Positions 1 through 64,000 are shown, numbered from the stretch's first letter. The stretch: DNA of 64,000 nucleotides from Pelomyxa schiedti (GCA_020536535.1 JAHLWZ010000811.1:58389-122388), one strand, 5' to 3'. The notes: generated by a model not told the origin, from the sequence alone. Numbers and translations are program-made.

Positions 1-34
1 GGGCGAGGAGCAGGTATGCGGCGAGGTGCCTCAT
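1..34 (-). CDS. RPLP2: 60S acidic ribosomal protein P2, 5' end (runs off the window)
   Basis: The reverse complement of 1-34 reads ATG AGG CAC CTC GCC GCA TAC CTG CTC CTC GCC = MRHLAAYLLLA, the typical N-terminus of P2. Only 11 codons are visible. Confidence 0.8.
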   Translation of the reverse strand, partial: MRHLAAYLLLA

Positions 35-333
35 TGTGGGATGGATCACAAAAAAAACGATCGAGCGAGAGTGACGGCCTAGCGGCGCCGAGTAATGCGA
101 AAAAGGTTTGTTTGGAAAGAAAAGAGCCGCCGAAACTTGAAAGGGAAAAAAAATGAAGAGCAATTGGTTTTCGGACTGACGTACTGAGTTCAGATGGCGC
201 CTGCAGTCGGCAGTGGATCTGCCGCAGTCCTTCGTCTCCTTTGGGCGTAGACAAAGTGCTTGAGTTGAAGTTTGGGACTGGCGGAGGATAACAGAAGCTG
301 AAACAGGTGATTAGGTGAAACAGTATACGCCGT

Positions 334-3300
334 ATGCCGGACACGTGCCGAATCGGCAGCCTGCAGGCAACTTGTGTGAAATTTTTGGCTACCAACGAGA
401 AAAGCCCGCTGTTGAGTGCTGATGTTGTCTCCCTCCGCGGCGGGTGCTTGCCGTCCTCTGCGCTTCCGCAATTATGGGACCAAGCTGAAGCAAACTCTTC
501 TCGTGGCTTGGGTGCATTCCTTTTTACAACTTTCACTCGATTTGAGTCCAATCAACATTACCCAACGAAAATAACAAAAACCAAAACCAAAAAACACCAG
601 ATTCCGTAGGAGCACGGGTGATTCTCAATTTGTTGGAAAATATCCCGTCTCTGGCATCTCAACTTTGTCAACAGACTGGAGGTCCAATACATATGGCCCA
701 TTGTTGTCACATTGATATCATGCAGGCATTTGCTCGCTCACAGATTGTTCCTTCCACAGAAACAGTAACTTTCTAGTATCGTTAATAATATCTCATTAGC
801 AAGTTCTTCACTGGTTAGATCAAACTTGATTTCTCCAAGTCTGTTGATCTTTCTGATTCTTGTGTGATGGCCCTTCTGTGCTCTGAGCGCATTTCTTTAC
901 TGAGAATTGCTTCCCTTCGCTTCTCTGAATGCAATTCCATTACTGACTCAAGCTTCTCTTGTAAGTCTAGCATTTTTAAAGACTGTATTCACATTTTGTT
1001 GCAGTTGTTCAAAATCTAAGTGGTCTGCTTTTTTTTTTTCCCCACTTTCTTCCTTCTTTTGCCGTTTACTTCTCGTAGAAACTCTAGAGGAACTTGATTT
1101 CAAAGGATGCCAATTTCTAACTGACCAAAGCATTAGTTCTGTACTTCAGAACTGTAGACAGTTGATGTACCTTGACCTATCCAAAACATGTGCTTCTAAT
1201 ACTTCTGTACGAATAGCTATGGAGAGGTAACCCCGTTGTTGGTGGTAAGCACTGATAGAAAACAGATGCTGGAACATGCAGTTCCTGACCCTAGAGTCAG
1301 GCTTTATAACTGATTCCATTCTTCCTACAAGCCCTCATCCTAGACTCAGGTCATTGATTATAAACAGAAAGTAGGAAAAAGCTGCTAAAGATACTTTGTT
1401 ATGTTAATGAAATACCTTCACAGTGACGATTTTGTTGAGGCAAAAATTTCGGATAGATTCCTTGAATTAATTCCTGCAAGGTAATGTGTCATCTCCACAT
1501 CTATGAATGAATGCAGAAAATGACTCCATATAAATCTAGTTTCCCTATGCTGGAGAAGCTAGAAATATGTGATGGTCATTTCACAATCCCCGTAATATTA
1601 AAGACTGTACAATCTCTGACCCACCTTGAAGTCTGCTGCTTTCCAACCTTTGCAGACCTTAAACTGCATATATCTCTGCTTGCTCGTAACACGACAACAC
1701 TAAAAATTGATGGAACTTGGAATGATGAGGGGACACTTGACTTGCAATATATACCTTGTGGACACCTTGCCCAATTGTTGTGTGTTAATATCAAAAATAT
1801 CACTGTTTTGAACCTTGAATGCTTATCTCTCTGCCGGAGGGCATCTACTCTCAAACTTTATTCTGTCACTGGTAGTGAGAAGTCACCACTATCTTTAATG
1901 CAGTCCATTGCACAATCAGTACAAGGCATTACTAAACTTTCTCTGGGAGGGTGTTGTATGGCTTATGCTGATAGTCAATTATTACTGGACTTGTTGCCTT
2001 CCTTGAAGGAAATCACTTTGGGTGTTACTTGTACTGGAACTGGAAGACCCTTTTTTTTCACCCACCAATGTGTAGAAAACATTGACATTACATTGAAACC
2101 GACACGGGCGCGGGATGTGGCTCCTGTAGTGCAATTTCTCTGTTCGCGGCTCACCACCCTGAAGTTCCTTTTCATAGTAAAGGTAACCAGTCACGTTCTG
2201 CAAACAATTGTTGGATTACTTCCAGTTAATCTGAGTTGTTTACTGTTGTCTGGATACAATATGCCAAAGACCACTATTTCACTGCGGCGCCTTACTTCAC
2301 TGAAAAGGTTTGAGGCGCCATTCTCTGTGAACTGTTATGACTACAGCGCATTGCATATTCCTGGCACATTGGAGTTCGAGGAAAAAGATATCACGACTTT
2401 CCCACTGGATTCCGTAGCCAACTTACATACATTACACCTTTTTAATGCTCCGGTGCGCGAAACGGAAATTCAAGCTTTGGGGAAGATGCTTTTTCTCAGG
2501 GATCTGGACATTACCAATAATTGCATTCTGAAAAGTTTTATATTGTCACATCCAACTCTCCATCACATTAGGCTCCTCCACGTCAATGAAGCGGAAGTGT
2601 TTATGCTGGATTGCCCACAACTTATTTCTCTAGATATAGATGGTTGTGCAAAAATAGCCAATCAAGTAGCTGGGAATATTGTGCATTACAATACTCCAAA
2701 TTTGAGATACCTTCGTTGTATAATGACAACTTCTTTTGTAAGCCATTTAGTTTCCACTATCTTATGGGTTTTTTTTTATTTATGCAAGGAATTTGACGGA
2801 AATGAATACAAGAGTTGGCACCTCCCTCCCGAGACTTTCTCTATAAACGCTCTCCCAACCAATTTAATATCGTTGGAGTTGATGAATACCATCCGAATTT
2901 TACCTGAGGTTCAGTCCTCCTTCTAACGAGGTTACTCCAACTAACCTTCACCCAGATCAGGCTCACCAACCCAAACTACAAAATTGGGTGTCTGACACTT
3001 TGCGGGTGCTATATGCTTGAAACAATAACAATAGCTCTGCCGCACCTTTACGATTTCAATGTGAGGAGATGCCCCCGGCTCAGAGACATCACGATTCTGG
3101 CTTCCGGCGAAATTGTGAGGATGGGTATATGCCAAGTGCAGGAGAATTTTACACTGAACCTCGGCGAAGACGTTTCATGCCTCAGAGTTCTGGACTTCCA
3201 GAATCCCTTTGTTTTCACTCCAGAATTTGTTGCTCATTTGACATCACACCCCACATTGGCACTCTCACTGGAGTACCTTGAAATTCCACGGCCCCCAGAA

Positions 3301-3375
3301 ACTATGGACCTCCAATCCTGGTTCCGAAATATCTCTGGGGTATGCCCCTTGGCCAAGATCCACGTAAACAGTTGA
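334..3375 (+). CDS. Leucine-rich repeat protein (AMN1/FBXL-type LRRs) with an N-terminal BC-box-like motif, multi-exon
   Basis: LxxLxLxxC repeats (LEELDFKGCQFLTDQSI, LMYLDLSKT, LISLDIDGC) in ORFs 907-1230, 1511-2926 and 3013-3375, joined by short GT-AG introns. The N-terminus has SLQATCVKFLA...LP. Confidence 0.8.
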
Positions 3376-3561
3376 ACAAAACAACACGCTTTCGTTTTCT
3401 CAACATCACGATCGACCTAAAGCCAGGGCTGACCCCGAAATACATTTCCTTTTTGTCTATTATCAGATTTTGTGCTGGTTAAAGTTAACTTTTTCTTTCC
3501 CGGTTATCCGAAGTGAAGAATGTTCAACAATTTTTGATTAATCGGGGAACAAAGTACACGA

Positions 3562-5798
3562 ATGAGCACCAAGCCGATGTCGCCCAGGACCCCACAACCG
3601 GGGAATAATGCCAATCCGACTCCAATTCCCTCTGTTGCTTTGTGTCCTCTGACGCCACAGCAACAGCAAAATTTCCTCATGCTTCAGCAACAACAGCAGC
3701 AACGGCTGTTGCAACAACAACTTCTGATGCAACAAGCAAGGCAAAACATGTCTCCGTCATTGCAGCAGCAACAAATGCAGTCCCAAGCCGTGATTTTGCA
3801 GCAGCAGTTGCTCATTCAGCAGCAACAGGCCATGTTGATACAACAACAGCAGCGCCAGCAGCAAAGCCAGGTGCTAAATTGCTACGGAGTGGATAGTGGT
3901 GCCTTCAACAATTTCAGCACCTACGGCAGCACTGCGTCGTCCGCGTCGCCGTTCGGGGTTATGGGAGTGATGCCGCAGATGTCAATATGCAATTCCATCG
4001 GACCGCCGCCCAGTTCCACCTTTCTATCTTCAGTGGGCCCGCCTCCTTCGGTCTCGTCTGTCTATGGCCGACCCACAATGAATTACAGGAGGGCACCGCA
4101 GCTTCAACAAATTGCTGCTACAAATGGGTCCGCACTTATGTCAGTAAGGTAAAATATCATCTTCTATACTTCTCGGTCCCTGAGGCCAGGTAACTTCAAA
4201 AAAAGATTGGTCAACAACGCCTCTCCTGCAACTATTCCCTCTGGCTTGTGTATGCCTTCACCAAGTAACTCTTCGTATGTCCGACCCATTTCCATTTCGT
4301 CTGAGCATGTTCAGGGCTTTCCAACAAAAGTTCTCCCAATTTAGTCAAATGACCCAAATGCGTCAATTGCAGCAACAACAAACTCCAGCAGCGGTAAACA
4401 AAATAGCACCCATCTTCTTTGCTTCTTACTATTATTCTCAGACACCCACCAATACTACTCCTGTTCGTGTTCATTCAACTCCAACTGCTTCAAGTGCACC
4501 AGTATGTTACTGACTTCCTCCAAGAAATCTAATAGTAAAAATCAAGATAGCTATACCTAAAAAAAAGGAACCAGCTAAGCCTGGATATCCTACTACTAGT
4601 AGACCTGCCTCACACCCACCAAATCCCCCCACCAAATCTTCAACACCCACACTAGCTCCTTTGAAGATGTCTGCAAAAGAAGTACTTTGCTCCTCCATTC
4701 AGTGAAAGTACTTACGTATGTAGGTTAAAACTTTCGATTCTGTCTGGTTGAAGTTAATCAAAAAACTGGAAAATACAGTAACAACAGAATTTTGGCCTAT
4801 CTTAACCGAAATAGGAAGGTACTATCCCCCAGTCTTTGGCATTAACATCTAATCCACTGTACCGTTAAGACAGGAGAACCATCAGTTGAATGAACCCATG
4901 TTGGCAAACCTTGAAGACTGTAAAAAAAAAATACTTGCAATTCCGAAATTGGGGACTGTGGGAGCAGCACCCACTGTACTCGATTGTGTATCTAGTTGTA
5001 CAGGTATGCCCTGACAAAAAAATGTGAATATTCATTGGTAAACCAAGAAAAAACTGTTGAGGATTTCCTCAAATTATACAAAGACTTGAGATCGGCTGGC
5101 ACATGGCTGGACGACTCCATTTTTGAATACACAATGGAGCAACTTCACGCCACGCTGTGGCCAAAGTATTGTAGAGAAGTATCTTGCCTCTAATAATTTT
5201 GTTTGTTCTTATTCTTTAAGTATGTAGATGAAGACCATAAACATAACACTAAAATTCGAAGTTTGCCTGAAATAACACCAGCACACCTTGGTGTTGCCCA
5301 AAAATTTTGGTTATTTGACCCAGACAAAGGTGAAATGGTATTTGTGCAAAAACTTCACATAAATATATTCAATGTCTACCTTTAGAGTGCAGACAATTCT
5401 TACGCGAGCGCTATTGAGGGTATGGATATGGCTCTCTTCTCTCAGGAGTAACGAATATTAACCTGCAACACAGCTATCCACCTTATCTCGAAAAAGGATT
5501 CACCTGCGAAAAAAGTAGATTGCCTAGTGAAAGTTGGTCATGAAATTTCCTGTTGCATTCGTGAATATTGGGGAAATGAATACTCTTCTGAAAAATTTTC
5601 TCTGTTTGTCTGTCTTATTCCTACTGCCTCTTACATAATCCAGGGCAGCGGATGACTTTTTACCACTTTTTGCTTTTGTAACAATACGAAGTAACCCTGA
5701 TCATCCCTTCACAGGTAATTTTTGAAATACGACTTTTCACTAACTGCAATATAAAGCAAGTAAATACATGGAAGATTTCCTTCGTGACATTGAACTAA
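3562..5798 (+). CDS. Hypothetical protein: Q-rich and P/S/T-rich N-terminus, unrecognised globular C-terminal region, multi-exon
   Basis: Poly-Q first exon (3562 to ~4148), then co-directional coding fragments (4277-4513, 4996-5193, 5203-5385) separated by intron-like GT..AG segments. The 3' end is approximate. Confidence 0.6.
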
Positions 5799-5909
5799 CA
5801 GGAGAAAGAGTACACCCTCTAAAAAAAAAAAAAACCAAACAAACAAAAGTGTAACTTCACGAAAAAGGGGTATATGCTAGTCACGTTCCAGACATGTCTT
5901 GCATTTATA

Positions 5910-6419
5910 ATGGAACTCAACAATGAAGAGGTCTTGCACCCTTCCCCACCCAAAATACAGGCAACACCCGAGTCACGCCCAAAAACCGGCGAGTCATCAC
6001 CCGCACATTCACCGCCCTACATCACCACGCAGGATGTGTCATCATCCCCGAAGCGGGCTACATCCACCTGGACAAGCGGGCATAAGAAGACATCATCCCG
6101 CGTTCATGACATCAACTTCTCGCAGCAGCGGCTGTCGTCGTCGCCGAGCGAGTGGGAGCCGGCCCCCACCGACCTGGCCGACGACGGCACGCCATCGCCG
6201 ACCACCACCAGCCCATACAACAGCACCCAGCACACTTCTACGTACTCGATACACATACCACCCGCCAGCCTCCATTCGCTGCCTGCAGCACCCCCCCTAT
6301 TGCCACCACCACCTCCACCACAGCTGCCGCAACAGCAACAGCAACAGCAGCAACTTCCCATCCCCTCGTACAACCCACCACCACTTCCCACACAACCGGC
6401 CCCAACACAACTGCCTTGA
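5910..6419 (+). CDS. Orphan low-complexity S/P/T/Q-rich protein
   Basis: Single ORF (ATG at 5874 or 5910) with the same composition as first exons of neighbouring genes. No domain is recognisable. Confidence 0.4.
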   Translation: MELNNEEVLHPSPPKIQATPESRPKTGESSPAHSPPYITTQDVSSSPKRATSTWTSGHKKTSSRVHDINFSQQRLSSSPSEWEPAPTDLADDGTPSPTTTSPYNSTQHTSTYSIHIPPASLHSLPAAPPLLPPPPPPQLPQQQQQQQQLPIPSYNPPPLPTQPAPTQLP

Positions 6420-6638
6420 TGCAACCAACCCCAACTCACCTCCCTCACTATTCACTATTCGCTGTGCTCTAGTGTGCACAGTGGCCCTGTACAAATCCCC
6501 CAAACTACAACACGATGAAAGGGCTCTCAGTGGAGAGTCCCTCATCACAAGCGAATTCTTTTTTTTCCCGATTTCCAGTAACACACACAACAACCCTCAC
6601 AGCAAGAACAAAAAAAACGTTCCCAAACAACCGACGCG

Positions 6639-8170
6639 ATGAGTGACGACCGAAACAACGGTTCGACAGCAGCCACGGGATATGGTGGGACATGGACTCC
6701 CAGAAGGCGAATGCTTGCAGCCTTGGACCGAAACGGCGTTCCTGATCGACTGCCCGCCACAACGCATCACGTGATGCCTTATTTTCTCAAAAAATACATG
6801 GGTGGCATTCCCTACCGCAAATTCTTCGATATTATGGGACTGGATGCTTACACGTGGGCCACACCCCATGTCCCTGACCCCTCAAAAGGCTAGTTTGAAG
6901 TCATCCTTCACCCTTTTTTGTAGATGAATTTTATAGACATCTTGCAGCTGGAATTTGATGCTTTAAAACAATTTAACTTACTGAAGGTGAATTCTCTGAT
7001 CCTCTGCAAGGTGACCCTGGATTTTTGGAATCCAGGAGAGTGAGTACAAATTCCTGGCGTGTGCATGAAGAAGTCCTACCAAAGCAAGACTACCACACAG
7101 TTCGGTACACTTTCGTCACTCCCAAAGGCAACTTGTCCATGGTCACTCAGACCAATGACCATACTACCTGGTGTTCTGAGAAGTTGATCAAAAACAAGGT
7201 AAACCGTGTAGAACTAACTAGCTACTACGGACTTACTGACCAACTTACCAAGACTGATGTGGACCTTATTGATGAATTCTGCCCTGCTCCGAAGTGTGAT
7301 GTGGCTGCCGTTAATCGAGTTGCGGCTGATTTCGGGGAACGTGGTTTGGTACGAGGACACATGTTAGTACTGGCAGTATTTCTCTTTGTATCCTTGCTGA
7401 TTCAGCTACTAAACTTCCAGCTAGAGCTTGTTTTGATGTATTTGGGCAGCCTGGTTGCTGGCAAGACGCAGCTTGTTTGTATGGAATTGACAAATTGATC
7501 TACGAGTGTTATGATGACCCTGACTGGGTACACAAGTTCCTCAGAATTCTACAAAGGAGGAAACTGGTCTATGCCAACTCACTCAGAGGTTGGTTGTGAC
7601 TCCTTCACTTTTTGTTCTTACTTATATTCGTACACTCAGGAGCCAAATATGACCTGGTTGAACTTGGCGGTGGCGACGCATCTTCCACTGTAATATCACC
7701 AAAGATATTTGATAAGTTTGTGGCCCCTTATGACACCGAGATAATCAAAGCCTGTCACGCCAACGGTGTTAGAGTTGTCTACCACACATGTGGCGGTAAA
7801 AACCAATAACCCCATAAAAAACCCCAACTTAGCAGAACTTCCAGGAATGATGCCAATGCTAGAACACATACTCACCATGCAGCCTGATGCCATGGAGACA
7901 TTCACACCACCAGGAATGGGAGGGGACGTGGACCTAGCCGCGGCCAAGAGGATCATACGAGGGCGGGCCTGCATGATAGGCGGATTCGACCAGCAACAGT
8001 TCTTTGCTAACAGCACGCCGGATGAGACGCGGGCAGAGGTAAGGAGGTGCTTCCAGGCTGCGGGTTCTGGTGGTGGCTTCATACTCAGCCCCTCGGATCA
8101 CTTTTTTGATGCTAGGGTGGAGCTACTGCAGGCTTTTGCTGATGAGGCTACAAAATGTACCTACTGTTAA
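6639..8170 (+). CDS. Uroporphyrinogen decarboxylase / MtaA-CmuA methyltransferase (URO-D superfamily) protein, 6 exons
   Basis: Spliced product contains TPRRRMLAAL...PDRLP, GQPGCWQDA, YDDPDWV, ISPKIFDKFVAPYD, YHTCG, CMIGGFDQ and GGGFILSPSDH, the TIM-barrel signature of prokaryotic URO-D-like proteins. Confidence 0.88.
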
Positions 8171-8235
8171 CTCCAAGAAAAGACTGGTGGGGACTTTGTT
8201 TTTGATCCAAAATGGTCACTTGTTTATTTTTTTGC

Positions 8236-10973
8236 CTATGTAGGGCTGTAGAGTTCGTGCAGTTGTTTGCACTGGGAGAGTACGAAGCGAACTCCAGTGG
8301 AAGTTACGTGCTTGCATCCATTGAGGTCAAGCTTGGCGAGATGTGGAAGCGTGCCACCGGCTATGTAGAGGAGTGCCGTGTCACTTACTCCAGCACAGCC
8401 AAAGAGAGACAAGTCCGTGAGGGTAGTGCAGTTGTTGGCAATGTGCCTCACACCTTCGTCGGTGACTGCTGACTCGTCGAGGTGCAATACAGTGAGAGTA
8501 TTCATTACTCCCGGAAGGTTCTTGACTTGGTCATCACCTATGTGACCACCACACTGCAATTCCAACTTTTGTAATCTGAGGGGGTGAGTTGTAACTGAGA
8601 AAAGATAAAATACCGTGGGCACATAGCAGAGATTGCCTGGAGGGAGTAATCGTCATCCAATTCAAGAGAAAGTGAAGTCAAATTCGAACATACACTTATA
8701 AAGGCCGAGAAATTACTGGGGAGTACTGGCAGGAACCTGGAATGTGTTTAACTTCAATTATCAGGGATGGAGGTGTGTTGTGGTTTACTTGGTGATCCGT
8801 AGTTCTTTTAGATTGGCGAAGGACCGCACAGCCATTTCCAAAGCTCCCTCTGTGAAGGATGAACACATCTCAAGCTTGAGTGATCTTAAGGCGGTACATT
8901 GAACCAAATTTACTAACGTCAAATCCGTCATATTTGAGTTGCACACTAGGTCTAGGTGCCGAAGGTTTTTGCAGAATCTATGCACTATTATCTAGTGTCA
9001 AACATAAAACACGAAAACCTTGTAAGGTGTTTCACAGATGTATCAGTCAACATAGGGCACCTCCTGGAGTGTGTGAGCGTGAGATTGGGAGATGGCAAAT
9101 TACAAATTTAAATGTCTAATCGGAGCTGAGGCTAGTAACAATGTAATAGCGGCATGGGAAACATCTTCACAACGCAATGTCAGCTTTCGCAAATTTTTGC
9201 ACGTTTTGGAGAAAGGAACAATTCCAGCATCAGTGACTTGTTTGCTAGTGGTGATCACAGAAAATTCTTGTAAATCAGTACAACTGCGTGATAGATCTGC
9301 CATGGGGCTGTCTGTTATCCCCTCTAAGAAAGATTAAACAAAAGCCGTCAGTTGAATGTGCCAACCTCCAAAAATTTGTAGGGTTAGTAAATTGAGATGC
9401 AGCTTTGACAACAATGCGAGAGATACATCAGATACGAGATAGAGTGAAATATGTTTCAATCCTTGAAAATAGCCTGCCTTTGCAACCATGGCAAGCTGCA
9501 AGTCCCCAAAAACTTTTAACACTCTCCTAAACATGAGATTGAGCTTTTCACGAAAGGGAACATTCAAGAGAAAGGAAACACCATAGTGATGAATGGCGCG
9601 CAACATCTTTCCACCTGCGACATACACTCTGAACCATAACGCGGTCAGATATAGACAACTGCCAAAATACACGCAGTAACAGTTCAGGAGGAAGTGCCAA
9701 GATTTCAACTGTGGCTTTGGGTATCTTGTGTATGCGTGAGACGAGAGGAAAAGTGCAAAGATGGGAACTCTACCAACAGGGCACTAGAACTCGAGGGAGG
9801 GGATGTTGCTTCTGAAGTATTGCCACCGTGGGAGCCGTTTGAGGCTAGCAATGACTTGTATAGAGACAGTTGTTTCTCCAGGTCGGAAACCCGCTCAAGT
9901 AGCGCTACACATCTAGTGCACTTGTGGTGTGTTGGAAGACAAGTTGAGCTAGGGTACTGGGCGCGAACCTGAAGTACAGGTGTGTGAGAGTTTTTGGGTG
10001 GCGATTGTGGAAGCACAGGGAAAACTTGGTGCTGGGTGAGACCTGGGGAGGGCATAAAAACTCTATGAGAGTTGATGTCGGAATTTTGGACTTGCAAGGG
10101 TGGTGGTGAACTTAAATGGATAGGTGGGAGCCCCTGCTTCTCAGAAGTCTTGCGATGGCGATGCACGTGCTTCGTTATATAAGTGGGTGTATGCATACGG
10201 TGTTGCATTGGAAATTGATTACATTGTGGACTTGTAGAAATTGGTATAGGAGAGCCTGGCAAACCTCTAGGTCCTCGCATGCCCGCATATTCCACTACAC
10301 CAACATGATTGCTCTCCATAGTCGTTACTTGGCCAGTTTGGTCACCTGTGGCACCTGTGATTGTTGGGATCGTTGATTGGAGCGCTAGGGATGTGGATGT
10401 AAATGACATTTGCGGAAATGTTGTCTCTGGCATCAACTTCTCAGAGGGGGTGTCAGAGCCCCCCTCATTGGAGAAGTTAATCTTGCCATCGTCACCGAGA
10501 CTGGAAATCACACTCCCCGGACTGTCTCCTATATCGAGACTACTTGTTGTGCTGCTTCCGGTATCGTTGCCATTGTCCCCAATAGTCTTAAGTACCTCTG
10601 TAGGGGTACTGTTTGAAGTCGAAGTGCTGTTACTGGTTGGGTATTCTGCGCCAATAGAGTTTTCACCAGCATTGTCCACATCGCCCTGGGAGTACATCGA
10701 ATGTGCTCCTCGCAGCAGAGACAAGGAGACGGAGCCTGGGTCTCGTGCTTGCTCGACGGCACTGCCGTTGGTCATTGGAGGCGATAAGGCATCGTGGTTA
10801 CCCAAACGAAGGCCGATTTTGTATCGCTTCCTTTGTCTCTGTTGCGGTAGTTCCTGTCTATCGTCTGTTGCCTGCGGCACGTTACTAGCAACATCTTCCC
10901 TGCCTTTCGCACTCCCAACGGCCTCTTCTTTGCCTTGGTTGTCTGGATCTGGGTCGTTGTCTCCACCGTCCAT
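8236..10973 (-). CDS. F-box/LRR-repeat protein with a long low-complexity N-terminus
   Basis: F-box motif LALPPELLLRVFWQLSISDRVMVQSVCRRWKDVA at ~9600-9705, followed by Cys-containing LRRs (LTDLSLFGCAGVSD, LAKLDLNGCKHVT). Confidence 0.9.
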
Positions 10974-11164
10974 CGGTTTTTTTTTTATTTTTTGTTCCGT
11001 TTGTTTTTGGCGGCCGTTTGTTTGAGAAGGGAGGCAGGTGATCCGGGGAGTTACATCAAAAATAGAACGGGGAGTGCACCAAAGGGATAAGAGTGGAGGA
11101 AAAAAAAATACATTGTGCCTCTTTTGTGTTTTTCCCTTGGAAGTGGGTGTGTACAAGTGATAAA

Positions 11165-14100
11165 TTATGAAGACCCTGAGGGTGCTCTTTTCTCAATGGC
11201 GAGTGAGAGGTCAAACGCCTCCTTCTCAGTCAAGGAGTCCAAGTTGTTGAGGAAGTGCTGTATTGCGTCTATTCGCGTGAAGTTGTAGGGTTTCTGGGAA
11301 GAGTGAGTGTGATAAGGTGGAGCCACAAAGAAGTGTAAGTTTGTGTACCTGTTGGTACTGTTGCATTTCTTGTATGACCGCTGCAACCATCCGGAATTTG
11401 GCAAAATGTACATAGGTGTTTTCAACGGTATCATTGTTTCCTTCCTCTGTAGTGGTATAGTAAGTAAAAAGGCACGAAACATTTTTTTGGGAGGCTCCTC
11501 ACCAATGAAAGTTAGGTCCGTCAAATACACTCCCAAATAAGGAATACAAGGTGGATTTGCCCGGTGCAAGTGCCCGCGGAAATTGGCAAAGCTAGAGGTT
11601 GGAGCTGTTACAGATGCCATTTTTTCCAATGTCTTCGTGGTTTCCTTCACCTACTGTATGTTAAACAAACTGACTTGGAAATCTCTGATATGTACCTCTG
11701 CCCAGGTGAGTTTGAGCCGGGTAATAGCAGAAGAATTCAAGCCAGCAGATATTTCGAAGACAGCGTTGAAGTTATTCAACTTATACAATTCCTGAGAGTA
11801 TTGTTACCAGAAAAATCATAAACTTGGTGCCAACTTCTAGTATTCGAATGAACTTCCGGACGATATTAGCTCTTTTTCTCAGGTCTGGTTCTTTGACAAT
11901 TGTTGCTGTTGTCCAATTGCTTACCTACCAAATGGTGCTTACTTTGAGTTACCAAATTATGAGTCCATACCGCGTTGAAGCGGTGAATCATTGCCAACAA
12001 ATTTGGACTTCTTTTCTCCTTATCTTTTTTGGACCATGATAATGACAACATCTCTTTGGCTTGAATATTCTTCCTAGTTGAGTCCCGAGGAAATGATAGA
12101 AAAGAAACACACCACATATAGCTCAAATTCTTGCATGGACATCTGCCGGGCCATTTCCACAGGGTCAATCTCCTCAAAATTGGCTCTGGATGGAACTATA
12201 GGTGGAGGAGGTTCTGAACTAAACACCCAAGATCGTTGCAGTATAGCACTTCCTAACGCCTAAAAAGGTTGAGCACTGAACGTTCGAACGGATTCATACC
12301 AGTCGCTTATCCAAACCAGGTTTTAGGAGGCCCTGAACTTCTTTGTTAGCCTCCACAAAACGCTTGTATGTTTCTAGTAATGTCGAATCATCCCAGAAAT
12401 CATGCCAGTAATTATCTGTCCAACGACGCAAAACATTGCAAATCCTTTATACAGTTGCAATTGGCCAATTGGAGAGTGTTGAGGGTGAAATGCGAACCTG
12501 AGACGAGTTGTTTTTTTCTTAACAGTGCGTTGCTGTGCGGAGACAGATTGATCCCTAACTTCTTCTTCTGTGGAAGTATTATCATCAAATCTGTGGAGTT
12601 TGTTAGAAAACAAAATGGAAGTAAGTTTCGTACGCCTTAATGACCATTCCCAATACAGTGTTAGCGTCAGTATAGCTTCTATATGTAAGAAGGAAGATAT
12701 CCAAATATTGTGCTGATTGAAAGGATTTGTATACAAAAAAAAAAAAAAAAAAAAAAGTACATTCAACATTCTTGGCAAACAGGCGAGCAACAAGCTTTTC
12801 TATCGTTCCGCCCTTAATTTCTTTTTCTGGGTTATTTGGGTTCTTTTTATCTATGGAATATATTATCCCCTCTTCTGACTAATAGAAGTGAACAAGATTT
12901 ATGGTTACAAGCGTGAAACATACATAGTCTGAAGTGGTATTCAGGGCAGCTTCTAGTTGCCCTTGAAGCGTCTTGCACATTTTCTTTTTTGCAAAATTAG
13001 GATAGAGTTAAAGAGAGGGGGGGGCAATACTTGAAGAACTTCCTTTCCTGTTTTGAGTTTGGTAACCTCTTCTGTGAGACTCAAAAAAGTTTTCTTTCAA
13101 TGAATTATTTAGGAAAGAAAGAAGTTGGGAGTGCTAACAATGGCGAGCATCTGATACTGGATATGGTTTCTTTCCATACGCATAATACAATTTTCGGCCG
13201 CCGTATCAAATGCTTCAGTTGAAATTCTCAATTCATTAAAGTGTAGAAGTTGGTCCAATCCAGGTGTGCCAGAAAGACTATAAGGAATGAATAAGCGAGA
13301 GCCCTGCTAGAAGAGGTGCTACGCTACTTCTTTTTTGTCAAATCTAGTTGCTCTCGCAGAATTTTTAACTCTGGCTTCAGTTTTGCATTCTCCGCCAATA
13401 CAACTGGTGATGCAGAGTGTGATCCTACAAATAGTTTAGTTTCCAATACGTTTTCAGACAAAAATCGAATTAGATACCACGTCTCTGTGTGAGAAATGAT
13501 CTCTGCCAAGAACCTGAACTAGTAAGTGAGCCTTGCTCCGCTTCTTCTATGCTACCCCGTCTCTGAGTTCCAGTTAGAGGAGAGTGAAGTTTAGTTATTA
13601 AATAGATTACAGGAGGCATTGATTGGCGGAATTCGCGAGTCGGACGATTGCTCACTGTGGTGGAGCTGCTTGATACAAGTTAAAAAAATTTAAGAGTAGA
13701 AAGTGAAATGAAACCTCGTTGCTGGAGGTGGGATAAAGTCGGAGGGAGGAGGAATATCAGCTGGTGGTGGTGGGGGAATATCTAACAAAAAAAAAAAAAA
13801 AAAAAGGTTAAGAGTAAACACTACAAACTTGGCTGCATACCCACGTAAGGTGAGGATGGGGCAACAGGTGGAGGAACTGGATCAGTGAAAGGTGGTGGAG
13901 GCGGCAGTGAGTCTGTCACCGGGGGAGGTGGTAATACATTGTCCAACACAAGCGGGGGTGGTGGCGGGGCAGTGAACGGCAGCGGCGGCGGCGAACCGTA
14001 AAGCAAAGAGGCCGGGATGTCGCCGGGCGGGGGAGGCGGCGGCAGCTCCGCGGGCAGCGGCGGGTGCGTGGGGGTGCGAGGGGTCGACAGCGGCGACAGC

Positions 14101-14852
14101 GGGGGCACGGGGGCAGCGAATGCGGGCGAGGTGGAGTTCTGCGGGGGAGGGAAGTACATCTCGCAGGCAACGAAGCTGGGCGGGGGTGGGATGACAGTTG
14201 CAGACATTTCGACGGTGGAGGGCGGCTCGACGTCGGAATAGGTCGGGAACATGGCTATTTCGGCGGTGGACTGGGCGGGCCTCTCGGCCGAAAGTGCAAC
14301 TGCAAACATTGGGCTGCTGATCAGAGTCGGGGGAGGGGGAAGGGGCATGGGCATGACGGGCATCGGGAGCGGCGGGAGGGTGGACGGGATTGTGGGAGGG
14401 CCCAGGGGAGGGAAAGGGGGCGGCGGCGACGGGGACGGGGGGCACTGGGAGTACGAGTTCGGGATTGTGGGAGAGGTGGCGGGGCGGACCGGCGGGCTTC
14501 CCATAACTCCGCCGGTGCCGCTGCTTTTGCGCGGAGGCAGCAGGAACGTGGGCAGGACCACGCCCGGGTGCTGCTGGTGGAGATTACGGTCCGGGGTCTG
14601 CGCCGGGCTCGGGGGGCAATTATGGGGTGTTGCGTTTCCGTTGCCGTTCGGCCCCGGGGAATCAGAGGAGCTCCTTATCGGCGGTGTGTGTGAAACTACA
14701 GGCTCCGACAGCGGCGATGACGATGACAGAGGGGTGCCCCAGTCGTCCAAGTTGGGTGCCGCGTGATCCGCGTAGCCGTCGTCGTCACCAGGTTGGCGCG
14801 ACACGGCAGCGAGCAGTTGCTCCTCGGTGAATCCGAACTGGTCCAGGCTCAT
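11165..14852 (-). CDS. Ras guanine-nucleotide exchange factor (REM + CDC25 domains) with a proline-rich N-terminus
   Basis: KGGTIEKLVARL (REM), SPNLLAMIHRFN, PPCIPYLGVYLTDLTFI and FDLSLAIE (CDC25 homology). The first exon is poly-Pro. Confidence 0.93.
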
Positions 14853-15644
14853 GAGGGTTTCAGAACTTGGCGCACTCGGCTTCCAACACTTTTTTTTTGT
14901 TGTTGTGTGTTCTGGCTTTTTTTTTTGTTTTTCTTATTGACACTGGATTTTCGGGTTGATGATGATCGATGCCTTTTATTGATAACAGACTAAAAAAGGA
15001 GCCTGGCCGTTCCTGTGTCAACGCATAAATCGCAAGTTACAGGAAACAAGCTTGGAACAGTGTCGAAGTCCCGGAGAAACAACGAAGAAAGTGAAAGGAG
15101 GGCTTTGAAGCAACAAAGCTAGCGACAGATCTTTCACTTCCTTGTTGTCTCACGGTCCTCAATCCTTATGAACTCGCCCAAAACTTATGGTCTGTTGTTC
15201 CTGTACTCTTCACTGTTTTCCACCACACCACCAACAATCCACATACAACCAGGACTTAATCCCTGGTTGCCAACCACAGACCCATATCTGTTTACTGGAC
15301 GAAAGATCTCGAGTTCCACCATTACTTGCGCTTTACCATCAGGTCACAAGGGGCTCCATTCGCATGCGCATACATCTAACGTTTTTGGTGATGGTTACGA
15401 ATTCGCCAGTCTTCAAGTCCCCGCATTACGTGTCATTATCATCACAGGGGTGTGTTTGTTTTGTTCTCTGCGTTGGCTCGGGATCCACTAACAGGATTGT
15501 TTGGGGTTTTGGGGTGCGGCGTTGTTATTCAATCGAGTATTGAAATTCTTATTCAGATTTTTCCACCAAGGAAGAGAAACAAAAACAAAACAAAACAAAA
15601 CAAAAAAACAAAGAATCCAAAACAACAACAATACCCGTTCCCCA

Positions 15645-16548
15645 ATGAAAGTCGTTGCCATTTTGTTTGCGTTTTTCGCGGCCACCGTCGTTGCGTACAC
15701 ACACAGCAGCGCCGTGGACTACGCGTCCAAGTGGTGGAGCTCGTGCAACCACGATTGCTCTGGTGCCTACACAACATGCTCACCATGGAGCTACTGGGGC
15801 AGTGAGGAGTGCGGCTACGAATCTCACGGAGGAGGTTTGTACTTTTCGGTTCTCCCCCCCCATCTTACTTCTTCCTCTTTCGTTTGGCAGTTTCGTAGTT
15901 TCTTTGGAATGCTAACCTGAGTGCCTTTTAGATTGTGCCAACTTTGTTTCTCAGTGCCTCCTTGCTGGTGGACACGACTCATTGGTTTGTTTTTCGTTTC
16001 CCTATCTGTGGATCTAAGTTCGTATCTCAGACCAAGTCGCCCTGCCGTGGCTACCCTTGCGGAAAGGAAGAAGTCGGAGCTGAGAATCTCGATCAATGCC
16101 TTTAGTGTGTACAAAAATTCGCTTTTCCTCATGTTTACCTTCGCTTCATAGTACCAACTACGGATGGACCCACAAGTGCGGCAGCAAACTGGCACCACCA
16201 GATAACATCGTAGCCGGCGATGTTGCGATCTTCCATACCTGTGCGTCTCTTCCCTTTATGGATATTTCGTTCTCACATTTTATTTTACCGTTTCCCCACT
16301 GCAGCATCCTGCTCTGATTACTCTGTACGTTTTTTTTTTCCCCCACAGTGATCTATCTAACACAAATTTAGGCACATGCCACTCTTGTGGTCTACAGGTC
16401 TGGAACTACAGCCAACATAGCTTGCCATTCCAGTGAACATTTTAGTATGACGCGTGTATTTCAAATTTTTCCCTTACATCTATTAGACTACTCTTACACC
16501 AACTACTTGTCCTCTATGCCCTACGTAGACTGGTTGCACCATGATTAA
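15645..16548 (+). CDS. Secreted putative peptidoglycan amidase (Amidase_6, NlpC/P60-papain fold), multi-exon
   Basis: Signal peptide MKVVAILFAFFAATVVA; A..YA..W motif; catalytic-Cys motif GGDCANFVSQCLLAGG; GDVAIF; His motif AHATLVV; IACHS. Includes a 20-nt micro-exon at 16305-16324. Confidence 0.82.
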
Positions 16549-16695
16549 ATCCACAATGTAAAAGAGCTCTGAAAGCATTTTCGTTTAAACGTGAAACAAT
16601 AAAGAAACAATGTTTTTTCCCTGGGTTTGGAATTTTTTTTTGTTTTTTTTTTTTTAATTAAATACAGCTGTGAACAACAAAAAAGGGGGAAGTAC

Positions 16696-19600
16696 TCAGT
16701 GCCAGTTAGCGCAAGTATTCTTAGAACAGTGAGAGAAATGCGATAATAAAAAAAAAGGAAAGAACAAGTACCCGGAATTCCTCTAACTGAAGAAGGCATT
16801 CTGTGGCACTTGGCCTTTGGCCTGGTTCAGGAGACCAGCAGGCTCGTATCAAATTTGCAAAAGGCTCCGGGCAGTTGGGGTTAATTGTGGGCCTGCATAA
16901 AGTGAGTGTTCCCGTTACAATTCTCAAGAGCGCGCAAAGTACCTCAAGTTCCTCTCGGCTGCCTGTACCAGAATTTGGAAGTCAAAGTGGATATACGGAA
17001 ACTCAGCAAAAGGCGCTGCATATTTCCCAGATATAAATCGTTCCGCGAGCTCCCACATTATAATGCCCATGCTGTAAACATCGGAAGCGGTGGTGAAGGT
17101 TGTTCCGCGGTACACTTCAAGAAATAAATACCACATGAGTAAAAGAGTTGAAAACTACATTCTGGAGCACAGTAGTTCATGGTTCCTACCAGTCGTCCTA
17201 GTGTTGATTTGTTTGTAGCAGTTTGACTACGGGAAAGCCCGAAGTCAGCGAGCTTCACAATAAGTTTCTTCGTAACCTGGGGAAAGTGAGTAAGTGGTAA
17301 ACACAGATCGGTCAACCAGTAGATTGAGGCTTTTGAGGTCTCTATGCATGATAGCTGGTTCTCGTGTGTGCAGGAACTTGAGACCAGAAAACGCTTGGTG
17401 CGAGAAGTCAATTACCAAGTTCCATGTAAAGGTTACATCTGGTTCGGACATGAGATGTACAAGTGTCCCCCTGTACGGAGTTAGTTCAACCAATAGAGAG
17501 AACATAATCCCACCTGTGGCACATTTCCATGACCATACACAGCCGACTTTCTACGCAGGCTCCGTAAAAGGAAACCAAATTGGGGTGGTTCGTGGATCTA
17601 GGGGAAAGAGGACATGAGGATATTGCTTAAATAGATATTAGAAAACCTTAGAATTGCAAACTCTTTCTTAAACTCTTCGAGCACTTTCCCATCCAAACAA
17701 GTACTTTTCAGAACTTTTACTGCGACAATCTTGCCGGCATATCTGGCTTTATACACTTTTGCAAAGGTACCAGAGCTGATTTTACTGATGTACTTGATCT
17801 AGACCCGATTAATAAGTACCATTGGAAGAGGCTGTATACCTGGTCTTCAGGGATCCATGATGTTTTCTCAGACGGGTTATCAATCAAGATTGCTGTTGAG
17901 GTTTTTGGGGTTTTCTCAGTTCGTTTTGCTGCCATTTATAAGAGTTTAAAAAGAAAATTAGTGATATTACCAGCAGTCGAGTCAACAAGAATGAACAACT
18001 TTTTAGTTTTCTCCATTGCGCTTATCAGAGGTTGAAGAACAACATCACCTTGGACCTGTGAGGAGCAAACACCAGATTCAATAAATTCTTGAGTAATGGG
18101 CACTGTTTCAGGTGGTTGACCATCAACAATGAAAAGACGGTAGCTAAACAAAGTGAACTCTTGGGGGGGGGAAAAAAAAAGAAGTCAGGAAAACCTTCTT
18201 TCTGCAGCATCTTCGTCAGTATCGAATTCACTAAACTGTTCACAAAGATCTGCTGCCGTGCAACTTTTGTCAATGGCCATTGTCCAGCAAGTTTCAGTGC
18301 CTGCATCCAGAAAATGAAGTTGAATCAGAGTCTGAATTTAGTTAGAGGGATCCATGTAGAAGGCTGGAGAAGTCATGGGTTTTACTAGATTTGTGGGGTT
18401 CTTCTTCCCGGTTGCAAGGCGACGAGGTTGAGTTTCTCCGAATGCTATCACTTTCTGAGGAGTTTTTTTTATGGCAGAGATTTTTTTTGGTGCTTCATCT
18501 TCTGCTGCAGCCAAGCTTTTATGGTTATGTGTGGAGCTGGAACTAGAAGTGGAATGTCGATGTCTGTGATGGTGCCCAGATTTCAGTGAATCATCTGTTG
18601 AGGTATCCAGGGGAGTTTCAACCTGCACTTCATTAAGATGGTTTGGAATTTTCGGGTTACATACAGCTGCTGGCATAGGAGGTGGATCCCTTTTGGTATA
18701 ACGTTTGAGACTGCGGGATAAGTTAGATTACAGGAGCATCATGATGCTGTACCTTATTGGTGCAGGGGAGGAAAGTTGTAAATTCGAATTGGAAGAGGAA
18801 CTAGATTTTGCCCCAAGAGGTGTTGTGACCTCGTCTGCATATTTTTTTGGTACTTTTCGTTATAGAAGAACAATTAAGGTGAAGTCACACCTGCGTGAGT
18901 AGTGTTTAGAAGCAATTCCGATGCTGTAGGTGGTCTCTCAGAGTGCCTCCGTCGATGTTTAGATTTCTGCAGAGGGGTACTGTCCGACTTTTTTGTTGTT
19001 TCAGGTGACTCTTTGCCTTGCGAATCGGAGAGTGTGGGTGTATTAGCATTTGGAGGCGAATCACTGTTGCAGATTCCCGGCGAGTCGGACAAATGCAAAA
19101 TGTCTGCACTGGACGCCAGGCCGCCCGTTTTGCGTGTCTTCATGTGTAGCGGCGTGTGCACGCCATTGGTGCCATTTGTTCCGGGTGCTGGGTCGGCAGT
19201 ACTAGTAAATGGTGGAGTGCCAAGAGGTTGAGGTGCAAAAGAAGAAGGCTGGTCCAGGTTACTTCCATTTGTGGTGCTGCTGGTGTTGGTGTTGGTTTCT
19301 TCATCACCCGTCTTGAGTGACGAAGCGTCGTCGGAGGTTGTGTCTGTGGTATTTAACAGGTGGGATTGTGGCGACTGCGAGAGTGGTGAGTTCGACACCG
19401 CCAGGGGCGAGCCCGACGGCGGCGAGTGCTGCTGCTGCGGGGGGGTCGCGGTGGCGGTGGAGGTGGAGGCGGAGGCGGCCACCACGGGCGCGGTGAACGC
19501 GGCGGGCAGGGACATGCGCCAGGACCGCCGGCTGGCCCCCACGGTGCTCGCGCGGTCCCGCAGCAGCAGCGACGGCGGCAGCGCCGGCGACGCGGAGAGG

Positions 19601-20160
19601 CCGCCCCCCGCCGCCGGCGAGGTCAGCAGCGAGGGCGAGACGGGCGAGCTGCCGTTGCTGCCGCTGCCGTTGCCGTTGGTGTTGCTGTTGCTCTCGGACG
19701 ACGACGGCGGGGGCGCCGCCAGGGACGACGAGGCCGAGGCGGACTTGGTGGCGCCCCCGCCGTCGCTGGTGTTGTGCGGGAGGGCGCTGGTGTCGGACTT
19801 GCGGCGGAGGTGTATGTGCAGGTGCGGGTGCAGGACCGAGTTGCTGCGCCTCCTCTGGTTGTCGTCCGAGGAGGCGGCCGCCGAGGCGGGCGCGGCGCTG
19901 CTGCTGCTGCTGCTGCTGCTGCTAGTCGTGGTGGTGCTCCCGCCTCGCGCGGCCGCGTCCGCCTCGCGCTGTAGGTCGACGAGGAAGTCCTTCTGGTTGA
20001 AGTTGGCGGGGAGGCTCATGCGCTTGTCGCGGCCCGAGGCCGAGCGTAGGCTCCCGCCTCCCGTGCCCATCTCGCCGCCGCGGGTAGAGTTCACGATGCG
20101 TGAGATCTCGTCGTCGTCGAGGGCGCCGCCGCCCCGTCCCCCCGCGTGGCCGTTTCCCAT
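16696..20160 (-). CDS. TKL-group Ser/Thr protein kinase, Phg2/GDT-like, with possible N-myristoylation and a possible Ras-binding-like domain
   Basis: SSGTFAKVYKA, VAVKVL, HRDLKSLNLL, DFGLSR, YCAPE and SDVYSMGIIMWEL. The insert PFAEFPYIHFDFQILVQAAERNLRPT resembles Dictyostelium Phg2/GDT kinases. The protein starts MGNG. Confidence 0.9.
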
Positions 20161-20560
20161 AACCGTACGGTTGTTGTGGTTGTTGTGGTCGGGGGGTCGG
20201 TTTTACTTCGGGGTGGGTGAGGCGTTGCTCGTACTCGGGAGTATTTGGTTGGTGGGAGTTGTTGTTTGGTTGTTTTCCTCTGTTTGTTCGGGTTATTTTT
20301 TTGTTGATTGAACTGATTTTCGCGGAGGCCATTTCTGGAATAAATGCCGAAGTGAAAAGGGAACAAAAAGTGTTATTTTTCTCAGCCCAATGGGAGTAGC
20401 TCAATTGTGTCTACCTAAAAAAAAACCCAAGGCACCCAGCTGGAAAGCGGTGTGATTAGAGAAAAATAAATATTGCTAAGTCTCTTTGTATTTGCATAGT
20501 GAAAGCCTTTGGTTTTTGGCATTCAACGATTACACCTTTGCTTCGAAGAAATATGTACAC

Positions 20561-23142
20561 TCAGAGCGATGATGGTGAGAAAGTCTTGTTCATCATAACC
20601 GCATATAATCCATACAACAAGCATGCTTGCTTTTGCGCTTCAAGTGCAAGTAAGCATACACCAACTTTTTCATCTGGCCTGAGGCCAACAGAATCCAGTG
20701 TATCAAAATCCAGGCAAGTAACAGTGCTAGGATAAAATATCACCTTCTTGATGTACAGCTTCAACTGTTTTAAGATGAAACAGTTCACTTCCTGATACTC
20801 ATAATCATCATGAGTAATACCGTGAATCCTGTGGACATAGTGCCACACAGCTTCCCGGAATGGTTCGGTTCTGTCATAGCGTTGTTTGTAAAAACTTTCA
20901 CAAGGGATTAGGTACCTGGTGCATGCCATTGTTAGAGTACGGTCAAAGAGTTTGTGGAGGCATGGGGCAGCTTCTTTACAAAATTCTTCAACCAGCCCAT
21001 ATCCGTGTTGTGACCAACAGTAGTCCTACACGGAATTAAACAACAGTAGTCCTACATGGAAGTAAACAACTCACCTGTCCCCTAAAGAGATTATTGGTTC
21101 TATGATTGAAGTCAACATGAGGTCTATCTTTCCCGCAAAGATACTTTGTTGTATACAAGCCTTGTTGACTCGGTTCCACCACAGGAAGGGCAGAAACAGT
21201 GTCAGGAGAAGTGCACCGCACGATACTGGTTTGAGACAAGTCATGTGGCCGGTCAGGAGAAGATGTACAGCAACTTAATTCGAATTCTGGGTTGATTCCA
21301 CACCCAAAAACAACACTTGATAAAGAGATAAACTCGCATGCAATGATTATCATGGTGACTATCTGAGCAATTGACCATCCTAGTTGGCCTAGATTCTGCT
21401 GTGTTTAGAGTATGTCAAGTTCAGTGGAAGGTACAGACATCAATGTGCTTTCTTTTGAGAGTCCAAGGTTTATTTGCAAGAATGGCAATGACTTTGACAA
21501 TGGCTTGAACTTTTGGAGGGGCATTATCCACTCCAACAAGCCAGTCCTCAGGTCCTTTATTTTGCCTGAATTCTGCCTCTTGTTGATGCACCAGATACTC
21601 ACATCCTCTTCTACTTGCGGCCTAAGAATGATTAAGCGGTATACAGAAAGACGTACAACTTACCAAAATAGCTACATAATGCCTAAGGGGCCTTGGAAGA
21701 GGGTTGTCCAAGCGTAATATTGTATTTATAAGTTCACAATGTGCCTCAAAATATTCAAGATGAACTGATAAAATAAGATCCAAATTCGAAATGGAACCAC
21801 TATAGCCAAAGTATTCCTGCCAGTAACAATGTGAGGCCAGTTAGCATTGCAAGAAATAGATGTGAATTACAATGAAAGCATTGCTTTGGATTGCATCAAG
21901 ACTCAAAGATGGTGAGAATTCATAAAATCGTGATGGCCTTAGATACGTAGGTATCGTTTCCTGGAGGGTGTAATGCGCTAATGAAGAAATTGAGCATGTA
22001 CTCTGGGCATGCATGCAAGATAACGGGATAGTGAAGTAGACACATCATCAAAGGGGCAAGCCATGACGAGTCGTACTATGGTGTGGAGGTGGCTAAGAAG
22101 AATTGATGTATCCACAAACAGCAGTTCAAGCTCTCTCAGTGCTTGGCTACGTATATTTGCATCAGGAGCAAGCAATTTCTGGGAGGAAGTTAAAGAAAGA
22201 AAAACCTAATTTAAAACACGGAGTTGTGACAGCCGTGGTTGGAATTATATAGCAACAAGCTCCATGCTGTTGTAGGGAGTAACCTGAAAAGATGAAAACG
22301 GGTTCTTTGGTGGCAAGTTGTACTCGGTTGCTTCTGTAATGGCAAAAAAAAAAAAAAAAAAAAAAAAGAAAGATTACAAGAGAAAACAAACCAGAACCCC
22401 TCCCTGCAGTCCTCATCAACTAACCTTCACTCACCAGCAGTGGCTGCAAGTCCGACGGCGACGACATGATGAGCATAGGAGGGGACGTACCCATTGGCAG
22501 CGGCATCGGCATGGGGTCGCTCGTGCACAGCATGGGACCCCCGACGAACGACCCGCCCCTGGCGCCAGAGGAGCCCGTGACGTCGTCGCTACGGCTTCTG
22601 CTGCGGACGGTGCTCGTGGCCGCGGGGCCAAAGGGAGGGGCCGGGCCCGGGTGGCGCGGCTGAGGCTGCGGCTGGGGGTGCGGGTGGGAGCAGCAGGAGG
22701 AGGGGGGCGCGGGGAAGCGAGGCTGGAGATGGAAGGGGAGCGGGGACGCGGGGAGGCCCAGGGGAGACCGCGGGGGCGAGCTGTGCCACACCCCGCGCTC
22801 GGGCGAGGGCGACTGGGCCAGCGACGGGGGGTGGAAGGGCTCCGGCGAGGACGAGGGCGACGACGACGACCCCGACGACAAGGAGGGCGAGAACCCCGGC
22901 GGGGACGCGAGGCCACGGGCCGCGGCGGCGGAGGCCGCAGAGGCGGCGGCAGCGGGGGGCGTCACGGCAATCGCGGGCTCCTGCTGCTGCGGGTGCACGC
23001 CGCACTGCGGGAAGCAACAGCAGGGAGGGGAGGGGTTGTAGCCGTTGCTGTTGTGCGGGGAGTCGGACCAGAACCACTGCGGGGAGGATGCGGGGGGATA
23101 CTCGCTGTTGCGATACGGCACCCGTATGCTATCGCTTGTCAT
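20561..23142 (-). CDS. SESN: Sestrin (PA26) family protein with a P/S-rich N-terminal extension
   Basis: LVMACPFDDV, KIKDL, DYCWSQHGY, FREAVWHYVHRIHGITHDDYEYQEVN, LKLYIKKV..YP and EKVGVCLLALEAQKQACLLYGL are sestrin signatures. Confidence 0.9.
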
Positions 23143-23289
23143 CTGACGCGGAACCAAACGGGCAAGGATGTAAGTTCGGTTCGCGGCTTTGCAGGAAAAA
23201 TTGAAGTGTTTCCTTATCGGTAGGCATGAAAAGACATTTGGGTTTTACCAAACAGGGAGCTGGAAATTGGTTTTTCTTAAAAACATGTC

Positions 23290-24506
23290 AGGTGCTGCGG
23301 CCTGGGTGATGTTAAATTTGGGAGGGAGGGTGGTGCTTTATTTTACCTTGCAGTTGTTGAAGGAATCCTGTGTTTATGTTGATACTGGGTCGTGCATTAT
23401 GGACAATTGCAAAGGCCTCACTGAAGGAAATACTTTGTGTGGCCATAAGGAAGGCTATAACAATAGCTGGGGAGCGACTTTGACCTTGCTGTGTTGGGAT
23501 TTTCTTGTTAGCAAATAATTCTCTGTGTAATTCATTGTATTTAGTCAGGAAGGGAACACAACAAGGCAATGCACAAGAACTTGATGAGAAGGGTTTTCCA
23601 AAGCAGCACCTGATTGTCAATGTTTGCGTCTTAGTATTGTCTTTGGGATTACATAGAAATGAAAAGGCTTCATTTGCAATCGGGAACAATTTCTGCTCTG
23701 GATCATCTTCACAGGGTGAGCGATTAGGGAGACATTATTGTGTCACACCTTCAAGTGGCAAATGAAGGTAGGTAATGCCTCGATCTACGAAGCAGTTTGT
23801 GCAGCTCTTCGCACAATTTAGTATGTGTGTTATTTTCTTAGCACAATATGAGATAGAAAAATGTTTCCAGTCAAACCAGTGTTTTAAGCTGAGCAATATT
23901 TCTAGCATTGTCATAAGTACCAAGAAAGAGGCATTTTTTCACCAAAGAGGGCCACAAATCCACTGGCACCCGGTTGCAGAGAGGCCAACACAGGAAAGGG
24001 AATGATGTGGCAAAGTGAGTGAAGCCTCCTTGAAGAACAGATATGGAACGCACCTTTCCTTCAGTAGTCAAAAAATCACGTACTGCAACAAGGCCACTTG
24101 AACTGTAAAAAATGTAAAAAAAACATTTCCTCCAGACAGGCCACAACTCAGCTCCATCGTCATCAAATAGAATGAGATGAAATATTCCTCTCCATTTCCA
24201 AGTGTTCCTATGTGCTTCATCCAGAAAAATAGAACCGTCCCTCAGCATGGAATTCAATGTGCTGTTGTCATTTGATGCTGCAACAGGCCCAATAGCCCCT
24301 CTTATTGTAGCACCAACATTGGTTCCACAATAAACCAGCATACATGGGGGGCACCTATCTGAGGGTCTATAACATTTCCATTAATGACTTGCTGCAGGGA
24401 ATTTCCCAACCAACAAAGGTGGAAAAAAAATTGTAATTGTATCTTCTTCCCTATAACAGAAACTGTTGTAGACTCTGTTGGCGTCGCAGGCTGCGCAACA
24501 CTGCAT
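23290..24506 (-). CDS. Dual-specificity protein phosphatase with an N-terminal rhodanese-like domain (MKP-like)
   Basis: LQGGFTHF..FPFLC (end of rhodanese), LFLGT, ITHILNCA, spliced active site VLVHCL|QGQSRS (CX5R), and ARPSININTGFLQQL. Both ends are approximate. Confidence 0.88.
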
Positions 24507-24600
24507 TCCCTGTTCTAATCTATCTTGCTATCGAATATTCTCCTCATCAAAACGAAAAAGAGGAAAGAACAAATAAACAAAAGGAAAAAAGAAAGGGGTA
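24507..24600. promoter_or_regulatory. Candidate compact bidirectional promoter between the DUSP and SF3A1 genes
   Basis: Only ~95 bp separate the two divergent start codons. This depends on the DUSP ATG at 24506 being correct. Confidence 0.45.
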
Positions 24601-24734
24601 ATGGCTACTACGTCGACGACGCCCGCGACGGGTGTCGTGCAACCTCCGGCTGAACTCAAGGGTATGAGATCTGTGCGAATCTTCAACACTCGTGCTGGGC
24701 TTGGGCCTTTTTTTTTGCTCCACGGACCCTTTTG

Positions 24735-24778
<44 letters not shown>

Positions 24779-27588
24779 TAGGTGTAATTGATAAGACTGC
24801 GACGTTCGTGGCACGACTTGGTGCTACTTTTGAAAAGCGTGTTTTTGATAATGAGCGTGGAAACCCGAAGTTCTCGTTCTTGCATCCCACAGATCCCTTC
24901 CACATGTATTATCAATGGAAAATCAAGGAATGCAAGTCTACACCTGGTAATTTCCCTTGTTTCGTCAAGCTTGAGAAGTTGGTTGTTGATATTGGTAAAT
25001 AGACCCTGCAGCACTTCCTGGAAAGGCTCCTGAGCAGCCACAGCAACAACAAGCTGTAAGAACATTTCCCTCCTAGAGACTTGTTTCTAACACTAAAAAA
25101 GCCGAGTAAATCTACAGTGAGTAAACCTGCCACTACTCGCCCTGCCCCACGAGCCCCTCCTCCTGATCAATTTACTTTGCCTGACAGGGGTCGATTGTCC
25201 GCTTTGGATTTGTATGGCTGGGAAAGATTCAACTACTTGAGTAGAACACTCACTTCCTCTAGGGACGTAATAAAGTTGACAGCCCAATTCGTTGCCCGGA
25301 ACGGTGCATCGTTCCAAGTAGGAATGGTCAACAGAGAACACAAAAATACACAATTTGATTTCCTTAAGGTTGAAGCAATTTTTTTTCTCTCATTTTCACC
25401 AAACACAGCCAACAGATCCTCTTTATCCTTTCTTCAATGCTCTTGTTCAACAATATACTCGGGTGTTACATCCTCCAAGAAATATATCTGAGCAACTTCG
25501 CTTGCAGTATAGCAACCCACACAGTGTTCTTGGGCGGCTTGTTGAGCGTGTAGACTGGGAAAATATGCAGGAAAGGATGCGCCGTTCTGCAGAAGAAGAA
25601 GCTGAAGCTGAAAGGGGTTTGTAGGAGCTTCCCACCCCAAAGAGAGAGTGAAACAAAATCTCTGGAATCCAAGCTAACCCTCCTTTTTCCTCCCCTTTTT
25701 TTTATCAAGTTGCTTTTGCTTCCATTGACTGGCATGATTTTGTTGTGGTTGAAACGATAGACTTTTTTGAGGATGAGGATGACCTTCCTCCCCCTCTTTC
25801 AGCTGAAGATATTGGTCAACAACCTCAACCAGGACCTGTCCAACCCTCGAAGGAAGTACTCCATCCAAAAGAGGAGGTAGTCAATCTTACATTTATTTTC
25901 CTCTCCATTGACACTTTCAGGTGCAAGAAGCAGAAATGGATGTTGATGATGGTGCCGATTTGAAAGGCCACTCAACTCATCTATCACAACCCCAAGGTTC
26001 ACAGACACATCTACCTCATCATGCAGTGTCTTCGCAGAATCCTGCACATGCACCACAGTCCCAGCCACAGCAAGGGCCACAACCACAGCAAGGACCTCAG
26101 CCTCAACAACCTGCTCAAGCAGCCAAGAATGAGCAAACACCACCAGCTGAAGAGAAAAGGACTCAAGCCCCCCAGCAAAGAGGTTTGTGCACAAACAGGA
26201 CAAAACAACAACAAAAAATTAACTCATTATCCAAGTGGTACCACAGAAGAGGCCTTACCTTGAAAAAAGAACGCAGCTCTGCCCCCGATGCATGCAAGAA
26301 ATCCCAATTGATGAAATGCAGCAACACATGCACATAGAACTTATTGATCCAAAATACCGGAACCAGAAGGCCGATCAAATACGACGCACCAAAGAAAGTC
26401 CACTTGCTGACGATTTTGAAATCGGTACCCTGTCTTTTTTTTCCACAGTTGAATTTTAACAACTTTAGGGAAAAACTTGTACCACTTTGCCCGCAAGCGA
26501 ACTGATATCTTTGGTGGACGTGAGGAACTTCCTGTGGGACAATCCATGGATGAGCAGGAGCCTGCACCAAAACCTGAGAAGGTTATTTGGGATGGACACT
26601 CAAGTAGTGTAGCAAGAACGCATAGTGCGGCCTGTCATCTCACAGCTGCCGAAGAGATTGCTGCAACTCAAAGAGTAGTATCCTTTATCAACTGCTGTAC
26701 ATAACCCGTTGTAGGAAAAAGCCCTTTCTTCTGATGATGCCTCCGCCATAGGTCCCGAACTTCCGGAACCTGTTCACACCACTCCCTCTATACAACCACC
26801 CGCTCCTACACCCACATCTGCAACACTTAATCCTTCTCAACCGCCTCCACCACCCCCGTCCAACACACAAGCTCCCCCTCATCCCACAGTAAGTTGCACT
26901 ATTTGTATTTATATCTAATGATTTGCAGCCTCAAGTACCCGCGATGTTGATGCCTCCTCTACCTCCTATGATGGTTCCCAATCCCTCTATGTCTCTGATG
27001 GGACGTCCTGTGCCAGGGATGATGGTGAGTAATTCTATGAATTGATGGATGTTTCACATTACTCAAGATACCGGGTATGATGCCAGGCATGATGCCCACA
27101 ATGATGATTCCTCCCATGATGCAACTGCACACAGCCCAATTGAGTGCTATTCCCCCTGGCGCTGCCAATGTGGAGGAGCCCACAGCAAAGAGGCCGAAAG
27201 TTGACGAGTCTCTTCCAATGCTAATACCGGAAGACCAGTTCATTCAGGATCAACCCAAACCTGAAGTGATGCTCCAAGTCGAAGTTCCGTCACATCCTGG
27301 AGGTAAACCTGAGTGGAGGCTGCAGGGGCAAGTTATCAATATTCAAGTCAATCTCAAGGTTTATTCCCACATCAACTTTCTTAAATATCCACTCCTTGAC
27401 TGCAGGACACCATTGCCACACTCAAAAACGAGATAATGACGCAATGCGGGCTTGCACCAAATAAGCAGAAGCTTTCTAGCCCTGTTGCCGGTTTCCTGAA
27501 GGATCAGTACACAGTTGCTTTCTACAACCTCAAAGATGGCACCATGCTGACCCTGAAGCTCAAGGGTCGTGGCGGCAAGAGAAAGTAG
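24601..27588 (+). CDS. SF3A1: Splicing factor 3A subunit 1 (Prp21/SAP114)
   Basis: Two SURP domains (IDKTATFVAR..F; IKLTAQFVARNG..F), IDWHDFVVVETIDF, HMHIELIDPKY, VIWDGHS, and a C-terminal ubiquitin-like domain ending LKLKGRGGKRK. Confidence 0.96.
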
Positions 27589-27694
27589 AAGTATTCACAA
27601 TTTTCCCTGTCCATTTTTTTAAATGAAATAGCAATAAATTACCATCTTTCCACATATTTTTTTTTAAGTGTTCCTGTAATTACAAGACCAGGGT

Positions 27695-30600
27695 TTAAGA
27701 GTCCTTTGGAGGTTGAGGAACAGGACGAGGAGTGGCAATGGTTCTGTCACCTGATAAGGGTGCAGATTGTCTTATTGGTGTATGTGTAATTGTGGAACGT
27801 GGCGTTGCAGATACTTCCTCAGAGGCTGACAATGGTTGCATAGTGGCCACACTATTTGGTACACGTTAGAATTGTAATGGGATAAGCTTGTACCTTCTTC
27901 TGGCAAGTTTCCTTTGTAGCTCAGTCATTGGGTTCACGGGGGGTGTGCTTGCAGATATCATTGTGGCGGCTCTGCGCTTTGTCTCTGTGGGTTCTGCTGT
28001 TGTTGGTGTTGAGGGGGTGGCAGGGGTAGAGCCGGTTGGTGGTGCAAAGTTTGTGGGCCGTAGCTTTACGCTACTGGGAGTAAAAGATGGTGGGAGAACT
28101 CTGAGGGGGGGCGGTTGTGACAGGTTTGCTTCACTTTGGCTGTATGTGTGGGCGAGAGCACCGGGGAGGGAAGGTGTGGCAGGAGCACTTTTTTCTGTAA
28201 CCTTATCGGCTTTGGGCTTCTTGTCTTTCTTTGGCTTTTCATCTTCTGGGGTACCCTCAGGAGGAAGTTTTTCCTCCTTATTTTTCTTCTCTTTTTTTGG
28301 ATCCTTGAACTTGGCAACCATGATTGCACTGATGTTACTGTCTCCGATACCAAGAATGTCTGCTGGATTAATCAGAGGTGGTGTAGAGGATGATGGAGGT
28401 ATTGAAGCACAAGAAGTTACAGCAGCCAATAAATTGGCAAGATTTTCTTCTCTCTTAGCTTTCTAATGGAATTTGAACCTTTTTAAAAAATATTTCTGTG
28501 GAGGGAAAGGTCATACAGCTTTTTCAAAAAGAGAAGAGCATATTGGTTCCTTAATAGCGCAGGTTAATTTTAAAGAGTGTGTGCACCGACATACGCCAAA
28601 GATCGCAGAAAAGCCGGTTATCATTGATTCACAAACATAATTTGTAGTATCAGAGACTGCAGCTAACTCCAGGGTTTCTTCACGAGGGCGTAAAATGGTG
28701 GGACCAAAAACTACAGCAAGATTTCTTGCAGTCATGAGATTAGTTGCATGATTTTCTGCAACCTGTGATTGATGAAGTTTGCCCAGTCAGTAGTTTTTAG
28801 CTTATCTGTAATTAAGTAACCTTAGAAATATACTTCATCAAATATCGTAGGGAGGCTTGATTCAGTAAAGGTAGCTTTAAAATCAATGCCTTTAGGTTAT
28901 CTGTAACAGCACTTCCGCTTTCTAGTTTGCTCAGAAGAAGAAAAGGAACAAAGGAGGAGTACTTGCTGCCTCCATGAAACTATCATAGAGAGCGAATGTG
29001 AGAAGTGGATCCGGCAGCTCTCTCAAATAAAGTTTAAGGACTGCCGCTACAGCGTATGGGTCGTTAAATTCTGGTGCAGTTCCTACAATATCAAGCTCAA
29101 AAAAGATGAATGTTTATGTTAACCTCAAAAACCTTTATTGAACTGGTCCTTCAAAGTCTGTAGGCTGACTCCTGCAGCTGATAGACGAAATATACCGCTT
29201 TGGGAAACACCTGTAAAGGATTACTAAGTAAGAATTGCTATTGTGGTATCCGTACCGTTGTTGGCTTCAAGGTATTCTATACATTGAAGAACGGGTGCTG
29301 GATATAACTGACCAGACTTCAAGCAACCAAAATGCAGTGGAAGACCAAAGACAACAGGGTTGGCTTGATGTATTGGAAGATAGAAAGGATTGTTGTAAAA
29401 AAAAAGGTACCTAATTCTAGTGCATTATTTATGGCCGAAGTAAAGCTGGCCAAAATCTCTGCAGAACTAAAGGCAATATACAAACTTTTCTGCTTTTTAT
29501 CCTGGGGATTGTGCAGCTTCACTCCAAAAGGCGATGTCTTGGGACATTTTTTGTCCATTTCCTTGCACCATATCAGATTACACAAGTATTGGAAGTTGAA
29601 AGTGTTACCCCAATCAAATAAATAGTCAGACTGACAGAGACAATCTCTGGTTCTGTCTGGACAAGTCATTAAAAAAATAGTAACTCAAGAAGAATAGGAA
29701 ACCAGAGAAGGGAAAACTCGAAGGATTCCACCATAAATAAAGCAGGTAGCTTTTGACCACTTTTTGGTTCCAGATTGCCTGAACTCACCCTCAACAGGTG
29801 GGTGATCCCCACAAGACCACAAGCGATCCATAGCGTCATCTGATGTCCCCAAAGCAGCCAAAGCGCCAGAAAGAGTGACTCTCGGCGCTCTAGCAGCTGA
29901 GCTGGAGTCCGCATCCACCACTTCGGAACCTGTATTATGGGTTCTCTCAGCAGTGTTGAGGTGAATGACACCCGAGGCAGAACCAGAAGCAGCACTCCGG
30001 GGAGTTGCAGCGACGAACGAATCGGCGCTCCTTCTCGGAAGCGGCGGCAGCGACAAATCGCGAGGCGGGGGGGTGACCTCCATCCTCGGCAGCGGCGGCG
30101 GTGGCGTCAAGTCCGCCCTCAATGCCGGCACCGTCCTTGTGGGATTCCTGTGAGGAAACAGCAGGTGCGTCGACCCCGTAGTCGTGGCTGCTGCAGCAGC
30201 AGGCGACGACGACGATGCGGCCGTGCTGCTGGCTGTGGTGCCTGTTGGGGCAGAGGCGAGCGGGGGGACGGGCATGGCTGGCAGGGCGAGGGGCGGGGGA
30301 GGCGTGAGGGTGACGGGCGGCGACGTGGGCGGCGTCTGGGGCGGGGTGGTGCGGATGCGCGGCGAGGGGGCGCAGAGGGCCGGCGGGAGCACCAGCGGCG
30401 GCGGGGCAGGGAGGACAAGGGGCGGCGGCGGCGACTGCGCCGCGTGCGCGTGGGCGTGGGGCGGCTGCGCCGTGGCGGCGGCCGCGCCCCCCAAGCTGCC
30501 GCTGGTGCTCAGGGCCGCTGCCCCGTTGCCGCCGCTCCCGCCGTGTGTGTCGTGGTGGTGGTTGTGGTGTGGTCCCCCGCCGCGGCCGTGCTTGCTGCTG

Positions 30601-30788
30601 CCCGGGTGGGGCGTGGGCGGGGGCTCGTCGTCGGCTGCAGGAGGCGGCGGCGGAGGCGGAGGCTCGTCGTCCTCCACGGGTGGTGGAGGAGGGGGTGGCG
30701 GCTCCGGGTCGTCGTTGCTGTCGCGGTGCCCGTGCACGTGTCTAGCGGCGGGCTCCTTCGAGTGCGAAGAGTGCCTGTGCGCCGACAT
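27695..30788 (-). CDS. PH-domain RhoGAP with proline-rich termini
   Basis: Arginine-finger GIFRLS, LKLYLRELPDPLL and MTARNLAVVFGPTILRP. PH-like exons upstream (EGEFRQSGTKKWSKATCFI; SPFGVKL). Confidence 0.92.
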
Positions 30789-31027
30789 AACAGCTGCGAA
30801 ATGGTGTGAAAACTTCAAAAATTGGTTGTCAATTATCTGGAATCTACTACTCTCGCTGTTTGTTTCGGGGAACTGGCTCGAGTTTAGCTTCTCTTAAAAT
30901 TATGTCAAACAAAAAAGAACAGAGCTGTTTGCTTGAAATTTTTTGGTGTTACAAACAGACTGCACTTCCAAAGATGGAGTTTAGACAGATATACAACAGT
31001 GACTGGGGAGAACTGGAATGGAAGGTC

Positions 31028-32209
31028 TTAAGACTGCTCCCGCCTCAGCTCGATTTCTTTCTTGACGTCCAGTCCCTCTATCTGGTGAATGTTTGTGATT
31101 TTAGCCACCTTCCTTCCTCTTTTTGCTTTCGGCTTTGTGGGAAGTTTTTTGGCAGCAGTGACAACAATGCGTTGAGAACCTTCATCTAGAAGGCCGGCCC
31201 GCTTAAGAGAATTCTCGATGTCCACATCTGTGGCAGGAATGGGAGTGTTATGCCATTGGTCCTGCATGAAAAGTTCAAATATAATGCATACTAATGAGTA
31301 GTTACCTGGACCTCAGGTGAGATTGGAATGAGATGGTCAAATGCTGGGTCTTTTGGGTAGAGAATTTCTTTTTTCTTCTCTGTATTGATAATAGCAATCA
31401 ACTTCCCATTCATGGCGGCTTCCTTTTAATATAGAACCACTTAGTGGAGCAGAAACTGGGATTTGCGTACCCTAGCATCAGCTTCTATTTGGGGGTAGGA
31501 GTCCTTGAGGTCTTCGAGTGGTATACCATCAGGAGTGGTGGTTAATAGTACCAACAATTCCTCCAGATTGTGAACTACATACATAGGCTGGCCAAGTAAG
31601 AATTGATTTTATTTAGTTTATTGTATAACTGACAAAAAAAAAAAAAAAACCCTAATTGGTGAACCTTATAAGCATAAGTTCCGCTCTCCTCGTCACAAGA
31701 AACTTTGAGGTTACGCCTCATTTCCAACTTGAGTTCAGGCCGTGTCTCCAAGTCAATCCCTGTGAGTGCCCATAATTCCCTGGCAGTCATCGACTTGCCG
31801 TACGCATTGCGCAGGGCCTCGACCAGGCTGTACATGCACTGGGAATCAACTGGCTTCTCCGAAACAGCCTACTGGTAGAATGAATACACCACACCTCCTC
31901 AGGATCCAAACAAAGGAGCAAAACACAGCAAAATGGACCCCCATAACAATGCGACGATGGATAAACAACCGCGTATTCCGCCGCCGACATCGCCGTGGCT
32001 GCGGATCTCGGCCGCCCTCGCCTCGGCCTTGACACGTCGTTCAAATTCGCACCCCTGCCACTCGCCGCGTGCGCCGAGGGTGCAGACGAAGCCGAAGAAG
32101 CCGTGGAAGACGAGTGCTGCGCACCACGTGTGGCCAAAAACTTGTGTTGGTCTCGTTCCATCCGGCGCATGTGATCCAGTGTCATCTGTTTGAGAAGGTT
32201 GCCGTCCAT
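31028..32209 (-). CDS. GTF2E2: Transcription initiation factor IIE subunit beta
   Basis: Winged-helix segment NLKV..GTYAYK, then EELL.LL..DGIPLEDLKDSYP, ILYP, W..IP..DIE..L.RAGL and a basic C-terminus with KITNIH. Confidence 0.88.
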
Positions 32210-32400
32210 TTTTTTTTCTGAGATTTTAAATTTTGGACACCCAATATCTATCATCGAGAGGTTCTCGAGCACCACCCCCAACCCCTTTCGATGGTTGCGG
32301 CCACATGTGAAACTCTCTTTTTTGCATGCCTGGGATCCTTCAGTACTGATCACAACCACGAAACGGTTTGCCTTTTTCTCACCAAACAGCGTCGCCAGAC

Positions 32401-35400
32401 ATGCTGAGTGCCGCTGGGAAGTGGGGCAAGCGGCAACAACAGCCGCTGTCCGCACCGAAAAACCCCGACGTAAATCCCTCGAAACGATCGCGGACGCGCG
32501 CCACGCCCAGCCCCAGCAGCGCAGCGCCGGCCGAGGCCACTGCAATCCCGCGTGCAACCAAAGCGCCAAGGACGACGTCGTCCACGACTGCCAAGGCCCT
32601 TCCGAAACCACTTCCCATAACGAGGGCAACCGAGGAGGACGCCACTGTGGGTGCCAACGAAATGACCTCACGCACGCCCATAATAGTCCCGCGCGCACCT
32701 AAACCACCTACTCCAAGGACAGCCATTGCCGCCAAGGCCCCCTCGAAACCACACACCACCCCAACTTCGAATCTAAGAAATCCAACGAGAGCAACCAATG
32801 TGGAGGAGCACGAAGCACAAGACGTCGCCGTTAATGACAGCGAAGGAATGAGCACTCATCCGAATGAAGGTCTCACGTCAACCACAAAATCGTCACCAGT
32901 CCTGGCACCACAACCAAAAAAGCCAACTGCAGAGAACGCAAAGGCAAAACCACCGCCGCCAACAAAGATGAACCCAAAAACAAAAAAGGCCACTGACGTG
33001 TCTCCACCTACATCCACAAAACTTACAAAGAACAAGGGGCTTACGCAAGAAAATACAAAAAAGAGCGGCCAAAGTAAAAGCACTAATTGTGGTGAAATGT
33101 TCACTCCATTGCAAGAAAGAAGGGGTAACATAACAACAAAAACAAAAACAAAAACAACAGCAACAGCAACCAGTGAACACTCCAGCAAATCGGCAGCGGC
33201 AACAGAAGGAAAAATAAAAGCAAAGGCAGCACCAAGAGTGGCAGCATCTAGTGTTGGAACACCTCCTGTGATTGAAAGTCCAAGTGATGTGTGCTGTTTG
33301 GATGGTGCCCTTTCTGTCCCAATTGGTGCCACCTGCTTGATCCCTGTTTCAAAAGAAGTGAAGCTCTCAAAAAGTGAGTGTGAAGAGGTATTTGCGTGGT
33401 ACATTGGAGAAGATGAGTCCATCCCTGATGATATCTTCACCAAGGTCTTACACTCAAACAGACTGTATCTGAACCATATGCTGATATTCACTTTAGGCCA
33501 CTCTGTCTTTGAACCCTAATCCCCTTTGGACAAAAAAATGTTCAGAAGAGAGAGCAAAAGCGGCAGAAGAGAAAAAAACAGCGGCAGAAGAGAGAAAAAA
33601 AGCGGCAGAAGAGAGGAAAAAAGCGGCAGAAGAGAGGAAAAAAGCGGCAGAAGAGAGAGCAAAAAGGGAAGCTGCCGAAAAAACCCTACTATATCCACCT
33701 GCCGAGAGTGACGCTATCATTCCGGATTATAGTGTAGTTGCACGCTACTACGAGACCGGAGTTGGGATGCAAGCAAGTCTCGCCACATCTGATTCTGCCC
33801 AAACATTGCGGGAGCTGAAAACTACAGTCGCTGCGGTAAGGCAAGCCAGATGGAGTCAAGATAGTGATAAGCCTTTCATTGTGCTGGACGGATCATCGGG
33901 AATGGGCAAGACACAGCTTGCATTTGCCCTGGATGAAGACGTCATGTTTGCCTTGCCCCCACCCTTCTTTTTTTTTTTTTTTTTTTTTTTTTGCTACAGC
34001 TGACCAAACGGAAAGATTCATTGCGTACGACGCTCCCAACGAGCAGTCAATATACCATTGCTTTAAGCACATGTCACTCTCCTTCCGGCAATGCATAGAA
34101 CTGGATTCGGCACCTATGTCATCCAAACCTGTGGATATGAATTGCCATTTCTTGTCTGTTCTGTGGTGCTGGACAACTGCATGGTTGGACTGGAATCTTG
34201 CGCAACAATGGGATCCAACAACAGGGTCACGAAGGAAGATCAAACCACCCACTTATATATCAGCGGATGGAACAGAAAAATCTTATCCAAATCGACTGCC
34301 GTATAGCGTTCTCTTGACAGATATTGATCACAAAATCACAGAGCCAATGTCTAATTATGAATTTTCAAAGAAGTGGTCTTTGTTGACCAGGAAGCCACTT
34401 ATTTTCATGGATGAAATACCACAACAGGACGAAAAGCAAATGGCCTTCATGAGAAACCTGTGCCGTGCTTTGAGCTTGACTGTTATACTCTCTGGCACGA
34501 ACTCTCATGCCATCGAGATGCTCTGCTGTGGCACGGCACCTTGTGACTTGCCACCGTATCTCTGGTGTTATGTCTTTCCCAGGCCCTCGAGACCAACAGT
34601 GGAGTCGTTAAAGTCATCCTGGGTCAGGGATTACGATGCTATCCTGGCCAAATGCAACAAAATAGACCCTGCGTTTGGCAAGTTCATTGATGAGTGCTCT
34701 CTCATGAACAGAGGATTCTTTGCTGTGAAAATGTTACAGTTCCTCAAATCGACGATGTTTCCCAACAACATCGAGTCAACAGCCCTCTTCCAGCCGCCGA
34801 AAGTTCTAGAAAGCTTGTTTGAACACTTGCACGACGAAGCCCTGGCCCAAAAAAGATCTATTGTTGGAACGCCAATGGGACTAGCTGGACAGGTTCTCCT
34901 TTATTTTTCACGCATGAAAGGGCCCACTGAAGTTATATCCCAGCACTACGCCCACCTCTTCATCGAAAGGTACAGTTCAGATCAAGCACAAACAAAAGCA
35001 AAACCAGTGTATAACGAGGAAGTATTCCAGTTCTGGCGTCATCAGACGATACTCGTGGAACAGTCCTACCACGACAGTGCAATCCATGAAGAACAACTCC
35101 AGAATTCCAACTTTTGGGCATGCTTCCCCAAGATCACCAAAGAGCCACTCCTCTTTCTGTCCCTCTGCTGGGACACCAAAAACCACACAGGCTTCTTGGA
35201 TGAAAACTTGCAGCAAATCCCTCTTTGTGAGGCTTGGGACAACAAGAAACTGCACAGGCAGTTCACCAGGAAAGTGGAAGAGGAAGTTCTGAGTGAAGAA
35301 ATGAGTGATGGAGGAGTTCTTGAGCAGTATGCTGGCGTTGCGATTGCCGCCGCATCGCACCGAGGGGGTCTTGGGGGACAAACAATTCTCTCCTTTTTGA

Positions 35401-36275
35401 CTGCTCTGGCCTATCAGTTGCATGGAACTGAATTCTCTCATGAATTTGAGACTCAGGCAGCGAATCTTTGTCTAATCCCCTCGGCCATGCAAGGCATTAA
35501 CATTCCGTTCCTTTCCCCCCCAGATGACCCATTTCCCCAACATTTTACGGAAATTCCAGGCATCAATGTGGCCAATTTTGAGAGGACTGCTGATAAAACC
35601 ATGATGATAGATTTGAAAGGTGGTGGTGGCATCCTCGTCGAGGCCAAGGACCGTGATCAGTTTGACAGCACCCATGTGGAGGAGGTGTTGCACAAACTCA
35701 GCACCCATGCAACCCCAGAACAGCAACTTTCCCTGGTATTCCTCAGGGAGATGAATAAGCGCCCGTACCGTCTGCACGCCGCCGTCGACAAAATTTGGCA
35801 AGTAAGATGGCAGCCCGTGATGCTGGCAGGCACAAAACAGATGAAGTGCAGTGTCTTCCATCCCAAATACACTGAGAAATGTGGATTTAGGAGGAACAAG
35901 AAAAGTGGAGCCAAGGTTAAATCCTGCACCACGAGTGACGCTGAGACTGACACTGATACTGACTCTGTGACCACCACAGCGAAAGTTGACACGGAACCGA
36001 ACTTTGATGTTAATGGGCTGTGCATTATCTTCGAGGTTGGTGATGTCAAGCCACCACGTTCTCCATTTATGAAACAAGACAGTGCTGAGACCGATACCGA
36101 TACCGATACCGATACCGATACCGATACCGATACCGATACCGATACCGAGACAGAGACCCACAAAAACCCAAAACACACCAATCATTCCTGGAGGGAAAAT
36201 AACTCGGTCATAGAGCATTGGAGTCGCACTTTTTATTTTTTGGTATATTCGGATCTTGCCATGTATACCGCCTGA
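32401..36275 (+). CDS. Crinkler (CR)-like protein: low-complexity N-terminus, coiled-coil repeat, P-loop NTPase and PD-(D/E)XK restriction-endonuclease-fold domain
   Basis: Predicted introns at 33445-33496 and 33946-34015. Walker A PFIVLDGSSGMGKTQLAF, Walker B LIFMDE, CRN-type FMRNLCRALSLTVILSGTN, and nuclease-like DGGVLEQ...IDL..ILVEAKD. Confidence 0.78.
33543..33663 (+). repeat. 21-bp coding tandem repeat (about 5.5 copies) encoding (AAEERKK)n
   Basis: The unit AAAGCGGCAGAAGAGAGGAAA and close variants are repeated directly. Confidence 0.95.
36089..36148 (+). repeat. (ACCGAT)n hexanucleotide microsatellite encoding (TD)n
   Basis: About 9-10 perfect copies near the 3' end of the Crinkler-like ORF. 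Confidence 0.95.
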
Positions 36276-36370
36276 GAGGCTGGAAAGACCACGACTTGGC
36301 CAAAATTTTCGAAAATCAATTTTCAAATTGTCAGTGTCCCAATTATTGGCCGAGCCCTGTTCGAGTAATA

Positions 36371-39300
36371 ATGGCCGACACGTACTATTCGGCCGACGGC
36401 GAAGATGATTGCGACCACGACGACATGGACGCCGACGGTGGGGCCGCCCAAGTCATCTACTCCACGTCTTCCACCTACATCGACGAGGACGCCAGCACAA
36501 CCACGGACGGCCCCCCGCCCGGCGACGGCGACGACGACGCCGTGGTAGACGCGTGCTCGGGTGTGTGCTTCGGCCGAAGCCAAGGCAGGCGCCCCTCGTC
36601 GTCGACCAATGCAACGGCGCCTGCAACGTTCGCGCCAACCTCGGCACCGCTGCCGTCGTTCACGTCGACCCCAACCTCAGCTGCTGCTGCTACCCAGGCG
36701 ACCAAGTTGGCCGACCCGTACCTTGGGGCCTACGACGCCGCCGCCGCCGGCGATTCCAGCAATTGCAGACCCAAATGTAATGCCACCACCAGCACCAGCA
36801 CCAGCACCAGCACCAGCACCAGCAGCAGCAGCAGCAGCAGCACCGATTCCACGAACGCTGTTAGCGCATGTGGTTCTGGCTCTGGCTCTGGCTCTTGTCG
36901 TGGCACCAACACGAGAGCGACCATCAATGAAAGTGGCTATATTGACGGAGCTGGTAGCGGCGGTGGCTCGGGGGAGGCATATTCACAGGGGGGAGCTTCT
37001 AGTAGCCTCAGGCAACAGTTGGCCTTGAGGAGGGCCACTGGCGTGACGGTGCAGGTGGTGCAGACGTTGCCTGGTGAAAACCAGCAGCAGCAAGAACAAC
37101 AACAACAACAACAGCAGCAGCAGAAGATACAGAAGCAAATGCAGGAGCAGCAGTTGGCTGTCGGGTCACCACCTCTGTCGTGTGTTACACAGGGACTGCT
37201 ATTGTCTCGCCCTCTGAGTGTTTCCTCTACTTGGTCCAATCTATCATTAGGTATATTGTTTGTTTGTTCTGTGAAGGAATTTGACCTTCTTTTCCTCTCC
37301 TAGGCAAAAATGGGTTTCCTATTGACTGGTGATATATCCTTTTCCGTGCTAGTTCTCTTCCCTAATAATGTTTCTAAAGGAATGAAAGATTTATTGAGAT
37401 AATGAGCTTACCAGAAACAACTCTACAGCAGAGACTTGAGGTTGTTCCCAACTTTTCAAGTGTTTGCTTATCACTGCACAGAAATTCCAGTTGTTAACTT
37501 CCTTTAACAAAAATTTTCTGAGTATTGCTGAGTCTTTTGGGAGGATTATTATTAGTGAGGCGTTCATTCCAGAACAGTATAGGCATGCTCCTAACGTACT
37601 CTGCTTCCCATCTAATTGTGAGTAGAACAATACAACCTATTTCACTTGGTGGCCAGGCTGGAGGTAGGTTCGATACTTTTCCGTCCTCACTTACCTCACC
37701 TTAGGTGAAAAGTATATGTACCATGGTAAGACCAGGTGGGAACAAAATAAAATGTAACTAATAAATCAAGGCATACTTTTTAAATTTGCTACCGACTGGC
37801 TCAAAATTTATGGTGGTGACAAAAATGCTATGAAAGCTGGAGGACATGATCTGAAGGGTTTGATGAGGTTTCATTTTACTCAATGCTTAACTTTACTTTT
37901 TATCAAATATCTAAAGAAATGAAGTCACATCTCTACAGATATTACTCTTGCCCTGGCATTCATACCCCACTGATGGCCCTTATAGGTAACTAAGTTCTCA
38001 GAACTTGTTCTGGATTTAATAAATGGAAAGACTTTCGGGGGTTCCGTCTTGTGGCTATGACAGTGTTACCAATAAATAAGACTACTCTTATATATGGCTC
38101 TGCCAACGGTATGTCCATGATTGCTTTTCTGTGTCACTAAAAGTCCAAGCTGGGCGGCAAGTGTACTGCAAAATATCAAGTACTTTATTTTGCATATCGT
38201 TTTCCATGTAACAGAGGAAATGCAGAATACAACCAAGTTATGGAACATGCTGGAAAGCGATTAAATCTTAAAGGTCATTGGTGTGGCTTTGTTGGGCCAG
38301 ACTCGAAATTCTTGTACAGTCCTTGTGATATTGAAGGCCATTTGGTATGTTTTTATTTCTTGACACAAAATTTATTTCCAACAGGGTTTGGATAACCGAT
38401 TTTATGTATGTGATTTTGCACGGACTTTTCCACCCACAGCTGGGAAAGATGTAAATAAATCATTTTTGTATAAATTGTTCAGGTTTTCCATAACTCAAAC
38501 TTTGTAATGCATTTCAACCTTCTTCAAGGCCCGAATTTGTCTCCACTTGGAAAAAACCATTGTGCAGTGATGCTTTCAGTAAAATTTGTGCCCAAAATGG
38601 GGCAGAACATAACCCAGAGGTCTTAAATCCCAAGGAAAGCTACCTTTCTAAAATTCCCAACAGATTGTTGAAGCAACTGACTTCTTGTTAAATACAACAA
38701 TACCTCGTTTCGCTGCAACCCTTGAGAGAAGTTACCAACAGACACAAAATATCCCCCAGGTATTTTTCCCTAGCAACAGATCCTCTAGATCCTCTCTTAC
38801 AGACTCAGATCACAGAAACAATTCACCGTGAAGGGATAAATGTAAGATACCTTGGTCGATTGCTTTCTTTTTTGACTGAGAAGTCCCTCAGACTTGCTCT
38901 TATTCACGAGATGATTGCGCGTGTGGCAAAAAACAGACTCTATGAACTGCTTCGAGTAACAATGAGGGTATGGAACAAGTACAGTATACATTCTCACAAA
39001 ACATCAGGAAAGAAAAACACTGGAAGAAGATGCACATAGAGAAGTTATCATAATTTTTTTGAACTCTGTCATTGGCATCACCCCTGCAAATCCGGCATTC
39101 ATATTTTGGAGACCTCACCTTATGGTTGGTTTCTTCAATTGATTTTTGCGCTCAACTTGTCATTAGAAGGAGTTGGAGCAACATTTTGAGCAAAGTCATG
39201 AAGCACCTGAATTTTCTGCTGGCTATATCAAACTTAGGGAGGTGTTGAATATGTATGACCTCTTTGTTCGCATCCAAGTACTCACAGGAGTACATCTGAC

Positions 39301-42300
39301 TTCTGGGGCCGTTTCTGAGCTAAAGAATTCTACATCTTTTACTTTTGTGTCAACAGATTTGAAACGGGTATCCTTTCTGAGTGTCTTTTTTTCCCCTCCA
39401 CTAAATGACATAAGGTGTCACCTTGTGTTAAGTATATGAACGTAATCAGGTCTCCCTACCCTCCAAAAAAAGAAAAAAAAAAAAAACTGAACCCTGTCCA
39501 TAAAGTATGGCTGAAGCCAATGCTCTTCATATTCAGTCCATGCGTTCATATGAAAAGTCTTGTCAATCTTGTGAGAGAATGTTCCACCTTGCAATGACAA
39601 AATTTGAGCAGGTAATAAGTCCCGATTCCGGTGTCTTTTTCAAATAAATTTAGGCAATTCAAGCCACACCTGACAACATTAGCATCCTCAACAACTATGG
39701 AGATGTTCTTGTTGAACATGCTATTCTTGTTTGCCAAAGTGTATCTGTGAAAGATTATATCGAGAAGTACTTCTTCAAACTACTTAGCTTGCTCTACCCA
39801 ATACTAGGTCCTTGGAAAGCTACACACTTGCCAATAACTTCACTAAGCTGTTAGAACTTGGGAATACGGTGGCGGCTCTGAACCCTTTGTGGGAAGAGCA
39901 AGTTTTACTCCTGTTTTAGGCACAGTTTTTTCATTCTTTCCAGGACTCCCTCCTAGCGGCTGCGTCAAAGTGTTTTGATATGGCACTCAAACTTGCTAAT
40001 TCTGATAAACCTGCTTCCGCCCCGATTCACAAAGCGTGGGGTGATGTGCTTGTCAAGAGGGCAAGGAAGAACAACAGTACATCACTTTACACAGAAGCGG
40101 GTAACTTAACATTATCACAATTGAGAAATCACGATCTTCAGGAATACATTATAAGTTAGCCTTCGAGTTTGAGCACCCTCAGTCAGCCCTAAAACTTGGA
40201 GATATCAGTACAGCGTGCTTGTACGAAATTACCAACAATTGTCCTGCAACAACTTTCAACTCCCTTGTTGTATTTAGACCCGCTCTGATTACGGCAGTAC
40301 GCCACAGTCAATTAGTGCTACTACTCATCTTGTTTTGTCACAGGAAACACTGCAATACTTTTCTTTGCTCCACAAAATTCAAATACTTATTCTGCAACAT
40401 TGCTCTCTAGACACACTGATTCTTACCACCATTCACCAGAATGCTACTAACATCTTTCACTTAGACCTTTCACAAACTGCCAATGTACTTTAGAGTCTCC
40501 TGTCTCTTACTGATTCTTTTTAGATTTCTCAACTGGATTTAATTGAAGTACTACGTGCCTGTTCTTGCCTCACCGTTCTCAATCTCGCAGAGTGTCCTGG
40601 TGTGGATGATACTGTAGTTAGTGCTATAAGTGTTCACTGTCCCTACTTGACGTTTCTTTCACTTGGTTTGTAACGAATCTACGATTTCTTTATTTACCCT
40701 TGCGAAGAAAAAACTTCGATTAATTCATTACAACCACTGGCTTCAACTTGTCAGAAGCTCCAAACAATCATCTTGTCTCATCTTTCAGCCCCTCTTCCCT
40801 CTGCACTTGCACCAGGTATTTTCCTATTTCCTTTTTACTGAATATTGATCATCCAACAGCTGCCACGGCATTGGATGTCAACCACACTAAACTCACTAAA
40901 ATGGATCTCCTGCTGTTCCTCAAGACTCATTTGTTTCTCAAGAAGTTGGATCTATCACATAATTCCAATGTTGATGACCATGTGATCGCACAGCTTACTT
41001 CCAGCTGTACTTCTCTGACATCACTTGACATAAGTGACTGCCATGTAACTGATGCAGCCATAAGGTTGTGAACCAAATCGGAAACACATCTAACCCAGTT
41101 AGGTCTCTTTCATCCTGCACAGACCTTAACACACTTATTTTTCAGTCAACGGTCGGGCTGTCTGAATGCAATACCTTTTTCTCTAAATGCGGACCCAAGT
41201 TTACAAATCTTGAGCTAGTGTGTCCGTTTATGGATGTTCCAACACTAGAAGCATTGTCTTCTTCTTGTGGCTTGCTACAAAAACTCAAGTTGTCTTTTGA
41301 TGTGGTCTGCACTTTGCAATGCTCTTTCGTGCACCATTAATCCTTGCATAGAAAAGTGATAATGCTTTACGTGACTTATTTTGTGCTTGTAAATCCTTGC
41401 AATCCCTTTCAGTTCTGAATTTTATATCTGATTGGTACGTTCAAAATTAGGAGAATGTGAGCTAATTTTGTTAGTTCCTTTCAAGCTGCGTGTTCTCTTA
41501 ACCTTCGTCATCTGGCCGTTCCCCGTTGCAGACATTTGTCTGACCACTCTTTTAAGGCAGTTACCAAGTACTTCCTCTCCTCAGTTTATCTAGTATTCAT
41601 AGGGTATAGTTGTAAGGAATTGACATTTCTTGACCTAAGTGAAACCAACATTGGCTCTAATGTTCTCGCCTCAATTGCCTTTGCATGCGTCAAACTGCAA
41701 AATCTCAATTTGAGTAGATGCAAACTTATCACTGTATTCCCTAACAAACTGTCTTTTTTGATAATTTTCCCTTCTAGGATGAGGCAATTACCGCCATCTC
41801 GAATTCACTTCATGACCTGAGAATGTTGAACCTCAGTTTTTGTCTACTGATTTCTGAAATTGGGGTGTGCTTTTCTATCATGGTCCTTTTTTTTTTTACC
41901 TATTCCCAGGTGTTAAACAAGTGTATTTTCTTAGAAGAGTTGGATTTAGAGTCTTGTGAAAATGTATCTGATCTCTCCATTCAGGTTGTTCAAAAAATGA
42001 AATTATACCTGAATAAATGGAGCTGACTGTACTACTTCAGGCCCTTTCACACTTACCATGGTTGAGTTCTATGAATATCAAGGACTGCGGCTATGTTGGA
42101 GATTTAGGAGCAATTGCTGTTATAGAAAACTCACTTTTTTTGAAGGTTGGTAGAAAACAGTAATGTCGGTAACTCCCTCTAGGCTTTGACTTTGGGTAAA
42201 AATAAAATTTCCGACACAGTGTTGGAAAAACTTGTTAACAAACGAACTGACATTACAATCACGTCCCCTTAGTATTTTCCCTGCTCCTTTTATGGTCAGC

Positions 42301-44802
42301 TCACAAAAAAAGTCTAAACAAGGTCAAAGGCCCACCAACTGAAACAGCAATAAAAAGCTTGGTGCGAGATTTGCAGCAAATAAATGAGAATCCACTTCCC
42401 TATATATCAGCACACCCACTGGCTTCTGACATGTTTATTTGGCATGTCAATTTGCTGGGGACAGGTTGCCTTCCTTGAAAGGTCCCCTTGTAATATTTAC
42501 CTTATTTTTAGAAGGGACTCCGTATGCAACTGGATTGTTTCACATAGAACTACAGTTTCCACCTGACTATCCCAATTCCTCTCCAAGTGCACAGCTACTA
42601 GTCTCCCTGCCCCATCCACATGTTCACAATAACAGGTAAAAAGTTCAAGGCTATTCAGTAAACTTATTCCCAAAATAGGATCTGCTTGGATATTTTGAGG
42701 TAATGTGTTTCAACTGTTGCCTCCCTACTTAAGACTTCCAGTGACTACCAAGACTATTTTCATCACGTAAAAACCAAATCTGGTCACCAAGTAACAACTG
42801 GTTGGACAAGTGCATATTCTGTTCAATCTATACTTTTGCAAATGCAAAGTAAATGGGTTTTTTGTGCCAGACATTCTGATTCATTCCCTCTTCTTTCACA
42901 TAGCATTTTTGATTGAACTCGAAGATGATGAGGGACAAGGTCCACCAGCTCAGTTTTTGAAAAGTATTCCTGCAGCCATCAAGGCTTCTTTGGAGTTTAC
43001 ATGGTTACCACTGCCCTAATTCTACCTATCGTTGACTTCAAGACAAGCCCCAAATGCCCACACAAACCAGGAAGTCCTTGGCCTCCACTGCCGGCAACCA
43101 CAATCGCTGCAAAGCGACCTGTAAGATTTTCCAACCAGACAACAACTTACGCACTTTAGACTACATTTGAAGACCAAATCATGCAAGAACTTCGCTGTTA
43201 CCATTCCCGCGTTTCCTTTGTTGAAGATTGCATTGGAGTCGGATTGCAAGTCACTTATTACCCGTTTGTTTTATCAGTTGCTTGGAATAGAAAAGTCTCA
43301 CTGTACTTTTCCCCTAAAAACAGTCCCCGAATGGGTGCCCCATTCCCTATCAAGTCCATTGTGACACCTTTTGAATTTTTGAGCAAGTCCGCGTTCTACG
43401 GGGGACATAAACTGTCAATTCTCAAAGAACCCCTTACTCACTGGATACCTTTATGCATGGCCCACAATGTCTTATTAATTTCTATTAATAACTCAACATA
43501 GATATCAATGAGGAACACGGGAAAATTGCGCGACAACTTATCAGAGAATCCTTAAGCTTAATTACACTTGGGGTACCTAATCGGTTCTCACCAGAAATGG
43601 CTCTAAAGGTGATACCATCGATTCTCTCCTCCATGGTAGTTAACATGATGAACGGCACCACACATGGTAGGCTGGGCATCCAAACTTCCCTAATTCTTCT
43701 CTCCAGCGTCCATAAAAGCACTGGAAGGTTACTGTAGCTTTCACCGACTCATGTTGATGTTTTTATTTGATCACCCTGAAATAGGAGGTTGAGAGGTTGG
43801 TACATCTCACTGCTGATTCCTCAATGTCCTGTAGTTTGGGCTGATTCCACTATCAAAAATTTTATTCAGTTCCCAGATTACCGAATGAAGAAAGTTTGAC
43901 TGACCCCACAGGAGTTTTAACTATTTAACCCTACTTTTAGTATGTCCCAAATCTCGGTGAGTTCATACCGTTATTACTCATTTCAGCATATACCTGGTCC
44001 CACATTGCACAATCCCTTTTGGAGGAAACACTGGACAGAAATGTGCTGTGGCTCTTAAGACGAGAACCCTGTATGGCTTTGATTTTCTGACAGTAACTTA
44101 TGCCCTTTCTTTTAAAAAGCACTGGCCAATCCCTATGCAATGGTAGATGTCCCAACGCGTTTGGAGAAAACTTTCAAAGGCTCATGTGTTTCTTTGCGGC
44201 TTCTTATGTTTCATGTGTATTTCATTGAGACAATTGGGCACCCAAAGAACATGGGTTTTGCTCATATTGCCAGCCAATACGACACTATGCATGGGAAACC
44301 ACCCATGGCTGTAAAGGAAGACTTGCAAAAGCAAACCATGGCCATTTTGGCTGTAGACAATTGGAGGTAATTGCCCCCAGTTTGTGTCAATTAACTCTGT
44401 TTGCAGTGGTGCTTTTTCCCGGTTGCAAATTGCATACCCAGGGGATGTCAATTTTGATGCCTGGTTGAGGCAAAGCATAGTACACTCTGCCTCCAAGGGA
44501 TACCACAAGTATGTTCCGCTTTCTGTTCTTTTCTCCCTCACCTCATTTTTTTTGTTGACTTCCGCAGCCCCTGTGCATTTGTACCCGCCACTCCACCAAG
44601 TCCTCCGGTGACCCACAATTCTTATTTGCAGCAACCCACCGCCACGGCGGCGGCGCCAACGCAATCACCTCCTACACACTCTACTTCTACCACTACACCA
44701 GCAAAGAGCCCAGCCTCAGCAGACCGTCATAGAAACCTCTCTACCTCTGAAGAGTGGCAAACCATTCCCAGAAAACCCAAAAAGAAGAACCACAAGCATT
44801 AA
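36371..44802 (+). CDS. Large multidomain protein: CLU (clustered-mitochondria/TIF31-like) core, TPR-like helices, LRRs, ubiquitin-conjugating (E2) domain and an uncharacterised C-terminal domain
   Basis: CLU motifs: GQAGGEKY, GILFKFA, AMKAGGHDLKG, PLMALIDFRGFRLVA, DIEGHLGLDNRFYVCDFARTFPP, LCSDAFS, HREGINVRYLG. LRRs at ~40400-42260. E2 motifs: LVRDLQQ, WHVNL, EGTPYATGLFHIELQFPPDYP, HPHVHNNRICLDIL, GWTSAYSVQSILLQMQ. The LRR-E2 join depends on a predicted intron at 42263-42312. Confidence 0.75.
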
Positions 44803-44852
44803 AAAAATTTTTATTTTTACTGGTTTGTTGTCTGCTTCCTCACACTCTGAAC

Positions 44853-47800
44853 TCAGTCCATCAATCCACCACTCACAACCACATTTGCAGTAGCAGGTGC
44901 AGTTGTGGTTGTAGTAGGTTCCAGAATTGTTGGCTGGGGTGTCTGTTTTTCATCCAGCTTCTCACCTTGCTTTTCCTCTAGCTTCTCGTCGGTATCCACG
45001 GTACTCACGGGTGCGTATGTTGTCCCTTGTTGTGTTCTCTTCCGCCACCAGAGGAACCCCAGTACACAACCGGCACTAACAGCAGCTACTCCACATACAA
45101 CCCCAAATACAATTCCGGCAATAGTTCCATCAGAGAGCTGTTTGGGGAAATCGAAATTAATAAAATGAGTCGAGTTAGGCCGGTACTTACCCCGTTATCT
45201 TCTACGGGTTGAATGGGCATTGCTGATTTGATGAATGTGGTGGTGATATAGCCCTCTGAACTTCCCGAACCTTGGACAAATACGTACCAGTACTGCGGTT
45301 TGCCTTTCACTGCAAGGGATGTGATGTTCAGATGAGCGTGCCCACAGGTATGATCAGGGGTGAAGTAACTGCATCCAGTACCGGCATCATCGTCGCACCC
45401 GGAAAAGACTTGAATGTCAGTGTCAAGCAGATTGTCATCAGAGCAGGTAGAAATGTCGATGTACTGGTTACTGCCAGACACTCGATACCACAAACCTGCA
45501 CAAGTGAACACTGGAAGCAGTTTTGTTCTAAGGTGTAACCTTTGTAAGTGGTAGAACCACTGCAATCACCAGAGGATGCATCGGAGTAATAAGTAAAATC
45601 CCCCACTGTCTGTATATCACTCACAATCTCGTAAGGATTGGAACAGAGAGAATTAGATGGCGCAGTGACTTCATTCAGTCAGGCTAGGAAATGGAAGAAA
45701 GAGGGATGAGACCTTCTAAGACATTTAAGCTGAAGATTCCTGTTGTGTCACCAAATCCAGTAACAAATATGTAGTACAGAGCACCAGAATCAGTGTCGAA
45801 CTCAAGCTTCGATGCAAAACCACACGAAGACATGTCGTCATTCCAGCTCCCACATACAGTAGCTGGACACCCAGAGTATACTACAATCATAGTGTCAAAG
45901 TCAGTGTAAGGCCCACAGGTGTCCACACGTAACTTAGATCCTGTCCCGACAACAGAGTACCACACTCCTAGTATCAAGTTAGTAAGAGTTTTGGCAACTA
46001 TAATAATATACACCTTGCTTATTCTGTTGTAGACATGTATCTGAAGAATGAATGGTGCTTAAGGTGTCACCAGTGCCTATAAAAGGTAGGGATGAAATAG
46101 CCAAAGCATGGTCACATGTGCTGTGGTTCACTGGTTGAGCTAAAATACTACGTAAAAAGAAGGTCATTGTGCTACACAGCTGGCATACAATTGTAAAACT
46201 GAATGTGGAAGAAGCCAGTGCTTACACCCACGGGTGTGGCCACAAATATCAAATATTGACGACCTTTTTGTGCAGCCCAAGTTACTTGGGCCTTATTACC
46301 ACAAACAGTGGTGCTAAGAAAACTTAAAGGCGGATTGAATAGAGGAAATAGAGCTACCTTTGTGCTGTACAAGTATATAAAGTGCACGAGGTGTAAACTT
46401 CTATAGTTACAACTGCGCTAGTGGTGTTGGTGCATGTTGTTGCTGTAACTTGTACATTCTCCTCAGGTACATATTGGTACCACCTTCCTGAGTAGATCGG
46501 TCAAAGAATTACCGAATTGAAATCACTACCTTTGCGCTGCGATGATGTGCTGGAGCAATCACCATAGGAATAGGCTGACGTAGTGGTAGTCGCCGAGTAG
46601 TCACCAGGAAGGGTAATGCTTTTGGCAAACCAACATTGGTCGTTTGAGACAGTTTGTTCTATGTTTGTGAAATATTAAAACCACCTTATGAAACGAAAAG
46701 GAGAAAAATACGATTTGCAACAGTGAGAGTAAAGTTTACTCCAGTCAAGTCATTGTGATATCCTGAAACAGCAATCCAATACTCAGTTCCAGATGTCGTG
46801 TTAAATGAAACCTACTGTCATTGAGGAAAGATTTATTACGTTCTAAAAAACTAACTGAAGAGTAGAACCCACAGTAGTCATCGTTGTAACGAATGCATCC
46901 AGTTTCGTTGTGGTTTTCACAATTGTCATAGACTTCAATCATTGTATCATGTCCCTGCCACTTTCAACCATGGACTTGATTTAAATTAAACTTACTGCGC
47001 TGTTCTCATAGCAAGTCGTTGCAATAAGAGTATTGCCATTCCCTTCAACAACAAACCACAGTGCTTTTGCGGAGGGTGAGAGGGAGAAAAAGGTATGGGT
47101 TGAGGTACATCTCTTGTTCGCATTCAAACATGAACTATAACTGGCTGGAACAGCATAAGTTGAATCTGAATATATCCAAGGTATCCTTGGAACCTCCATA
47201 GCATATGAACAATCAGAATGAGGTTTCACAGCAACTTCAGTGAGTAAGAAAAAAAAAAGAAAGAAAAGATAAAGAATGTAACCAGAATCAACAGTAAGCA
47301 CAAAACTTCCTCGACTGCCTGAATAACCAGTAACAAAAATATAATAAGTTATGGATGCTGAAGATTCCCACGTGATCTGAGAACCCCGGTCACAGTAGTC
47401 GTCATTCTAGAACCATTAAAGAAAGTTTTATTCCAGGGAGGCAACTCTTCCCACACAGCCAGAGGCTACACCATTGCTACAGTTACTGTAGATCTCAATA
47501 AGAGTATCATAATTCACTGCATCGTCACATGTGTTCGCCAAAAATGTCATGTCTTTTCCAGTGATTTTGTACCACATGCCTATTACAATATTATTGGAAT
47601 GTCACTGTAAGAAGATATACCTCCAAGAGAGGAATAAGAGCAAGCACTATAACAGGACGGAAGGCCAACAGTGGAACCACTTGTTACATAAGGAAGTTGG
47701 GCATTATTAATTGTCACGGCACCAGAGCAATTGGAGTTTGCATAAACAACATCTGCACAAGATTGTAGGTGCAAAGCAGAGTGTAAATGAAGTAACCTAC

Positions 47801-48368
47801 TCTCATATATGTCAAGTTGATACGTCCCTTTTGCACCAGAGTACCCAGAAACAAACACATAATAGCTTACATCCTGTGTGGCTGTAAACCTTATTGTAGA
47901 CTTGCCTCCACCACAAGAGTCATCATTGAATGCCAAACACCCTGACGCACCCGAACTAGTACAGGTGGTGAAAATTGCCAATACAGTGTCAAAATTGGTT
48001 CCTGAACCACAAGTGCTCACAACCATGTCCTTTGTGGTGGAACTTATAATCTGAAAGAAGTGGCCTGAGAGTCTTTAGGTTAGATATAAGCACAAAAAAA
48101 AAAAAAAAAAAAAAAAAAGCAGTTTTGTAGTGTGCATATAAAACAGCAAGCAGAGAGAAAGAAGTTGGGAACCTGGTAAGTCTCCATCATTTACAAAATT
48201 GAACAAGGAGCAAACAAATGGAGAATCTGCCTCACTCGACGTGTCACCAATTGTGGAGTAAGGCAGAGCCACAATTGGGTTTGATGCGTCCGCGCATGTG
48301 TTTCCCGACACAGAGTGATTCCAAAAGAGAACCACAAAAGCGAAGGAAAGGAAAAGAGTCCTTGCCAT
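44853..48368 (-). CDS. Type I membrane protein with six ~125-aa Cys-containing beta-sandwich (PPC-like) repeats
   Basis: Signal peptide MARTLFLSFAFVVLF. Repeat consensus N..C..A..I..LP...G.T / G.WY.V.G / TC...FDT.I.VY.GC / NDD.C / YYIFV.G. TM helix IAGIVFGVVCGVAAVSAGCVLGFLWW followed by RKR and a cytosolic YAPV. Confidence 0.85.
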
Positions 48369-48562
48369 GTGTCAATCAGTACAGGGAAAAATAAATTAAG
48401 AAAAAAAAAAGTTCGGCCACCTCAACGCCGTATCTGTGGTTCTCATTATTTTTGTTTGTTTTTTCTTTGGTGATGATTGCTGGGGTTCCCTTGTTTTGGC
48501 CGGTCAAATTCATCATCAGTGAAGTTGCACTACTTCAAGTAAAGGGACTACACGTCCGTCAG

Positions 48563-51440
48563 TTATTCGAGAAGGTGTGTAAGCCAGGACTTGGCTTCTG
48601 TTAGGTCGAGGGAAGCAGCAGCCTCATATATTGTTGGGGTATGCTTGAATGCATCGAGTTCTGCGGGGTTTTGTTGTTAGGTTGGAGCTGAAGAGGTGGG
48701 AACCTACTTATGCATTTGGGCAAGATTGGTTGTACGAGGTGGAAGCGATTTCCAAGTAAGAGTGAGCATAGGTCGGAGCAGCGCTGTTCGTTGAAATCAA
48801 GGACACTGCCAAATTTGAATCCCCACTGGCATAAACCCCAGTTGTGTGTTGGTCCAGAATTCGAGAAGTGCGGGAAGAACTTTGGATCTTTGCCTGTTCC
48901 AATCTATGAAGTACTGTTTGTACAATAGCAAAGGTTTTTAATCTGATCAAACGCGATGGACTGTGACGTACACTCAAGCAGTAAATGTTCTCGAATGGAA
49001 CCCCAAGTCTAGAATGAGCATATGCAATTGCAAATTCGGCTGAGGAATTGCATAGTACAGCCCCATCAACAAAATTTGAATGTGCTGGTAAAAAGCAGGG
49101 TGCTGAACAGGCTCTTACCGCTGCTTCATGTGCAGTTAGTGTTCGGTATTCTGGGTCAATGTCATTCATGTAGTGGCCCTGCTTCAAATTAGTTTGTTCC
49201 CGAATCTGTTATAATTACCTCAAAAAAGCACGTGGGTTCTGCTTTTCCATTATTCAGCAAGCATGTTGGTACCAAAAAGTGCTTCTTTGCATCCCCAAGC
49301 TGAAATGAACCGAAACACTACAAGGTGTCATAACCCGGAGTAGTTGTGGCAAAATCAGGAACCTCTTGAATGATCGCGTTAACATTTTCTGGAGAATACT
49401 GTGCCTGAAATAGGCCAAGAGACACTTTTTCAAAAAATGCCACCTGACCACATAAGTCTCCAAAAGATCTGATAGCTGACATGGGCCACCCTTTTTTGTG
49501 TTAGTAATTTACGCGGTCTTGTTCTAACATACCCATTGCAAGGAGAATGGAAATGACACCCCCAACAGAAGCACCAGCAAATAAATCGACTCGGTCTATA
49601 AGGGATGGGAACGCTTCGTTGAGTTGTTGCAGGACACTGGAAAGGTGAGAAAAAGAAGTGGTGTCATAGACCTACATTGAGAGAATTGCTCCTCTAACAC
49701 CACCACCATCCATAGACAGGATTATGAAAGGACGTACAGGAGCACTTAAAGAATGAGGCACTGTACGGTGGTCGTTCCCTTGAGTTGAGTGCTTTTGTAG
49801 AGTGCTTTGATAACGAATATTATCAACTGTCCTGGGAATACTCACAAAGTCGCATCAAACTAATAAAGCATACTTGGCTATCATCCCGTGCATAGGTGTA
49901 GAGGATGGATAAATCAAGGGGAGCCCCCAGCCACGCACATTTTCTCGAAATCCTTCATAGGCACAATCTATCTGAAAAGCGGCTTGACTATGAAGGGTTA
50001 TACTCCATTGTAGGGCATCTGCATTACTGGGTGCGCGAATGCAAACTGACGCTGATTTATCACCACTAACTAGAAATAAATCTGTCATAGCCTGTTGCTC
50101 TCTCTTGGGGTCACCTACAGGGTTGTTGAAATTCTTGTCCTCACAATTGTGATGAGATCCAGCTTGAATTTGCACTGTAGCCCCTCGTAGATCAAGAGAA
50201 TAAGTTTCAAAGGCATCGTACAAATTAAATCTAGCCTTTTCCACAATAATTAGAAGTCTTTTCCAAGAGCCATTACGGTTTACAAACATCCAACCTGATT
50301 GAACTGTTCTGAAGTATATAGGTTAGAATCTTGTATTTTTCCTGTCGTGTTTCAAGTACTGTGTGTTAAATGTTTCGGAGGTCCCAACAAGATCTGTGTA
50401 TTCTGTGCATTCGGAATCAAGATTTGATGCCTGGTTGCAGTCCTCATCAGAATGCTTGAGTGAATGTTTCTGGGGTTCGGTCTCAGAGTCACCACTCAAA
50501 CTCCTTGTATCACTCACTTCCTCATTCTCAGGTGCAGGTATACCAGTGCTGCCGCCGTGTTCTTCTCTATCAGGTGTTGTTGAAATCCCGTTTATGTCTG
50601 CAGGCTTTCCTCCATGGACTGTGTGAATATTTCGTTTACGAAGGGTAGACCGGAAAAACTCTACCCAAGTGAGGTAAAAAGAGTAGTCAAGGGCGGCAAG
50701 TTTCAATGTCTGGCCGCCACGCAGCATCAAATCTATTCTATAGCCCCATTCTCGTTGGACTCCTTCCGAGGCGTAACCAGCTCCACTGCTTCCCCACGAA
50801 TTTATATCTAGCCATGACCAGCACCAATCACACCACGTTGGTGAATCAAGCAGGGCACACGGTAAACCGCCGCATAGCTTCCTTCTTCCAGACCAGTTTC
50901 CGTCCCGTGTAGCACCTTTCCTGGTGGAATGTGCATCGGATTGATGTGATGCACCAGAAGCAGCCTCGTCCATGCAAAATCCCGTTTCCCCACGACGAGG
51001 GGTCACTTCGCTTCGAACCACGGGAGAACAAAACGGCGGTGCGGGAGGAAGCTCCGAGGTCGATGCAACATCAACAACCCGTTCTATGTCCTAGAGATAG
51101 ATAGACAGATAGATTTTTGAGTGTTCGGAAGAAAACCCAGCACACGGAGCCGAGGGTGCGTCATACATACAACGAAAGGTACGGACGATATCAGGGTGGT
51201 TTCGTAAGCAAACAAGTTGCCCCTCAGCGACAACGCGTAGAGTTTCTTCCAACCACGCGGAATCCCGTTTCTCGGCTTGGTGTAGTCATCAGCACTGACA
51301 ACACCGTTCATGCGCACCCACCCCTCCATTAGGCACAAGAAATTTGTGGATTCGCGAAAATCACCATGCTCACAGCCAGGATAAGTGGGCGAAGAGTCCT
51401 CCCGCGTACCGTAGGACCAGCTTTCCCGGTTCCTACTCAT
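48563..51440 (-). CDS. Patatin-like phospholipase with two N-terminal PH-like domains
   Basis: ILSMDGGGVRG, nucleophile elbow FAGASVG, AVRACSAPCFLP and FVDGAV. PH-like segments EGWVRM..GWKKLYAL and GWMFVNRNGSWKRLLI..ALQWSITL. The start codon is uncertain. Confidence 0.85.
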
Positions 51441-52204
51441 ACTTAAAGGAGGTCTGCCAACCAAAAATTGGGCCTGTGTTATTCTCCCTTTGCAGCTGAT
51501 GGGACCCCAGGAAACAAATTTTGGACTCTGAACAAGCAGCTGTTCTCTGATGAGGACTCCTATCAACTTGGAGGGCGTTGTGGCACCACCAAGTTTTTGC
51601 AAGAAAACACAAAAAAAAAAAGGGATCGTGAAGTGGTGGGCTGAGAGTAAGCTCCATTAGGTTAAGGACCCAGTGCTTATGATTTCGCTCAGGTCACGAC
51701 CCCCAAGGGTCCTGAGACGACGCACCCAGATTCCCCAACTACATGAAATTCTGTTTGTAAATGACAACGCCCGTAGTCTTCGCCCGAGTGGTCTTGGTCG
51801 CGGCCGGGTAACAGATACAAGATCTGTCCTCCCTCACTTCCCCACACGAGCAGGCACACACACCCTTTTGGGCACGCGCACACCGCGACGCTGAGGTTGG
51901 CGGCACGAGTGCAACGAAGGCAGGGCGAAACTTTTTCCTCGAAACACGGGGGTGAATCTCGTAGAAATTTCGATTTCCTTCGTTGGTCGTACGCGGAAGG
52001 TCTGGCTCGCACAAAAGCAGGCGAAATCAACGAACTTTGGTCGGTTTACAACCTGGCACTTTCTGCCGGTGGTCCGGAGACTTTCCCTAGGGAATAAATT
52101 CCCCAACTGTAGTTCTTCAACTCACCACAAAGCATTAGATTGATGAAAATGAAAAACATTCACAAAATGCAGCAAAAGCCGGCTTATGGGTTCTGGCAGT
52201 GCCC

Positions 52205-55200
52205 TTACGGTGAATTTAGGGTAGCTTTGGCTTGGCCCATAACTGCGTCGTATAGGGTAGCTGAAGCGAGTATTTGTTTCAGCCATTGTGAGCCTTTATC
52301 AAATATAAGTTCCCATTCCACCTGGTCCATGAGATAGTCCTTCTGGAGACAGCAGAGAACTGTTTTGGTGTGTTATTTATTTTTTATGGATGGGAGTGAG
52401 GTTGTGTTTGTTAGTTCGTTAGTACCTAACGCTGTGGCCCAAATGGATTCACCTTTGGGTAGGCTCTGAATGCACTTTGGAATTTTTGCTATTAAACTGG
52501 TTCTGGAAGCGCCTTCTGAAGTGTTGTCAGTTTGTTTCAGGGGAATATGGAGACGAACTCATTATTTGCACGGCAATAGCATCAGTCATCTCCCATGCGC
52601 CATTCATTGACTGAGCGAAAACCAAATTGTACATGGTTCTTGTGGCCGGAGTTGCAGTTGACGGGGTTACACTCTTTGCGGCAGAAGATGACGAATGAGA
52701 TAATGTTGGAGAAGGATCGGATGTTGGTGGTGCCGGGAATGCAAATAGATCCTCAGCTGAAGGAGGCGGAGGTGGCAATGCAGCATTTCCACTGAAGTGG
52801 GAAGTTGGTGGCGCCTCAGCCTTAAGCTCGAGAGATCTTAGACCGGTATATTTCATATCACTGTGTCTGGCGGAAGAGCCACTAGCTCGAGCTGGCGGTG
52901 CAGCGGCAAATGATCTGCCGAATGAAGGCAAGCTGATACTTGGTAGAGAGATGGAAGGGAAGCTAATTCCTAGGAAAAATTAACAACAAAGTATCGATAG
53001 AGGTGGCTGAAACCTATTCCTCCTTTTTTCTTGGCTTTGCAGTTCTCGGAACGAGCATACGATATTTGACTTCGCTGTCCTTCAAGATGGCCAATCGTGT
53101 CAATAGCATAACTCTCCTCGGCTCCGAAACTATCAAATCGGTGTAGGGAGTCCAAAATATAGGGACTCGCGGCTGCTAAGCTTGGAGGTGGTGGACTCTT
53201 TACAGTTGCCTGTTTGTTCACGACGCGTAATTCCATGGTAGCTTTTTAAGTTAGGTTATGCACTTGGTAGTGATTTCAAACCTTCTGTTGGTGATTCCCA
53301 ATTTTTTACACCAACAAAGCTGGTGTACTTGGTCATAAAATTATACCTGTGTGCTGTGATTTGGGTGGAATTTGTAAGATATTATACTTTAGGCCCAGTG
53401 CAAGAATCTCGGCTTTGCTGGCTGACACATCTCCTAGTTCTCGTACTCGTGCATGTGCCGCTAACTGGTGCAGTAAGTGTCCAGTAATGGACTTATCCAA
53501 AGGAATGCTAACCAAAGATGGGCTAATGTGAGGGAAGTCAACAGAGCATACTTGAATGAGGAAGTAAGAACTGACACTCCTTGCTCAGCAGATATTGTAC
53601 AGGAGGATGAGGAATTGTCACCAGGTCGAAGGTACCCATACACTGGAGGATGTGAGAAATGTTTAACGAGAATTATCAACTGGCCTGTGAGTCTGTCTTG
53701 ATGAAATAAAGGAGGAAGTATTTCTGGTACCTGTTTTTCAATAGGGAGGGATCCCCATGCGATTTTGACTTTTGTGAGGATTGGCTTGAAGAAAATTAAA
53801 ACATTGACCAATGAGTGTAAGAGTTGCCTGCATAGCTCTCTTCAGCTGAGCCATCACTTTCGGTTCAAGCCTTGTTCCAGATTGAATGAATTCTGCTCTG
53901 CCTCTGGTGACTTGAGCGATGCCTACATAAAGGTTAAGGAATACCCTAAATAAGAGTAGGTACCATTAACTAGGTATGGACTTGCCTCAGCAGATATTCC
54001 AAAAGAGAACACTCTTGTATTGCCTAGAGAAATGATCAACTCACTAAAATGCTAAAGTGTGCAGGGTTACCTGAGTTATTCTTCACAAAAGAAAGTACTT
54101 CGGGTGTATTCTCTACTTCACCATCAGTCTAATAGGTCTTGTGAGCTTGCTATATTATTATAATAAATGACCATGAAAAATATTTGCCTTGGAAGGTTGT
54201 CATGGCTGGGCGTTAGTAAAATGTCTCTAATTGGAGCCAACACATTGGTTCCTGAAATGTGATGAATTTTATGCCTCTTTTTGGGAAAGGGGAACCTCCA
54301 AGGTTGGCTTTCATGCCAGAAATATGAAGCTCTGCAATAGCAAACCTACAATAAAAGTTACTCGGTTAAAAATGGAATAGAAACCAACGTTTCTTCATTA
54401 TATTCTCTACTCCTCGGGAACAACTTCTCATGTGTAGCCCCAAAGCCAATAACTTTTAGAACTTAGAAGGGAAGTGGGAAAAGATGTTACTATTGAAGGC
54501 TGTCCCACTGCGCAAACTCCTCAAGAAAAGTTGTAAAGCGTTTTTGGCTTGGTTCATTCTAAAATTCATTAAACAGTGGGAAGTAGGAGAAGATGACGAC
54601 CTGCTGCCAGCCATACTCCCACTCCGGTCAACAAGAAAAATTACTTCCGTTTTTGTTGGCTCACCAGTGGATATTACATTTGGGAAAAAAGATACCATCA
54701 CTAATTTGGAGCCAGAATCGTCCTGTATAATGTGAATGCAGAATTCTCACACAAGGATAACTGACCTCCTCAATAATTGAGATAGGTTCGTTGTAATTTG
54801 TGCACTGCAGTTTTAGAGTAAAAATGTCAGACATCTAAGTTTTTTCGTGAGGTTTCTCAAGTTCTTAAGGTGTGAACCTGAGGTGAGAAAAATTTGACCA
54901 CCATGTTTCCATCACCATCGGCAGTAGATGTCGCACCATTACTGGAGGATATGTCTACCAATTTTTGTGGCGGGCTTGCTGAAAATACCCCTGTAAATGT
55001 AAACCCTGGAGGTATGTCTCCCACAGACGTCTAAAAATTGTTCAATGCCACTTTTCATATATGTGAGACGAAGGTCTGACCCACCGTCAATGTTTGGGAG
55101 AGTGGAAGGCCTTTGGTGCATGGTAGACAAAAGATTAGAGAGCCTTCCTCATATTTCAATTCTTTCCCCAACGTAAGTTGGAGTCAATGTAAATACAAAG

Positions 55201-55954
55201 AGACCAGTAATGTACGTCAATGAAACTTCACAGGCCTGTTTTGGAGGAAGATTGCCCACAAGAAGTTTAACGATTTCCTCTTTCAGAGGATCTGACTCTA
55301 TCTTTGTTGTTAGTTGACTTGTTTGCTGTCATAGGAAATTGGAAACCTGTTTCAACCAAAAAACCAGTATTTCCACTTGCTATAGAATCATCGTACTAAA
55401 TTCTTTAAATGAAGAAAAATATCCTGACAATCTAGCTACCGTATTCTGAGCCTGCTCCTTTTCCTTGATTTTGGCTGTGATTACTTTTTCACCAATTGTT
55501 ATCTTCAGGGCCGTGACAGTGCAGTCACCTTGGTAAAATTTGTACCTGCCAATCAAAATCAAAATCAAAGCCAAAAGGAAAAACGCCAGCCGTACATTGC
55601 CTCAATTGGGACAGTCTCAGAATTCACAAACGAGTGACGCAGCTCGACTTCGGCCGCGACGCCCGTCACCCTCGCACTCACGCTCAGCCCCACAAACGGC
55701 ACCCCCACGCCAAACTCCCCCTCCTGTTCCGCATTATGGGACGCGCCACGAGGCAGCGCCGCCTCGGACTTTCGGCGAAACAGGCCGATCTCGGCGACAT
55801 CCGTGTCGATCAGCACGGGAGCAGGCGGGGCCTCGGCAGCCGCCGATGACGACGCCGACGAAGAAGAAGCAGAAGAAGCCGCGGAAGGGGGCGTGGCGGG
55901 AGTGGGGACAACGGCGGCCGTGGTGAGAGACGTCGGAGTTTGCTCGTAGAACAT
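52205..55954 (-). CDS. VIT + von Willebrand A domain protein (VWA5A-like)
   Basis: VIT segment AEVELRHSFVNSETVPIEAMY..KIKEKEQAQ, vWA MIDAS FLVDRSGSM, NALQLFLRSL, TDGEV, TKYTSFVGV, and C-terminal Q..NGAW / WATAL. Confidence 0.92.
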
Positions 55955-56300
55955 CTGAATGGCAACCTGTGTGGCATGTGAGTTATGGGTTTGTTGTTTG
56001 ACCGTCGGGGTCACACCTCCAAGTTGTTCCGTGCCTTAGACATGAATTTCTGGGCGGCGGCAGTGTCGGCACCTGTTATGGCAATGAAGTCGTCCATGTC
56101 GGTTGGGTGGTCCTTTGGTTCGTTATTGAAATCGTTTTGATGGAAAGCCGAATCTGCCTTTCATAATCGGCTCCGACCCTCCTCTCAACCCTCTACGCAG
56201 GGCACTCATCCCGTGAAGATGCTTGGATGTACCTACACCCACCAATGAGGGATCCGCCACATCCCACCCAAAATAATTTCCAATCAAACCCAAATAAGCG

Positions 56301-59300
56301 ATGGATTCGGGAAGCGGCGCGGGCGACGACGAAGACGAAGCGTCGCACAGCAACACCTCGGCGCCAGCCTCCCAGTCCAACCCCAACAGCGACGAGGCCG
56401 CCGCCGCCACCGCAAACAACGACGGCTCGGCCGCAGCAGCGAACCCCGTGGACCCCGAACCACAATGCGAAGGTGACAGGGAACCCGAATGGGAAGGAGA
56501 AAGGGAAGGAGAAGGGGAGGGCGATGGCGATGGCGAGCACGAAGAGCAAGACGAAGAAAAGGAGGAGGTGATGAGGGGGCTGATCGTGGCGGCGAGGTAC
56601 GGGAGGCTGGAGGAGGTGAAGGACCTTGTGGAGCGGCGCGGGGCGGACGTGAACTGCAGGGCTGAGGACGACTGGACCCCGCTCCATGTGGCGTGTCAGA
56701 GGATGCACCTCGACGTTATCCTCTACTTGGTTGGTTTGTTTGTTTGTTTGTTTGCTTGCTTGCTTGCTTGTTTGCTTGTGTCTGTCTGCCTGACTGCCTG
56801 GTCTTATTGTATCCCTTCCCCCGCCCCCCTTTCTTCCGTCTCTTCCTTCTTCCCTTGTGGTGTGTAATTGAGACTATACTAGTTGAGCAAAGGGGCTGAT
56901 ACATCACTTGAGACTACAAATGGGGAGAAGCCACACGATTTTTTGTTTGACTCGTCTGCCCCGGACTTGAACCTCTTCATGCAATTGTTCAAAGCCAGTT
57001 GCTCTAGAATGCGGTATTCACGGAAAAAGGACGGTGCCACTCCTTTACACATCGCCTGTGAGCAGGTTTTTTCTCCACTCTCTTTCTGTGGTATAATAGT
57101 TACAAGAATAATATCGACTTAATGAAAGAACTTCTTAGTGCAGGCTTTGATGTCACACAAAAAGTACTTTGATTTCTTCCTTTGCTGACCTTACTAATCC
57201 CCTCTCCCCGTTTTGTTGTGGCACATTCAAGTGCAGAAATGGCAGCAATGCCTTTCACACTGCAGTTGACTCTGGGAACATACACATTGTTACTCTGATG
57301 TTATCTTGTTTTAGTCCCACTCAGCTAAATACGATTGCTGTTTCTCAAAGAGGACTTGATAACTGCACACCTTTTATGATTGTAGGTTTTCAGTGCTCTT
57401 TGTGTTAAAGTAAAATCGTTGTAGGCGTGCATTAAGAGCCAACTTTGCATGGGTGAACTCATGTGTGAAAAGGTTACACGGAACCATTTTTTGTTACGTT
57501 TTGATTTCAACTTCAGTTCAGCAATGACCATTTCAGACTCGTTTCTTGTAATAGTTCGACTCTTCTACATTTTGCTTGCAGTTCTGGTGCCTCTGATCAG
57601 GAGGCTCTCTGGTTTCTCTTCCTGTTTATTAATTCTCTCACAAACTTGTGTTAGGTGGGTAAAAAAATCTGTAGAGGGTGGTTGTGATGTTAATACCACG
57701 AGAACAGATGGATGCACTGCACTACATGTTGTTCCCCCACAATCGTTTCCTTACAACCAATTGCTCACTTTATCCAGCTTGCAATACAAGAATCCATGAA
57801 GCAAGTGAGTACATTCCTTGTAGAATCTGGTGCTGTCGCAAATATCAGACGCAATGATGATGGTGATACAGCACTTCACACTTCCCTAAAAAAATGTACT
57901 TCTTATTACATTGTGTTTCGTTGTGCTTAACATTTTTAAGGTCCTGACTTGGTCTGGCTCCTTCTCAACCGATGTAAAGCTCTGGACTTGACTGCTAAAA
58001 GTAATGATGGCAGTACCTGCTTACTGTTAGCCTGCGAACAGGGAGATATGGCCTTAATTCATGTAAAGACCTTCCAATTTACATTTGAGACACACATTTT
58101 CTCAAGCATTTACTTTCTGCTAATGCTTCAGTGGTGAATACCCCAAAGAACGATGGAACTGTATGTTCTTATACCCTTTTCCCTCTAACATGCCATAGAC
58201 CCCACTGCACATAGCTACCTCACGTGGCCATAGAGAAATGGCTTTACTTTTACTGGAATATGGTGCAGATGTAAATTCCTCAATTGCGACTGGAGAGACT
58301 TTGATGCATTTAGTTCGCCTCCAGAATCAAGATTTCCTCTAACTTTGCTAGGTACTGGGTCCCTCTTCAGAAAGTTTGTTGAACCGTCGTTGGTCTCGAA
58401 GACCTGAATGGTATCCTTTTTTTTTTTTTTGTCATTCCTCTATGGCATAGGTGATTCTTTCCTTACAGGGCAATGATGTTTCTATCCAAATCCCAACCCC
58501 CCATGGTTAATGTAAATGCAAAAAGGTTTGATGATGAGATATCTCTACCCTTTCACACCCTTTCCACAGAAACGATGGCACAACCTTACTTATTCTTGCG
58601 TGTCATTTTGCAGATGTTCCTGTAATCCCCTTTTATTTTTCCTTATACATATTGTAATCATTGCTGTGTACAGGTTGTAAACCGGCTGTTGGAATTAGGT
58701 GCCGATCCTTCTTCCATGAAAGATGATGGAACGTGCCCACTTCTCATAGCTTTTGATAAAAATCACCAGGAAAAACTTTTTCACAAAATTCCCAATTTGA
58801 CACTCCTGCAGATCCTAGCTAAGATATTAATTACAGCAGGAGCACGCACGATGATTCCATCCCGGCGACGTGGGGGACAGTCCCCGTTAATGACGGCAAT
58901 ACAGCGCAACGATCAGTAACTATATATTTTCCAAATAATCCTAATGCCAGATTAGTGAATGGGTTCGTCTTCTTTACTCCTGTTTTTTGGCTGCTGATGC
59001 TGGATTTATATCTGATGATGGAAGCACAGTACTACATATGTGCTCAGATGGTCAGATGCATTTCTACATTGTAGTTTTCCGACAAATTTTTTACTAGGGT
59101 ATCCAGATGACGAAGTATTTGACCACATATTAAATCAAGTTCCTGATGTGAATGCTGCCAGAGGGGACGGGTACAAGCCAATATGCCTAAATGGTTGCTG
59201 ACACTTAGTTCAGTTGCACTGCTCTGCATTTGGTTGCCCAACGAGGAAATACAGCAAGAACAAAAGCACTCATAAAAAAGGGTGCAAACGTGCATGCAAA

Positions 59301-60788
59301 GGCACATCACAGTATTTTTTTCCCCCTATTTTTCTTATTTGAGATAGCTGTTGTCAAACACCAGTGCTCACCCTTTTCAGGACTTACACCTCTTCATTTT
59401 GCTTGTAGAGGAGGTCATTCAGCTGTCTCGTAAGTGTCGTTTTCATATTTTTCTGGTTTTTTTCACTTTTTTCAAGGAAATTACTCTTAAGTGCTGGAGC
59501 AAACCCTGATTCCGTTGCTGAGGCATTATCTGTGGATGACAGTGAAGGTACCCCAATGTCTTTTGCTAGAGAAGCTGGCAATTTTAGACTTGTAAGAATG
59601 TTGATGGATCCTCTCAGAAGGTTTGTCAAACAGTGTAGGTAGTAACGAGGAAGTTTATCCTCCTGCAGTTCTTTGGCAGTAATGCTCAGAAATTTTACTC
59701 TGGATTCTGATGATGATGCTTCCCACACCAAAACACCGGTTGAAGATGTGTTCGAGCCTATGCCACAGAAACATGTGGGAGTGTGCTCTATATGGTGTGT
59801 TTACTTGACAACAAAGTTAATACTCACTTAAATTTTGTATGGTTCACAGTGACCAAGAGTCTGTGCCTCTTGTAGTCCTTAGTAGATGCCACCATGAGTA
59901 AGAGTTCCAGAAAAACAATGTTAAGAAAATTCTACTCACGTTACAGATTTTGTGCAGAGTGTCTCAATGGTTGGTTTACATCATCATTCAATGGTACTGT
60001 CATCTACGATCCGATATTCTCTAATGTGTAGCAACAAGGTTACACACATTCGAGATGCCCAAATAAAGGATGCCAAATGATCGTGTCATACTATGATTTA
60101 CGGTATTTACAGTTAAAAAGAAAAGTTCTAACTGTCACAAAGAGAGTGTGTAGCCAACATAAATCAGTATGAAGAACAGATGTTAAGACGAGCTATTATG
60201 GATATCCCGGATTTCAGGTAACCACTGTAAGTGAGAGCTACGTTGTAGTCAGCTTTAAATTACAGATGGTGCCCCAAATGCCAGACTGGTGGCATAACCT
60301 CATGCTGTGATGCCATTTGCTTCAATTGCGGATTTCATTACTGTGCCCAGTGCATGTTTGCCAAACATGAGGGCACCTGCGAAAGTTACTTTCAAAACGT
60401 GCTGGTATCTCATGAAATCAAGAGGGATTAATGACAAACCTGAAAAAGGAAGAAGAAAGAGGGAAAAGACGAGAATCCAGAAAGGCAAAGGAAATGTTTG
60501 AAAGTGAGAAAGTGAGTGCATCCCGATAATATAAAAACATTAACGTTCAAACAGTGGATCAAGGATTTTTCAAAGCCTTGCCCAGGTTGTAAATGCAATA
60601 TAAAACGCAGTGGGGGGTATGCAAAAACCTCCCTTTTAATTTGAAACCAAAAGCAAAACAACTAAAAACACTCAAGGTGCTCTCACATTGTATGTAAAAA
60701 CTGTCAATTTCAATGGTGTTGGTTGTGTGGAGGTACTTATATGGGCTTGTACACTTTTGGGGACAAGTGCCCTTGCAACAGGCACTAA
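56301..60788 (+). CDS. Ankyrin-repeat RBR (RING-IBR-RING) E3 ubiquitin ligase
   Basis: Many ankyrin repeats (WTPLHVAC, ATPLHIAC, DTALH, TPLHFAC). RING1 C.H.FCAECL..CP; IBR FRWCPKC..C..C.FHYC..C..H; RING2 KPCPGCKCNIKRSGGCSHIVCKNCQFQWCWLC with the catalytic Cys in GCSH. Confidence 0.9.
56729..56778 (+). repeat. Compound (GTTT)n/(GCTT)n microsatellite at the start of the first intron of the ankyrin-RBR gene
   Basis: Sequence ggttggtttgtttgtttgtttgtttgcttgcttgcttgcttgtttgcttg is read directly. Confidence 0.9.
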
Positions 60789-60883
60789 TCCTTTTTGTTG
60801 TAACAAGTGTTTTCATCAATTCAATTTTGATTTCCTCATAAGAATTGTTCGTTTTCTTTTTTTTTTGTGGAGGGTAATTTAAT

Positions 60884-62824
60884 TCACTCCACATACCACA
60901 ACAAAATTCCCACACACACCAAACATACAGCACCAAGGAATCCAATAAAAAAAGCACCACAGGAAAGTCGGCAGTTAATATTCCATCTGTTCTTATTGGC
61001 ATCAATGAGAGGCAAGCACGGCTGATTGAGTTCTATTGGTGTATCAGTAACTTGTGTTTTACGGAATTATGTACCTTCTATTACAATTGGTACACAGATA
61101 GAGTCACTTGGGGCAAGGAGCTTCAGGGACGTGGGTGTTTTGGCTCTGTTGGTTGTTTCTCCGGGTGTTGTTGGTGTTACTGTGAGAGTTCTAGAGGGTG
61201 TAGTTGTTTCCGTTTTAGGGGTGTAGGGGTGTAGAATTTCGTTTTGGGGTGGTGGTTGTTCTCGAGTGGTATTCTGAGTTTCAGTATTTCGAGGTGAAGA
61301 TAATGCTGTTGGTGTGGTGGATGAAGAATTGGGGCTGAGGAGTTGGGGTGGGTTTGATGAAGATGGATCCCAAGATAAAACACCCGTCTCGCATCCGCGA
61401 GTTCTAAGAAAAAGTCAAAAACTTGTGAAAAAGAGCAGGGAATAAGCAGTACTTGTTGGAGATGGAAGGAATACTTATCCTGAGAATATTTTACTGGTTA
61501 GTATGTTAGCTTTTTGACAATGATAAAAACCATGAAAAAGGCATACCGTGTTATATTGTACTTGGTGTTTGGAAGATGATCTATTTTATAAACATATCTT
61601 GATAGGAGTGAGAAAAGTTTGTGTGTTTGTGAGAGATCTTACCTATGATTGTGCCCATTGATGACTGAAAGAAGCAAAAGGTAAGAAAGAGTATTTGATT
61701 TTATGACAGGAACCTGTTGAAAAGCCAAATGGTATGAGAAGTGTCTTGGTTAATCTGTTAGTATTTTCCATGTGCCTGTGGCTGTCTTCTGAATCTTTCC
61801 ACACACTATGATGTGTCACCAAGTGCAGCCTTGGACTGCGTGATGGTGTTGGATAAGATAACGGAAAGAGGAGTGGAGATGATGTAAGTAGTTTTGGCGT
61901 GGATTCAGAGTATGTGGGGCTGTGATGGGGTGTTTCTGGTGACTTCGAACAGTCACTGGATGATAAATTATTTCTGGAATCCTCATTAGGGTGCACTTTT
62001 GGTACACCCATTTTTTGGAGCTCATCTGAAGCCCATTGAATTTGACTGGCACTAATTTGGGGTATCTTGGGAAATTAGACAAGGTTTGAGCAGAGCGGAG
62101 CTCTCATACCACTCCGTGGTAACTACACAGAGCCACAAAAATATCATCCCCCACCCGGGTGATTGTATCACAAGTGGCAGCATTGAACGCCGCAACATCG
62201 GCTTGCAGTGCTATCATAGAGAACATCTGCTTCACTTTGGCCCGGGCAGCCACACTTCTACTAGATAATCCCAGGTGCCCAACTCCTTCAAAGAAAGCTC
62301 CTCCATATTCTATTATCAATAAGGAAGGCTAAAAGTTCAAAAGGTCCAAAAGCCAAATAGAAGTGAGGGAAACAAAAAAAAAAAAAAAACCCCAGTCACT
62401 TGACACACAGACCGTGGTTTCCTATGGTACAAATGACCACCATTCGCAAATCGCGCATGGCTCTCGCGACCAAATCCGACGCCTCTTCCAATTCGGCCCC
62501 AACCGCGTGCTCCACGAGGTCCCCGCCAAGAACGAGCACCTTCTCAGGGCGGCCCGCCAGCAGTCCCATAATCAGCGATTGCGCTGTGAACCCCTGCCCG
62601 GACCTCCCCAGGTGCACGTCCGAGCACAACAACACGCCCTCCGCCATGAGCCCTGGCCCTTGGTTGTTGATGTTGCCAATTTGGGCCGCTGCCGAGGCGG
62701 CGCTTGTGGTCGTGGTCGTGGTCGATGCCGATGCTGCCGTTTGGTTGTTTGTTGGTTGTACAGGCAGTACGCAGGCGGATGCTGCATCCCGTTCACTATT
62801 GTGGGTGTCGGTAGTGGCTGCCAT
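60884..62824 (-). CDS. Calcineurin-like metallophosphoesterase with a C-terminal transmembrane (tail) anchor
   Basis: All five motifs appear after splicing: SDVHLG, GGDLVE, GNHE, THH, NGHNH. An S/T/P-rich linker follows, and the protein ends GAFFIGFLGAVCLVCVGILLWYVE*. Confidence 0.8.
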
Positions 62825-62962
62825 CGGCGGTGCGCTGTCGTGGTTTTTTTTTTCCGTTTGGTTCCAAAACGAAAAATCTAGGAAGACAAGAATCAACACC
62901 GCACTTTTTAGGAAAGACAGTTCTGGATGTTTCTGATGATTTTTTCGTTCATAGCATTATTT

Positions 62963-64000
62963 TCATAGCATTATTTCTTGTAGAGCAGAAAGTAGGTCTT
63001 GTGAAGCAGGACCAGACCACTGCATATTTAATACGCCATAGCTTTCTTCAGCATCATAGGTACGTCCAGTCCCGCTGCTCTGGGTTCCATCTATAGCCCA
63101 ATATCCCCAGTTGAGTGTGTTCTCAGTAATGTACTGCCGGATCATCTGGAACCTGGAAATGGAGTTGAATCAACCACCGCGGATGATGGGATGCATACCA
63201 GCGGCCCTGCCCTGTTGTGTCATCAACGCAGTCAGAGCTCGAGTGGCAAGTCCCAAACTCGCCAAGCCAAATAGGGGCAGTATAGGATTCGTTACTTTTC
63301 ATAATAACTAGTGGAAAATAGGTTGAATGATGAAGAATTCCTGTGCGAGATACTCACAGCCCCATGCTTCATCCAATTCCGAAGAGAAAATCGAGTAGGA
63401 ATTTGTAACGTGGTCCCTTTTCAGTGTTACCAGGGAGGAATCGAAGTTGCAGTTAGATACCAAGAATAGTCATGCGCAGAGTATATGAGCCTGCCTGGTA
63501 CACTTAATGTTAGAGGAGAGGTTGCCACTTTGGTCAGGTCTAGAGCATAATTCAGCCCCTCCACGAATATCAAAAGAGATGGATTGACATTAAGAACGGT
63601 ATTCGCCCCAGCGGTTGCAGCACGAGCCCAATCGTTTGTTGCTCCTGTGCCCCAAGCTGGTACTGTAACCTTCCCACCAATTGTGCTGCTCCGGAGTTCG
63701 TTTCGCAAATCAACACCAATCTATTGATGTGAGAAAGGGTGTCTCTTTCTTGTTGATAGGAACAAATACCACATAGGGTTGGGACTTGTACCGCAGTACC
63801 AAGGAAGACCAGTCAGAGAGCCATTTCTGCTCTGAGTATCGGTCATTGTACCACAAGCCATTCTGATCGGAATCGGAGCAGCACCAGTCACTATCACTCA
63901 TGTGATTGTCAAGTATAATCATCAGTCCTTGTGCTTTGATTCATTATTGAAGGAATTCATATTTGAGTTTTCAAGGTGTCACGGTTCATCATACAAGCAA
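62963..64000 (-). CDS. Glycoside hydrolase family 5 (cellulase-like), 3' part
   Basis: MIILDNH..WCCS..NGLW, acid/base motif DLRNELR, LIYSAHDY, nucleophile motif WLGEFG and WGYWAIDG. The 5' end lies outside the window. Confidence 0.92.

Follow-up and report, generated by a model that had tools for sequence, protein, structure and literature searches.

Within the window, a stretch of 64,000 nt from Pelomyxa schiedti, positions 36371-44802 (+ strand) can be read as a single gene with about 47 exons and a coding length of some 2,080 codons. Its predicted product contains, in order, a low-complexity N-terminus, a CLU domain, an eIF3_p135 region, TPR-like helices, Cys-type leucine-rich repeats (LRRs), a ubiquitin-conjugating (UBC, E2) domain, a CxxCxH motif and a domain of about 330 residues. 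As a sequence-only reading of this DNA had claimed, the CLU, helical, LRR and E2 segments are co-directional and can be spliced into one frame, all four being collinear on the + strand. The features are the following:

36371..37261, + strand: putative first exon, about 295 low-complexity codons in an open frame that starts with the ATG at 36371 (composition, splicing models)
37440..38504, + strand: CLU domain, about 9 short exons; PF13236 on five separate exon pieces, collinear
38692..39036, + strand: CLU-central / eIF3_p135 region (PF12807, E 3.9e-10; tblastn)
39167..40156, + strand: helical TPR-like region (tblastn to the TPR-bearing part of the relative P0151, q455-624)
40344..42271, + strand: Cys-containing LRRs (FBXL/AMN1-like), about 12 exons; LRR_6, LRR_1 and LRR_4 matches
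42183-42271, + strand: final LRR exon, the terminal repeat ahead of the E2; in P0151 and P0150 it aligns to the repeat just before the E2
42272..42312, + strand: proposed junction intron, 41 nt, GTATTT..AAG; in frame and chosen by both splicing models
42313..43003, + strand: UBC (E2) domain, 5 exons; PF00179, exons matching the family E2 profile A2
42679..42699, + strand: micro-exon of 21 nt, ICLDIL with the catalytic cysteine; both flanking introns in an RNA contig
43002..43093, + strand: CxxCxH..PWP motif (C-P-K-C-P-H-K-P-G-S-P-W-P), directly after the E2; read from the sequence
43160..44508, + strand: C-terminal domain of about 330 residues, 8 exons covering profile A1 positions 2-332 in order
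44568..44802, + strand: last exon, a Pro/Thr/Ser-rich low-complexity tail with a basic stretch at its end, then TAA

The putative first exon is GC-rich (60-69% vs. about 40% elsewhere), and its start as well as its 3′ boundary, for which 37250 and 37261 are the candidates, are predicted. At the other end of the gene, RNA contigs lie over 44568-44763 of the last exon, whose frame was read from the DNA.

Three relatives share the domain order of the window gene. The Soliformovum irregulare protein P0151 is one Trinity transcript ORF of 1841 aa (CLU 108-322, LRR 1010-1247, UQ_con 1289-1421, the C-terminal domain, then zf-CCCH); P0068 is an uninterrupted genomic ORF of 2,367 codons (7,104 nt on L010); and P0150 (KAH3759897.1) is an annotated paralog on contig C650 of the Pelomyxa schiedti genome itself. 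In tblastn, each of them aligns in collinear order with the window, starting at 37479 and reaching at least 44349, or about 44510 for P0151 and P0150, and the match group of P0151 running from the E2 to the C-terminal domain has an E-value of 1.3e-55. Ahead of its CLU domain, P0150 likewise carries about 300 residues.

We then examined the individual parts. In the CLU region, the separate exon pieces match the Pfam profile PF13236 at positions 21-60, 66-107, 121-160, 163-204 and 204-222, and tblastn of P0151, P0068 and P0150 gave collinear matches at 32-42% identity; the CLU domains of the relatives score E 1e-48 to 1e-61. The succession by which the CLU family is defined, a CLU domain and then CLU-central (eIF3_p135), is present in the window gene, in which no CLU_N domain was detected. 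The exon boundaries of the TPR-like region are uncertain near 39368-39505; at the homologous place P0151 has TPR_17 matches, and a Pfam search of the window exon pieces themselves gave no match in this region. The Pfam matches to LRR_6, LRR_1 and LRR_4 span 40524-42023, the repeat type in the window gene and its relatives being LRR_6, LRR_At5g56370 and LRR_FBXL15, and four introns of this part are verified by RNA (41435-41474, 41568-41609, 41734-41777 and 41865-41909). An F-box N-terminal to Cys-type LRRs, as in the FBXL receptors of SCF ligases, was found neither in the window pieces nor in the CLU-type relatives.

In the E2 part, exon 42430-42636 matches UQ_con (PF00179, E 6.9e-10), three window exons match profile A2, and the introns 42636-42678, 42700-42741 and 42849-42903 are RNA-verified. 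The sequence neighbours of this E2 are led by Rad6/Ubc2/UBE2A (E 2.6e-21), which are also the best matches in a structure comparison made with the E2 of the ortholog (Z 17.6-18.2, 32-36% identity). Hence, among known E2s the fused one comes closest to Rad6/UBE2A, the partner that the UBR4 and Ubr1 ligases recruit. It carries an insert after the active site, and HPH replaces the canonical HPN, the window reading ..LPHPHVHNN.., as is also the case in P0151, P0068 and P0150. The absence of this asparagine from the window gene and the CLU-type relatives raises the question of whether the UBC domain is weak or inactive and would act, like a UEV, as a module for binding ubiquitin or an E3. We regard this as very unlikely, as the window gene and at least 90% of the family (A2) retain the catalytic cysteine, other family members have the HPN and the other UBC motifs around the HPH are intact.

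The CxxCxH motif follows directly, with the RNA-verified intron 43004-43047 falling inside its first Cys codon (TG|C). In the alignment A3, C161 is nearly invariant and H166 invariant, and the stretch has a pLDDT of 92-94 in the model of the ortholog. All seven internal introns of the C-terminal domain are RNA-verified, among them a GC-AG intron (43455-43501), as is the intron 44509-44567 after the last domain exon. The region after the E2, which had been noted as apparently conserved and is about 400 residues long with the C-terminal domain in it, proved to be so, a search with a single 81-residue exon having given 157 relatives at E ≤ 1e-3. The domain consists of a RING-like beta subdomain (ELRCYH.., THWIPL, INEEH) and then a bundle of about 12 helices. 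Neither Pfam (47 members searched at E ≤ 5, with no UBR-related family) nor a profile search of the PDB gave a sequence match for it.

The RNA contigs verify 17 short introns in the LRR and E2/C-terminal parts. A spliced contig of 1,065 nt extends from the E2 to within the C-terminal domain and so links the two. Contig coverage leaves 42152-42348 bare, the LRR-to-E2 junction included. The peptides ..TDITIT and LNKVKGPPTETAIKSLVRDL are present on the two sides as they had been quoted, and the join between them had been assigned to a 50-nt GT-AG intron at 42263-42312. By sequence, the in-frame join stands, but the donor probably lies elsewhere: in a splice matrix built from 16 RNA-verified introns of the window gene, GTCCCC at 42263 scores -0.1 and GTATTT at 42272 scores 3.8. 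Although both introns are in frame, that at 42272-42312 is the likelier one; it would read ..TDITITSPY|LNKVKG.. across the junction, and its donor would split the TAG at 42270-42272. Its 41 nt lie inside the range of the verified introns (39-60 nt), and its donor/acceptor scores are 3.8/3.7 vs. 2.9-8.6/4.2-10.4 for these. If retained, the intron would bring in the stop at TAG 42270 and yield a CLU-LRR protein lacking the ligase part.

With the junction bare of RNA contigs and its splice sites scoring low within the verified range, the locus could hold a pair of neighbouring genes, one for CLU-TPR-LRR that stops at the TAG at 42270-42272 and another for the E2 and C-terminal domain, between which an in-frame GT..AG would occur by chance. 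Spacers here can be as short as about 100 nt (the upstream ORF stops at 36275, ahead of the ATG at 36371), and the same genome has stand-alone genes for an E2 plus the C-terminal domain (C790, C770 and C1126) as well as CLU genes with other C-terminal ends (C664 with Ham1). However, the two halves are merely 41 nt apart, and the E2 frame opens only from 42251, with no ATG ahead of the UBC fold, in agreement with the claim that no in-frame ATG precedes the E2; its first in-frame Met falls in ..ASDMFIW... Moreover, alignment places the terminal LRR exon immediately ahead of the E2 in the ORFs of the relatives, the linker being about 21 residues vs. about 25. We therefore consider two genes highly improbable; the single-gene fusion, already proposed by the sequence-only reading, is supported because the three relatives carry the identical domain order in one ORF, and the LRR-E2 junction of the window gene is supported by homology and sequence logic.

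Outside the CLU-type proteins, the pair of E2 and C-terminal module is a wider, unnamed eukaryotic family into which an F-box is often inserted; in most members it lies between the CxxCxH motif and the C-terminal domain, within the RING-like region. The fusion was found in Amoebozoa, stramenopiles and database clusters labelled Ascomycota and Rotifera. The CLU-TPR-LRR part occurs in a subgroup of this family, so far from Amoebozoa, and some relatives of that branch have a CCCH finger as well.

As to what the C-terminal domain does, structures were predicted for the Soliformovum ortholog, which is 26-45% identical to the window gene. The model of its C-terminal domain (pLDDT 95.9, pTM 0.92) matched the E3 module of UBR4 in Foldseek (8B5W, E 2.6e-5, the next, unrelated match having an E-value of 0.12) and in VIA, where UBR4 8B5W gave Z 21.3 over 301 of 346 residues, yeast Ubr1 (7MEX_A) Z 11.2 and the next match 4.7. 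The match spans the RING-like subdomain and the helical bundle (model residues 7-330 to UBR4 4833-5183). On the evidence of this model, the C-terminal domain shares its fold with the UBR4 hemiRING-UZI module and with the RING and cap-helical module of yeast Ubr1. In an AF2 model of the ortholog E2 with the domain (pTM 0.79), residues 4-260 align with 195 of 211 residues of an engineered UbcH5B-MIB1 RING3 fusion (8V0D, rmsd 2.6 Å), the RING-like part being set on the E2 as in that crystal.

A shared fold might nevertheless serve another purpose, in that the domain of this single gene could be a scaffold or a substrate-binding part with a UBR fold, the E2 working with outside ligases such as SCF. 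In most relatives, the domain stands directly behind the F-box, the usual place of a substrate receptor, and an F-box inside the RING-like region may mean that the module acts together with SCF and not by itself. Across the family, CxxCxH, CxH and one or two His (C161, H166, C198, H200 and H265 of A3) are kept in place of the zinc ligand pattern of UBR4 (CxxC...HxxC), no conserved counterpart of the Gly-Gly element of the UBR4 UZI turned up in the family, and a sequence match to UBR families is absent; nor was there a zf-UBR match, for a UBR box, in the window pieces or the full-length relatives. On the other hand, the structural match takes in the RING-like subdomain besides the helical bundle, one Cys and two His of this subdomain are nearly invariant, the modelled pose on the E2 is that of an E2-RING fusion, and in the full-length relatives examined the domain shares its chain with a Rad6-like E2. 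This last point, a natural "Rosetta stone" fusion, argues independently that Rad6-type E2s and the module act together. A scaffold role thus seems rather unlikely to us, though it has a real chance of being right.

We favour, with some confidence, the reading that the locus is one gene for a single-chain E2-E3 ubiquitin ligase of about 2,080 residues, which is aimed by its LRR and CLU modules. The description "E2-E3 hybrid-like", given before the fold was predicted, is strengthened by the modelled hemiRING-UZI fold. E1 would charge the cysteine in ICLDIL, and the adjacent RING-like subdomain would dock in cis on its E2 neighbour, posed as E2-RING pairs commonly are, and, together with the helical bundle, promote the discharge of ubiquitin. 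The substrate would be held by the LRR solenoid and perhaps by the TPRs too. CLU proteins are known to go to mRNA-protein particles, ribosomes or organelle surfaces, and the CLU part may bring the enzyme to such places. From the models, this looks like a self-contained E2-E3 ligase of a kind not described before. More tentatively, and with somewhat more doubt than belief, we propose a widespread, unnamed class of eukaryotic ligases that join a Rad6-like E2 and a UBR-type RING-like/UZI module covalently in one chain, and whose amoeba branch, placed behind CLU-TPR-LRR, would write ubiquitin directly on mRNP, ribosome or organelle targets with no E2 or E3 from outside; the ligase could be switched off if the junction intron is retained.

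The first description of the hemiRING-UZI module reportedly dates from 2024 and concerns a single giant ligase of humans, UBR4; many protist proteins would now carry a fold like it immediately after a Rad6-like E2. The fused unit of about 530 residues could be a compact and tractable system for studying how the module activates its E2. The attachment of CLU, TPR and LRR parts suggests a direct link from CLU biology (mRNA, ribosomes, mitochondria-related organelles) to ubiquitination, here in an anaerobic amoeba with reduced mitochondria. Annotation would also gain, as Pfam lacks a family for the 330-residue domain and GenBank lists the paralog as "Histidine kinase A".

Among known systems, the nearest by structure is UBR4 (PDB 8B5W; 8BTL with UBE2A), whose E3 module has, like our model, a RING-like beta subdomain and then a bundle of about 11-12 helices, and whose partner E2 is of the Rad6/UBE2A type, as is the E2 fused here. 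The UBR4 module binds UBE2A/B via its hemiRING (PMC10873205). Unlike the 574-kDa N-recognin UBR4, which recruits a free E2, the window protein is a host of about 2,000 residues with CLU and LRR parts, a fused E2 and no UBR box; its zinc ligands and the Gly-Gly element differ as described above, and similarity is undetectable by sequence (12-13% identity). The second-best structural match, the RING and cap-helical domain of yeast Ubr1 with Ubc2 (PDB 7MEX, residues 1218-1641), also comes from a system whose E2, Ubc2/Rad6, ranks with the best matches to the E2 fused here, but in Ubr1 the RING is complete, with two zinc sites, there is a UBR box for N-degrons, and the E2 is a separate protein. UBE2O and BIRC6 are E2/E3 hybrid enzymes, large single chains that combine a UBC domain with substrate recognition and ligase function; to our knowledge, neither has a RING-like module beside its UBC domain, nor CLU or LRR parts, and a BIRC6 arm gave a weak, unrelated structural match (Z 2.1). 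With the CLU proteins (CluA, Clu1/TIF31, CLUH and the Dictyostelium CldA and CldB), the window protein shares the order CLU, CLU-central (eIF3_p135) and TPR. The canonical ones stop after the C-terminal TPRs, none being described with LRR, E2 or ligase modules, whereas the window protein runs on into LRRs, an E2 and a ligase-like module; Amoebozoa do reuse the CLU domain in other architectures, e.g., CldA with SH2 (PMC2906285). Finally, the members of the "UBC + (F-box) + domain" family (Arcella A0A6B2KY89, Seminavis CAB9502388.1, Pyxidicula and Pellita transcripts), unlike the window gene, mostly bear the F-box and have other N-terminal modules (VWA, S1, TerD) or none, but their E2 subtype, CxxCxH motif and 330-residue domain are the same as in the window gene, with 33-54% identity to the ortholog.

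The region at window 36371-44802 on the plus strand is an intron-dense protist gene. Translated one by one, its stop-free pieces give Pfam matches that follow the order of the gene:

Pfam matches along the window gene
37440-38504, plus strand: CLU (PF13236), in five pieces covering profile positions 21-222 in order
38692-39036, plus strand: eIF3_p135 / CLU-central, E 3.9e-10
40524-42023, plus strand: leucine-rich repeats (LRR_6, LRR_1, LRR_4)
42430-42636, plus strand: UQ_con, the E2, E 6.9e-10

The exon pieces 3′ of the E2 gave no meaningful Pfam match. The peptides quoted in the sequence-only reading are present in the gene. Splicing was modelled in two ways, by a model trained on verified introns and by one aided by homology; these superseded a first naive model, which over-extended exons and missed the last LRR exon. 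The homology-aided model has 46 introns (median 43.5 nt) and is about 2,084 codons long, with uncertain spots at 37262-37460, 39368-39505 and 41985-42040. The putative first exon (36300-37200) is made of Ser/Thr/Ala/Gly/Gln runs and has 60-69% G+C, compared to about 40% in the rest of the gene. Within a probable, unusually long intron (~91-138 nt) lies an A-rich run at 39458-39494 (..AAAAAAAGAAAAAAAAAAAAAAC..), which the read alignment skipped as a repeat. On the minus strand, several ORF pieces (45086-46387), starting about 300 nt past the gene's stop, are arranged as for a convergent neighbouring gene.

This DNA occurs in a single public study, in which two runs look like the source of the assembly itself. 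We then examined the splicing with the assemblies of the only RNA runs that cover parts of the region, two single-cell runs of low depth. The RNA contigs were aligned to window 39000-44900, with 42152-42348, including the LRR-to-E2 junction, outside their cover, and gave 16 spliced introns of 39-60 nt, all with GT-AG ends except for one GC-AG intron at 43455-43501, which was confirmed by an RNA contig. GC-AG introns account for 1.59% of introns in the Pelomyxa schiedti genome paper (PMC8887013). A seventeenth intron, 41435-41474, appears as a loose end in the RNA contigs. The catalytic-site peptide ICLDIL proved to be a 21-nt micro-exon (42679-42699), and the codon for the first Cys of the conserved CxxCxH motif (TG/C) is interrupted by intron 43004-43047; both details validate the splicing. 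Furthermore, a single 1,065-nt RNA contig leads from the E2 (~42579) across five more introns and into the C-terminal domain, and therefore the E2 and the C-terminal region belong to one message. Two positions differ between sources: 40474 is A in the window and G in both DNA-run contigs, and 44607 is G in the window and T in one RNA contig (depth 3.9). These differences could be alleles or errors.

At the LRR-to-E2 junction, the sequence-only reading had proposed an in-frame intron at 42263-42312. An intron in frame is still the likely junction, with the donor better placed at 42272. On a matrix made from the verified introns, the donor at 42263 (GTCCCC) scores -0.1, which makes it possible but a poorer match than the one at 42272 (GTATTT), with a score of 3.8. 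The acceptor at 42312 reaches 3.7, and these last two values lie at the low end of the range for verified introns. Two splicing models picked the 42272 donor; the resulting intron is 41 nt long, preserves the frame (..TDITITSPY/LNKVKG..) and splits the TAG at 42270-42272. The alternative would be a separate E2 gene. Upstream of 42251 the E2 frame is closed, and within it no ATG precedes the UBC fold, so that such a gene would need to borrow an upstream exon. On the other side, a long ORF upstream of the fusion gene (33864-36275) stops just 95 nt before the ATG at 36371; intergenic spacers can thus be very short here, which weakens the argument from the lack of an intergenic gap.

The weight in favour of a single gene came from relatives. 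An exhaustive HMMER search with an 81-residue exon of the C-terminal domain (44122-44364) yielded 157 protein matches with E <= 1e-3. The best of them (P0001) was a repetitive protein that matched in 18 short stretches and gave unrelated Pfam domains; it was discarded. Three long matches of this search have the domain order of the window gene:

Relatives with the full architecture
P0151, ORF of a Soliformovum irregulare Trinity transcript: CLU 108-322, eIF3_p135, TPR, LRR 1010-1247, UQ_con 1289-1421, C-terminal domain, zf-CCCH
P0068, an uninterrupted 7,104-nt ORF on a 16.8-kb genomic contig with ordinary neighbours
P0150, GenBank KAH3759897.1 of Pelomyxa schiedti, named 'Histidine kinase A'

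By tblastn, matches to each of the three follow the window in order, from the CLU (37479) as far as the last exons of the C-terminal domain. The repeat directly ahead of the E2 in P0151 and P0150 aligns with the last pre-junction exon (ALTLGKNKISDTVLEKLVNKRTD..), with a linker of about 25 residues up to E2 helix 1, as against about 21 in the window gene. As an independent ortholog P0150 was ruled out, because its exons are 100% identical to contig C650 in the assembly that the window comes from; it is a paralog from the same genome. This locus (C650:31392-40473) has CLU, LRR, E2 and C-terminal domain as in the window gene, and none of the domains detected in KAH3759897.1 backs its name. No F-box or other hidden domain was found in the CLU-type relatives. 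The order shared by the relatives settles the architecture, and its recurrence in single ORFs supports the single-gene fusion of CLU, TPR, LRR and E2. We consider it highly probable that 36371-44802 is a single gene.

The C-terminal domain is well conserved over about 330 residues: the family profile (A1) has 47 members, 28-54% identical to the first, and the window exons span its positions 2-332 in order. Pfam gave nothing meaningful on the 47 homologous domains, and a sequence profile search of the PDB with the domain gave only chance matches (E 0.7). All searches used single window exons or homologs. Because the window protein is split into short exons, the fold was modelled on the Soliformovum ortholog's domain, using A1 (pLDDT 95.9, pTM 0.92). 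Foldseek found two significant PDB matches to this model, the UBR4 E3 module 8B5W (E 2.6e-5) and 8BTL, the same module bound to UBE2A; the next match had an E of 0.12. With VIA-align, the model superposed on UBR4 with a Z of 21.3 over 301/346 residues (model 7-330 on UBR4 4833-5183), followed by the RING plus cap-helical region of yeast Ubr1 (7MEX, Z 11.2) and then an unrelated chain (Z 4.7).

The fused E2 is closest in sequence to the Rad6/UBE2A/Ubc2 group (E 2.6e-21), and by structure the same group leads by a small margin (Z 17.6-18.2, 32-36% identity, compared to about 17 and 30% for UbcH5). A model of the ortholog's E2, linker and domain together (529 residues) reached a pTM of 0.79 and a pLDDT of 88, with a pLDDT of 92-94 in the CxxCxH stretch. 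It overlays the crystal of an engineered UbcH5B-MIB1 RING3 fusion (8V0D) over 195/211 residues at 2.6 A (model residues 4-260); E2-only chains aligned over 137-146 residues. Therefore, the ortholog model is predicted to set a RING-like subdomain on the E2 in cis, in the usual E2-RING pose. A two-chain prediction of ortholog E2 against domain, run without controls, scored 0.00 and speaks neither for nor against this.

We next looked at the P. schiedti genome as a whole, where the UBR4-like domain occurs at at least nine loci, with an E2 just upstream in four.

Further loci with the UBR4-like domain in the same assembly (at least eight with C650)
C127:64643-66005
C770:37552-38396
C644:6100-6513
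C790:135392-136733
C1126:8357-9512
C1615:484-1287
C841:45612-45860

Besides the C650 paralog, the family E2 lies just upstream in C770, C790 and C1126; the distance between E2 and domain in C790, 1.5 kb, is what an F-box insert would give. The CLU domain is single-copy in most eukaryotes. In this 52-Mb genome it occurs at at least 17 loci on about 17 contigs (for example C816:37115-37726, C890:53865-54338 and C664:9272-10091), which points to a large family of proteins that are built on a CLU scaffold and differ in their C-terminal ends. Among these loci, CLU and the UBR4-like domain occur together only in the window gene and C650. On C664, a Ham1p_like (ITPase/Ham1-like) match at 12469-12996 lies 2.4 kb downstream of the CLU on the same strand.

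Most relatives have the order E2, CxxCxH, F-box-bearing linker and domain, with the F-box placed after CxxCxH and before CxH, and those with the F-box carry VWA, S1, TerD, LRR or CCCH as extra modules. Relatives occur in Amoebozoa (Arcella, Pellita, Planopodium, Pyxidicula) and stramenopiles (Seminavis, Platysulcus), and the ESM Atlas has clusters that combine this fold with a UBC domain (TM 0.89-0.91) and are labelled for the most part as Ascomycota and Rotifera. A search of the literature library found no paper on the CLU-TPR-LRR-E2-domain architecture or on an E2 fused to a hemiRING-UZI module. In Amoebozoa, the CLU domain is also reused in Dictyostelium CldA and CldB (PMC2906285).

In summary, the observation made in the sequence-only reading was confirmed, with the better donor at 42272, and its E2-E3 hybrid-like interpretation is supported and sharpened by the UBR-type fold of the ortholog domain and the Rad6-like E2. 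Judging from these models, the window gene encodes a protein, conserved in Amoebozoa, whose CLU-TPR-LRR scaffold bears a Rad6-like E2 joined to a putative UBR-type E3 module. In the known system, the UBR4 module, a one-zinc 'hemiRING' is packed against an 11-helix UZI bundle (PMC10873205). The C-terminal domain shares with it 12-13% sequence identity, and whereas the UBR4 zinc ligands are CxxC...HxxC, the conserved Cys/His of the window family lie in CxxCxH directly behind the E2, in CxH (ELRCYH in the window gene) and in INEEH (its His), with the His of THW partly conserved. In contrast to UBR4, no conserved counterpart of the Gly-Gly element was seen in the window family, and the window protein has no UBR box. 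The UBR4 hemiRING-UZI module recruits UBE2A/UBE2B (PMC10873205), the same group to which the fused E2 is closest. The window E2 has HPH in place of HPN.
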